The position numbers were made by a program, and so were the translations under genes. The notes under the pieces are model-generated. The model did no database searches. It saw only the letters and a program-made list of their open reading frames with translations, and was not told where the DNA came from. From Laetmonice hystrix (taxonomy: Eukaryota), in NCBI GenBank assembly GCA_965235115.1, contig OZ249436.1:4588001-4652000 (forward strand): a stretch of 64,000 bases of DNA, written 5' to 3'. Position 1 is the stretch's first letter. The number at the start of each line of letters is the position of its first letter. Below, piece after piece: positions 1 to 64,000 of the stretch.

Positions 1-673
1 ATCATGGCATATACATCACGTATGTGTATCATCTATCAAAGTGATTGGGTTTTAGAAACCACCCCTATTACACAAGAATGTTTGAACACAAAAGTTCCTC
101 TGATCCTGACAACAGGTCACGCTACATCTACTGAGGAGAGGGTTGATATTAAGAACCATTGTCGGGGTTACTCATCGATCGCCTTTGACAAATACGTGTC
201 CTCCTGAGCTCTGAGAGGACGAGGTATGAACCAATCGGTAATAAATCATTCATTGCTGACACCTAGATCCGACTTGACGAATAGCCTGACCGGGTCGGGT
301 AAATCTGCTATAGGAGAGCGCTCGGTTCTACTCGGAGGTGGGTTGGAGTCTGCCCGGTTATTGGCGATCGGAAGAAGATACGGTTGGCAAGGCATCATGA
401 ACGATGGCTTCCCTTATATGGATTCTCAGTGGTAATCTCCACGAAATTTGGCAGCAAGACCCAGGTCCCTAGCCTCGGGAAGGGTGGGTAAGGGGGCAGC
501 TGCTCCCTGATAATTATTTCCAGCTTTTTTAATGGAATCCCCAACATTATCACTGCTTTGACACCCAGGTGGTACTTGTTCAGGAGGCACTGCCCCCCCC
601 CGCTCCTCCGCGTATTTGGGCCAGGCTATACGACCTTGAGAACTACACATCACTATTCCTAACCCAAACCCAA

Positions 674-1237
674 CCAGGTGACGACCTTTGGTTGCTCCAG
701 GTGGCGACCTTTGGTTGCTCCAGGTGACGACCTTTCGTTGCTCTAGGTGACGACCTTTCGTTGCTCCAGGTGACGACCTTTCGTTGCTCCAGGTGACGAC
801 CTTTCGTTGCTCCAGGTGACGACCTTTGGTTGCTCTAGGTGACGACCTTTCGTTGCTCCAGGTGACGACCGTTGGTTGCTCCAGGTGGCGACCTTTGGTT
901 GCTCCAGGTGACGACCTTTGGTTGCTCCAGGTGACGACTTTTGGTTGCTCCAGGTGGCGACCTTTGGTTGCTCCAGGTGACGACCTTTGGTTGCTCCAGG
1001 TGACGACCTTTTGTTGCTCCAGGTGACGACCTTTGGTTGCTCCAGGTGACGATCTTTGGTTGCTCCAGGTGACGATCTTTCGTTGCCCAGGTGACGACCT
1101 TTGGTTGCTCCAGGTGACGATCTTTGGTTGCTCCAGGTGACGATCTTTCGTTGCCCAGGTGACGACCTTTGGTTGCTCCAGGTGACGACCGTTGGTTGCT
1201 CCAGGTGACGACTTTTCTCTGCTTGTTCCAGGTGACG
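674..1237. repeat. Minisatellite, 23-bp unit CCAGGTGACGACCTTTGGTTGCT, ~23 copies
   Basis: Unit starts at 674 and 697 give a 23-bp period; degenerate last copy to ~1237. Confidence 0.95.
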
Positions 1238-1583
1238 TTTGGTTATAGGATGCCTTTATGAAAGAGTTGTTGCCGTCTGCCGTCGAGGCTTTTAACTCGG
1301 TAGACAGATCGTCCAGTTAACATTGTTCAAAGAACTTTTTCTCTATCGAATGTGACTGTCCCTTTTATAGTGCTCTTCGCTGCCTTTTTGATGTGATCTC
1401 TGGGGGCAGGTGAACATCCGAGAGCCCCTAAAGTAACCGACAGTCTTACATTTCATAGGGGTACCTTTATTAGTGAGTGCCTAAGTGAGTTTATTAGTGC
1501 GTGCCTGAGTGAGTTTATTAGTGAGTGAGTTTATTGGTGAGTGTATGTATGGTATTCTTAGTGGGTGTCTGTGTCAGTGTATT

Positions 1584-3980
1584 AGTGTCTGAGTGGAGTG
1601 AGGCGGGGAGTGTCTGAGTGGGGTGGGGAGTGGGGGTGTCTGAGTGGGGTTGGGAGTGAGTGTCTCAGTGGGGTGGAGTGAGTGTCTCAGTGGGGTGGAG
1701 AGTGTTTGAGTGGAGTGGGGAGTGTCTGAGTGGGGTGGGGAGTGTCTCATTGGGGTGGAGTGAGTGTCTCAGTGGGGTGGGGAGTGTCTCAGTGGGGTGG
1801 GGTGGGGAGTGAGTGTCTGAGTGGGGGTGTGGAGTGGAGAGTGTCTGCGTGGGGTGGGGAGTGTCTCAGTGGGGTGCAGAGTGAGTGTCTGGGTGGGGTG
1901 TGGAGTGTCTGAGTGGAGTGGGAAGTGTCTGAGTGGGGTGGGGAGTGTCTGGGTGGAGTGGGGAGTGTTTGAGTGGAGTGGGGAGTGAGTGAGTGTCTGA
2001 GTGGGGTGTGGAGTGTTTGGGTGGGGTGGGGAGTGTCTGAGTGGGGTGGGGAGTGAGTGAGTGTCTGAGTGGGGTGGGAAGTGAGTGTCTGAGTGGGGTG
2101 GGGAGTGGAGAGTGTCTGCATGGGGTGGGGAGTGTCTGGGTGGGGTGGGGTGGGGAGTGTCTGAGTGGGGTGGAGTGAGTGTCTCAGTGGGGTGGGGAGT
2201 GTCTCAGTGGGGTGGGGTGGGGAGTGAGTGTCTGAGTGGGGGTGTGGAGTGGAGAGTGTCTGCGTGGGGTGGGGAGTGTCTAAGTGGGGTGCAGAGTGAG
2301 TGTCTGGGTGGGGTGTGGAGTGTCTGAGTGGAGTGGGGAGTGTCTGAGTGGGGTGGGGAGTGTCTGAGTGGAGTGGGGCGGGGAGTGTCTGAGTGGAGTG
2401 GGGAGTTTCTGAGTGGGATGAGGAGTGTCTGGGTGGAACGGGGAGTGTTTGAGTGGAGTGGGGAGTGTCTGAGTGGGGTGGAGAGTGGAGAGTGTCTGAG
2501 AGGGGTGGGGAGTGTCTGAGAGGGGTGGAGAGTGTCTGAGAGGGGTGGGGAGTGTCTGAGAGGGGTGGAGAGTGTCTGAGAGGGGTGGGGAGTGTCTGAG
2601 AGGGGTGGGGAGTGTCTGAGAGGGGTGGAGAGTGTCTGAGAGGGGTGGGGAGTGTCTGAGTGGGGTGGGGAGTGTCTGAGTGGGGTGGGGAGTGTCTGAG
2701 AGGGGTGGAGAGTGTCTGAGAGGGGTGGAGAGTGTCTGAGAGGGGTGGAGAGTGTCTGAGAGGGGTGGGGAGTGTCTGAGAGGGGTGGAGAGTGTCTGAG
2801 AGGGGTGGGGAGTGTCTGAGAGGGGTGGGGAGTGTTTGAGTGGAGTGGGAAGTGTCTAAGTGGGGTGGAGAGTGTCTGAGAGGGGTGGGGAGTGTCTGAG
2901 AGGGGGGGTGTCTGAGAGGGGTGGAGAGTGTCTGAGAGGGGTGGGGAGTGTCTGAGTGGGGTGGGGAGTGTCTGAGTGGGGTGGGGAGTGTCTGAGAGGG
3001 GTGGAGAGTGTCTGAGAGGGGTGGAGAGTGTCTGAGAGGGGTGGAGAGTGTCTGAGAGGGGTGGGGAGTGTCTGAGAGGGGTGGAGAGTGTCTGAGAGGG
3101 GTGGGGAGTGTCTGAGAGGGGTGGGGAGTGTCTGAGAGGGGTGGGGAGTGTCTGAGTGGGGTGGGGAGTGTCTGAGAGGGGTGGGGAGTGTCTGAGAGGG
3201 GTGGGGAGTGTCTGAGAGGGGTGGGGAGTGTCTGAGTGGGGTGGGGAGTGTCTGAGTGGGGTGGGGAGTGTCTGAGTGGGGTGGAGAGTGGAGAGTGTCT
3301 GAGAGGGGTGGGGAGTGTCTGGGTGGGGTGGGGAGTGTTTGAGTGGAGTGGGAAGTGTCTGAGAGGGGTGGAGAGTGTCTGAGAGGGGTGGGGAGTGTCT
3401 GGGTGGGGTGGGGAGTGTTTGAGTGGAGTGGGAAGTGTCTAAGTGGGGTGGAGAGTGTCTGAGAGGGGTGGGGAGTGGAGAGTGTCTGAGAGGGGTGGGG
3501 AGTGTCTGAGTGGGGTGAGGAGTGTCTGGGTGGGGTGTGGAGTGTCTGGGTGGAGTGGGGAGGGTTTAAGTGGAGTGGGGAGTGAGTGAGTGTCTGATTG
3601 GGGTGTGGAGTGTCTGAGAGGGGTGGGGAGTGTCTGAGTGGGGTGGAGAGTGGAGAGTGTCTGAGAGGGGTGGGGAGTATCTGAGTGGGGTGGGGAGTGT
3701 CTGAGAGGGGTGGGGAGTGGAGAGTGTCTGAGAGGGGTGGGGAGTGTCTGAGAGGGGTGGGGAGTGTCTGGGTGGGGTGGGGAGTGTTTGGGTGGGGTGG
3801 GGAGTGTCTGAGTGGGGTGGGGAGTGGAGAGTGTCTGAGAGGGGTGGGGAGTATCTGAGTGGGGTGGAGAGTGTCTGAGAGGGGTGGGGAGTGTCTGAGT
3901 GGGGTGGAGAGTGGAGAGTGTCTGAGTGGGGTGGGGAGTGTCTGAGTGAGGTGGGGAGTGGGGTGGGGAGTGTCTGAGTG
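1584..3980 (+). repeat. G-rich minisatellite, ~20-bp unit GAGTGTCTGAG(T/A)GGGGTGG(G/A), ~2.4 kb, with a degenerate AGTGAGT lead-in from ~1470
   Basis: Directly visible strand-asymmetric G-run repeats; explains the PTQTL/PHSDTP ORFs. Confidence 0.95.
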
Positions 3981-4618
3981 AAGTAATCAGTATAGTATTG
4001 TTATTGTAGATGTTTGTGGCCAGAATACAGATCTGGAACGTAATTAATTTTGAGTGGGATAAATTATACATAAAGTTACAAATGCGTCCTTGCTAATTTT
4101 CACAGTAGACTACTTTAAATGCATATGACGTTAAACATGTACATGTAAAGGCCGAGTGCATGGTTGGAAGATAGAAGCCAATGTAATTTAGACCGTAGTT
4201 GAGGACCTTGTTTATTTTTAATAAATATGGATGTAAAGGCAGGTATATGTGCTTCAATATGTAAGCTCTACAATTGACCGAAGCCAAACAAACGGCTCGG
4301 TGGATTAGTGGATCAGGAATATTGATGAACCAGCTCGGGCCGTGGATGCCGTGTCACGGCCGCAGCCGCAGATTCCCATCCACAAATAGTTTACGCATTT
4401 TATTTGAAGAGTAAATGCCGACAACGTCGACAGGGAATGTGATTTAGTCGACGAGAGCACAAGATCAAATCAGAGTGGAGGAGACTGGCGGGGGAGCAGA
4501 GACAACTGGACTTAGAAAAACATCTTGAATGAGGTGTTTGGATGCCAGAGGGGGTTAGTTAATGTAAGGTGGCGGGAAAGGTCAGTGTTGGGACGGCTGA
4601 GGATTTGGCCCCTCCAAC

Positions 4619-5107
4619 TGTAGTTGGAGCCCCTAATATTCTCTACTTGGGGTCCCTAATATTCTCTAGTTGGAGCCCCTAATATTCTCTAGTTGGGGAC
4701 CCTAATATTCTGTAGTTGGGGCCACTAATATTCTGTAGTTGGGGCCCCTAATATTCTCTAGTTGGGGTCCCTAATATTCTGTAGATATTATGTATAGTTG
4801 GGTCCCTAATATTGTGTAGTTGGGGCCCCTAATATTCTGTAGTTGGGGTCCCTAATATTCTGTAGTTGGGGCCACTAATATTCTGTAGTTGGAGCCCCTA
4901 GTATTCTCTAGTTGGGGTCCCGTATATTCTGTAGGTGAGGGTCCCTAATATTATGTAGTTGGGTCCTTAATATTGTGTAGTTGGGGTCCCTAATATTCTG
5001 TAGTTGGAGCCCCTAATATTCTGTAGTTGGGGCACCTAATATTCTGTAGTTGGGGCCCCTAATATTAAGCAGTTGGGGCGCCTAATATTATGTAGTTGGG
5101 GTTCCTA
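4619..5107. repeat. Minisatellite, 23-bp unit TAGTTGGGGCCCCTAATATTCTG, ~21 copies
   Basis: 23-bp period visible from 4621. Confidence 0.95.
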
Positions 5108-5680
5108 CCCCCTATATACTCGACAGTGAAAGTCATTGCTTAACCCTGCTTTCCGATGGCAATGTCAAGCACCATCAAAACGTAGTCATTGATGTAGAAA
5201 TCTAAAAGAAAACACGGATCGCCAGAAGTTATGGAGACGCCAGAGACTGGGCCGGAACTGGGGCGGTGTATGGGCCGAGCACCGCCCACCACTTCTCATA
5301 ACACCAGGCCGACGTCCCCTAGCTGGTGCCTCCAGAACCTGGACAATGAAAGTTTAAAGGGATCACACCAAACGTTTTGTGCAGAGTCCCAGTTTCCTAC
5401 ATTTTTACACTGCGCGAATATATATTAAACTGAATTTAAAACTACACCAAGCTTACGTTATAATCGATGTAGTTTTAACATAAATATCGACACAAAAACC
5501 AGACAAGCGGATGACTATTTTTTTTATCCCAGGAGCAAAATGTAATTGATTGTTATTATTTGGAGAGTCTCCATATTACCGGTACCTTCAATAAATAGAG
5601 TACATTTGTACTGGGTTATGGTCACATCGATGTACTTTATACAAATGTTTGGCTGAGGTAGAAATGCTACTACCAGATTA

Positions 5681-5946
5681 AGTCTGTTCGCTCTAAGAAG
5701 AGCTCAAGCATATTCATGACCCTCCCGCCCCACTCCTCCAGCGTGTCTAATAACAGGCCGCGGGCCGCAACGGCTGCCCGCGGGAGGATGTAAACCTGGG
5801 GTGAGCACTCCATTTGTGGTAATACATGTACTTGAGTGACAGGCGGTGACGACTTGTGATACGCCAGCTGTGGGTAGACGGGAGGAGGGGGCAGGTCACA
5901 GCTTATAATGAGGCCGAGGTCAAGCTCTTCTTAGAGCGAACAGACT
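5681..5946. mobile_element. MITE with 24-bp perfect TIRs
   Basis: AGTCTGTTCGCTCTAAGAAGAGCT (5681-5704) is the reverse complement of 5923-5946; no clean TSD, so superfamily is uncertain. Confidence 0.8.
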
Positions 5947-6774
5947 TGTATATTTAATGTATTTGCAGGTCATCAGTAAACTTCATTATTATTACTAAAC
6001 CAGAAGGAAGTTTAAGCACCAAAAGTCCATGAGCTTCAGGGTTCTTTAAAAGTCACCATAGAAAATGTATGACATCCAAGATGATTTTTTTTTCAACCGT
6101 TAAGTGTGCAGTATAAGGAAACGTATGGTATATCACTTACAGGGAGCATACAGTTCAGTGATGTCGGAAACGGGGGGAGGGTCACAGGGTCCATGCCCCT
6201 CCACCCACACACACCCACACACACCCACCCACACACACACCAAAGAAACTGGGGCGGGCTAGGTTCCTCCCACGATTCCTGTCTCAGTGGGCCTATAGAG
6301 GGTTGAGTTCTGGCCCTTTCACCGCTGCCATGCACACAACCAAAAATTCTCCTGGAACAGGGCCTAGTTGCCCCCCCCCCCCCCCCACCAAAAATTTGCT
6401 TTCGACATCACCATAATACGACAAGGTACAACCAGCTCGGTAGTTGCAGTGCTTGCTGGTGGTTCATGGGTCTCACTGCCCACTTACATAATCTTTGTGG
6501 GTCAGTGAGTAGCAGAACAGAAGACAGAACAATAGAGCGTCTTACAATAGGCCTTGCGACTAACACCCTAATTTGCATATCAAATAACCCAAGACATGCA
6601 CACGTGACTGCAATATGGAGAGGGCACTGACCACAAATTTGCTGTGTGATTTTCAAAATATCTGTTTATGTTCATTAAAATAAATTTTACAGACGTAAAA
6701 TGTCTATCAAAATGTGGGTTTAATCCTTACATAAGAGGTGTAGTACTTGAATACTTTTAATTTCGGCGGAACTT

Positions 6775-7200
6775 TGTGTTTATCCTAGCATAACGTTAAG
6801 TGTATGTGCACACCCTTTCTGTGGTCCTCGAACTGGAGGGGGATATATAAAGCAAATGCCACCACTGTAGTAATGTAGGGAACTGTGAGGCACCGGTCTC
6901 CACGTTCGGTCGTAGTCTGGAAACAGACGCTGTTGAAAACCTGACAGTACGAAGAGTTCGGCTCGGTTGGTATGTGTCCACTTGGAGAGGTGAGGGTGTA
7001 ACTCGGCGATAAGTGTGACACGACTCTTCTAAAGGGATCTAGCAATAGAACCCGTACCCCGTCAGTGGGATCAATCTGCGGCAAGGTTCCAAACCAGTTG
7101 ACTCTCAATGGGCTATCGTGTGTCTCCAGACGCCAGATCTTCGAACGGTAGGACTTGGACCAGCCATTAAGTCCAGTTTCATTTTTTAAAAGTATTTTCA
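6775..7200 (+). mobile_element. Dispersed LTR-like element, copy A, with a structured core
   Basis: Homologous to 26557-27011. Shares TATATAAAGC (6844 / 26625), an identical 21-bp block (6900-6920 / 26750-26770) and an identical 27-bp block (7127-7153 / 26969-26995). Ends near ATTAAG...GTTTCA. Solo-LTR identity is inference. Confidence 0.55.
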
Positions 7201-7393
7201 ATTTTTAGTTATTCTAAACTCTCCAGTCGCCTATTATACCTGGAACCACTCTAGCCCCAGAATCTGACATTATTGGCATTTGGTCTGATATGAATTTGCA
7301 AACATGCAGGTATAGCTATATCGGAAATAGTTAGAATTTTTCTAACATAAGATTTAATTGGTTCCCTTTCAAGTTTTATTGGGCACAGCTACA

Positions 7394-7612
7394 TACTTTA
7401 ATCCTCCACGTACCTGTCCTATTCCATAGTGCATCACATTTCTAACAGCTCAGCATGTCCTATTCCAAATGTGACAGATACATGACCTGGTTTTGATAGG
7501 GCTCTTCTGTTATCGGTTGTTTCCCCCGACCAATGTAGTACCTTTTCCGACTTAGACAATTTTCGGCCACTTCGGGAATAGGACAAGTAGGCCTAAGTGG
7601 GGGATTAAGGTA
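7394..7612. mobile_element. TA-flanked MITE, copy 1 (TIR TA-CCTTAATCCCCCAC...CCTGTCCTATTCCC)
   Basis: Ends are imperfect inverted repeats; interior is clearly homologous to 17240-17450. Confidence 0.75.
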
Positions 7613-7893
7613 TTTAAAACATGATGCCTGCGCCAGCGTGTGACTCGAACGGTTCCCTCTCCTGCTGTATAACGTGTACTCGACCACAAACTGATGATCA
7701 TGACGTGTTTGACTCTGCACGTGGATGTCCTGCTAGCCGTGACCGGACCGGACCGTCACAACTCGCACGTCATGTGTCGTCATAACAAACCCAAGCATTC
7801 ATAAATCATCGTTTAGTTCCTCTTGGTGGAACCGCCGCCCGTCCGGGATCTCCGCTAGGGGGACCAGCTTGCTATCGTAGGTCTACATTACAG

Positions 7894-8174
7894 CACTTGG
7901 CGGATCCAGGATTTGGTAAAGGGGGCTAAGCGCAAATTTTGTTAAGGGGGGGGGGGCGCAAAAAGTCAATCACAGATCATTTCATTATATATTCATTTCC
8001 TCCTAAAAAGTAGATCACATTAATAAAAGGCTGTAGTTTCAGTCTGGGTATCAATGGCCTATCTCTGAAAATATCCTGTTTTGTTCTTTTCAAAAGACAA
8101 ACAATGTATCTTGCGACGGCCAGAATGGGGGCGCCCCTGTGCCCCTGCTCCACCCCCCCCCCCATCCCCCACTG
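7894..8174. mobile_element. Degenerate GGCGGATCCA-type (hAT-like) MITE
   Basis: Starts CACTTGGCGGATCCAGG, carries GGGGCGCCCCTGTGCCCC and ends CCCCCACTG; same style as 13152-13486; TIRs decayed. Confidence 0.4.
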
Positions 8175-8694
8175 CATTGTGTTCGGTGATGACGTCTGCA
8201 AATCCTATCAGAATTCGTGAAGGTTGTCAATATCGTCCTCGATCACGTCAATGTGATTTCAGTGGCTGAATGTTAGCATCTGGCCGGGTCCCATTCCACG
8301 TGTGGCCGCCATTTCATATGGGATTCCCCCCGACCTGCCCGTGCCGTTTTATTACTAATCTGATCTAGATTTGTGGAATGTATACAACCTAGACGGTGGC
8401 AGACAACATCGCATTACATTTCTCGGAAACGTGCTGGTGCATTTTTGGTCAGTCGCCAACGATGGTTACCAAAGCCATCGCTCCTAACCCAGCGTCTGCG
8501 TCAGTGTCAATATATATACGCGCCTGAGGATTCCCATTTGAGTAGGTTTCCTTTTAGCGGATCGTACACGAGTGACTATAGGGTTCCCATTACACCGCAG
8601 ACTTTCTACTCATCATTTACATTTGACATTTTTACATTGCTTTCTGTGAACAGGATAACATTCTATTTTACCTTTTTATCTTTTTTACCCTTAA

Positions 8695-9087
8695 AGGGAA
8701 GGTAGAACACGATATGGTGCAGAAAGTATTGAAAAATATCTCTACCTCTTATATGATCACATGTTTGTTGGTCAATATATTACAGAAAAAATAGTCATCT
8801 TATGTCCTTAATTAGATACAAACATCATCGTTTTTCTTTCGATTAATGAACAAAACAAACTCGGTAAAGACAATCGTCGTTTTCATTTCAATAGAAATTA
8901 TCCGAATTTGCCCGCAGATTTCACCAGGAAATAAACCAACAATGAAGTAATTAGTGACAAATTCGCCAGGAAATAAACCAACAATGAAGTAATTAGTGAT
9001 AGCTTTCTATAATTAATGACACCAAGTATCGTATTAATGTGTTTTAAGAATGCTGATTTCAGAATTTTTTGCTAGTTTACCTTCACT
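8695..9087. mobile_element. Kolobok-type MITE
   Basis: TTAA|AGGGAAGGTAGAAC ... GTTTACCTTCACT|TTAA; TTAA on both sides with AG...CT termini; internal ~38-bp duplication near 8920-9000. Confidence 0.7.
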
Positions 9088-9413
9088 TTAATACAAATGA
9101 AATGGGGGTTTCCATGATAAACCTGTTTTTATGAAGACCGGGAGGTGTTAACAGCGGTACGTTAACACCTGCTTTTCTAACACTCGCCTCCCCCCCCCCA
9201 GGGATACCATTAAGTGGCACAAAAAAAACCTTTTAACGAATGCACCTCGTAGGGCTCTCAAATTAACGTTATCAGACTAGGAAGGCAGCCGGAATCGATA
9301 TCATTCCAAACAGATAAAAGGTTACAACATAGGCTGAACATAAACACATTGCAACTTTAAAAAAAAAACCATCTTCCAATACATTTCGTGGCATGCGTGC
9401 GAAATGTTGTCAG

Positions 9414-9601
9414 TTATTAACTTGCTACAGGTCGCCGTGTTGTTCTCCCGGTAGACGGCCAGCCCCACTGATTATTAACTTGTCACAGGTCGCCGTGTTG
9501 TTCTCCCGGTAGACGGCCAGCCCCACTGATTATTAACTTGCTCCAGGTCGCCGTGTTGTTCTCCCGGTAGACGGCCAGCCCCGCTGATTATTAACTTGCT
9601 A
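9414..9601. repeat. 58-bp tandem repeat, ~3.2 copies
   Basis: TTATTAACTTG...CAGGTCGCCGTGTTGTTCTCCCGGTAGACGGCCAGCCCC recurs at 9414, 9472 and 9530. Confidence 0.95.
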
Positions 9602-10058
9602 GAAATTATTATTATTATCGTAAAGAATGTACTAACGAATCCCGGAGCAACGGGGACTCCTTTCTCTAGCCTCTCAGAAGTCTGGGAGCTGTCTGGGTCA
9701 ACAAGCCGTGCATGGTGCTAATTGACGGCCGCCGTTTGAGTAGGCGCCCGGAGCCTCAGTTTGGTAGAACTTCAAGATGTCCTTGTGTCTGCTTGAAACA
9801 GTTCCGGTCTGCCCGCCAGGGGCCTCTGGACGGTGCCTTGGGACGCAGGGCTGACTAATGAAGTGGCCACAGCTGCTGTCTGCCAACCACAATCTGTTCA
9901 AGACCTCAAGGTTTCTCATTTACAGCCTCACCTTCCTAACACCCCCTCCCCTCAGTGGCATATTCAAGAGGGCTGACCAAACTACCCCATCATCTCCGCC
10001 ACCAGTTGCAAAATACTGCTCAGCCCCTGCTCCTCAATACGTACTCAGAAAGAGCGGG

Positions 10059-10249
10059 AGAGAGAGAGAGAGAGAGGGAGAGAGAGAGAGATACAGACAG
10101 ACAGACAGACAGACAGACATACCGACAGATATACAGACAGGCTCACCGTCCATGCATTTCATCAAAGTGAGACTGGGAGAGGGATGCCCTGCGTGTTGAG
10201 AGATAGAGAGGGGGAGGAGAGAGGGAGAGAGAGGAAAAGCGGGGGAGGG

Positions 10250-10306
<57 letters not shown>
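10059..10306. repeat. (GA)n and (GACA)n microsatellites
   Basis: Directly visible at ~10059-10140 and ~10200-10306. Confidence 0.95.
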
Positions 10307-10309
<3 letters not shown>

Positions 10310-10357
10310 TGCATGGGTGTTGGTATTTTTACGCTGTGTCGACCAGCAAGGTCATCT

Positions 10358-10921
10358 CTGCAGAGAAACATGGTGAGCATTATGATAGGTGGATAGCGGA
10401 TTTATTATCTCCCGGGTCCCTGCAGAGAAACATGGTGAGCATTATGATAGGTGGATAGCGGATTTATTGTCTCCCGGGTCGCTGCAGAGAAACATGGTGA
10501 GCATTATGATAGGTGGATAGCGGATTTATTGTCTCCCGGGTCGCTGCAGAGAAACATGGTGAGCATTATTATGATAGGTGGATAGCGGATTTATTGTCTC
10601 CCGGGTCGCTGCAGAGAAACATGGTGGGCATTATGATAGGTGGATAGCGGATTTATTGTCTCCCGGGTCGCTGCAGAGAAACATGGTGAGCATTATGATA
10701 GGTGGATAGCGGATTTATTGTCTCCCAGGTCGCTGCAGAGAAACATGGTGAGCATTATGATAGGTGGATAGCGGATTTATTGTCTCCCAGGTCGCTGCAG
10801 AGAAACATGGTGAGCATTATGATAGGTGGATAGCGGATTTATTGTCTCCCGGGTCGCTGCAGAGAAACATGGTGGGCATTATGATAGGTGGATAGCGGAT
10901 TTATTGTCTCCCGGGTCCCTG
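10358..10921. repeat. Minisatellite, 62-bp unit, 9 copies
   Basis: CTGCAGAGAAACATGGTGAGCATTATGATAGGTGGATAGCGGATTTATTGTCTCCCGGGTCG; period 62 (10681 to 10743). Confidence 0.97.
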
Positions 10922-13151
10922 AACTAAAAGGATCAGTATAAAGGCATTCTCAGGCTTAAAGACAAAGTGTTTTGACACGCTGTTTTGGCTTACTTTATTG
11001 TTTCCATTCTAAACTTTAATTTATAGCACGCCTGTTTTCCCTGCAGTATTAAACACTGCCAGAATCAATACAACAGTATCAAACACGGACAGCCTCGTCA
11101 GTTTGTGCGTAGCTTAATAAAGGAAACAACAATCATAAATCTCATTAAGAATTCAGATACTCAGCTCTTATACTCTTTTAAACAAGCATCGAATGATGAA
11201 TCTGAGAGGACGGATTCTAAAATTCAGAAAGAATGCTACAAACTGACAGCTTGGGGGCCAAGTGTCCTTACAACTTGCAAATCTCTATAAAATTATGGCT
11301 TTCAAACACTTTAATTAGCAATTCTAAAGTACAACTTATATGTTTTTATAGACCGGCCATTACACAATATTTTTATGAAGGCGTGCTTGATGACTGACTA
11401 TTATATTCCATTCACTTCAGGAATAAAGGCATACCTTGAACGCCCTTTTTCTGGAACATATCATTTGTATGACATTACAACAATCATCAAATATAGGCTA
11501 CGGCGTTCTCATTCGATCCTCTTTTTAAGGCCAGACCCTAATTGTGTTGGTGATATCTGCCGCATATACCCCCCCCCCCCCCCCCCAATCCGCTCCGACA
11601 TCGCCCGCGTTCACTGCTATTTAAATAGCGGGCCTTGAGACCCTCAGTAACCGTACCTCAGGCATTGCCCTATGCACCGGCTGACAGATTGCCCAAGAGG
11701 GACGAGCAGTGACGTCCTGTCCGCTAAGGACCACGTGATTAGCTCTTAGCTGACGATCACGTGATCCTCTCGGACGCCTGCCTCCTTTTGTCCTCGGGAA
11801 ACCTCGGCAGTGGCCGTCGATAGGAAGGTCTCTTTATATGCCTGTTATCATTGTCTACCGACTTCAGCTGCATCTAGCCGCAAGCTAAACGCTGATATAG
11901 ATCGAGGTTAAACTCCCCAAGATGATTCTAGTTCAAACGGAGCTATGGAGAGAGAAAAAAACACGTTAACTCCTCAGAAAAACACCCTCTATACCCCGAG
12001 TGCAGTTATCGGCCAAGTGTTGTAGGCGTTCTGAGTCTGGAGTGACCAGGAAACCTATCAAAGTGTGATGGAACCCACCAATTTCAAGCCCGTTTAGCTG
12101 AAATGAGGCGTTTCAGGGGAGGTCAATCATCCTTTAGTATTTCGAGTCACTTCGGTTGGATCCCGACTAGACGTTGTTCCAGCGACATTCATAGAGGAGG
12201 GCCGCTATAGAGATTAAAATCTTGCACGAAATCTGAGAACCGGTTGCCATAGCCAGACGTAAGGTTATCACCCAACTGCAAGGTGTGGGTTGTCGGAAAC
12301 TAGGCTGGGCCTGTGGCTGCTGGGCTCTCACTCTCCATCTTCATACCTGTCAGGTGTTTAGAAACGTATATTAATGGGATGCTTTGTGAAAATTGTAAAG
12401 GTTTGAGAAAAAAGAATTCCAACCCATTACCCTTTCCAACCCTACCCTTTGGAAATCATAGGGGCGTCTCTGAATAATATTGTCAACTGATATTTTGGCA
12501 TATTTTTCGCAACGTGGACTTTATAAATATGGTCTTTCCCTGGCAGTGCACTGCGCGCACTCGAACACCGCCCCAAACTCTAATGGCCAGATATCGTTCT
12601 GCCAAGCTGACTCGGTATCTAGGTGCACTGGATAAAACCTTTTCACAGCCAGTGCCCGGTTATAAAAGAGTAGGACCCCTTGGGGAGGTTACTCAGCTGA
12701 TCAGAGGACGGCCTCCAACCGCCTGCCCTGATCGTACCAGCTGTGCCCTCTACTGGTTCTTCTCCCATGGTAATAATAGCGCGAAATTCTAAGTACTGGT
12801 TTCTGCAATGGGCGAGGATAGAGATCAGTTGGGGGGGGGGGGGGGGGAGTCGGGGGAGGGGGTTAGGGTTAAACTTGAGGTCAAATAAATAATTTATTTT
12901 TAGTCGATACTACTAAACGTCGTGACGATGTTACTACTACCTATGGATAATGAGATCTGAAATGGTATACGCCACCGTACTACTCCTCACCCTCCAGGCA
13001 CAGTCCAGCAGGTCCCGGCGGACCCACTGATAAAACTTCAACCCTATACTTGCCCGGTGATATTGATTCATATTTTGTTTCCCTGATGAACGTGGCCCGC
13101 GACTGCCCACACCGACACGTCCGATCACGGATGGCGACTGTCGTGGTATAG

Positions 13152-13486
13152 CAGACGCGGATCCAAGGGGGTGGGGCGCAGGGGCACAGTGGCGCAGGGG
13201 CGCCCCCTTTTTTTCTGAAGAAGTGTAAACAATTATTGGTAGGCGATAAAATACTTTGAGAAATTTCTATCTTCAGATGCCGGAAAACAGCGGGTTTTTT
13301 TTGCCTTCTAAATTAAATTTTTTTCTGGAGGAGGACCTCCAGACCATCCCCGCGTATGTTATTTGTAAGCTATGCCTAAATACTTCACAATTTCTATCTC
13401 CAGATGCCGGGAAATAGCATTTTTCTGCCTTCTAAAATGAAAAAGGCACCTCCCCCTTTTCGTGCAGTGCTGGATGCTCGCCTCTG
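13152..13486. mobile_element. hAT-like MITE
   Basis: CAGACGCGGATCCA ... TGGATGCTCGCCTCTG imperfect TIRs; flanks GTGGTATA / TTGGTATG resemble a decayed 8-bp TSD. Confidence 0.55.
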
Positions 13487-15477
13487 TTGGTATGGATGGT
13501 ATATGTGATGACCTGTAGATGACATATACAGGCCGAGAGGTATGAGTCCACGGAGGGTTATGTGAAAAAGAAAATTGTACAGCTGTCAATGCCATTAATT
13601 GTTTAGCCGCCATTATTGTGGCTTGCTATACCTGCTCGGCATGGATATATTGTCAAGTCATCATTATCTCTATATTTCTGTCGTGTTGAGGTGGAATTTT
13701 CAAGCGTCACTGGCGTTACGAAAAATGGGCATGGAAAAATCTGGACAACTTTGATTCAAAACTGTCTTCAAACTACTGGCAGTAGAAAGTTGTTATATAC
13801 CATTACAAAACCATATCCCACTGAAATACAGATATAAAAGGCTGATTTATTGTCACCGATAATGTACATGTATATGAATATAGCGTGACTGATGTTACAA
13901 TTTCTCCACTTAAATTACCAGTCCATGAGCCAACACCTCACAGCCTGGATCAGTATATAGGTAAGATATGAGTTCTAAATGATATAGAGTTTTCGTGTAT
14001 CACAAATATCAACTATAGTTGTTCAATAATATTTTGTTCTATTCTATATGATGTCGTGCGTCACTATGGAGCTGTTGAATACAGGAACATTTGACTGATG
14101 AAAGTCAAGTTGTAGTTCTATGTGACAGTCACAGTCCCACAGACCAACTCTATCATTTGTAGTAGCTTTCAGGTCTGATCATGTTACTGCACCAGTTAAA
14201 TCTTTTCTACAGTAATTTGTTGTATTTTTGGTCCATGTCCACCTAGTCATGAAATTGCCCCACTCATTACGGTCGATTGAAAGCAGTACGTTTTCATCAG
14301 ATTTCCACATTCGTAATCAAAGCTCTGGTAGAAGTTCATAAACTCGGTCAAACATGAAACGCGTGTAGCGTCTTTGCATTTTGACCATTTTAGCTTGGAA
14401 GATGTAGTCATCTTGACGGTCACTTTCATCATATCCTCAGCTGCGTGCAATTAGATGGGTTCCAAGTCCATGTACCCCTCAACGTCGGCATTAATCTATC
14501 AACTCCTCCCCTGCAAATCACTTACTTAGGATTCCCTAAACTAACACGTGGAAGGGATGCATTTCGGGACAGGCAGTGATCTTGACACGTTGACATCAGA
14601 GAGCTTGGTGGCTTCGTTGACATCAGAGAGGTTTTATTAGTGGGATCGCATCAGGTGTGGCGCCGCCAGCTCAGGTAATTAAAGTAGTTCTGTAGGTGAA
14701 GCACCTTAAGACGGCAGGGTGGGATACGGTTCGAGAAAACATAAACAAGTGGCATGCAACCGTCTTCATGTAAGTTTAAGCCTTCAGATGAGTTTTTAAA
14801 CTCTTTAACGGTCATCGTGAATGTCTGTTTACATCTTACTATAACAATACAATATGATATTTATGCGAGTATAACTTAGGTTTTCAACGTAATATCTCAT
14901 ATTGTGTAATTATCTTGTTACGTCAGTAGATGCAGGCCAATTAGGCCTAGCTACGGACTGGAACAAATGATCGAGACGCCATCTACTCTATAATATAAAC
15001 ACAAAAACAAAATCTCCGTTCTTAGTCCTCTCAATAATTAGCAGAATTATTCACCCTATCGCTCGTTAAGCAGCAAATCGAAAGAAACCGGTTACATGCA
15101 TGATGACGCTTTTTTTATTTAAAAAAAAATTATTAATAAGCAGATACATGTGTACAGTATAGCTGGAACATGACAGACTGAATCATATGGAATCACAGAC
15201 TTATATGTCTGTAAATGTCATAATGAACTAGGAATTAACATGGCAGCTTGAAGTATACACATAAAATAGTTTTAACAAGTCAGACAGAAACAATTTAAGT
15301 AATGTAAACACTTTCAACCTGAAAGTTCACCCTGACTCTAAAAAGGTAAAATACGTTAAACATTGTACTGGAGGATATGCGTTAGAACTACGCAGCAGGG
15401 CGGTAGAATATGAGCGGTGATTTGGTCGAGCCTCCTCACATTGACGTTGTACGTCTGTAGCTATGGGCCCGACTTAC

Positions 15478-15643
15478 ATCCGAGGTTATTTTCTCAACCG
15501 GAAACCGGAAATGGCCTCGGAAGTACCGATTGATGGTAAGGTCTCCTTCGACCATTCGGACCATTGGACCAGCAGCTAGTGTTTCCGCCGACCCTGCTGA
15601 TTGGACTATCATTTCAGGGTCGTGAACGTTGATTGGTTGTCGA
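15478..15643 (-). CDS. Candidate coding exon (RQPINVHDPEMIVQSAGSAETLAAGPMVRMVEGDLTINRYFRGHFRFPVEKITSD), unidentified protein
   Basis: Strong pyrimidine-tract acceptor CTTTGCTCCCAATCTTTGTTGTTACAG, open frame, perfect GTAAGT donor; an overlapping plus-strand exon reading competes. Confidence 0.35.
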
Positions 15644-15972
15644 CTGTAACAACAAAGATTGGGAGCAAAGACAGCGTACCTCCGTTCTAAGCGCCTGTAA
15701 AAACACAGTGTACGAAGTGTATCATGAGGGCCGGTCTGTCCGGCTTGTAAATATCACTTTGTTGACAAGCTTACCATTAGCTGCTTATCAATGACTTGGA
15801 GAACGTAGTTGCTCCATTTCCAGGCTCATAATGACCCTAACAACTGCTCGCAGAGTGGAGACTTCCGGTTCCGTCTCTGATTTCCGTTTCCGGGCATGAC
15901 TATATGAGTGAGTTTTATTCAGATTGTTGTCTTTCTTTTCTTTTCCTTCTCTCTCGGAAATTCCCGATACGT

Positions 15973-16660
15973 CCATCTAGTGTGTGTAGTATTGATACAC
16001 TGGCCACCATTGATCCCATCTAGTGTGTGTAGTATTGATACACTGGCCACCATTGATCCCATCTAGTGTGTGTAGTATTGATACACTGGCCACCATTGAT
16101 CCCATCTAGTGTGTGTAGTATTGATACACTGGCCACCATTGATCCCATCTAGTGTGTGTAGTATTGATACACTGGCCACCATTGATCCCATCTAGTGTGT
16201 GTAGTATTGATACACTGGCCACCATTGATCCCATCTAGTGTGTGTAGTATTGATACACTGGCCACCATTGATCCCATCTAGTGTGTGTAGTATTGATACA
16301 CTGGCCACCATTGATCCCATCTAGTGTGTGTAGTATTGATACACTGGCCACCATTGATCCCATCTAGTGTGTGTAGTATTGATACACTGGCCACCATTGA
16401 TCCCATCTAGTGTGTGTAGTATTGATACACTGGCCACCATTGATCCCATCTAGTGTGTGTAGTATTGATACACTGGCCACCATTGATCCCATCTAGTGTG
16501 TGTAGTATTGATACACTGGCCACCATTGATCCCATCTAGTGTGTGTAGTATTGATACACTGGCCACCATTGATCCCATCTAGTGTGTGTACTATTGATAC
16601 ACTGGCCACTATTGATCCCATCTAGTGTGTGTACTATTGATACACTGGCCACCATTGATC
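15973..16660. repeat. Minisatellite, 43-bp unit, 16 near-identical copies
   Basis: CCATCTAGTGTGTGTAGTATTGATACACTGGCCACCATTGATC; 688 bp = 16 x 43. Confidence 0.98.
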
Positions 16661-17239
16661 ATAATATCACGTGGACATCGATCTGGTATTTACTGGATTT
16701 ATTGCGCTGCACACTTCCTGGCATTCAAAAATTGGACCATTAATCATATCCAATGTCGTAATTTATCGTCCAAGTTTCCTCGTATGAATGGTTGTCTAAT
16801 CCTGGTTATGTTTTGTCAGTTGCGTTTCCAGCGTTTGCCTTTTATTGACCTTGATGCATCCCAACGGTAGTAACATCGGGAGCCACATTAAACCCGTCAT
16901 CTTGTACGTAATGTAGCCATAAAATGTGTTGGTGGTGGTGGTGAGGAAATGGCTGTGATAAAAATAGCCATGTTATTTCTGTGTTAGGTCTTTAATTATT
17001 TGGTTTCTCGTTGCCCGCGCGGTCACCTGAAACTCTCCACCTCCGGCGTCAACGGAAGGCGTTACAGCACTCTGACCGAAGATAACGGGTCTTTGCCCTG
17101 TAGTCGAGTATTGCTGTGAGTTTCCACATGTCTTAAAGTAAATATTGAACATGTTTGCAGCAGCAATCGACCATTGCCTTGTATTATCGAGACAAAAATA
17201 TATTCTTTTTAATTTAAAAGGCCACGTCACCGCACCAAC

Positions 17240-17450
17240 TACCTTAATCCCCCACTTACCTGTCCTATTCCCTAGCGCACAAAAGTTCAAATTTCAGACA
17301 GCTCAGCATGTCCTATTCAAAATGTGACAGATACATGACTTGGTTTTGATAAGGCTGTTCTGTTATCGGTTGTTACCCCCGACCTTTTCGGGCTTTTCGG
17401 ACTGTCGGACAATTTTTGGCTACTTCGGGAATAGGGCAGGTAAGTGGGTA
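17240..17450. mobile_element. TA-flanked MITE, copy 2 (same family as 7394-7612)
   Basis: Shared internal ACAGCTCAGCATGTCCTATT...ATGTGACAGATACATGAC and shared TIR motifs. Confidence 0.75.
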
Positions 17451-20070
17451 ATATATCACGAATTTCAAATAATACGTCGTGTTTCAGCAAAAATATGTCT
17501 GCATTGTGGTTCTCCGATATGCCCCAAAGGTCTCCTACCCGTCTATGTAGGTTTGGCCTACAAAAAATCGCCAATTCTTAATGCGGTCACTGAAAATGAC
17601 ACACTTAGATTCCGAGACCCCGGGATTTGCAGCCGGCTGTGTTTTGCACCCTTTTCACACGATCGTCGGATGGGCCATTATTATAGTCCCGCTATCATTT
17701 TATAGATTTGTTATTTATTTATTTATTTATTTGTTTATTTATTTTTTGTTATTTGCTTAGATGGCGGATTCATCGCACTTTGCGGACACTGCAGCTAGTT
17801 TTATTCATTTTTCTACATTAGGGAGAATTTCACAGCTGTCTACTTGTAGTATGTGCTAACAGAATCAATATGAAAAACAATCAGTGCCATAAAGTACGTC
17901 AGTGGTGAGCAGGTAAGCAGAAAACTGAAGATTTCGGTCGATACCCCCGTGACATATTTCCTTTAAGGAAATATTTTTATTTTATTTGACTGACATAAGT
18001 GAAGCAGCAGTGTTTGAAGCCCTTGAATCAGTTTAGAAACACTTGTAGAGATAGACCAAGCCAAGTGTAGAAGCTCATGAGTAGTGGAGCGGGCCCCTCT
18101 GCATTATGGGAGATTGGTATATTTGATATGAAAGGACAAGAAACGAACTTGTTTTGCCTAATGGGGTAGCTAGAAGAGATAGTTCTGACGGTTGAACCCT
18201 GGATAACTCTCGACTCATACCAAAACCATCCCCGGCGTCCTCGAGTCGTCATGCCATGCCACAGCTCAGGTTATACACACACACGTCCATTAGGAGACAT
18301 TTTGTCTGTAAGGGATATGAAGCAGTATTCAGCAAACCTACATGGAATATTTTATTATCCAATGTGTACTCAGCATAAAGTACATATTTATGAACTGAAG
18401 ACCATTGGTCGGGTCTCACTATCCTCGCTGGCCTCTTTCACGCTCTCGACGTTACGGTCTGACGTCACAAAATCACGTGACCCGTTTGGTTTGTACACCA
18501 TATTACATTGGGCGTTCATCATTTTTCTGTTCAGTTCGCTGCGCACAATTCGTTATTCGTTCAGCTCGTGTGCCCTATGGCCCCCACGTAATTATGGGAG
18601 TTGATGAAGTCAATATTCGCCACGTTATACTTAACGACCCCGACAGATGAAAACATGACAAGACATCATGCTGTGGTTTTGTTAGTCATACTGGCTATGT
18701 CTGTATGGTAGTCAATGTGTTAGCTATACCCGCTGTACACATACATAATCTCCACAGTCCCCAGTCAATTCTTAGCTTTGGTTGTATAACGTCATGTGTG
18801 CATTTCTACAACATCAACGGTCTATCCTGTTTTCTATTGTGACAGCCCGGGTCGTAATGGTCGACTCCATGCAAAAATACCAAACAATCTTTAACTTTGG
18901 TCATGTTATTAAAGGAAGGGAAAACAAAACAGTCTAATGACAAATATTTCTATATGCCATACCCAACTAAAGCAACCCACAATATAAATTATATGTTGAC
19001 TTATAACCTAGTAATTCAGTTTGAAGTAGGAAGCTATCACTGACATTTTCTAACATTCATTTTGAAAGTTTAAATAGAACAACGGAACATCGACACTATA
19101 ATAACAGACAAGGGGTTATTAATTTAAGATATTTTTCCCTCTAAATCTGCAAGAGCCTTTCGGGACAGATTTCCGTGCACACATGTTGGATGTGGGAAAT
19201 TTGTCCGTCAAACAGTTGTGTAAATAAGCTTATATGGAAGTGTAAACTGAAACGGACGTTTCCACATTCATGACCGTGCAGGTTGTGAGGTAGTATACGG
19301 CTATCTCCACTGTGCAGATGTGCTAAATCCTGGCCAAATATCCGCATCTAAAGGAAACGTTAAGGTAAAGTACCTGTCCCTGCTTTATTGGGATCCATTA
19401 TAGTCGGCCATTTTTCATGTGATCAACGTAAAACTTGGTTTATGTTCATACCTTCAACGAAGTGTAGTGCGTCATTCTGAAAATCCCCTAGGGGTCGCTG
19501 TGAAAGGTGAACACCTTCTCAGTAACTGGCAACTTTATCAACACAGATTCAATAAAATATGCGAACGACAATGTACGAACCCAACCGACCAAGAACCGAG
19601 CTGAGTCGACTATAGGACGAAACTATCACAGGAACTAGGAAAACGAAGGTAAGACAAGCCTGAAGATTTACCTTTACAGAATTATTCAGCAAGCCTGGTG
19701 AGGGTTTGTAATTTTGAAACGGCATGAGAGCCATTAGCTGAGAATGACATGAAAAGTTGTGATGTAGGGGGGTAGTATAGTGAACAGTCCTATCATATCG
19801 ACTAAATCAATAGTTTTGCATCGTTTTTCTACACTAATATTGGAATATGTAGGGTGAAAACATTTGAGCTTTTACTGTTTATCTTTAGTGGATAGTGCTC
19901 AGTGGATTCTCCGCCGTCTCCTTGAGTCCTGAAACATGACTTTGAGGCGATGATGCGCGATAGGACAGAGATAAAACCCCGGCAGGATTATAGCAGTCGC
20001 TCGGCCGCAGACCGCCAGCGTGATGTCCAAGGAAACCTTGTGCTTTGCGGTACTACGCGATGTCTTTACC

Positions 20071-20718
20071 CTAATCCATGGGAGTTGGTACACACAATGT
20101 GATGACGTTTTCGACATCTCTAGTAACTGAACTTTCCAGACACAATGTGTTGTCATAGCCTTTAGGAACAACACAAAAAAATATTAACAACGTAGCTAAA
20201 GCCTGTGCAGAGTCAGATTTCCATATACCATAAAATTTAAGGTCATCGGCGACAAAGGCTGCCTGGGCAGCATCTCGCCTGAGAGAGTGCATGGTCATAC
20301 GAGCAGCCTGAAAGGCCGTCCTGATGATAACTGCTGAATTGAGAGGGCGGTAACGGTCTACCATAAAAGCCGGGGAATATTCAGAGTATTTGTAGACCTG
20401 GGAATATTGACGCCAGGCGTTGACTGAACAATATGGTGATGAAAGAATGTTGTGAACCTCTAGGGCTACACTTTGGCCGCAACAAAGTGTTTTGGATGAC
20501 TTTATATTGGCGACTAGCCCAGCCTGTGTCACTTTAATGTCAGCGCGTGTCAACGTATGTGGACCGCCCCAAGTTGTAACAGAGGGGGACATGTAGGTTG
20601 ACCAACTGTCTGACAAACCTTTCACACATAAACCGTTTGTGGGATATACCAGTGCATAATATCTATACAATTCTTTAGCATTACACCCGAGGTTATCTCT
20701 AACCTGACGGAAACACAC
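20071..20718 (-). pseudogene. Decayed tyrosine recombinase of a DIRS/Ngaro-type retrotransposon
   Basis: Longest non-repeat ORF (215 aa). Motifs in the expected order: HTLTRADI, IKSSKT, PYCSVNAWRQY (CPVxA-like), SPAF, HSLRR (HxxR, 20289-20278), GIWKSD. First catalytic Arg appears replaced by Trp and the terminal catalytic Tyr is not evident. Confidence 0.8.
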
Positions 20719-21591
20719 AGAATTGGCCGAGGGGTTCCGAATGCGGTCTACCGGTCGCGTTTTGGTGTAGAGGCATCCCGAATTGCGGATACCGCCAGTT
20801 TTAAATGGAGGTAGGCCTAGTGAGCTGCAAAAGCCTGGAGATCTTATTATATTGCAAGAACAGCCGAAATGGGTGTGTGATCTTGTGGGTAAGTGTGTTA
20901 GCTGAATGGATGAGTCAAAACGGGAAAGTATAGGGATAAGTTGCCAAACAAGAGTAATGTAAGCCTGCTACTTATTAGGCAACACTGAAAATATGGGGTG
21001 GGGGGTGGGGGATTAAGCCCCCTAGCCCCCCCCCCCCCCGAATTACGGCCCTGGAACGAGTCCTATAAGTACGGGTCCACTAATATTTACATTCAGAAAG
21101 GTTAGACGAAAGAACAAGGATATATTATTAAAACATTATTAAAGTGGATAATGTTAAATAAGATAGGAAACACAGGAGTATTACATAACTTGGTCTCTTC
21201 CCGTGCCTGATCTATGTCTACCTGTCGGCGAACACCAACACCAGGGAATGGCGATCGACTGGCGTTCCTTGTTACACACCTCCCAACCACATTGTTTTTC
21301 ACACCTTTAGTTTGGGAGAGAGTGTCTCAGGGGAGCGGTATATGTTATAGTCCAGACTCCCGAATTCCGAACTCGACTACTTTACAGTTCCTCTGGGTAC
21401 TGCCCTCAACACATGTGTCGTTATCTGCGCAAGTCGGTAAGTTCCAGGACACCACCAACGAAAAACCAATTTAGTTATACTTGACACTTAGACTTTGGCG
21501 TCATTAAGTGACTCTCAGAAGGTATCAATAATAGCAGTCATAAATTACCGCTAATTATCCACTAATTATCACACGGAGTAGGAGGTATTAA

Positions 21592-21931
21592 AGGTGCTAT
21601 TCGTCTCGCACAGAATGGCATTTCTCCCATCATACATTGTGCACATAGTACTAGAACAAATTCCTACTGATACCATTGGCCTGATAAACCTTCTATCAGT
21701 TTGTGTGCAGCATTTGAAAGCTATCGCGGTGCGCACCGAGATAGAGCCATTTCCTATGGTGGGGCATGTCAGGGTCTCCACAGGCCTTCTGAGAGAGCCC
21801 CATTTGTGCCGTTATCCATGAAAAATTTTGATTTCCTTTGTTGTGAATCTATTTCCATGATAGGTGGGATCACATAAACGTCAACAAAATTAAAAATAAA
21901 AAAATTGAATTTTTGTTCACGAATAGCACCT
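21592..21931. mobile_element. Kolobok-type MITE
   Basis: TTAA|AGGTGCTATTCGT ... ACGAATAGCACCT|TTAA; perfect 13-bp TIR and TTAA TSD. Confidence 0.85.
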
Positions 21932-22416
21932 TTAAATCAAAGATGAAAATTTCTGTGGGCGACCTGAAAAAAGGTAATTTTAGAACTCGTATCACTGTTC
22001 ATGAGAGCTCGACTGGATATAACGAATTCAGATCAATCCGGAGCGAACACTCCCTGCTGTGTGTTCACTGTCCCTTCTTTTGACCACCTATTTTTGGGGT
22101 AACATGTCACTCAGTTCCTGACCTTGTAATCATGTTAAAAGGAACCGAGTGGGCCGCGCTAATTGATTGATTCAGGTACACGTGCCGAATTACAGACAGA
22201 CCGCCTGCAGTTCTGCATTTGTATAGGTCTGATTTCGATGAGCCGCCCACGCCAGAACAAGACCACTGGCTCCTTCACGATCTTTAAAGCCTTTACTGAC
22301 CTTTTCCTGCAACAATGTCCACCGCGTCGATGAGTACTGACTCCCACCACACCTGTCCCATAAGGTCCCAGCTTCATAAAGGCTCTAAGCAGCAAGCTTG
22401 AAGCTAAGCAGGGCTA

Positions 22417-22604
22417 CGGTGGCCCACGAGGACACAGTCACGTTATCTTTATAAATTGATTTTAATGGATATTTTCACATCATTGGAAATATCACCATTG
22501 TGAAAATATTACCACCACGTTTTAATTATTATTTCTGTGAAAATATCGATAAAATCAATCTAGAAAGATAAAACAGTAACGGTTTTTGTCCCTATGGGCT
22601 GCAG
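22417..22604. mobile_element. Degenerate TA-flanked foldback MITE
   Basis: TA|CGGTGGCCCA ... TGGGCTGCAG|TA with extended imperfect arms (GATATTTTCACA / TGTGAAAATATC). Confidence 0.55.
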
Positions 22605-22948
22605 TAGATCTCCTTAGCTTAAAGACTGCTACTTCGAGCCTTTCTGAAATTGGGCCCAGGAGTACCATCCAACGTAATTATCGAATTTTGCCAAATGATG
22701 ATCCACATAGGCATTTCAATTAAGAATGTGCAATGAATATGACGCAGAGGGCAATAACAAACGTGATCTTCACCCTACCTGTGTTTGCTATTTCTATGCT
22801 AGATATGTAAGAATTGGGGAAAATTGCAACTGTTCCGGTGTTTTGATGGATCCTTAGTGTGAAAAAGGTATAAGTCGCCGCTGTGAAACTAGGTCACGAG
22901 TCTCAGTTTCGTGGCGTCAGCGTCGCGTGGCAGGAGACGTTGCTAATT

Positions 22949-23077
22949 TCTCTATGTGTGAGAGGTTCATAATATCTCTATGTGTGAGAGGTTCATAATA
23001 TCTCTATGTGTGAGAGGTTCATAATATCTCTATGTGTGAGAGGTTCATAATATCTCTATGTGTGAGAGGTTCATAAT
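22949..23077. repeat. 26-bp tandem repeat, ~5 copies
   Basis: TCTCTATGTGTGAGAGGTTCATAATA repeated. Confidence 0.95.
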
Positions 23078-23317
23078 CAGCAAAACCAAAACCAATGTGC
23101 ATGTCACCCGCGTGTTATCTCAACCAATGTTTTTGTTCAGCAAAAAAGGAATCAAGTATTTATGGTCAGACCACCTTGCATTAGTCTAATTCCATTTGAC
23201 TTGGCAGCACGATGTGACGGAAAAAAAATAGTAAGAACCCTCAGAGTTTAATTAATAGTAGAAATTGAAGAAAAAGTCATTCAGCAAATAGGCTGAAGTA
23301 TGTGCATTGGGCGAGGT

Positions 23318-24284
23318 ATTACCAACGAGCCAGCGATTACTGCGTCTGTGTTCCATACAGTTGGGACTCGTTTATTGTCTGTGTTCCATACAGTTGGGAC
23401 TCGTTTATTGCAGACATTACCAACGAGCCAGCGATTACCGCGTCTGTGTTCTATACAGTTGGGACTCGTTTATTGCAGACATTAAACGAGCCAGCGATTA
23501 CCGCGTCTGTGTTCTATACAGTTGGGACTCGTTTATTGCAGACATTACCAACGAGCCAGCGATTACCGCGTCTGTGTTCCATACAGTTGGCACTCGTTTA
23601 TTGCAGACATTAAACGAGCCAGCGATTACCGAGTCTGTGTTCCATACAGTTGGCACTCGTTTATTGCAGACATTACCAACGAGCCAGCGATTACCGCGTC
23701 TGTGTTCCATACAGTTGGCACTCGTTTATTGCAGACATTAAACGAGCCAGCGATTACCGCGTCTGTGTTCTATACAGTTGGGACTCGTTTATTGCAGACA
23801 TTACCAACGAGCCAGCGATTACCGCGTCTGTGTTCCATACAGTTGGCACTCGTTTATTGCAGACATTACCAACGAGCCAGCGATTACCGCGTCTGTGTTC
23901 TATACAGTTGGGACTCGTTTATTGCAGACATTACCAACGAGCCAGCGATTACCGCGTCTGTGTTCCATACAGTTGGCACTCGTTTATTGCAGACATTACC
24001 AACGAGCCAGCGATTACCGCGTCTGTGTTCTATACAGTTGGGACTCGTTTATTGCAGACATTACCAACGAGCCAGCGATTACCGCGTCTGTGTTCCATAC
24101 AGTTTGCACTCGTTGATTGCAGACATTACCAACGAGCCAGCGATTACCGCGTCTGTGTTCCATACAGTTGGCACTCGTTTATTGTCTGTGTTCCATACAG
24201 TTGGGACTCGTTTATTGCAGACATTACCAACGAGCCAGCGATTACCGAGTCTGTGTTCCATACAGTTGGCACTCGTTTATTGCA
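23318..24284. repeat. Minisatellite, 65/63-bp units, ~15 copies
   Basis: ATTACCAACGAGCCAGCGATTACCGCGTCTGTGTTCCATACAGTTGGGACTCGTTTATTGCAGAC; unit starts 23416, 23481, 23544, 23609, 23672. Confidence 0.97.
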
Positions 24285-24290
24285 TTTCAC

Positions 24291-24463
24291 CTGGCGTGAC
24301 GTGGCGTTTGACGTGGCGTTTGACGTGGCGTTTGACGTGGCGTTTGACGTGGCGTTTGACGTGGCGTTTGACGTGGCGTTTGACGTGGCGTTTGACGTGG
24401 CGTTCGACGTGGCGTTCGACGTGACGTTTCACGTGGCGTTTGACGTGGCGTTTGACGTGACGT
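24291..24463. repeat. 12-bp tandem repeat TGACGTGGCGTT, ~14 copies
   Basis: Period 12 from 24297; directly abuts the 65-bp array. Confidence 0.97.
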
Positions 24464-26556
24464 AAAATGCCCAGACGATTTCTGATCGTATTACCACCGG
24501 CCGGCGAGGAGTAGCCAAGTGAAGAAGATGATCCACAAATAGGACGATCAAACAGGTCTTTTGATGGCCAATCCCCCTCACCTCTTCGTATTCTAATCCC
24601 ATTTATCTACACACTTGTAACGACCATCCCTTGCAGATTCTCTATCACCTGCCTGGCGTTATAAACTATGTTAATCTAATGACACAGACAACCATCTGTT
24701 TCATACTCCGCCGAGGGTATCTTGTGGGCCATTTTATCGACCCTAATATATCTTTGCTGGAGGGAAGCCATCCTAGGGAAGCATGCACTGACCAAATCGA
24801 ATCACTGAGGACTGTGGCCCAACAGAATTCGGGCTGGCCTTTGCATATATTTTGGACCAGGACATACATATACATTGTAGCGCTGGACGTAAAAGTCATG
24901 TCTATAGGGAAACATTGGGAGAACACCAAATAGACAGCGGATGTATCTACATTAGGTGTCTGTTTATTTGATCTTCATAGTGACGAATTATTGTTCGGTC
25001 GCTCAGTAGTCTCGACACGTTTTTGAAGCCATTGAGAATCTCCACGAGAATGATAAGAGGGCAAAGTGAACCAAAGAACTACCCAATCAGGCAATCAATT
25101 GGCCACCTCCTCGGCCAGTCGGGTGTTTTTGATGCTCGTGGTGTCAGAGTTCTAGACCTCTGGCCCCTGGGTGGGACAGGCTTCCACTCCATTGTACGGC
25201 TGTAGAAATAAAGCACGGATTCTGTCGCTCGTGTCGGTGGATGGTGGGCGTTGTGCGCTGGCCGGGTTGTCTGTGGACGGCGGCAGGGCGCAGCTGCTCA
25301 AGTCGGCCGCTCCTTAAGTAGGGCATTGAAACGTCCGCACTCTTTGAGGGAGTGACGGTTGCCTGCCTTGACATAGTCTAAAGAGGACCAAAGGAAGTTC
25401 AGGAGGTGTGTTCAAAGAGAGGTGGGTTCAATTATTGAAGGTAGACGAGCTGATTAGATAAACGGAATACAGCGTTACTTCTCCTACTCTCTCCGATAAA
25501 CCAATAGCCGTATCTGCGCACGAACAATCACAGCTCTTTTAGGGAACGATTTTGAGGAATGCAGTTACTTCAAAACGAATGTTAGAGCGCTGGGTATCGA
25601 CTGAGAATTTCTCAAGGACCTCAAAAGCAAATTGCTGGACAATTTTTACAAACGAATTCAGTAGTGGAGACAAAGTGCCTTACGTACCACAAATAGACGA
25701 AAGGAATACCCATGAAATATATAATCTCTGAGGTCGTTTGAATTTTCTCTTTGGGGTCATACATATGGCATCGCTCCGAGTGCGGGATGGGCCTATCTCA
25801 GCACGGGTCAGGCCAGTTCAGGCTGAGCCTTTAGGCGAGCCCTGAACTGGCCTGACAAGTCATACTGTCATACTGTCTTCAGGTGATTAATTAACCATTG
25901 GGAATAATTTGTTGAATTACTGTATGAAAGTAAGCAAGATCTGTGTGGTAACTAGAGTAGGTGAAAGATATGCCAGTATACGCACTCCTCTTATAAAGTC
26001 TTGTGCTATAAATACCAGGTAGTCGTTTCTATTGTCCAGGTTTGTTTGTCACACCTCACGCCAGTGACTCTGTACGTCAGTCAGTCAGTCACAGTCAACA
26101 GTTTTATCTGTAGACAGTATGACACCGCCAGGCATGCTTGGTTGTAGCACCTTGACTTTATTTGGACAGACAGGACGTTAGAAATGGTGTCTTGATTAAT
26201 ATGAAATACTGTTCTACCTGGGAAACCTTCTGATGTTTAAGTCGGTGTTCTCTTATATTGCTTTGTGGTAAAGAACCCACTAAAACACAGCCATGTAGGC
26301 AATTGGTTTTGGAGGTGAGACCCTAATTTGTATATAAATGACTGTAACTATGTGGACCTTGACGCTGGGTGACGACTGTCGTATGCAGAACGTCGGTGTC
26401 ACGTGACTCATTGTCCATGTTGCCCTGATTTTATCATTTTTATTAATATTTTTTAATAAAATCAACTTGCAGGGAGAAACTATGGATGGTCACCCTATTT
26501 GTAATGCTCCAGACGGGATCTACACCTCCAGGGCTTTGGTTGTTGCCTGTAAAATG

Positions 26557-27011
26557 TTTTTATCTTAGTAAAACAATGTGGTTGTGTGGGACACCACTCT
26601 GGAGGTCCAGCTTGACCTCCCCACTATATAAAGCCACGAAACCACTGGTCACATGTAGAGTGAACGGTCACGTCTGAAAGTATCGCTTAGATAGACTCGG
26701 GTCTGTCTCCCATGAACTGGCTGATGGGTCGGAAGGAGCTTGCATGGGTCCACGTTCGGTCGTAGTCTGGCAACACGTGCTGATGGTCAAACACTGACAG
26801 TATGATGAATCACACAGTGTCCACTTGGAGCCGGGAGGGTGCAAGGCTGAGAAAAGTGTGATACGACTCATCTAAAGGGATGTAGCAATACAACCCGTTC
26901 CCCGTCAGTGGGTCGATCTGTGGCACAGTTCCGTATGGCGGCTACCATTGGGTTATCACGTGTTGTCTCAGACGCCAGATCTTCGAACGGTAGGATGAAC
27001 GTATCTAGTCG
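26557..27011 (+). mobile_element. Dispersed LTR-like element, copy B, truncated by an assembly gap
   Basis: Diverged homolog of 6775-7200 with the same conserved blocks. Confidence 0.55.
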
Positions 27012-27222
27012 NNNNNNNNNNNNNNNNNNNNNNNNNNNNNNNNNNNNNNNNNNNNNNNNNNNNNNNNNNNNNNNNNNNNNNNNNNNNNNNNNNNNNNNNN
27101 NNNNNNNNNNNNNNNNNNNNNNNNNNNNNNNNNNNNNNNNNNNNNNNNNNNNNNNNNNNNNNNNNNNNNNNNNNNNNNNNNNNNNNNNNNNNNNNNNNNN
27201 NNNNNNNNNNNNNNNNNNNNNN
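27012..27222. other. Assembly gap (N run)
   Basis: 211 N. Confidence 1.
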
Positions 27223-28793
27223 CTACCACTACTATGCACGGCGCCCCGAAGCCGACATGGCTGGGAGGATCCCCTTTCGTTCAGAAAGTTGAAAATACAT
27301 TTACACGCCTTCTCCGGCCTTTTCTTTTACCGATGCCAAATTTTATAACTTGCGAACCCACGCATTATTAGCAGCACGTTAAGCACACATTTTACACAAA
27401 GACATCAAGAACTATCCCAACACTCCAAGAACTATACCCTGACACTCCAAGATTCGAGAGTGAGCCGGGACTAATTGTTCATGTCATGTTGATCACAATT
27501 CCAGGCCGCATGCGTACGAACCACCCACAAACAATGGCCTCCATATGAGTTGCGTTTTTATGTCATCCAACAGTCACAGAAGACGACAGCACTGTCAAAC
27601 GGATAATGAGAAAACACTAACAGACATTTAATGGCACTTACGATCGGCTTAAACCAGGACTTGCATGGTAATCTTGGGTGCATCGGTCTGTGTATCTGGG
27701 CCTTTTACACACAAACATCCACAGAGACAACAGAAAGACTCGAGTGACCAGCCAATACTGGGCTTGGAGTTCATTTTAGTAAAGGAACAACTCCAAAGAA
27801 AATTGTTCATCAAAACTGAACTCTTTAAATTTAATAGGAAATTATGATCTTTAGAAACTTTACACATCATCATCAGATTGCATTCAATCACATGGGGAGA
27901 GTACAGACTTATTCTAAAGTGTGCCAAGTTGACAAATCGTATTTTTGACCTTCACAAAAACGTAAAGTAAATGCGTAATCGTACAAGAATCGTACAAGTA
28001 GTCAGGTATATCACAGGGGGGAGGGGGGATTTTTTTAGTCGAAAACTATGTTTTTAGGGAGAAATGTTCGGTGTGACAAAAGTGGGCAGAGTGCATGGTG
28101 CATGACAAAAGTCGTGGCCAAACAAATTTGGACCAAAAATTATGAATAAAGTGGTGCCCTCGAGAACGACAAAAGTGGGCTATTTTGTGACAAAAGTGGT
28201 GACCTGTGACAAAAGTAGGCATTTTCCGCGACAAAAGTGGTGACCTGTGACAAAAGTGGTAAAAATGACAAAAGTGGTTGCTACACCTTGACAGGCCTCC
28301 CTATAACTGAATCTCCAGCAAACCTTACAACTAATAGAACTTGACCCAAAGTAAAGGGGTTACTGCTTCAAAGGACATGATTATATGTTCGTAAATAAAA
28401 AGATCCATTGCAGAACAACTTGATTTTGTAAGCCACTTCATCTTCTTTCAACGAACTGAATGAGTTCAAAGCATGAGGTGCATCGTCCCTATTAATTTCA
28501 AATCTGTGCTGCTCAGTCATTGAGGATATTTTCATTACAGAAAGGCGTGACTAGACAAAAGACAGACCCAATTTTATGGCTCGCTGGTACAACCGTCATA
28601 GCAATAAAACGTTTGAATTTTATCCATCTATATCTTTAGGCACCCATGTGAATGATGATTTTTTTCCATCTATACCTTTAGGCACCCATGTAAATGATGA
28701 AAGATGTAAAAGGGGACATTTATACGTTTTCTTTGAAGAGTTGCTATTTGGAGCCTAACTGTTATTTGATGTAAAGGGTGGGTTGTTGAACCT

Positions 28794-28954
28794 ATGGATG
28801 TGGCTGGCCTTTGTAAAATTCTCCGTCTTGCCTCCATCCTTCCTGCCCAGTTCTCAGACCCACACTTGGCGAGCGGAGGATTTGCCACTCCACTGCACAT
28901 CTCGAATGGCTGTGCCTCCCATCTAAGATACCACAATGTTCGTTGCTATTCCAG
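28794..28954 (+). CDS. Candidate first coding exon (MDVAGLCKILRLASILPAQFSDPHLASGGFATPLHISNGCASHLRYHNVRCYS-R)
   Basis: Open frame from ATG 28794 to a CAG|GTAAGG donor at 28955; no recognisable family. Confidence 0.3.
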
Positions 28955-30290
28955 GTAAGGAACTCCCTGCTATCCAATACTATAACAAGTTAAGAGATGT
29001 ACTCGGGCAGTAACCTTAAACCTGACACAGCAAGACTACTGTGCGCATGTCGCTCGTAGTTGTTGTGACATATTCAGTCCCCACGCTCCATATCACGTGT
29101 CCTCTCGCTTCACGCGAGCCCTCTTCTCTCTACCGACCTAGGCGTTCTCCTTAGATCATTCACTGCCCTTTATGTATATATTTATCTCCGTTCGCTTCTC
29201 GTTATTTAATGATGTTGTTATTCAGACGCCGTAACAATCGAGGCGTATATAAAGTTAGTTTTATAGTTGATAGGCACTGGTGGCAGTGCCATAACGTCGC
29301 CTCCGACTCAGTGCTTTTGACAGGGTCATCATCACCGGGCAGAAAAATAAGCTAGAACTTTTCCCCGTAATACGGAGCCCTGTTGGGGACATGAAGAGAA
29401 ACAATTGTGCACATGGTGATCTCGAAGTTACCACTTAGTGACGTCATTAACTCGTTATTACGACTTAATGCCGTCACTAAGTCGTTATTACGAGTTAATC
29501 GCGTTCGTTTCAGAGAAAGCAAAATTGTGGTGATCTCGAAATTACCACTTAGTGATGTCACTATGTGGTAATTTCGGGATCACCACATTTTTTTTTCTCT
29601 GAACGTCAGAGGTAGAATTTGCTAAAGGCGGGTTCAGCATGGTCAATTCAAAAAGCCACTATTAGAATGCCCTCATGGCCGAATCACTCCCACACGATAA
29701 CGTTATGAAAAGGGAAGTCTTTTCACCGGACTACACGGCCCAGCCTGCTGACTTGTGCCCAATTACCACAACAAACAAGACACGTCAAGTACCAGCAAAT
29801 ATCAGCATCATGTCCCAATCCTTCGGGAATGACCAATGTTAATCTAACCCACGCCAAGTAAAGATCAAACACCCTAAATTAATAGCATCGATCAGAAAGA
29901 TCTGTTTGGAGAGAAAAAAATATCCAATTATTTCATAGTGCAATTTTCACTTCTCGTATCAATATTGACCTGAAAGCCCCTCTCTGCACACAACATGGCC
30001 TGGCTAGAGCTCAACACCTGCAGTGGTCTGCAGTTGACATTGACATACTCAGACGGATAGCCGACATCCCCATCACGATGGGCTCAGCTGCTATAGTCTT
30101 AACGCCTGGTAAGGTGACTGTAGTCATAAATCACGAGGCCAAACGTTCATACCGGTGTTGAGAGCGACATCTAGCGACAGGTGCAGGCTGGTGCCGCGTG
30201 TTCTGCCTTCCGACCGATCATCAGTCTTTACCCTCCTTATGGTATTGATCAGTGGATCCTTAATTAGCGTTGGCTGTTTGAATCATCAGA

Positions 30291-30708
30291 TTGCGATCCA
30301 AGATTAACGACCGACGTCTTGCCAGTCTCGGATCTGAACTTCACACGACAGGTGAACGTGTATGCGAATGCGGATCAGTACAAACCGAAAAGCACGTAGT
30401 GATTGAATGCCCGTTAACTCGTGACATTAGGGAATGGAGTGACATTAATTTCACCAGTATGATAGACGTCTTCGCATGCTCTGACAACAATACTCTTTGT
30501 GACACTATATCAAAGATTTATTCCCGTTTCAAGTGATCCTCCGAATAGATTATATTGAGTATACGATTATATATTGCCTATCCGTGTTATTACGTCGTTT
30601 TCATGTAGCATACTTCTGTCTTCACCAGTCTCACATTTTGTTATTTTTGGACTAGATTTTGCGTCTTACTCTGGATGATGTATATAGTAATTCTTATCTG
30701 GTCAATAA

Positions 30709-30754
<46 letters not shown>
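30291..30754 (+). mobile_element. 3' end of a 5'-truncated non-LTR retrotransposon (LINE): ORF2 C-terminal zinc knuckle, 3' UTR and (CTA)15 tail
   Basis: ERVCECGSVQTEKHVVIECP is a CX1CX7HX4C motif; stop at 30536; AATAAA 30704-30709 is followed immediately by (CTA)15 at 30710-30754; clade not determinable by eye. Confidence 0.8.
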
Positions 30755-31051
30755 GAACTATGGTCAGCGCCACACATATACATGAATGATCTACTATAAG
30801 TAGGAATTCACAGACTGCACGGCGGAAGGTTATAGGTCACGACACCGGCTATCATGACGAGTACAGCTAAGGAAAGGTGAACAGTGTCCTCTTGAATCCT
30901 TTACTTAAGATCTTTTTTTTACACAAAGTTTGCCCTGAGCGCCACTTTTCTTTCATGCACTCAGTAAACGTTGTTAACACTTCGGTAAAAGAGACTGAAA
31001 GGAAGAGGTAAGTAAGGGAAGGTTGATTTCAGAAAATACACATTAGATTAA

Positions 31052-31571
31052 AGGGAGTCGTAAAATTCATTTTTTCGATTTATGGCAGTCTTAGAAACAT
31101 ATGATTCGCATACCTTGGACTCCCAGTAACATCATGTGAGACTGTTATGGCCCAGCGACCAGTATTTAGTAAGGAAAATATGCCAAATCTCTCGCAAATA
31201 CGTAGAGAATTAGCGAACGGCCCACAGGATATTTGAGTTGGCCGCGGTCGGGCGATGATGACGCGTGATCACGTGACTTCCGGGTGTGGAAGGGAATCTT
31301 CCTCTAGTCTAGCGTTGACCTAAATACCGCATGTACACCCGGAAGTCACGTGATCACGCGTCATCATCGCCCGACCGCGGCCAACTCAAATATCCTGTGG
31401 GCCGTTCGCTAATTCTCTACGTATTTGCGAGAGATTTGGCATATTTTCCTTACTAAATACTGGTCGCTGGGCCATAACAGTCTCACATGATGTTACTGGG
31501 AGTCCAAGGTATGCGAATCATATGTTTCTAAGACTGCCATAAATCGAAAAAAATGAATTTTACGACTCCCT
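31052..31571. mobile_element. Kolobok-type foldback MITE with ~236-bp near-perfect TIRs
   Basis: TTAA|AGGGAGTCGTAAAA ... TTTTACGACTCCCT|TTAA; arms 31052-31287 and 31335-31571 differ only by one base in a homopolymer as far as checked; 47-bp spacer. Confidence 0.92.
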
Positions 31572-31786
31572 TTAATCTTCCCGAGCGGCCAATACCGCCA
31601 CATCAGGAGCACCTCAAATCCCATACCCCTCCCCCCCAACCCCCCCCCCCCCCCACACACACACACACACCTCCCCGCGTTCCTTCCGACTGCAGGCATA
31701 TGTCAAAATTTATATTGTATCGGTTTGTTACACGGGGAAGGTTGAGAGCCGGCGTGTTCATAATCTGAGGGTTGGGATACGTTTTA

Positions 31787-32357
31787 CAATCCCAGCGCTG
31801 GGATATAGAATACGCTCACAGTCCCAGCGCTGGGATATAGAGTACGCTCACAGTCCCAGTGCCGGAATATAGAGTGCGCTCACAGTCCCAGTGCCGGGAT
31901 ATAGAGTACGCTCACAGTCCCAGTGCCGGGATATAGAGTACGCTCACAGTCCCAGTGCCGGGATATAGAGTACGCTCACAATCCCAGCACCGGGATATAG
32001 AGTACGCTCACAGTCCCAGCCCCGGGATATAGAGTACGCTCACAGTCCCAGTGCCGGAATATAGAGTGCGCTCACAGTCCCAGTGCCGGGATATAGAGTA
32101 CGCTCACAGTCCCAGTGCCGGGATATAGAGTGCGCTCACAGTCCCAGTGCCGGGATATAGAGTACGCTCACAATCCCAGCACGGAGATATAGAGTACGCT
32201 CACAGTCCCAGCCCCGGGATATAGAGTACGCTCACAGTCCCAGTGCCGGGATATAGAGTACGCTCACAGTCCCAGCCCCGGGATATAGAGTACGCTCAAA
32301 CTCTCAGTGCTGGGATATAGAGTACGCTCACACTCCAAGGGCTTGGATATAGAGTAC
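31787..32357. repeat. Minisatellite, 32-bp unit, ~18 copies
   Basis: CAGTCCCAGTGCCGGGATATAGAGTACGCTCA; period 32. Confidence 0.96.
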
Positions 32358-33090
32358 CAACGTTTTTTTAACTGCATTCTGTGATGGAGAGTTATGCGCC
32401 TGTCCCTGGATAACTCAGTCGGGGACATCAACCAGTTACCCCGCCCCCGCCCCCTTCATGGTATTCGTCCCCAACCCGCGCCCCTCTTATGGGGTGATCG
32501 TCCCTGGGGGTCGACAACTCCAACCGTGACAGTCTCATCTCCCTCCCCGTATACCTTCTGTTGGATCTCGTTAAAACGACACTGATGAAAGGGTCTCGTC
32601 CTATGACTGCCTAGATACTGACCCCGCCCCTGGCCCACGGCCGCAGTATGAGTTAAAACCAGGAAGAAAAGCTGACATATTGGACACAAAACAAGTATGG
32701 TTTTATATAAATGCTATCTACATTATACATTCGGTGAAAGAAAGCGCAGAAAAATATCAATACGTCAGCTAAAAACATTTACTTTTGATATACAGTTGCT
32801 GCATTCAAAACGTGTCAGTTGTGCAAGTGTTTATATAGTGCAAACAAAGCGTGTATCCGCGGTAAATGTTCTATTGTCATGGCGCGTTGTTATTCCAAAA
32901 ACCATTACCAATGACAGATGTGAAAACGTGCAGAGAACCCACCACTGCTTTGATATAAACAGAAAAGAAGAGAGATTGTACATAATTATTGTATGCAATC
33001 TCTTTGATGATACACAGTAGACATATCTAACCATACACAACAACAATAAAGAGTACAAAGTCCTACAGAGTGACGACATATTCTATAGAC

Positions 33091-36000
33091 TTTTACAGTT
33101 ACTGCGTGCGTCCGAACCTGAGGTAGGCGAGGGACTGACATGGTGGTGTTTGTATTAACCGTGTCCGATCCTGAGGTAGGCGAGGGACTGACAGGTGGTG
33201 TTTGTATGAACCGCGTCCGATCCTGAGGTAGGCGAGGGACTGACATGGTGGTGGTTGTATGAACCGTGTCCGATCCTGAGGTAGGCGAGGGACTGACATG
33301 GTGGTGGTTGTATGAACCGTGTCCGATCCTGAGGTAGGCGAGGGACTGACATGGTGGTGGTTGTATGAACCGTGTCCGATCCTGAGGTAGGCGAGGGACT
33401 GACATGGTGGTGTTTGTATGAACCGTGTCCGATCCTGAGGTAAGCGAGGGACTGACAGGTGGTGTTTGTATGAACCGCGTCCGATCCTGCAGTAGGCGAG
33501 GGACTGACATGGTGGTGTTTGTATGAATCCACTATCCCGTTTTACAGTTACTGCATGCGTCCGATCCTGAGGTAGGCGAGGGACTGACATGGTGGTGTTT
33601 GTATGAATCCACTATCCCGTTTTACAGTTACTGCATGCGTCCGATCCTGAGGTAGGCGAGCGACTGACATGGTGGTGGTTGTATGAACCGTGTCCGATCC
33701 TGAGGTAGGCGAGGGACTGACATGGTGGTGTTTGTATGAACCGTGTCCGATCCTGAGGTAGGCGAGGGACTGACATGGTGGTGGTTGTATGGACCCACTA
33801 TCCCGTTTTACAGTTACTGCGTGCGTCCTATCCTGAGGTAGGCGAGGGACTGACATGGTGGTGTTTGTATGAACCCACTGTCCCGTTTTACAGTTACTGC
33901 GTGCGTCCGATCCTGAGGTAGGCGAGGGACTGACATGGTGGTGTTTGTATGGACCCACTATCCCGTTTTACAGTTACTGCGTGCGTCCTATCCTGAGGTA
34001 GGCGAGGGACTGACATGGTGGTGTTTGTATGAACCCACTGTCCCGTTTTACAGTTACTGCGTGCGTCCGATCCTGAGGTAGGCGAGGGACTGACATGGTG
34101 GTGTTTGTATGAACCCACTGTCCCGTTTTACAGTTACTGCATGCGTCCGATCCTGAGGTAGGCGAGCGACTGACATGGTGGTGGTTGTATGAACCGTGTC
34201 CGATCCTGAGGTAGGCGAGCGACTGACATGGTGGTGGTTGTATGAACCGTGTCCGATCCTGAGGTAGGCGAGCGACTGACATGGTGGTGGTTGTATGAAC
34301 CGTGTCCGATCCTGAGGTAGGCGAGGGACTGACATGGTGGTGTTTGTATGAACCGTGTCCGATCCTGAGGTAGGCGAGCGACTGACATGGTGGTGGTTGT
34401 ATGAACCGTGTCCGATCCTGAGGTAGGCGAGCGACTGACATGGTGGTGGTTGTATGAACCGTGTCCGATCCTGAGGTAGGCGAGCGACTGACATGGTGGT
34501 GTTTGTATGAACCGCGTCCGATCCTGAGGTAGGCGAGGGACTGACATGGTGGTGGTTGTATGAACCGCGTCCGATCCTGAGGTAGGCGAGGGACTGACAT
34601 GGTGGTGGTTGTATGAACCGCGTCCGATCCTGAGGTAGGCGAGGGACTGACATGGTGGTGTTTGTATGAACCGCGTCCGATCCTGAGGTAGGCGAGGGAC
34701 TGACATGGTGGTGGTTGTATGAACCGCGTCCGATCCTGAGGTAGGCGAGGGACTGACATGGTGGTGTTTGTATGAACCGTGTCTGATCCTGAGGTAGGCG
34801 AGGGACTGACATGGTGGTGGTTGTATGAACCGTGTCCGATCCTGAGGTAGGCGAGGGACTGACAGGTGGTGTTTTTATGAACCGTGTCCGATCCTGAGGT
34901 AGGCGAGCGACTGACATGGTGGTGGTTGTATGAACCGTGTCCGATCCTGAGGTAGGCGAGGGACTGACATGGTGGTGTTTGTATGAACCGTGTCCGATCC
35001 TGAGGTAGGCGAGGGACTGACATGGTGGTGTTTGTATGGACCCACTGTCCCGTTTTACAGTTACTGCATGCGTCCTATCCTGAGGTAGGCGAGGGACTGA
35101 CATGGTGGTGTTTGTATGGACCCACTGTCCCGTTTTACAGTTACTGCATGCGTCCTATCCTGAGGTAGGCGAGGGACTGACATGGTGGTGTTTGTATGGA
35201 CCCACTGTCCCGTTTTACAGTTACTGCATGCGTCCGATCCTGAGGTAGGCGAGGGACTGACATGGTGGTGTTTGTATGGACCCACTGTCCCGTTTTACAG
35301 TTACTGCATGCGTCCTATCCTGAGGTAGGCGAGGGACTGACATGGTGGTGGTTGTATGAACCGTGTCCGATCCTGAGGTAGGCGAGGGACTGACATGGTG
35401 GTGTTTGTATTAACCGTGTCCGATCCTGAGGTAGGCGAGGGACTGACATGGTGGTGTTTGTATGAACCCACTATCCCGTTTTACAGTTACTACGTGCGTC
35501 CGATCCTGAGGTAGGCGAGGGACTGACAGGTGGTGTTTGTATGAACCCACTATCCTGTTTTACCGTTACTGTATGCGTCCGATCCTGAGGTAGGCGAGGG
35601 ACTGACATGGTGGTGTTTGCATGAACCGCGTCCGATCCTGAGGTAGGCGAGCGACTGACATGGTGGTGGTTGTATGAACCGTGTCCGATCCTGAGGTAGG
35701 CGAGGGACTGACATGGTGGTGGTTGTATGAAGCGCGTCCGATCCTGAGGTAGGCGAGGGACTGACATGGTGGTGGTTGTATGAACCGCGTCCTATCCTGA
35801 GGTAGGCGAGGGACTGACATGGTGGTGGTTGTATGAACCGCGTCCTATCCTGAGGTAGGCGAGGGACTGACATGGTGGTGGTTGTATGAACCGTGTCCGA
35901 TCCTGAGGTAGGCGAGGGACTGACATGGTGGTGTTTGTATGAACCGTGTCCGATCCTGAGGTAGGCGAGGGACTGACATGGTGGTGGTTGTATGAACCGT

Positions 36001-36754
36001 GTCCGATCCTGAGGTAGGCGAGGGACTGACAGGTGGTGTTTGTATGAACCGTGTCCGATCCTGAGGTAGGCGAGGGACTGACATGGTGGTGTTTGTATGA
36101 ACCGTGTCCGATCCTGAGGTAGGCGAGCGACTGATATGGTGGTGTTTGTATGAACCGCGTCCGATCCTGAGGTAGGCGAGGGACTGACAGGTGGTGTTTG
36201 TATGAACCGTGTCCGATCCTGAGGTAGGCGAGGGACTGACATGGTGGTGGTTGTATGAACCGCGTCCGATCCTGAGGTAGGCGAGGGACTGACATGGTGG
36301 TGGTTGTATGAACCGCGTCCGATCCTGAGGTAGGCGAGGGACTGACATGGTGGTGGTTGTATGAACCGTGTCCGATCCTGAGGTAGGCGTGGGACTGACA
36401 TGGTGGTGGTTGTATGAACCGTGTCCGATCCTGAGGTAGGTGAGGGACTGACATGGTGGTGTTTGTATGAACCGCGTCCGATCCTGAGGTAGGCGAGGGA
36501 CTGACAGGTGGTGTTTGTATGAACCGTGTCCGATCCTGAGGTAGGCGAGGGACTGACAGGTGGTGTTTGTATGAACCCACTCTATCCGTTATACAGTTAC
36601 TGCGTGTGTCCGATCCTGAGGTAGGCGAGGGACTGACATGGTGGTGGTTGTATGAACCCACTATCCTGTTTTACCGTTACTGCATGCGTCCGATCCTGAG
36701 GTAGGCGAGGGACTGACATGGTGGTGGTTGTATGAACCCATTATCCCGTTTTAC
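33091..36754. repeat. Compound minisatellite of 53-bp and 80-bp unit variants, 3.66 kb
   Basis: GTCCGATCCTGAGGTAGGCGAGGGACTGACATGGTGGTGGTTGTATGAACCGT, with or without a CACTGTCCCGTTTTACAGTTACTGCATGC segment; source of the 349-aa repetitive ORFs. Confidence 0.98.
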
Positions 36755-36949
36755 CGCCCCGATTTTAGTTCGGGGAGCCAAAAGGTCAGCAAACTATACA
36801 GAAACTATAGATGTAGTCTTTGTAACAGTATCCTGGATTTACTGCATCTTCGGGGAGCAGTGAGTCCAGGCCTTGATGGCCCGCTCTCGGCAGTACTTTA
36901 GTCATATTCAGGGTGACAATATAATATTTATAACTTGTTGTCCCCGCAG

Positions 36950-37048
36950 GTACCAAGGGATGCTACATTTGGAGTGTTATATCATGACAGGAACGTGGCA
37001 TCAGATGGAAACACTACACCATAACACAGAATGATGCTCGAGACAGAG
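36950..37048 (+). CDS. Candidate exon GTKGCYIWSVIS*QERGIRWKHYTITQNDARDR with an in-frame TGA (or a shorter exon 36991-37048)
   Basis: Strong acceptor TTGTTGTCCCCGCAG; AG|GTATTA donor phase-compatible with 37394; TGA at 36985-36987. Confidence 0.3.
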
Positions 37049-37393
37049 GTATTATTACCAAGCCAATCGCTGGTTGTAAAACAGGTTTTTAGAGAAAATG
37101 TTGTCAATTTCAAACTCCGTGCAGACTGCTAGAAGGCAGACGTAAGCAGCGCTCAGCAGATTAACTGCGCCTTAATTTTAGTTAATTTGATTTAATCAAT
37201 TATAGTTTTTCACAATGTGCAGGTTTATGTCGCCTCTTTCTCGTCTTTTGACCGGAAATAAAACAGTTTTTTTTAGAGAAACAAAAGATCAATTTTTTTG
37301 TTGGCCCTGCACGGTGACAGGAGATGGTATACCGGGGCAGTGGTTGCTGGGGTAATGCTATGTATCAAACCTACGCGCTCCCTTCATCCCTAG

Positions 37394-37490
37394 ACCCGGA
37401 GCCTGAAGATGAAAGGCAACCAATCGACGTGCAAACATGGCCAATCTTTGTGGTGGATGTTAACATGACGTTCATCAAGAACCACGGCCG
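37394..37490 (+). CDS. Candidate internal coding exon (D)PEPEDERQPIDVQTWPIFVVDVNMTFIKNHG(R), unidentified protein
   Basis: Acceptor CTCCCTTCATCCCTAG, 97-bp open frame with coding-like codon usage, CG|GTAGGT donor. Confidence 0.5.
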
Positions 37491-38883
37491 GTAGGTGGCG
37501 CGGCGAGTCGAGTAGACTGGCGCCCGACGTCAGGGAGGGTGGAGGGGTGGGGGGGGGGCTGGGAGGTGGTGTTTTCACCCTCCCCCCAACCCCACGCTAG
37601 AATCCGTGCATGGACGACCTCTAAGGACGCAAGACACCCCACGGGGATCATCCTATCATTTATAACGATGTCCTTAACCTCCATCTATGAGTGGGGGACC
37701 TCCCCCCTTCATAAAAATAAATAACCATTTTATTAACCACTTGGTCACCATTAGTGTAGGCCCTAAGGCTATATGGGGACAAGTTATAACGATATCGTTA
37801 ATAACGACGAACGGTCCCAAACGATTATTTCATAATGTATAGCTATGGGCGCCCGTTAACGATATCATTATTAAAGATGACCTTTGCAATACGAGCCTCT
37901 GGACGGCCATACCTGCCTACCGTTGTACATATTATAACGGTCCACAGGGACGAGTTTATGTTCCACCCAACCAATACGTTTACCTTGTCAGCGCCTCCCG
38001 GGGTTCTGCTGACTGCGTTAAGGTCCCGCCAAAGGATGCAGTATGCATGCTGGAGCTCGTGTTTATTATTTGATTCATCATCTCAACATTTATCATTCCA
38101 GAATAGAAAGCTCCCTTCAACTACCCGCCTCCAGTACCTTGGCATTCGCGCATGCGGTCTGCATCAGTTATGCAACCAGTCTTATCCCACACAATAGTCC
38201 CACGAGATATCTCCGGAGCGTGTTGAGTATTCCCTGCAATAAAAACGCTCTGCCTGCCACTGATTGTGGCACATATTTTTTTTTATTCAAAATACAATCT
38301 GAAATTGTACCATTTGATGACGTCCTGTGAGAATTGGATTTTGATTACAACTACTAAAGCCCAGATTATGATTTTTGTACAGAAACGGCCTGAAAAGGAA
38401 AGTCATGTTGAGGTTTAAATTTTAATATGAACGCTTGATATGAATGGTTTTTAAAATGTCAAATCTTGGCTGATGTTAATGATTTTGATTGGTTGCTTGT
38501 AGCAATTAAACCAGCCTAACAGACCTCAACTTTAAGAACTTTTTATTCCTAGCTCGGGTCTCGATAGAATGTTATAATTCCCCGCAGAGGTCATAAATCC
38601 TATATCTATCGTATCCGGTCTTACGCCGTAGCATTGACGAGAAATGTGTTGCTTGAAATGTATTTGCTCTTTTATCATGTTTTACGATCAATGTCATGAA
38701 ACGAAATATATTCCCAACCCACTGAATTCTCATTACAGGGCTGCTGACCTCTGGCCTCGTTTTAATTCCGCGTGGTTTCTGGTTTAGGGACGCTTGTATG
38801 TGCTGCAAGGGCTTTATTTGATGACGTTGGCGGCCTTGGCGCATGGTGACCTAGATTAGTGAGACGGTCTCCTGTTTCTCCCA

Positions 38884-38968
38884 CCAATCAGAATGAACGC
38901 CTCAGGCTGAGGCGTCAAACTCTAACCAATCAGAATGACCGCTTCAGGCTGAGGCGTCAAATTCTAAT
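38884..38968. repeat. 42-bp duplication carrying CCAATCAG and a CGCCTCAGGCTGAGGCG palindrome
   Basis: Copies at 38884 and 38926. Confidence 0.85.
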
Positions 38969-39106
38969 CCAAATCCGTCCTTTGTAGCAGACTTGTCCAT
39001 GCACATTATAGGGTTCTTTCTCGTGCCAGCCTCCTTTATAATACAAGGCAATATGGCAACCCTTCATTGAATGACCGTATTCCAATATTGTCACGAATAT
39101 ACACGA

Positions 39107-39540
39107 CTAGCAAGAACCCGTGCGCCGCACGGGACCGAAGGGGGCTAAAAGGGGTCGACCATGAAGTACATACACACAAAATCATGGAAAAATGACCCTC
39201 TGTCCCTGGCACAGGCTTGACATGCCCTTGTCCTGCCCTCTGCTGCTGCCCTCTACCGCCGCACCAGAGATGGTGCGGCCAGACTGCCACCAGAGGGCGC
39301 AGGTCTCCAGTCAAGGTCAGTTGTCGTAGCCGATCAACAACAACAACAATGGCGGACAGCTCGGGCGGTTGTAGTGAAACATGTGCCAAAAATGCCTCAC
39401 AGCGCCAAGGAAACAAACATTAATACACATCAAACCAAACAGGGGAATACTGTTGTTATGCCTGGCGTACTTTCACGTTGATGCTTCGAAAGGGAATAGA
39501 GCGATGGCAACGCAGCCCCCTTACGGTCTCAATTTATAGA
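39107..39540 (-). mobile_element. Non-autonomous Helitron, copy 1
   Basis: On the minus strand: A|TCTATAAA 5' end; 3' hairpin CCCGTGC-GGC-GCACGGG, then TTCTTG-CTAG|T; inserted between A and T, no TSD. Confidence 0.9.
39287..39300 (+). promoter_or_regulatory. CTCF consensus-like motif CCACCAGAGGGCGC inside Helitron copy 1
   Basis: Matches the CCAC(C/T)AG(A/G)(G/T)GGC core; binding untested. Confidence 0.45.
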
Positions 39541-40145
39541 TGAAATTGGAAGGGGATCTTAGAGAACAACACTCATAAAAATGAACAGGGATGGGAAGTT
39601 CATATTCTTCACATAATCTTAGTTGATCCCTTCTCTGCGCCGACTCCTGCCATGTATAGGTGAAGTTAATTATCCCACCAGCCCTGTGTCCCTGACTGCC
39701 ACATCATTTTTTTTATCCCGGCAAGAGGAAGACATCATCTCGACTTTGCTCTTCCCCTTAGAGAAGAGCTGTGACTCCAGCCACTCCCTGGCCTGAGGTT
39801 TTTACCATTGTTCACGGAATCCCCGTCTGTTCTTAGTATTTTTTAATCCCGAAAGGTGAGGCGTCACTCAGTGCACTTTATTTAGTCCCATGACCTGATA
39901 GATAATGAATGTTACTGGTGGCAGTTATCAGATTCCTCCAATATCAACTCTCTTCTGAATGTTATAGAAATCAACATTAGTTGTATGTACGTTTCTTTTT
40001 GTGATTTGTCACCGTCTAAACATTCTCTGAAATGTTAAAGCCATATTGTACTGGAGATTACATAAACCCTGGTTCTCTCTCTCCGCACTAGTTACATACA
40101 TGAAATGCATAGATGCAAAGAATTTCTTACAACATCAGTAAACCT

Positions 40146-41120
40146 CCAAACGTGCCGGTGTCTGCATCAATCCTGGACCCACAACAGTCCGCGGCGGTCG
40201 TACCAAACGTGCCGGTGTCTGCATCAATCCTGGCCCCACAACAGTCCGCGGCGGTCGTACCAAACGTGCCGGTGTCTGCATCAATCCTGGCCCCACAACG
40301 GTCCGCCGGCGGTCGTACCAAACGTGCCGGTGTCTGCATCAATCCTGGCCCCACAACAGTCCGCGGCGGTCGTACCAAACGTGCCGGTGTCTGCATCAAT
40401 CCTGGCCCCACAACGGTCCGCCGGCGGTCGTACCAAACGTGCCGGTGTCTGTATCAATCCTGGCCCCACAACGGTCCGCCGGCGGTCGTACCAAACGTGC
40501 CGGTGTCTGTATCAATCCTGGCCCCACAACGGTCCGCCGGCGGTCGTACCAAACGTGCCGGTGTCTGCATCAATCTTGGACCCACAACGGTCCGCCGGCG
40601 ATCGTACCAAACGTGCCGGTGTCTGTATCAATCTTGGACCCACAACGGTCCGCCGGCGGTCGTACCAAACGTGCCGGTGTCTGCATCAATCCTGGCCCCA
40701 CAACGGTCCGCCGGCGGTCGTACCAAACGTGCCGGTGTCTGTATCAATCCTGGCCCCACAACGGTCCGCGGCGGTCGTACCAAACGTGCCGGTGTCTGCA
40801 TCAATCCTGGCCCCACAACAGTCCGCGGCGGTCGTACCAAACGTGCCGGTGTCTGCATCAACCCTGGCCCCTCAACAGTCCGCCGGCGGTCGTACCAAAC
40901 GTGCCGGTGTCTGCATCAACCCTGGCCCCTCAACAGTCCGCCGGCGGTCGTACCAAACGTGTCGGTGTCTGTAGCAATCCTGGCCCCACAACGGTCCGCT
41001 GGCGGTCGTACCAAACGTGCCGGTGTCTGTATCAATCCTGGCCCCACAACGGTCCGCTGGCGGTCGTACCAAACGTGCCGGTGTCTGTATCAATTCTTGC
41101 CCCACATCCGCCGGCGGTCG
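40146..41120. repeat. GC/CpG-rich minisatellite, 57-58-bp unit, ~17 copies
   Basis: CCAAACGTGCCGGTGTCTGCATCAATCCTGGCCCCACAACGGTCCGCCGGCGGTCGTA. Confidence 0.97.
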
Positions 41121-41198
41121 GCCACTCGCTCGATTATTCACTGCGCATGAGCAGATTAATGCGGATGAGTACAATTTTGTCCCCTCGAGAAGAAATTA

Positions 41199-41782
41199 GA
41201 CTTCAAGCTGTCGAGATCTCTATCCTCGCAGCCTTAGGATGCTGTCTGTGACTTCAAGCTGTAGAGATCTCTATCCTCCCAGCCTTAGGATGCTGTCTGT
41301 GACTTCAAGGTGTAGAGATCTCTATCCTCTCAGCCTTAGTTTGCTGTCTGTATATAGGATCGTTGTAGAGATCTCTATCCTCTCAGCCTTAGTTTGCTGT
41401 CTGTATATAGGATCGCTGTAGAGATCTCTATCCTCCCAGCCTAAGGATGCTGTCCGTAGGATCGCTGTAGAGATCTCTATCCTCTCAGCCTTAGTTTGCT
41501 GTCTGTATATAGGATCGCTGTAGAGATCTCTATCCTCGCAGCCTAAGGATGCTGTCTGTATATTAGACTACAAGCTGTAGAGATCTCTATCCTCTCAGCC
41601 TAAGGATGCTGTCCGTATATATAGGATCGCTGTAGAGATCTCTATCCTCTCAGCCTAAGGATGCTGTCCATAGGATCGCTGTAGAGATCTCTATCCTCTC
41701 AGCCTAAGGATGCTGTCCGTAGGATCGCTGTAGAGATCTCTATCCTCTCAGCCTTAGGATGCTGTCTGTATAATAGGATCGT
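41199..41782. repeat. Variable-length minisatellite (~46-55 bp), ~11-12 copies
   Basis: Core GCTGTAGAGATCTCTATCCTCTCAGCC(T)TA(A)GGATGCTGTC repeated. Confidence 0.93.
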
Positions 41783-41971
41783 TTTCTATATCCACTTTAT
41801 AATCCGAACCGAACCCTCGTATTTGAAATCAATGATATAATCGAGGGGCCTGACAGTTTGATAGATCAAACAGTGTTTGAATATAAGATAGTTCACCGGT
41901 TTCACTTTCTGCCTAGAGCGTCTCACAAAGAATCATACCACCTAGAGATCAATACCTTTGGTAATGAAGAC

Positions 41972-42056
41972 ATGGTTATCATCGAAGACATCTCAGGGAT
42001 GGTTATCATCGAAGACATCTTAGGGATGGTTATCATCGAAGACATCTCAGGGATGC
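41972..42056. repeat. 27-bp tandem repeat, 3 copies
   Basis: ATGGTTATCATCGAAGACATCTCAGGG at 41972, 41999 and 42026. Confidence 0.9.
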
Positions 42057-42097
42057 CTGATTTAACTGATTCCACGCCGGATTATGCGTGATTGGCT

Positions 42098-42487
42098 NNN
42101 NNNNNNNNNNNNNNNNNNNNNNNNNNNNNNNNNNNNNNNNNNNNNNNNNNNNNNNNNNNNNNNNNNNNNNNNNNNNNNNNNNNNNNNNNNNNNNNNNNNN
42201 NNNNNNNNNNNNNNNNNNNNNNNNNNNNNNNNNNNNNNNNNNNNNNNNNNNNNNNNNNNNNNNNNNNNNNNNNNNNNNNNNNNNNNNNNNNNNNNNNNNN
42301 NNNNNNNNNNNNNNNNNNNNNNNNNNNNNNNNNNNNNNNNNNNNNNNNNNNNNNNNNNNNNNNNNNNNNNNNNNNNNNNNNNNNNNNNNNNNNNNNNNNN
42401 NNNNNNNNNNNNNNNNNNNNNNNNNNNNNNNNNNNNNNNNNNNNNNNNNNNNNNNNNNNNNNNNNNNNNNNNNNNNNNNNNNNNNNN
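42098..42487. other. Assembly gap (N run)
   Basis: 390 N. Confidence 1.
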
Positions 42488-44487
42488 GCGATGATGATGA
42501 TGGCGATGATGATACCGGGATAAATATTGGTGGTGTTCCGCCAGCAGGGGGAGAACGATTTTTAGACGCAGTGCTCAATGTGAAGATTGACCCGCTCTGT
42601 GATTTTCACAAAAAAAGGTCTTAAACAAAACGGGTATTATGTGCATGTAATCTCAAAATGTGCTTTCAATTTAGCTAATTGTGTGCATTTTCCTTACCAT
42701 GAACCAGGGTCGCTGGCATTTCCTGTTGAAGGTCATTGTTTTCAAGTGAAGGTCAACGTCTCTACGACGATATCAGAGCCAGAATCAGCAAACACTTCGC
42801 TTCGATGTTCCGAGGATTACGTGTTCCTATATACTGCTATCAATGTAAAAGGGTATTGCTTGTCAAAAAAGGACACCTTTTCAGGATCATCAAGGGGCAA
42901 GCCCCCCCCCCCCCCACGTCCCTGTATAACTAAAGTTTGACTATAGTCGTTCCGTCGGTCTCGCGACTTTCCCGCCCGCGAGAAAAGTGAGGAGACAGGC
43001 ACTAAAGAAACTTTCCACGTTTTAAATCTGGGGAGACACTTCTAATTCTGGTAACAAATAGATTTAACCAATAAAACCAATTCCTGTCGATGGGTAATAA
43101 TCATTCGAGGGAAAGAACTGGTATTGTGTCCTCCTTTAACAGCTCGACACTATGGCAACCTTTCGACGGAGTAAGAAGCGACGAGATCAATGCCTGTTTT
43201 GATCACGCTGAATATTAAGGAGTTCTGTCAGTGGAAAGTGGCGAGGTCCATTTACACAATGAACACTAAGTCCACAACAGCTGCGTTAAGACGATTACCG
43301 GTGAAAAGTCTAGGCAACATTTGTGCGTTCTGCGCTGAATGAGGTAATTAGTTGGGAATGTGTTGGGAAACAGGACAAATTAAATAGGATTATGTTGGAT
43401 TATGCCAACAGTTTCTGTGCTCAGATTTCCATTCGTTCCATCCTAATATTATAATGTGTCTGATCTAAAACAGACCTCCATGATTTTCCTTGGTGTTTTT
43501 GTTTTCACTTTGGTTGTTTGTTCAGTAAATCTATGGAACAATAGACGTAAACACTCCAGGCTTAATTCGATGGGACACAAACGTGGTCCACGCTCATCTG
43601 GAATTCTAATTTTATGACAGGACTAAGGAAGCGCATATAATGCACAATTATTATTATTTAAAGTATCCCAGTTTTTGTAACCGGATGTAAAAAAATTATA
43701 TGACTCATTATTGAACCATTACGTACTTCTTTATTGTGTTGTTCTTTTGTTTTCTTGTTAATTTTTCATTTCTAATGAATCACGAGCAAATGACAGCAGG
43801 TCTATGTTTTCCTACCGAAGCGTGATTCAGGATAAGATTTTGTTTTTTTTAATCCACCAGGGAAATGTGTTTGTGGTGTTCTCTTCTGTTCCTCGGTGAC
43901 GTATGATACTTTCTGTCGCTGTTAAACATCATTAAGTTAGACTTAACATTCATCTACCAGTTCTTTTGTATAAAAAAAAGTAATTTGTACGTAAATAATT
44001 CATATATGATTTCACACGCAGCTGCACATGTGGAGAAAGGAAAGAACAAAAATGACTTTATCTTATTGAGAATTATAAGTAGCTGGTAATTATTTACGTT
44101 GGATTTCACAATGTAAAAACGCTGGTATAAAGTTTTGTTCTTAAAAACGTATAGTCGTGTCGTGAGTGTGGTTTTCGTTCGCTCCATGGCATTGGATCCT
44201 CACCCCTCGCGTGTGTCAGGCCTGCACCTCGGTCTAATTAATGACGCCGATATGGGAACTATGAGGAAATTATCTTGTGCTTGATCCCTACAACAAAATA
44301 ATGACATGGGTGAAAACATCGCTTTACACCGTTGGCTGTCGGTGTTGGCACTCGAGTTCTGTACGTCCAAATCCGATTCCAAATACACTGGGCTCGGCAA
44401 GGGTCGCTTGGATCCCATCTGCTGAGACAGAAGGCTATCTTAAAGAGGCAGGTCGTAAAGAAATCCCAACTTATATATTTCATAAAG

Positions 44488-45094
44488 TGGAGCCAGGTGG
44501 CTGTGCCCTGAGATAGGGTTAACGTTGGAGCCAGGTGGCTGTGCCCTGAGATAGGGTTAACGTTGGAGCCAGGTGGATGTGCCCTGAGATAGGGTTAACG
44601 TTGGAGCCAGGTGGCTGTGCCCTAAGATAGGGTTAACGTTGGAGCCAGGTGGCTCTGCCCTGAGATAGGGTTAACGTTGGAGCCAGGTGGATGTGCCCTG
44701 AGATAGGGTTAACGTTGGAGCCAGGTGGCTGTGCCCTAAGATAGGGTTAACGTTGGAGCCAGGTGGCTCTGCCCTAAGATAGGGTTAACGTTGGAGCCAG
44801 GTGGCTGTGCCCTGAGATAGTGTTAACGTTGGAGCCAGGTGGCTGTGCCCAAAGATAGGGTTAACGTTGGAGCCAGGTGGCTGTGCCCTAAGATAGGGTA
44901 AACGTTGGACCCAGGTGGCTGTGCCCAAAGATAGGGTTAACGTTGGAGCCAGGTGGCTGTGCCCAAAGATAGGGTTAACGTTGGAGCCAGGTGGCTGTGC
45001 CCTAAGATAGGGTAAACGTTGGAGCCAGGTGGCTGTGCCCAAAGATAGGGTTAACGTTGAAGCCAGGTGGCTGTGCCCTAAGATATGGTTAACG
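44488..45094. repeat. Minisatellite, 38-bp unit, 16 copies
   Basis: TGGAGCCAGGTGGCTGTGCCCTGAGATAGGGTTAACGT. Confidence 0.97.
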
Positions 45095-45239
45095 AAAGGG
45101 TTTCCTAACATCCATTAAAGATCAATACAGTAGTACAGTAATACAGTAGTACAGTAGCGTTCTCCGTTAACACCATTTAATATCGTTTACCAGCTGTTTG
45201 CTGTTCACACGACGACAACTGATAGAAAAAGTAATAGCC

Positions 45240-45665
45240 TACACGTATAACAACGGCTTAGCACTGTCAAATGACACTATGGATACACGTATAACAACGG
45301 CCTAGCACTGTCAAATGACACTATGGATACACGTATAACCACGGCCTAGCACTGTCTAATGACACTATGGATACAAGTATAACCACGGCCTAGCACTGTC
45401 AAATGACACTGGATACACGTATAACCACGGCCTAGCTCTGTCAAATGACACTGGATACACGTATAACCACGGCCTAGCACTGTCAAATGACACTGGATAC
45501 ACGTATAACAACGGCCTAGCACTGTCAAATGACACTGGATACACGTATAACAACGGCTTAGGACTGTCAAATGACACTATGGATACAAGTATAACCACGG
45601 CCTAGCACTGTCAAATGACACTATGGATACACGTATAACCACGGCCTAGCTCTGTCAAATGACAC
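45240..45665. repeat. Minisatellite, 42-44-bp unit, ~10 copies
   Basis: ACACGTATAACCACGGCCTAGCACTGTCAAATGACACT(AT)GGAT. Confidence 0.96.
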
Positions 45666-46047
45666 GATGGGATCGGGGGGGGGGGCAGCATGACGGGCAG
45701 GAATCGTGGAAAGTCTCTCGTTCTGCTGAGACCTAACAACCACAATCTGCCAATTACCACGCATGCAGACTGAGACATGTACGCCCGCGTCCTCTGGGCC
45801 CCCACCAATCTGGAGGAGTTCTCATCGATCACGGCTGCCAATCGACACGGCTCCTCAGTCGTACCCACAACCTATACGGACACCACCAGCCGACCTATCA
45901 CTGTCGACGAACACACACGGCGAACTACAAGTCGATCCCACCCGAGCTATCATTCAGTTTATTACCTGCGCCTCCCTGAGTGCGTGGTCACCAATGATCT
46001 AGTCATGCGCATGGGTTGGCAGGTTTAAGCTACCCATACCCTTTTAC

Positions 46048-47166
46048 ATACGGTCCCCCATCATGTGGGGTAACGGGAGGGAGATATGCCTGACTGATAC
46101 GGTCCCCCATCATGTGGGGTAACGGGAGGGAGATCTGCCTGACTGATACGGTCCCCCATCATGTGGGGTAACGGGAGGGAGATATGCCTGACTGATACGG
46201 TCCCCCATCATGTGGGGTAACGGGAGGGAGATATGCCTGACTGATACGGTCCCCCATCATGTGGGGTAACGGGAGGGAGATATGCCTGACTGATACGGTC
46301 CCCCATCATGTGGGGTAACGGGAGGGAGATATGCCTGACTGATACGGTCCCCCATCATGTGGGGTAACGGGAGGGAGATATGCCTGAGTAATACGGTCCC
46401 CCATCATGTGGGGTAACGGGAGGGAGATATGCCTGACTGATACGGTCCCCTATCATGTGGGGTAACGGGAGGGAGATATGCCTGACTGATACGGTCCCCC
46501 ATCATGTGGGGTAACGGGAGGGAGATATGCCTGACTGATACGGTCCCCCATCATGTGGGGTAACGGGAGGGAGATATGCCTGACTGATACGGTCCCCCAT
46601 CATGTGGGGTAACGGGAGGGAGATCTGCCTGACTAATACGGTCCCCCATCATGTGGGGTAACGGGAGGGAGATATGCCTGACTGATACGGTCCCCCATCA
46701 TGTGGGGTAACGGGAGGGAAATATGCCTGACTAATACGGTCCCCCATCATGTGGGGTAACGGGAGGGAGATATGCCTGACTGATACGGTCCCCCATCATG
46801 TGGGGTAACGGGAGGGAGATATGCCTGACTGATACGGTCCCCCATCATGTGGGGTAACGGGAGGGAGATATGCCTGACTGATACGGTCCCCCATCATGTG
46901 GGGTAACGGGAGGGAGATATGCCTGACTGATACGGTCCCCAATCATGTGGGGTAACGGGAGGGAGATATGCCTGACTAATACGGTCCCCCATCATGTGGG
47001 GTAACGGGAGGGAGATATGCCTGACTGATACGGCCCCCCCCATCATGTGGGGTAACGGGAGGGAGATATGCCTGACTGATACGGCCCCCCCCCCCCATCA
47101 TGTGGGGTAACGGGAGGGAGATATGCCTGACTGATACGGTCCCCCATCATGTGGGGTAACGGGAGG
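46048..47166. repeat. Minisatellite, 49-bp unit, ~23 copies
   Basis: ATACGGTCCCCCATCATGTGGGGTAACGGGAGGGAGATATGCCTGACTG. Confidence 0.98.
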
Positions 47167-47543
47167 ATGAAGATATGGTCATACGGCAGAACGTGGGTGG
47201 ATTAAGACGGGGACACCCCTTACATTAGTCTCCCACGTGGCCGCGCTGAGCGCCCCTCTTGCCTGACTCCATCTACGCCCTGATCGATGCTTCAACTCTA
47301 AGTACAGCCTCCAGTGGATCGTCCTAGTCGGGGGGGGGGGCTGGGGGGCGTCGCCACAAGCCCGCAAACACTTTTGACAGGTGCTCGGATGAGGGAGGAT
47401 CATACGTATTGCTCATTGGGACAACCTGTCCTCACAAGTCATAACAGGAGGTGAAGTTTATAACGAACATACTGTGGAGATGTGAGCAAGCGTTCGGACG
47501 CGCGCGTTGCTATTTTTGGCAGAGACGTAGTGTCCTTTCACAG

Positions 47544-47718
47544 AGGCAGACGATCTCTGGAACGTTTTGGCGGGAAACGGCGGCTGGAGAGGGAGGCTCA
47601 GTGACGGCAGGCCATATCCCGGCCAGGCGTACACCATTGACGACTCGGTCGTCCAGGAAACCTTTCCACCTTCACTTGATGCTGAGAGTGCGGGACAGGT
47701 GGTAGTGTTTACCGCACG
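47544..47718 (+). CDS. Candidate internal exon (E)ADDLWNVLAGNGGWRGRLSDGRPYPGQAYTIDDSVVQETFPPSLDAESAGQVVVFTA(R)
   Basis: Acceptor TGTCCTTTCACAG, 175-bp open frame with coding-like codon usage, CG|GTAATT donor. Confidence 0.45.
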
Positions 47719-48126
47719 GTAATTGTACAACCTGCAAAATGGGAACTTCCAGATGCTTGGTCTGTTGCCATGGTGTTTGATGGAATGAGAATTGACGAAA
47801 GCCCCAAATACAGGTAAGACAAATGATCGTAGTTTGAAAAAAAAATCATCCTATATATTTTGAAGAAAAAAATCATGTTTCACTTTTCAGGGGTTAGGCT
47901 GCGCATGATAGGAGGGTGTCTCTGACATCATTGTAATCACGCTCGTGTTCTACTGTTTTTTCAACCAATATATTGTTTGTCTAGAACTGTTGCGCCCTTT
48001 GCGTGTAAATTACCTGCCAAAAAGGTTTAGCCGACTTCAGTCATGGTTTCCGTTGTTCTTGATCAAACATGAAGAATCGCCTACTCCCCCGCCCTATACG
48101 AGTTACCCGGCTAATAACCATCACAG

Positions 48127-48322
48127 GCCCATCAGCAGGGCTTACCCACGCCCACGCCTGGTCTACCCCGGCCTGTATGTGGTCATGGCAAGGTTCCGTG
48201 ATCGTATACAGTCCAGCTCTGACACTCGGAGTCAGTGCCAGTCACTATCTATGACTGTCCAATGTGGCAAACCCGGCTGGCAGGGCGGACGAACGGATTC
48301 AAGAACAATCCCTACACTTTAA
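48127..48322 (+). CDS. Candidate exon PISRAYPRPRLVYPGLYVVMARFRDRIQ...IPTL*, phase-compatible with 47544-47718
   Basis: CTAAT...CATCACAG acceptor and open frame to TAA; alternative frames and strand are also plausible. Confidence 0.25.
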
Positions 48323-49984
48323 CATCAGCACGTATGACTCTTTGACACAAATATTCGACTTGGACTATTTACTGATGTCAACTTACCATATGGAAGCTAT
48401 GTAAGTATGATATGTTAACTAAACAAAGACTGGGCAGGTTTTGTAACCAAGATACCGACTCTAGTGATCTGCTGCATCGTTTGTCGTCATAATTCCATTG
48501 CGGTTGTTCAGAACTTAGCACGCAACCGTACAGTGAAATGTCTTATGTTTACAAGCCAAAGGGAGTTAAGTTTATATAATTGGCGCCTATGTTTACCAGC
48601 GCCTACCGGTAACAGGTGCCGTTTCCTTCCTCCAGTAAGTAGCTGTTGAATAGAGAACGCGGCATGCTAGAGGAACGGCGAACCAAGTCGTGGAGAAGGT
48701 CGGTCGTCGGCCTGGTACGTGGGGGAATACACAAACAAGAATTTCCTTTGGTTCTTCATTTTCCTTGAATCTCTCCTTGCAATCCTCTAATGCCAAACAC
48801 AAAGGATAAAGGCGGAGTATGAGGATGATGTGGGTTCGGTTCGTCTTCATCCTGATGTAGAACCTTGATAGATTAAAAAACATTAGTCATAGATATCTAT
48901 CTTTACATTTTGTACGCTGATCAGATTTCATACTCCGACTTGAAAGAGGAGACCGTTGTTACAAACGTCATTTTTCAATGTCTGAATATCTGAAAGTGGA
49001 GCCGTGGATGCAGTAATATCTGAAAGTGGAGCCGTGGATGCAGGAATCCCGTAATGATACGTTTTGATGTCAACTGTTTTTAAGCGTCCCTCCGATGAGG
49101 TATTGGATGTGTCTATGAGGTACATGTGACCTCAGTTGTTTTTACTGTGACCTCGAGCTGAGGATGTGCCCTCAATCTCTCGGTTGTTGTGGCGCTGCAG
49201 CATAAACCGCCAGAGGTCGGGCATTAAAGACAAACATTCCAGCTTTCTAACAGATTCCACAACGTAAGCACTCACATGAGTCGGTGATTTGTTATTTACC
49301 ACATTGTTGACAGATACGTCGGGAATGCTTTTGTTTGTAACTAGTTCTGCCCGATTGAAACCATCGTTGTACGGGTGGAGGATTGTAGTGCGAGTTGTAG
49401 CTGGTTCACAAGGACAGGCCATGGTAGATCTGGTTAATGTCCTAACACCCACCGCCCATAATGAACACCCACATCGTTTAATCCCCTACCAGTCTCACAT
49501 TGATTTCAATTAACTTACAAAGTCTCCAGTGACCTGAGAAATGTTCAGTGAAACCTTCCACAAACCGCAACCCATTGGAAGTAGGCGGTGAGCATAGCGT
49601 CACCCAATGTATGGCTTACATCAAGGAGTGCCTCCCGAGTTACATGGCCAATATCAACCAGGCCTAATCTCCCCAATTACATGCCTTACGTCAGTAGCTT
49701 GTGTTTGCCCACGTCAACGAATTCTATTATCATCTCGCCAGTAACAGTAACATTATGGTTCTAGTGGGTCCATGACCGTGACTTCACAAGAAACTATTAA
49801 AATTACTCATGCGGGATGCATTGGAATGTGATCGTAGCTTCCATGCACTTGTGGAAAGGCAAGAAACAACAGTAAATACTTTTTTGTTTTTTTTTGTAGC
49901 TGTTGGTTTCTTTCTGTCTTTTTTTAATTTCCTTCTTTGTCAGTTTATTGGTAACATATATAAACTCCGCATGTGGAAACGTGA

Positions 49985-50170
49985 TTTGTCAGCGTACAAC
50001 GACGTAGATACCACATTTTGTCAGCGTACAACGACGTAGATACCACATTTTGTCAGCGTACAACGACGTAGATACCACATTTTGTCAGCTTACAACGACG
50101 TAGATACTACATTTTGTCAGCTTACAACGACGTAGATACCACATTTTGCCAGCTTACACCGACGTAGATA
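49985..50170. repeat. 32-bp tandem repeat, ~6 copies
   Basis: TTTGTCAGCGTACAACGACGTAGATACCACAT. Confidence 0.95.
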
Positions 50171-50900
50171 GAACAAAAGGGCATGACGACGATCAATACA
50201 ACGTTCTTCCACATGGATTCCGAGAGTGAGGCTGAAATACCCGGCATGCATGGGTTGTCTTTGTGGTGGGTATTACGCTGGATTATCCTCATGGAGCTGT
50301 CGGGATTTGGTACCGTACTCGATACCGGTCACAATACAGAAAAAGACGAAAGTAAAATGATCGATAATTCTTCCAATGTTTTCTGAGTAGGATTCAAGGG
50401 ATCATAATGGTGGTTCCATATGAGCCGGTGTCTGTGGATCTAGTTTGGCGATGACAGGGCTAGGTCGCCGTTAAGACAGGAGATTAATGGATTACAATAA
50501 TCTCTGATGATGTTATCAATGCTGCCTGTATCCTGGCTATCTAACAAAGCCCTACAACCAACAGTTAAAAAAACACTTTGCGACGTTTGGGCCGGTCCGT
50601 GTCCTCTATCAGCTGCGTTGTCGAATCTGGTGGAAACGCCACGAGAAGCGAATTTGACGTGAGGTCGTCGCCGGAAGTACTACCAGTCAGGTCAGGTGAC
50701 CAGCTGCTGGTCAGCTAAAGGAAAATAGGTCGTCCATCAACTACAAAAAACAAAAGTCGCAATGTATGCTTCCATAAAAATGTTCTGGTGCAAAATGTAT
50801 ACAGAATCGCGCCCTCACTTCGTCTACAGATATAAATTACTCTTGTAGATTTTCGGAACAGTAGCCCAGGTCGGCCTGTAAAATAGATATTAGCCCTTTC

Positions 50901-53900
50901 TGACAGGTAAGTTTCTGACAGGTGGTCCTACGGAACCGTCCTGACAGGTAAAATTGTGACAGGTAGTCCTATATTCCCGTCCTGACAGGTAAGACTGTGA
51001 CAGGTAGTCCTGTGGACCCGTCCTGTGACAGGTAGTCCTATAGACCCGTCCTGACAGGTAGTCCTATGGACCTGTCCTGTGACAGGTAAAACTGTGACAG
51101 GTTGTCCTATGGACCCGTCCTGTGACAGGTAAGATTATGACAGGTAGTCCTATGGACCCGTCCTGACAGGTAGTCCTATAGACCCGTCCTGACAGGTAAG
51201 ATTGTGACAGGTAGTCCTATAGACCCGTCCTGACAGGTAAGATTGTGACAGGTTGTCCTATGGACGGTCCGTCCTGACAGGTAAGACTGTGACAGGTAGT
51301 CCTATAGACCCGTCCTGACAGGTAAGACTGTGACAGGTTGTCCTATGGACGGTCCGTCCTGACAGGTAAGACTGTGACAGGTAGTCCTATAGACCCGTCC
51401 TGACAGGTAAGATTGTGACAGGTTGTCCTATGGACGGTCCGTCCTGACAGGTAAGACTGTGACAGGTAGTCCTATAGACCCGTCCTGACAGGTAAGATTG
51501 TGACAGGTAGTCCTATAGACCCGTCCTGACAGGTAAGATTGTGACAGGTAGTCCTATAGACCCGTCCTGACAGGTAAGACTGTGACAGGTTGTCCTATGG
51601 ACGGTCCGTCCTGACAGGTAAGACTGTGACAGGTAGTCCTATAGACCTGTCCTGACACGTAAGACTGTGACAGGTTGTCCTATGGACGGTCCGTCCTGAC
51701 AGGTATGATTGTGACAGGTAGTCCTATAGACCTGTCCTGACACGTAAGACTGTGACAGGTTGTCCTATGGACGGTCCGTCCTGACAGGTAAGACTGTGAC
51801 AGGTAGTCCTATAGACCTGTCCTGACACGTAAGACTGTGACAGGTTGTCCTATGGACGGTCCGTCCTGACAGGTAAGACTGTGACAGGTAGTCCTATAGA
51901 CCTGTCCTGACACGTAAGACTGTGACAGGTTGTCCTATGGACGGTCCGTCCTGACAGGTAAGACTGTGACAGGTAGTCCTATAGACCTGTCCTGACACGT
52001 AAGACTGTGACAGGTTGTCCTATGGACGGTCCGTCCTGACAGGTAAGACTGTGACAGGTAGTCATATAGACCTGTCCTGACACGTAAGACTGTGACAGGT
52101 TGTCCTATGGACGGTCCGTCCTGACAGGTAAGACTGTGACAGGTAGTCCTATAGACCTGTCCTGACACGTAAGACTGTGACAGGTTGTCCTATGGACGGT
52201 CCGTCCTGACAGGTAAGACTGTGACAGGTAGTCCTATAGACCTGTCCTGACACGTAAGACTGTGACAGGTTGTCCTATGGACGGTCCGTCCTGACAGGTA
52301 AGACTGTGACAGGTAGTCCTATAGACCCGTCCTGACAGGTAAGATTGTGACAGGTAGTCCTATAGACCCGTCCTGACAGGTAAGACTGTGACAGGTAGTC
52401 CTATAGACCTGTCCTGACACGTAAGACTGTGACAGGTTGTCCTATGGACGGTCCGTCCTGACAGGTAAGACTGTGACAGGTAGTCCTATAGACCTGTCCT
52501 GACACGTAAGACTGTGACAGGTTGTCCTATGGACGGTCCGTCCTGACAGGTAAGACTGTGACAGGTAGTCCTATAGACCTGTCCTGACACGTAAGACTGT
52601 GACAGGTTGTCCTATGGACGGTCCGTCCTGACAGGTAAGACTGTGACAGGTAGTCCTATAGACCTGTCCTGACACGTAAGACTGTGACAGGTTGTCCTAT
52701 GGACGGTCCGTCCTGACAGGTAAGACTGTGACAGGTAGTCCTATAGACCTGTCCTGACACGTAAGACTGTGACAGGTTGTCCTATGGACGGTCCGTCCTG
52801 ACAGGTAAGACTGTGACAGGTAGTCCTATAGACCTGTCCTGACACGTAAGACTGTGACAGGTTGTCCTATGGACGGTCCGTCCTGACAGGTAAGACTGTG
52901 ACAGGTAGTCCTATAGACCTGTCCTGACACGTAAGACTGTGACAGGTTGTCCTATGGACGGTCCGTCCTGACAGGTAAGACTGTGACAGGTAGTCCTATA
53001 GACCTGTCCTGACACGTAAGACTGTGACAGGTTGTCCTATGGACGGTCCGTCCTGACAGGTAAGACTGTGACAGGTAGTCCTATAGACCTGTCCTGACAC
53101 GTAAGACTGTGACAGGTTGTCCTATGGACGGTCCGTCCTGACAGGTAAGACTGTGACAGGTAGTCCTATAGACCTGTCCTGACACGTAAGACTGTGACAG
53201 GTTGTCCTATGGACGGTCCGTCCTGACAGGTAAGACTGTGACAGGTAGTCCTATAGACCTGTCCTGACACGTAAGACTGTGACAGGTTGTCCTATGGACG
53301 GTCCGTCCTGACAGGTAAGACTGTGACAGGTAGTCCTATAGACCTGTCCTGACACGTAAGACTGTGACAGGTTGTCCTATGGACGGTCCGTCCTGACAGG
53401 TAAGACTGTGACAGGTAGTCCTATAGACCTGTCCTGACACGTAAGACTGTGACAGGTTGTCCTATGGACGGTCCGTCCTGACAGGTATGATTGTGACAGG
53501 TAGTCCTATAGACCTGTCCTGACACGTAAGACTGTGACAGGTTGTCCTATGGACGGTCCGTCCTGACAGGTAAGACTGTGACAGGTAGTCATATAGACCT
53601 GTCCTGACACGTAAGACTGTGACAGGTTGTCCTATGGACGGTCCGTCCTGACAGGTAAGACTGTGACAGGTAGTCATATAGACCTGTCCTGACACGTAAG
53701 ACTGTGACAGGTTGTCCTATGGACGGTCCGTCCTGACAGGTAAGACTGTGACAGGTAGTCCTATAGACCTGTCCTGACACGTAAGACTGTGACAGGTTGT
53801 CCTATGGACGGTCCGTCCTGACAGGTAAGACTGTGACAGGTAGTCCTATAGACCTGTCCTGACACGTAAGACTGTGACAGGTTGTCCTATGGACGGTCCG

Positions 53901-54839
53901 TCCTGACAGGTAAGACTGTGACAGGTAGTCCTATAGACCTGTCCTGACACGTAAGACTGTGACAGGTTGTCCTATGGACGGTCCGTCCTGACAGGTAAGA
54001 CTGTGACAGGTAGTCCTATAGACCCGTCCTGTGACAGGTAGTCCTATAGACCCGTCCTGTGACAGGTAGTCCTATGGACCTGTCCTGTGACAGGTAAGAC
54101 TGTGATAGGTAGTCCTATAGACCCGTCCTGTGACAGGTAGTCGTATAGACCCGTCCTGTGACAGGTAAGACTGTGACAGGTAGTCCTAAAAACCCGTCCT
54201 GTGACAGGTAGTCCTATGGACACGTTCTGTGACAGGTAGTCCTATGGACCCGTCCTGTGACACGTAAGACTGTGACAGGTAGTCCTATGGACCCGTCCTG
54301 TGACAGGTAGTCCTAGGACCCGTCCTGTGACAGGTAGTCCTATGGACCCGTCCTGTGACAGGTAGTCCTATAGACCCGTCCTGTGACAGGTAGTCCTATG
54401 GACCCGTCCTGTGACAGGTAAGACTGTGACAGGTAGTCCTATGGACCCGTCCTGTGACAGGTAGTCCTATAGACCCGTCCTGTGACAGGTAGTCCTATGG
54501 ACCCGTCCTGTGACAGGTAAGACTGTGACAGGTAGTCCTATAGACCCGTCCTGTGACAGGTAGTCCTATGGACCCGTCCTGTGACAGGTAGTCCTATAGA
54601 CCCGTCCTGTGACAGGTAGTCCTATGGACCCGTCCTGTGACAGGTAAGACTGTGACAGGTAGTCCTATAGACCTGTCCTGACACGTAAGACTGTGACAGG
54701 TAGTCCTATAGACCCGTCCTGTGACAGGTAGTCCTATGGACCCGTCCTGTGACAGGTAGTGCTATAGACCCGTCCTGTGACAGGTAAGACTGTGACAGGT
54801 AGTCCTATAGACCCGTCCTGTGACAGGTAGTCCTATGAA
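50901..54839. repeat. 3.9-kb satellite: ~27-29-bp and 14-bp subunits at the flanks, homogenised 85-bp (41+44) higher-order repeat in the core
   Basis: Period 85 verified (52561 to 52646); sub-units GACAGGTAAGACTGTGACAGGTAGTCCTATAGACCTGTCCT and GACACGTAAGACTGTGACAGGTTGTCCTATGGACGGTCCGTCCT. Confidence 0.98.
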
Positions 54840-55480
54840 CCCACCGTCCCATCCTGATAAAACCCGACGCCGCGTTCACATCCATCTTGTTATGAACGCC
54901 GGGTGCGATCAGCTGCCGTAAAACGGCCTGACAGGAAACGGTTACTTGCGGCAAAGATTGCCGTCAACTGGGGACAGCCATGACAGGAAGAAGCAAAGAC
55001 AAGGTCAATGATGTCCCTTGATGAGGTAATGGATTGTGAGCGTGGACGTCAGATGATTCTATTCGACCCGACTGACATTATTCAGTCCACCAACTGTATG
55101 CTAACAGAAGATGGCGTCTTCGGTATGCTTCAGGATCCTTTATGTTTTGATATTGTGTTCAAAGAAAGGCACGGTTTCAACATAGGATGATTAGTTGATT
55201 CTTATCTTGGGCATATTTGTCAGAAATTCAAAAACACCATCAAGCGGTATCAGGATAAATAAAAGAAACTTTCGCGCCAGAGGCTTGAAGGATAGGCACG
55301 GAAATGGAAGCCGTCTGGCGACATCAAAGGGAAACCAATATTTCACATCCCTTTCTTCATCAAGCTGATCGACGTACGTCGATGGCTTGTCAAGCCTTTC
55401 TTTGCTTGACAAGGGGAAGTGGACATTGGTGAACCGGGACTTACGTGGTCCTGAGAGTCGGTGCAGAGATATCGGCAGCT

Positions 55481-55964
55481 TCTATATATACTAATACCGT
55501 AAGGGGGCTGCGTTGTCATCGCTCTACCGCTTTTCCCTTTCGACGCATCAACGTGAAAGTACGCCAGGCATAACAACAGTATTCCCCTGTTTGTTTTGAT
55601 GTGTATTAATGTTTGTTTCCTTGGCGTTGTGAGGCATTATTTGGCACACGTTTCACTACAACCGCCCGAACTGTCCGCCATTGTTGTTGTTGTTGTTGAT
55701 CGACTACGACAAATGACCTTGGCTGGAGACCTGCGCCCTCCGGTGGCAGTCTGGCCGCACCATCTCTGGTGCGGCGGTAGAGGGCAGCAGCAGCGCGCAG
55801 GTCTCCAGCCAACAACTGACCTCGTTTACGGCAATCGCGACAATCGAGCCACTTTTTAGCAACGGACTGGGAGAGGGGGTCATTTTTCCATGATTTTGTA
55901 TGTACTTCATGGTCGACCCCTTTTAGCCCCCTTCGGTCCCGTGCGGCGTACGGGTTCTTGCTAG
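55481..55964 (+). mobile_element. Non-autonomous Helitron, copy 2
   Basis: 5' TCTATATATACTAATA; 3' hairpin CCCGTGCGGCGTACGGG then TTCTTGCTAG; highly similar reverse complement of 39107-39540; flanks are non-canonical (T / G). Confidence 0.88.
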
Positions 55965-56081
55965 GGTCCTCTAATCATGAGTTAATTTCTCCCGACACGG
56001 TATGCCGTCAACAATCGGAGGTATAAAATTAATTTCGTTTCGGTTTTCGGCGCTTTGAGAGGAAAATAGCACTGAAAGGAG

Positions 56082-56234
56082 CACATGTTTGCGTCACATA
56101 GATCGAGCTCCCAGATCAACACATGTTTGCGTCACATAGATCGAGCTCCCAGATCAACACATGTTTGCGTCACATAGATCGAGCTCCCAGATAAGCACAT
56201 GTATGCGTCACATAGATCGAGTTTCCAGCACATG
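56082..56234. repeat. 38-bp tandem repeat, ~4 copies
   Basis: CACATGTTTGCGTCACATAGATCGAGCTCCCAGATCAA. Confidence 0.93.
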
Positions 56235-56242
56235 TATACAGT

Positions 56243-57127
56243 TTATTTACGTCTCCCCCCAGCTGGGGGAGACGTTTTGTTTTGCACGCTGTTTCTGACC
56301 GCTCTCTCTATTTCTTTCTTTCTTTCTTTCTTTCTTTGTTTCTTTTATTTCCTTCTTTTTGGAATAACTCGGCCACTGTTAGAGAGAGAGTTATCAAATT
56401 TGAAATGCCCCGACAGAACCTTCTGAAAAATCTTTGTTTGTAATTATAGTGCCATTTGACCTTTGACCTCTTCCGTGGCACCAATGTGCCAACTTGTGCT
56501 GTGATCACGATAACGTGAGAAAAATAGCCTCAATCGATCCAAAATTGGTATGTCGGCCTTCTTTCATCCGGGGCTTGGACAAGTTCGAAAACCAGTTTGG
56601 TTGACCCAGAACTTTCAAGATGGCGGCTGATCTAAAAAAAATGGCACGTGCCATTTTTTTGCCAAAGCCATAACTCGGAAAATACTGACTGGAATAACAT
56701 CAAATTTGGTCAGCAGGGTCATCTATGTCCCAAATTTAGATTTCCCGGAGGACACGTTCGTGTGACCCCAGATGACCTCTGTGTGACCTTCAACATTTTC
56801 GAAGTGGTTGGGCACTTACTTGACGTCAGCCCAAAAACTACCGGGGCTAGAAAGTCCTAATTTGGGGAAAAGACAACTGTGGATATTTTCTCGGGATTTT
56901 GCTATTTTTAGCACTTCATGACCTTTGACCTCAGTACCGTGCCAACCTTAGAGAAGCCTTTTATATCTTCCAAACCCCTGACCGTATCTTTATGAAACTT
57001 GGTGGAGAAGAATCTCCAGGTCTTTGCCTACAACTGCTACATAAGTGTTTTTCGCTATAGTTAATAGTTTCCGACTTATGCGGCCATCTTTCCGACACAC
57101 AGCCACGCAGGGTAAACTGTCGCGTGG
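56243..57127 (+). mobile_element. Helentron-associated (HINE/DINE-1-like) non-autonomous element
   Basis: T-rich start, palindrome CGTCTCCCCCC-AGCT-GGGGGAGACG (56250-56274), (TTTC)n microsatellite, recurrent GACCTTTGACCT / AAACTTGGT / CAAATTTGG motifs, terminal hairpin CCACGC...GCGTGG; 3' boundary approximate. Confidence 0.55.
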
Positions 57128-58545
57128 CGTACGGGCCGGTCGGTCCACCACCACTGGGTCAGGGGTCGTTGCCCGGCAACAAGGTCACTGCCTGACCTCG
57201 CCACGCCAGTATCTATTTATAGGAGGTCAGATCTCCCTACTGTGGCCCATAAGTACCAACATAATTGACACAGTAATTTACTTTAAAGCCTGGCCACAGT
57301 TTACAGTTATGACAAGACCTTAATTGGTCTCGGTGGCCGCAGTACAAAGTTATGCCACAACTGCACTGGAAATGTATGCTTTGTTCTGTCCGGCCGGCCT
57401 GGCCACAGTTTACAGTTATGACAAGACCTGAATTGGTCTCACTGGCCGCAGTACAAAGTTATGACAACACTTTGGACTATGTGAGCAAAGGGTGGCAGCT
57501 GGTTTGTTCTCTGAAGACAATGCTCCTGCATAGGCTCTTTTCATTTCTGACATCGTTCAGCACCCACCCAAGTTGTCAAACGATTCATAATGGTGGGTCC
57601 CGGGTTCTGCATTAACCGTGAATGTCGCATACCTACTTACATACATACCTATACAACTCCATATTTTATCTTCTTCTTATGCCGGCCAACGACACCACCT
57701 TCTTCCTTTCCTGGCACATTCTGACGCGTCAGGCAGTATCAAGCAGTCGGTATAGCTTAGTCGAACACGCACTAACATTATCACAACCCTTTCATTCACC
57801 CAAAACCGCTTTGGACATATATTACCGCATATTACCCCGGCCCAAGGGTGTAGCCAGGGGGGTTTCCGGGTTGTCTGGAACCCCTCCCCTCCCCAAAAAC
57901 GATAATTAATAGATAATTAATTAACTAAATAGATCTATATGAATGACTAATATTATGGTTGCCCCCCCCCCCCACATCTCTACTATTATTATATCGGGGT
58001 TTTTTTGGCAAATCTGCCATAGCTCGCAACACACTACTTTCAGACTAGTTAGGTCAAACAATATATAATGTGATTGATTTAAAAAAGGGGAGACGTCCTG
58101 TTCGGACTGAACAATTTCTAGTTTACCATAGAGGTCAATGAGAACTCTGACCATGCCTTAAGCTTTCACCAGAGTATTCCTGAACAGACTTGTGCATGTT
58201 CAACTAAACGTGTTGAACCTGTGCCAAAGCAAGCCATTATAGAAATATTCAGCCGTTAAGTAATTTATCTTGGCTGTGACTTTATTCCTTGTGCCAACAC
58301 ATTTAACCAACTCGAGTCGTGCGTGTGGATCATGCGAGCAGACGTAAATATTTCATCTTATGTTTACACCGTGGCGTGTATGACGGAATGCCTGGGATCA
58401 TTCGATAACAAATATCTCACAGAGGTCCTGACCCTAGGCTGCATGCATGCTACCATAGGCTGAGGGTACACACGGAGCAGGTGCGCACACTTGTAAACCA
58501 CTTTCATCTGCCCGCCTCAAGTCCAGTAATGCTATTACCTGTATA

Positions 58546-58729
58546 AAGGCCGGTTTATAGTCCGTCGGCCGACCATCGGTCGACCATCGCTGAACGTTTA
58601 TAGTCCAGCGATCCGGCTGTCGACCGACCGATCGCTGGGAGTTAAGCCTGCGTGAACTTTGACCTGACGTCGAGCGATGGTCGGCCAATGGTCGGCCGAT
58701 GGTCGGCCGACGGACTATAAACCGGCCTT
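58546..58729. mobile_element. Small MITE with ~40-bp TIRs (AAGGCCGGTTTATAGTCCGTCGGCCGACCATCGG)
   Basis: Ends are reverse complements; TA (or TAA/TTA) flanks, so Tc1/mariner versus PIF/Harbinger is unresolved. Confidence 0.85.
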
Positions 58730-58785
58730 TATGCATTCTTATTGAACGGTAGCCACCCAAGCTTCAGTGATCAGAATTCCCTTAG

Positions 58786-58963
58786 GACTCTACAAGAATC
58801 ACGAAATCGATAATATGAATTCAGTTACTGGGCGCCTCAGCTCCGGCACAGACATGGATACGACGAATGAAAATGTAAACCGACGATTGGCTGAAGGAGC
58901 AGACACCGCAGCCAACCATTATGTGGCCAGATTCCAGACCAGATGCCCAATTATCGGAATCAC
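58786..58963 (+). CDS. Candidate internal exon (G)LYKNHEIDNMNSVTGRLSSGTDMDTTNENVNRRLAEGADTAANHYVARFQTRCPIIGI(T)
   Basis: TTCCCTTAG acceptor, 178-bp open frame, AC|GTATGG donor. Confidence 0.35.
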
Positions 58964-59033
58964 GTATGGATTACAGTTGTTTCTGTTGAGATCACGTCTG
59001 CTGTAATTCCCCCCAGAATAGCCATCCCATGGA

Positions 59034-59518
59034 CACGGTGCCCACAGATCTTGAAAAGTCCTCGAATTTTGTGTTGGTCCTTGAAAAGTCCTTAAATTTG
59101 AAGTCTGTCTTGAAAAACACAATGTTTCCATGAGAAGTACTTTAGTAATTAGTCCCAAATCCTTGAATTTGACAACAAACATATCAACATAATTTCCATA
59201 GGCCAGTTTTCTTAGCCATATAGATCTCGTGCATCTTGGCAACTTCTCAATGATGTCTGAGTGTCGAAAGTTACAGTCATCAAGTTGTTACACAAAAGTA
59301 ACCCTGCAAGTAGAACTGTTTAAACGAAAATTAATTTGTGGTTTTCTTTATATTAATAATTAGCCTACTTTTTATCGTCAAATAAAAGTCTTTCGTCCGC
59401 GAAACTTCTATGATGGTCGATGGAATGTTGTCGTGGAACTTGAACATCAGGTCTTCGGCCCATAAAAACTCATGGAAGAGTCCTTGAAATTTGTCAGCCC
59501 AATCATGCGGGAACCCTG
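59034..59518. mobile_element. hAT-like MITE with subterminal (GT)CCTTGAA repeats
   Basis: CACGGTGCCCACA ... TGCGGGAACCCTG imperfect TIRs; no matching TSD. Confidence 0.55.
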
Positions 59519-59668
59519 GTGAAGTAAAGCCCCTCATCAGAGAAAAAAAATAGTTTGTTCCCCTTCTCTGAAAACTGTTGAAAAGACACAGCAGCCGAAT
59601 GCGATTAGGCTTTCGATCTTTCATTCTAAAAATCATTATTATATAAAGTGTCTGTTCCTAGTTTGATG

Positions 59669-60265
59669 TGATTGATGGAGACAGTTGGCCGGTATTAAAG
59701 CGTAGAATGATTGATGGAGACAGTTGGCCGGTATTAAAGCGTAGAATGATTGATGTAGACAGTTGGCCGGTATTAAAGCGTAGAATGATTGATTGAGACA
59801 GTTGGCCGGTATTAAACGTAGAATGATTGATGTAGACAGTTGGCAGGTATTAAAGCGTAGATTGATTGATGGAGACAGTTGGCCGGTATTAAAGCGTAGA
59901 ATGATTGATGGAGACAGTTGGCCGGTATTAAAGCGTAGAATGATTGATGGAGACAGTTGGCCGGTATTAAAGCGTAGAATGATTGATGGAGACAGTTGGC
60001 CGGTATTAAAGCGTAGAATGATTGATGGAGACAGTAACTGTTGGCCGGTATTAAAGCGTAGAATGATTGATGGAGACAGTTGGCCGGTATTAAAGCGTAG
60101 AATGATTGATGGAGACAGTAACTGTTGGCCGGTATTAAAGCGTAGAATGATTGATGGAGACAGTTGGCCGGTATTAAAGCGTAGAATGATTGATGGAGAC
60201 AGTTGGCCGGTATTAAAGCGTAGAATGATTGATGGAGACAGTTGGCCGGTATTAAAGCGTAGAAT
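59669..60265. repeat. Minisatellite, 39-bp unit (two 45-bp variants), ~15 copies
   Basis: TGATTGATGGAGACAGTTGGCCGGTATTAAAGCGTAGAA. Confidence 0.97.
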
Positions 60266-60490
60266 ACATGTGGTAGTCATTGAATAACCGAGCAATGTGA
60301 CGTGAAGGATGTCACAGAGGTTTACTTGTTCATGATGTCTGAGGTCAAAATGAGAATAGTTGCTCGGTATTATAGTTATAATTGATATCTGATATTAAAT
60401 CAGGGGCAAGGCGTCAAAGGTGGCAATATCTTGATACGAGCTACCTTGAATCCTATTGGACAATGGACATCAGTTCGCAAGTTTCGAACT

Positions 60491-60802
60491 ACGAGGACTC
60501 GGCTCAGTCGGAGTTGGTCGAGTGGTTGAGTCTGGTCGTTCAGGACGAGGGCTCGGCTCAGTCGGAGTTGGTCGGGTGGTTGAGTCTGGTCGTTCAGGAC
60601 GAGGGCTCGGCTCAGTCGGAGTTGGTCGAGTGGTTGAGTCTGGTCGTTCAGGACGAGGACTCGGCTCAGTCGGAGTTGGTCGAGTGGTTGAGTCTGGTCG
60701 TTCAGGACGAGGGCTCGGCTCAGCCGGAGTTGGTCGAGTGGTTGAGTCTGGTCGTTCAGGACGAGGGCTCGGCTCAGCCGGAGTTGGTCGAGTGGTTGAG
60801 TC
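60491..60802. repeat. Minisatellite, 54-bp unit, ~5.8 copies
   Basis: ACGAGGGCTCGGCTCAGTCGGAGTTGGTCGAGTGGTTGAGTCTGGTCGTTCAGG. Confidence 0.97.
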
Positions 60803-60809
60803 ACTCGGA

Positions 60810-61165
60810 ACGACCGACGCTGCTTCTGATTGGCTGTTTCTAGGTCATATCCGGGACGAAGCCGAAAGAAAAGTAAACCGGAAATGATTCTGTCGTTCCG
60901 ATTGTGGCTGAGTCTGGTCTTTTAGGCCCTTCTGGGCGGCCAGCCTTGCCTTTTGTAGGACTACTTTTCGTTTTTTTCGGTTTTCTGAACAAGATCCGCC
61001 GGCTCAAGTCGGAAAACTACCGTGACGTCACGGGTAAGAATATATAGACCCCCCGCCCCCTCGGGCGGACAACACCATAGCGTTACGAAAAGGGAAGCCC
61101 TTCCACAGGACTATTCCGCAGCCTGCTGACTTTTGCCGATCCGCCTTTTCCGTCGCCTACAGGTA
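60810..61165 (+). promoter_or_regulatory. Putative CpG-rich promoter / first exon
   Basis: Reverse CCAAT (GATTGG), CCGGAAAT, perfect CRE palindrome CGTGACGTCACG (61021-61032), TATATAG, GC boxes, then a CAG|GTAATC donor at 61163. Confidence 0.3.
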
Positions 61166-61332
61166 ATCGATATCCTTATTTATTTGCTTAAGGCTCACCT
61201 GTAGGACAGCTATTGCTAATATTCGAGACGCCAAGGTGTGGTTAGAGAACCGAATACCAGCCTTTCATCTGTGGGCGTGATGGGTGGCGGTATTAGGGAA
61301 GACACTTATGACGCTGGCGTTTGGCTTGGGTC

Positions 61333-61674
61333 TGGCCAGGTCAGTGGGTTTGGTAATGGCCAGGTCAGTGAGTTTGTCAATGGCCAGGGCAGTGAGTTTG
61401 GTAATGGCCGGGTTAGTGAGTTTGGTAAAGGCCGGGTTAGTGAGTTTGGTAAAGGCCGGGTTAGTGAGTTTGGTAAAGGCCGGGTTAGTAAGTTGGGAAA
61501 GGCCGGGTTAGTGAGTTTGGTAAAGGCCGGGTTAGTGAGTTTGGTAAAGGCCAGGTTAGTGAGTTTGTCAATGGCCAGGTTAGTGAGTTTGGTAAAGGCC
61601 GGGTTAGTGAGTTTGGTAAAGGCCGGGTTAGTGAGTTTGGTAAAGGACGGATCAGTGGGTTTGGTAACGGCCAG
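61333..61674. repeat. Minisatellite, 24-bp unit, ~14 copies
   Basis: GGCCGGGTTAGTGAGTTTGGTAAA. Confidence 0.95.
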
Positions 61675-62238
61675 ATTTGCACGTAGAACTGTCACAGAGA
61701 GTCTGAGATTCTACATGCCTGGGGAAATGGAGAATAGTGTCTTGGTGACTGCTATCCCTTCTGACCCCATCCGTCATCTGCACCGACTGAATAAGTAAAC
61801 GATCCTTTCCCCATGCCCCAAGATGGTCTCAGGTGCTCACGTGGTCTAAAGTAACCAATCAGCGACTTACTGACGACAGCGGCCCCTGGTGTAGAATAAT
61901 GATAAAGTAGTAACCATACACGTTTCTTCGTCCTGTGCGACTCTTTATCTAGCAATGTCCATTGATGTTATGGGAAACGAATTGATGTGTAACATAATTA
62001 CAGAGTTCCGAGAGGTATGAGATGGGAGGTTATCTGAAATGAGGCATCGCTGCTTGTGAAACTGATCTCTTGTTAACGTGCCTCTCATTCGTCCTTTTAC
62101 CTATATCCTGCCGGAAACCGGCACGCATCGAGTAGTTTACGTCAATTCGATTACATTCACCCAACTCGATTGCATGACCTTCCGGGAGAGAAAATCCGAC
62201 TCGACCGGGGGGGGGGGGGGTCTGCCACCTTTGTATCT

Positions 62239-62984
62239 AGCGGTGGCGGGATGGCATTGTGCGGGTGTCAGCTATCATACAGACTTTAACACACAAACAG
62301 CGGTGGCAGGATGGTATTGTGCGGGTGTCAGCTATCATACAGACTTTAACACACACACAGCGGTGGCAGGATGGTATTGTGCGGGTGTCAGCTATCATAC
62401 AGACTTTAACACACACACAGCGATGTCAGGATGGCATGGTGTAGGCAACCTCAGCTATCATACAGACTTTAACACACACACAGCGATGTCAGGATGGCAT
62501 GGTGTAGGCGACCTCAGCTATCATACAGACTTTAATACACACAGCGATGTCAGGATGGCATGGTGTAGGCGACCTCAGCTATCATACAGACTTTAATACA
62601 CACAGCGATGTCAGGAGGGCATGGTGTAGGCGACCTCAGCTATCATACAGACTTTAATACACACAGCGATGTCAGGATGGCATGGTGTAGGCGACCTCAG
62701 CTATCATACAGACTTTAACACACACACAGCGATGTCAGGATGGCATGGTGTAGGCAACCTCAGCTATCATACAGACTTTAACACACACACAGCGATGTCA
62801 GGATGGCATGGTGTAGGCGACCTCAGCTGTCATACAGACTTTAACACACACACAGCTATCATGTCAGGAGGGCATGGTAGGCGACCTCAGCTATCATAGA
62901 GACTTTAACACACACACAGCGATGTCAGGATGGCATGGTGTAGGCGACCTCAGCTATCATACAGACTTTAACACACACACAGCG
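62239..62984. repeat. Minisatellite, 60-63-bp unit, 12 copies in two variant blocks
   Basis: First 3 copies AGCGGTGGC...GTGCGGGTGTCAGCTATCATACAGACTTTAAC; later copies AGCGATGTCAGGATGGCATGGTGTAGGCGACCTCAGC... Confidence 0.96.
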
Positions 62985-63347
62985 GGATAGTGTGCAGTCG
63001 AGGAACGTCGAACAAGATTTTGCTCTGACGATTAGTAAATTTGCCGGGCGTGTTGCCAGCAGTCGGTTTATTGACAAACCAACACAGGCCCAGGTCTAAC
63101 GACACAAGTGTGCCCTCTGCGATCCACAAAACAATTTTTACGTCTTGTGAAAAATAATGTGGGATTACATTTTTCGCCGAATGTGATACCCAGAGGACTA
63201 GAACTAATACTGATAATGGTATATGACATCCTACACTGGACGTTTTCCCTCTCTCTTTTTTTAATTAATACTACTCGGATTATGTTTGTCTCCCTTAGGT
63301 AAATATGGTCGGTCTGCTCCAAACATTTATTTGGTATCCTTTTTTCC

Positions 63348-63673
63348 CCATTACCTGTTTCGCCATTACCTGTGTCGCCATTACCTGTTTCTCCATTACC
63401 TGTTTCTCCATTACCTGTTTCTCCTTTACCTGTTTCTCCATCACCTGTTTCTCCATTACCTGTTTCTCCTTTACCTGTTTCTCCATCACCTGTTTCTCCA
63501 TTACCTGTTTCTCCATTACCTGTTTCTCCATTACCTGTTTCTCCATTACCTGTTTCTCCATTACCTGTTTCTCCTGTACCTGTTTCTCCATTACCTGTTT
63601 CTCCATTACCTGTTTCTCCTGTACCTGTTTCTCCATTACCTGTTTCTCCATTACCTGTTTCTCCATTACCTGT
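63348..63673. repeat. 15-bp tandem repeat CCATTACCTGTTTCT, ~22 copies
   Basis: Directly visible; produces the GNGET / EKQVM repetitive ORFs. Confidence 0.97.
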
Positions 63674-64000
63674 GGCCCGTGTCATGACGATTAACAGCAT
63701 CGGGCCTCGTAAAAAAATATGCGTCTTTTAAGGTGGTTGCCTCTCGTTTTCCCCCGTTCCCCGTGTAAAACATAAGGAAAACATGAACGGTGTACATTTC
63801 GTCCGGGTTATTACTTTAACAGCTGGCTCCCGTAAACATCCGTAGACGCCGGGAGGAGGAAGTGGGCAGCTCAGGAGGAGTGGTTAGTGATTGCCTATTG
63901 AACGAAGACGTTTTAAAAGGTTTGCTCAATGAGTGGGACCTAGTCGCGTGTGAAGGTCGGCACAGACTGCCCCGTGTTTATGATGAGGGGAGGTAACACC

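Follow-up and report, generated by a model that had tools for sequence, protein, structure and literature searches.

The element at positions 6900-7153 of the window (the whole 64,000-nucleotide stretch of Laetmonice hystrix DNA analysed here) probably forms the conserved core of a cassette that amounts to a complete gene for a small non-coding RNA and is carried as internal cargo by non-autonomous DNA transposons. The plus-strand fold of this core has been kept through many compensatory changes and is under selection. The initial annotation had recognised the selected RNA fold, but it missed the copy number, the carrier transposons and the layout from promoter to terminator.

Genomic copies and layout of the cassette

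The element had been described as present in two copies. However, exact matches to a degenerate 15-mer of the 250-nt core number 1,127 across the 627-Mb genome of Laetmonice hystrix, corresponding to about 1,100 copies, and an 18-mer of the hairpin has 874 exact genome matches. The cores belong to two main types, A and B, with an identity of ~97% within a type and 79% between types. Of the first 100 core places on contig 1, 58 are of type B, 36 of type A, and 6 of mixed type. Copy A (6900-7153) and copy B (26750-26995) of the window are diverged relatives, as had been supposed, and can be aligned with 51 differences over 242 shared columns (79% identity). Many copies are arranged in tandem arrays with a period of ~2.6-5.3 kb, often ~4.3 kb. 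The cores of 13 A subfamilies show 0.93-0.99 identity, and the conservation along the cassette rises from 0.73-0.85 in the promoter to 0.93-0.99 in the core and falls below 0.5 beyond position 7160. When metagenome contigs were scanned with an 18-mer, three chance matches turned up in bacterial-looking DNA, where the similarity extends no further, and the sequence words of the element were absent from the literature searched.

The features of the two window copies are as follows:

6112-7274, plus strand: copy A, a fragment of an A-type element lacking terminal inverted repeats (TIRs); limits set by the extent of homology with other genomic copies
6808-6827, plus strand: conserved upstream block GCACACCCTTTCTGTGGTCC of copy A, with the presumed role of a possible proximal sequence element
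6844-6851, plus strand: TATA box TATATAAA of copy A
6873-6885, plus strand: conserved ATGTAG (predicted start region) and 5' strand of helix P0 (GGAACTG, 6879-6885) of copy A
6899-7153, plus strand: RNA core of copy A, closed by UCC/GGA plus CGUUCG/CGAACG (P1)
7174-7180, plus strand: 3' strand of the terminal helix P0 (CAGTTTC) of copy A
7182-7187, plus strand: oligo-T run (T6), predicted terminator of copy A
25883-28285, plus strand: copy B, a B-type element with truncated 5' side and intact 3' end
26589-26608, plus strand: conserved upstream block of copy B
26625-26632, plus strand: TATA box TATATAAA of copy B, 125 nt before the core
26653-26665, plus strand: conserved ATGTAG and P0 5' strand (GTGAAC, 26660-26665) of copy B
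26666-26748, plus strand: B-specific leader segment, ~70 nt longer than its A counterpart (~13 nt)
26749-26995, plus strand: RNA core of copy B
27012-27222, no strand: N run; the P0 3' strand and T run of copy B would fall inside or just before it
28075-28285, no strand: 3' subterminal repeats, 8 of the GACAAAAGTGG type (6 exact, 2 with one mismatch), and TIR of the B-type transposon

The closest relatives of copy A (L066 and L067) align over 6219-7267 and 6112-7274, and no A-type TIR was found in the window. Copy B aligns to the long B element L052 from position 639 of the latter on, and its 3' terminus (...GGTTGCTACA) ends at 28285. The trailers of type B were read on other genomic copies only and not on the copy B of the window, and locus L035, whose sequence covers the N run, was left out of the later analyses.

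The only block common to A and B consists of an upstream element, the TATA box with ATGTAG some 30 nt beyond it, the core, a trailer of ~40 nt, and a T run. The upstream block, which is located 17-36 nt 5' of the TATA box, is kept in 12 A subfamily representatives and is recognisable in B as GGACACCACTCTGGAGGTCC; it is possibly a proximal sequence element. The TATATAAA box reported upstream of both copies was confirmed (6844-6851 and 26625-26632). A canonical TATA box is present ~56 nt before the core in 9 of the 12 A representatives, while L016 has only TATATAAC, at the ATGTAG position, and L008 and L027 carry variants. In copy A the conserved ATGTAG, the predicted start region, occupies nt 29-34 after the beginning of TATATAAA; the distance to it in the window copies is 29 nt (A) and 28 nt (B). 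On the 3' side, AGTTC(C/A)C is followed by at least four consecutive T in every distinct A copy and in 29 of the 30 distinct B copies, the exception being L041, an array member with only TTT. The homology between A and B ends at this T run, and beyond it the types are unalignable (A copies compared with B copies at other loci). Internal T4 is absent from 44 of the 46 distinct predicted transcripts, for which the chance is 0.36-0.49 per type and thus not significant.

By its sequence, the cassette resembles an RNA polymerase III type-3 gene in layout. The cassette would be transcribed from just 3' of the TATA box as far as the T run, most likely by RNA polymerase III in the type-3 manner of the U6, 7SK, Y, and vault RNAs. 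The predicted product is a discrete RNA, ~310 nt long for A and ~380 nt for B, whose ends would be paired and which would end in an oligo-U tail; it would most likely act as the scaffold of a ribonucleoprotein. Our best guess is that this RNA may serve its carriers, for example as the binding partner of a factor of the host or the transposon.

Conserved fold of the RNA core

The consensus fold contains 62 pairs, 10 of them with double changes. Its helices are paired in 99.2% of cells, compared with 34-44% when the partners are slid, and the covariation score was 0.158 vs. 0.075 in shuffles and was reached by 0 of 500 shuffles. Compensatory changes were found at 11 base pairs, 4 of which have stepwise intermediates inside one type, and the stepwise paths inside families are U-A>U-G>C-G, G-C>G-U>A-U, C-G>C-C>G-C, and A-U>U.U>U-A. 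The sample for covariation is one genome with essentially two clades plus sub-lineages. When the minimum-free-energy structure predicted from A only was imposed on B with its 51 differences, 69 pairs were kept against 59.2 +/- 2.7 expected (p=3.5e-4), with 6 double compensations against 1.4 expected (p=0.0014), and the reverse test from B to A gave p<=5e-5. The helices are paired to 99% on the plus strand and to 92% on the minus strand, an excess that is due to 232 G-U cells. Folding energy is unremarkable alone (z ~ -1.5, ~1.5 sd better than shuffles), so the case for structure is made by covariation and not by energy. The covariation and the retention of the A structure in B, with the plus strand favoured, bear out the earlier suggestion of an RNA fold of ~250 nt under selection in a mobile element. 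While the flanks of the subfamilies drifted far apart, the core stayed 93-99% identical among them, so selection acts on the RNA in those lineages that gave rise to new copies.

Several of the individual helices proposed before, namely CGTTCG/CGAACG, TCTGG/CCAGA, GAAGAG/CTCTTC, GTGTCCACTT/AAGTGTGACAC, and the CTA-GCAA-TAG hairpin, were recovered in both the single-sequence and the consensus folds. CTGAC/GTCAG shows no variation in any copy and is left out of the consensus by RNAalifold; as it never varies, it gives no covariation verdict. The closing pair of the GCAA loop does change from C-G to G-C, and this swap recurs inside type A. The compensation of GAAGAG/CTCTTC by GATGA/TCATC applies to the B copy of the window and to 2 others of the 17 distinct B cores, whereas the other 14 have a U.U mismatch. 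The GTCTG-GAAA-CAGAC hairpin had to be given up, because it is not kept in B, where GUCUGG pairs with a distant CCAGAC.

The ends of the core and of the whole predicted transcript are also paired. The core is closed by pairing of the GGA in GGTAGGA with the UCC that immediately precedes CGTTCG, which is seen in 45 of 45 sequences. The terminal helix P0 (GGGAAC/GUUCCC in A vs. GUGAAC/GUUCAC in B) was predicted in 7 of 7 full-length folds and joins the predicted 5' end to the bases directly before the T run. Since leader-trailer helices of at least 6 bp arise in 18.5% of shuffles, the case for P0 is made by its position and a single compensatory change.

Carrier transposons and alternative explanations

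Judged by their termini, the carriers of the core are non-autonomous TIR (class II) DNA transposons. [quoted passage not shown] Long A elements have a 15-bp TIR (CAGGGCCGTAGCCTG) and TSDs GTCTT and GCATA, while long B elements have TIRs of ~60 bp beginning TGTAGCAACC, TSDs TCAGG and GCAGT, and 3-6 subterminal CCACTTTTGTC repeats in inverted orientation at each end. A 5-bp TSD is present at L011, L028, L050, and the L055-61 array, and none was found at the B copies L048 and L052. The pairs of B-type TIRs on contig 1 are mostly 1.8-2.8 kb apart, with three at ~4.5 kb inside an array, and each of the pairs that were cross-checked against the core places encloses a B core. Short copies of the cassette have scattered boundaries and no common termini or TSDs, so they are fragments, and an independent 700-bp mobile unit was rejected. 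Only the B-type carrier is similar to Ginger2/Tdd, in its TGTNR-type termini (TGTAG...CTACA). Ginger2/Tdd elements have TIRs of 50-180 bp and TSDs of 4 bp in animals and 5 bp in Tdd-4/5 (PMC2836005). However, no integrase-like transposase was found here and the A-type termini (CAGGG...) do not fit, and the likeness is a lead only. A search of 76 loci found no ORFs over ~100 aa, TE proteins or transposase, and no TnpB/Fanzor, YR or gag-pol ORF. The protein scan beside the copies gave one match only, a host sugar-transporter exon.

Several other identities were considered. Rfam gave 0 matches at gathering score on the whole window and no match even at E<=10 on the element (L001, L021, and L052), which gives no support to the known ribozyme and intron classes. 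The families covered include 7SK, RNase P/MRP, hammerhead, HDV-like, group I/II introns, SRP, snRNAs, and SL RNAs. 7SK was rejected, since the single full-length 7SK match of the genome (58-bit) is elsewhere (C7:18450595-18450893). An LTR R/U5 or packaging element, which had also been proposed, does not agree with carrier ends that are inverted and flanked by 5-bp duplications with no LTR pair; neither a TGG-type primer-binding site (PBS) nor a polypurine tract (PPT) was found in the array-unit flanks, and a solo LTR was rejected on the inverted ends and the missing PBS and PPT. The proposed guide RNA found no support, since the cassette has no complementarity to the ends of its own elements beyond the cross-family control (longest matches to own-type ends 7-9 nt, no longer than to the ends of the other type) and the 76 loci contain none of the TnpB/Fanzor, YR or gag-pol ORFs looked for. 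A SINE was rejected as well, with no tRNA-like part (ARAGORN), no Rfam 5S or 7SL match, no A tail, and an upstream promoter in all copies. A protein-coding exon (138-aa ORF, minus strand, 6785-7201) has no matching ORF in copy B, and the A/B indels of 3-4, 11, 1, 2, and 1-2 nt break every reading frame.

The alternative that survives best, which we regard as unlikely, is that the block is the RNA polymerase II promoter and structured 5' leader (a non-coding first exon ending CG|GTAGGA) of the transposase gene of autonomous parents. The present copies would be internal-deletion derivatives, and the fold would have been selected in the parents, for example for translation control or export. By sequence, a TATA box with a conserved start region ~30 nt downstream would fit RNA polymerase II equally well. 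A GT (7148 and 26990) follows directly after the core in A and B alike, the cassette lies inside the element at 0.85-1.2 kb from the 5' TIR, and deletion derivatives do occur, such as L030, in which the TIR is joined directly to the promoter region. However, the homology between A and B is not limited by the GT: it is taken up again at GACCAAG...AGTTC(C/A)C and extends to the T run. The GGA appears to be better explained by the closing helix, in which it is paired throughout, than by a splice donor at CG|GT, and several L021-type subfamilies have GGTATAGG at this place. The pairing of the predicted 5' end with bases abutting the T run would suit a short discrete RNA and not an exon. In addition, none of the 76 loci contains a transposase remnant or long ORF, and a separate parent would be required for B and for each of at least 7 A subfamilies.

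It is less probable again that the cassette is a host small-RNA gene which was captured or hitch-hikes, or pseudogenes derived from one, with no role in the transposon, and that its conservation reflects recent spread, inter-family recombination, and gene conversion. MITEs of 170-190 bp that have the A-type TIRs but lack the cassette are common, so the cassette is not needed for DNA transposition. Its presence in two unrelated TIR families would fit capture or exchange of an internal segment, and tandem arrays with the observed period are like amplified small-RNA genes. Nevertheless, gene conversion does not create compensatory pairs, and stepwise compensations are common to several copies inside A and B sub-lineages, indicating that they arose in source copies of the transposon families. 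The flanks of the A subfamilies are 15-80% diverged, whereas their cores differ by only 1-7%. No known RNA family matches the core, and the true 7SK gene is elsewhere.

A DNA-level cis element, either a transposase binding platform or a single-stranded-DNA fold used in transposition, would account for conservation across non-autonomous elements that encode nothing, and G.T pairs are possible in single-stranded DNA too, but we consider it very improbable, since the TIRs and subterminal repeats of A and B are unrelated (and the two types thus presumably use different transposases), MITEs without the block are mobilised, the block is bounded by promoter-like sequence on its 5' side and by a T run on its 3' side, and TIRs with TSDs imply double-strand cut-and-paste and not a single-strand mechanism.

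Within the preferred reading of a small-RNA gene carried as cargo, we would offer a more specific proposal, which is speculative and rather doubtful. The cassette may be a class of selfish small-RNA genes using DNA transposons as vehicles, or its RNA may be a cofactor preferentially bound at its transcription site by the transposition machinery or by a silencing or repair factor of the host, with the result that elements bearing the cassette give rise to more daughter copies.

Comparison with known systems and significance

The predicted gene would be similar to the RNA polymerase III type-3 genes (U6, 7SK, RNase MRP/P, Y, and vault) in its upstream-only promoter, with a TATA box ~30 nt before the predicted first base and a further upstream element, in its predicted termination at a short T run, and in the length of its RNA, a few hundred nt. 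The 5' and 3' ends are predicted to lie in a terminal stem with an oligo-U tail, an arrangement known from Y and vault RNAs. It differs from these genes in having no Rfam sequence or structure match, in being separate from the 7SK locus of the genome, and in its ~1,100 copies inside transposons. In the mouse, 4.5SH and 4.5SI are lineage-restricted small RNAs with genes at hundreds of copies, and the tandem unit of 4.5SH is ~4 kb. Those RNAs are ~90-100 nt long, SINE-related, and transcribed from internal promoters. The many units in arrays with a period of ~4.3 kb are comparable to 4.5SH, whereas the RNA described here has a predicted length of 310-380 nt, an upstream TATA box, and a location within TIR transposons.

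Omega RNA (TnpB/Fanzor) and bridge RNA (IS110) are likewise structured non-coding RNAs in mobile elements, with conserved helices and variable segments. However, there is no nuclease or recombinase gene nearby in the present case, the RNA is internal and not at the element end, and its variable parts have no type-specific complementarity to the element ends.

Mobile elements with a polymerase III promoter derived from small-RNA genes include SINEs and the TRIMp3 elements Cassandra, Helenus, and Ajax, of which Ajax is found in nemerteans and has 5-bp TSDs (PMC10886601). The carriers described here are similar in being non-autonomous mobile elements with a predicted small-RNA-like transcription unit. 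However, TRIMp3 elements and SINEs are retrotransposons with LTRs, PBS, and PPT or LINE-type tails, and their RNA parts are derived from tRNA or 5S with internal promoters (PMC10886601). The present elements have TIRs and lack a PBS, a PPT, and any tRNA-like part; their predicted promoter is external and of the TATA type, and their RNA belongs to no described family. The central domains of SINE superfamilies (CORE, V, Deu, MESC, and Snail) are parts of 40-100 nt of retroposed polymerase III transcripts, and a conserved stem-loop has been predicted in the V domain (PMC4758252). A central block kept across families that differ elsewhere is common to both cases (PMC4758252), but the block in Laetmonice hystrix is 250 nt long, has its own predicted promoter and terminator, and moves at the DNA level.

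In the known precedents (SINEs, Cassandra, Helenus, and Ajax), a tRNA or 5S copy, now decayed, makes up the RNA part and acts as a promoter. What is new here is an RNA of no described family with a predicted external TATA-type promoter and terminator, whose fold was actively preserved through compensatory changes as the DNA transposons carrying it diverged or were swapped. Our results point to an abundant structured RNA, probably expressed, in a spiralian animal. Were its role in the host, it would rank with rodent 4.5SH as a high-copy small RNA restricted to one lineage. If it helps its carriers, an RNA component would be added to eukaryotic DNA transposition, and should the selfish or cofactor proposal be true, this would be the first eukaryotic cut-and-paste transposon family that depends on its own separately transcribed structured RNA.

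Copies in the window and across the genome

The initial annotation had placed two look-alike cores of about 250 nt in the window, copy A and copy B, each with a TATATAAA box upstream, and these features were confirmed as described:

6900-7153, + strand, core of copy A
26750-26995, + strand, core of copy B
6844-6851, TATATAAA box of copy A, 56 nt before the core
26625-26632, TATATAAA box of copy B, 125 nt before the core

The cores are 79% identical (51 differences in 242 shared alignment columns), and their homology extends upstream across the box, which lies further from the core in copy B because of ~70 extra nt between them. Copy A belongs to a fragment without terminal inverted repeats (TIRs), from ~6112 to 7274, and the element bearing copy B is truncated on the 5' side near 25883 and has an intact 3' terminus ending at 28285. 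The window also contains three long satellite or minisatellite arrays (1800-3500, 33056-36700, and 51099-54300), which repeat every 20 bp (strong G-over-C skew, GC 0.62), 53 bp, and 85 bp, and no convincing protein-coding ORF was found in it.

The element had been described as two-copy, but a degenerate 15-mer near the 5' end of the core had 1,127 exact matches in the genome (627 Mb, 35 contigs). An 18-mer of the GCAA hairpin had 874 and a 21-mer from the 3' end of the core 678, and searches with either core each gave 40 scored matches at 96-98% identity among more than 1,200 first-look candidates. The copies are mainly of two types, A and B; the first 100 places on contig 1 comprised 58 B-type, 36 A-type, and 6 mixed words. 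Core words mixing A and B states (e.g., TCTGGAAACACGTGC) occur at G000:C1:39797699, 48947522, 32039510, and 49450595. They point to a third lineage or recombinants, and such cores would contribute independent covariation data.

Fold and covariation of the core

RNAalifold analysis of 51 distinct cores (alignment A2) gave a consensus fold of 62 pairs, 10 of which show pair-keeping changes on both sides. Helices P1-P4 form a long closing rod in which the first ~35 nt pair with the last ~35 nt. P5-P7 (GAAGAG/CUCUUC, GUGUCCACUU/AAGUGUGACAC, and an apical stem) are set on a junction, P8 is the hairpin GGG-AU(C/G)UA-GCAA-UA(G/C)AA-CCC, and the remainder consists of two small hairpins. In this fold 99.2% of the cells are paired, compared with 34-44% when the 3' partners were slid by 1-3 columns, and the covariation score was 0.158, compared with 0.02-0.03 for the slid and 0.075 ± 0.003 for the shuffled alignments (0 of 500 shuffles reached the observed score). 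The folding energy by itself was unremarkable (z about -1.5).

Circularity was avoided by folding only the majority sequence of type A and scoring the predicted structure on the 51 fixed differences of B. It retained 69 canonical pairs in B, compared with 59.2 ± 2.7 under random placement of the substitutions (p = 3.5e-4), with 6 double compensations where 1.4 were expected (p = 0.0014); the reverse test, scoring the B structure on A, gave p <= 5e-5. Between the types, seven pairs have changed at both positions; a further four pass through stepwise states inside a single type.

States of four base pairs, with numbers of distinct cores in parentheses
88-118: A, U-A (21), U-G (6), C-G (5), C-A (1)
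82-125: A, G-C; B, G-U (10), A-U (6)
145-154: A, C-G (24), C-C (3), G-C (7); B, G-C in all
58-133: A, A-U; B, U.U (14), U-A (3, including the window's copy)

The C-G to G-C swap closing the GCAA loop, proposed from the two window copies, is thus borne out at pair 145-154, with both states present within A; in an unbiased sample (the first 100 places on contig 1) this pair was G-C in 88, C-G in 10, C-C in 2, and G-G in none. The proposed A-U to U-A compensation at pair 58-133 stands for the window's copy B and does not extend to the 14 B cores with U.U. In addition, the helices contain 232 G-U cells and are 99% paired on the + strand compared with 92% on the - strand, and therefore the folded molecule is the + strand. 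Our results identify a real, covariation-supported structured RNA that is unclassified: it matched no described RNA family in Rfam, which also leaves the earlier suggestion of a ribozyme without a counterpart. The covariation and other evidence come from one genome; no relatives were found in the metagenome contigs searched, and the sequence words had no match in the searched literature.

A cassette with the layout of a small-RNA gene

In a BLAST comparison of A-long and B-long, the ~2-kb carrier elements of the two types, the core was the only match, and closer reading gave a longer shared block. This cassette begins with an upstream element (GCACACCCTTTCTGTGGTCC in A, GGACACCACTCTGGAGGTCC in B), followed by a TATA box (TATATAAAGC), ACCACTG, ATGTAG, the core, a trailer of ~40 nt with a final AGTTC(C/A)C, and an oligo-T run (4 T or more, most often 5-8). 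In both types ATGTAG sits 28-29 nt past the first T of the TATA box. Past this run the two types share no sequence, A continuing with AGTACTCTGAATTTTTAG and B with a CT-rich microsatellite. Two runs of N lie in the window (27012-27222 and about 42100-42500); the first cuts the trailer of copy B, and B trailers were taken from copies at other genomic loci. The mean identity between pairs of 13 A subfamilies was 0.4-0.65 far upstream, 0.73-0.85 in the promoter (6660-6895), 0.93-0.99 over 6895-7132, 0.89 over 7133-7160, and below 0.5 past 7160. Choosing loci for the similarity of their cores inflated identity inside subfamilies; this bias cannot yield a core difference of 1-7% between subfamilies whose flanks are 15-80% diverged.

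The predicted RNA ends are complementary in both types, a hexamer just 3' of ATGTAG matching one that abuts the T run (terminal helix P0). The hexamers are GGGAAC/GUUCCC in A and GUGAAC/GUUCAC in B, the G-to-U change being matched by C-to-A, and longer or wobble-kept variants occur (GGGAACUGC/GCAGUUCCC in locus L008, GGAACUG/CAGUUUC in copy A, GUGAAC/GUUCGC in L043). The ends were paired in all 7 minimum-energy folds of full predicted transcripts (four A, three B). A leader-trailer helix of at least 6 bp arose in 18.5% of shuffles, so P0 carries weight through its constant placement and the compensatory change. The GGTAGGA that is conserved 3' of the core was at first taken for a splice donor, which now seems less likely: its GGA pairs with the UCC preceding CGUUCG in all 45 sequences, and its conservation is thus explained by structure.

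A Pol II promoter with a structured first exon, both left over from a lost gene for a transposase, is an unlikely source of this block, as the trailer homology between A and B, the T run as the limit of that homology, the paired RNA ends, and the base-paired GGA all weaken it. Taken together, the promoter-like 5' flank, a conserved start region 30 nt past the TATA box, the pairing of both RNA ends, and the homology-ending T run suggest a complete small-RNA gene. RNA polymerase III type-3 genes, such as those of U6, 7SK, Y, and vault RNA, have this layout, and the cassette would most likely be transcribed by that polymerase. The lack of internal T4 runs was not significant, and no tRNA-like part was found in the RNA. 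Identity with 7SK was rejected; the genome's 7SK RNA gene is a separate locus (G000:C7:18450595-18450893; Rfam RF00100, 58 bits, full length).

Carrier transposons and a possible role of the RNA

A-long (e.g., L011, ~2.0 kb) starts with CAGGGCCGTAGCCTG and ends with its reverse complement, with 5-bp flanking duplications (GTCTT in L011, GCATA in L028). B-long (e.g., L052:335-2282, ~1.95 kb) has inverted repeats of ~60 bp starting TGTAGCAACC, 3-6 subterminal CCACTTTTGTC repeats per end in inverted orientation, and duplications of GCAGT (L050) and TCAGG (an array); two other B-long copies inspected had none. Neither contains an ORF longer than ~100 aa, and a Pfam search found no transposon protein in any of 76 loci, the lone hit being a host sugar-transporter exon. 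The carriers are therefore non-autonomous TIR DNA transposons, which contradicts the LTR first suggested, whereas the broader proposal, a selected RNA fold carried by a mobile element, stands. The B-type termini obey the TGTNR rule of Ginger2/Tdd elements (PMC2836005), as a superfamily lead only.

B-TIR pairs on contig 1 are mostly spaced 1.8-2.8 kb (three at ~4.5 kb within an array), and every pair cross-checked against core places encloses a B core. In almost every B copy (L036-L064) the T run is directly followed by a (CT)n microsatellite, whose variable length explains much of the size differences among these copies. Many copies are arrayed in tandem at intervals of 2.6-5.3 kb. An array on contig 1 (G000:C1:62498856-62622447, ~62.50-62.62 Mb) comprises 29 or more B-type units that repeat every ~4.3 kb. 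The TIR word was detected at the 3' end alone of each unit, and the 5' TIR is therefore either missing or altered. In tandem arrays a satellite of ~800 bp flanks A-type and B-type elements (L021:1-645 and 2651-3264; L055-L061 flanks; L032; L034), the unit of 2.6-5.3 kb being an element plus 1-3 monomers, with TCAGG duplicated on both sides of B units. The satellite is either a preferred target or was co-amplified with the elements after their insertion.

Genome-wide, there are 1,938 matches to the A-type TIR word, and many +/- pairs are only ~90-190 bp apart (mostly 150-190 bp), so short cassette-less elements (MITEs) with A-type TIRs are common. They are typically ~165-190 bp long, with CAGGGCCGTAGCCTG TIRs identical to those of the 2-kb carrier, and lie at many places on contig 1; examples are:

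G000:C1:10029801-10029989, MITE
G000:C1:16400802-16400981, MITE
L008:667-836, MITE
L074:1055-1231, MITE

Several A-type copies have a complete MITE on or close to the 5' side of the portion that bears the cassette. Given the abundance of these MITEs, the cassette is cargo and is not required for DNA transposition. Two non-autonomous DNA transposon families have amplified the cassette, very probably a discrete gene, to ~1,100 copies.

A captured host gene, its copies kept similar by spread and conversion, seems improbable, since it leaves unexplained the compensations that arose inside transposon sub-lineages. A DNA-level element is highly improbable, being at odds with two unrelated TIR systems and with the cassette-less MITEs. 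A guide RNA, also proposed at first, was rejected because complementarity to the carriers' ends was not type-specific. The cassette has stayed well conserved in two unrelated carriers and, within them, in the source copies from which several subfamilies arose. We loosely favor an RNA that benefits its carriers over a host gene; it may do so as a ribonucleoprotein scaffold or decoy.
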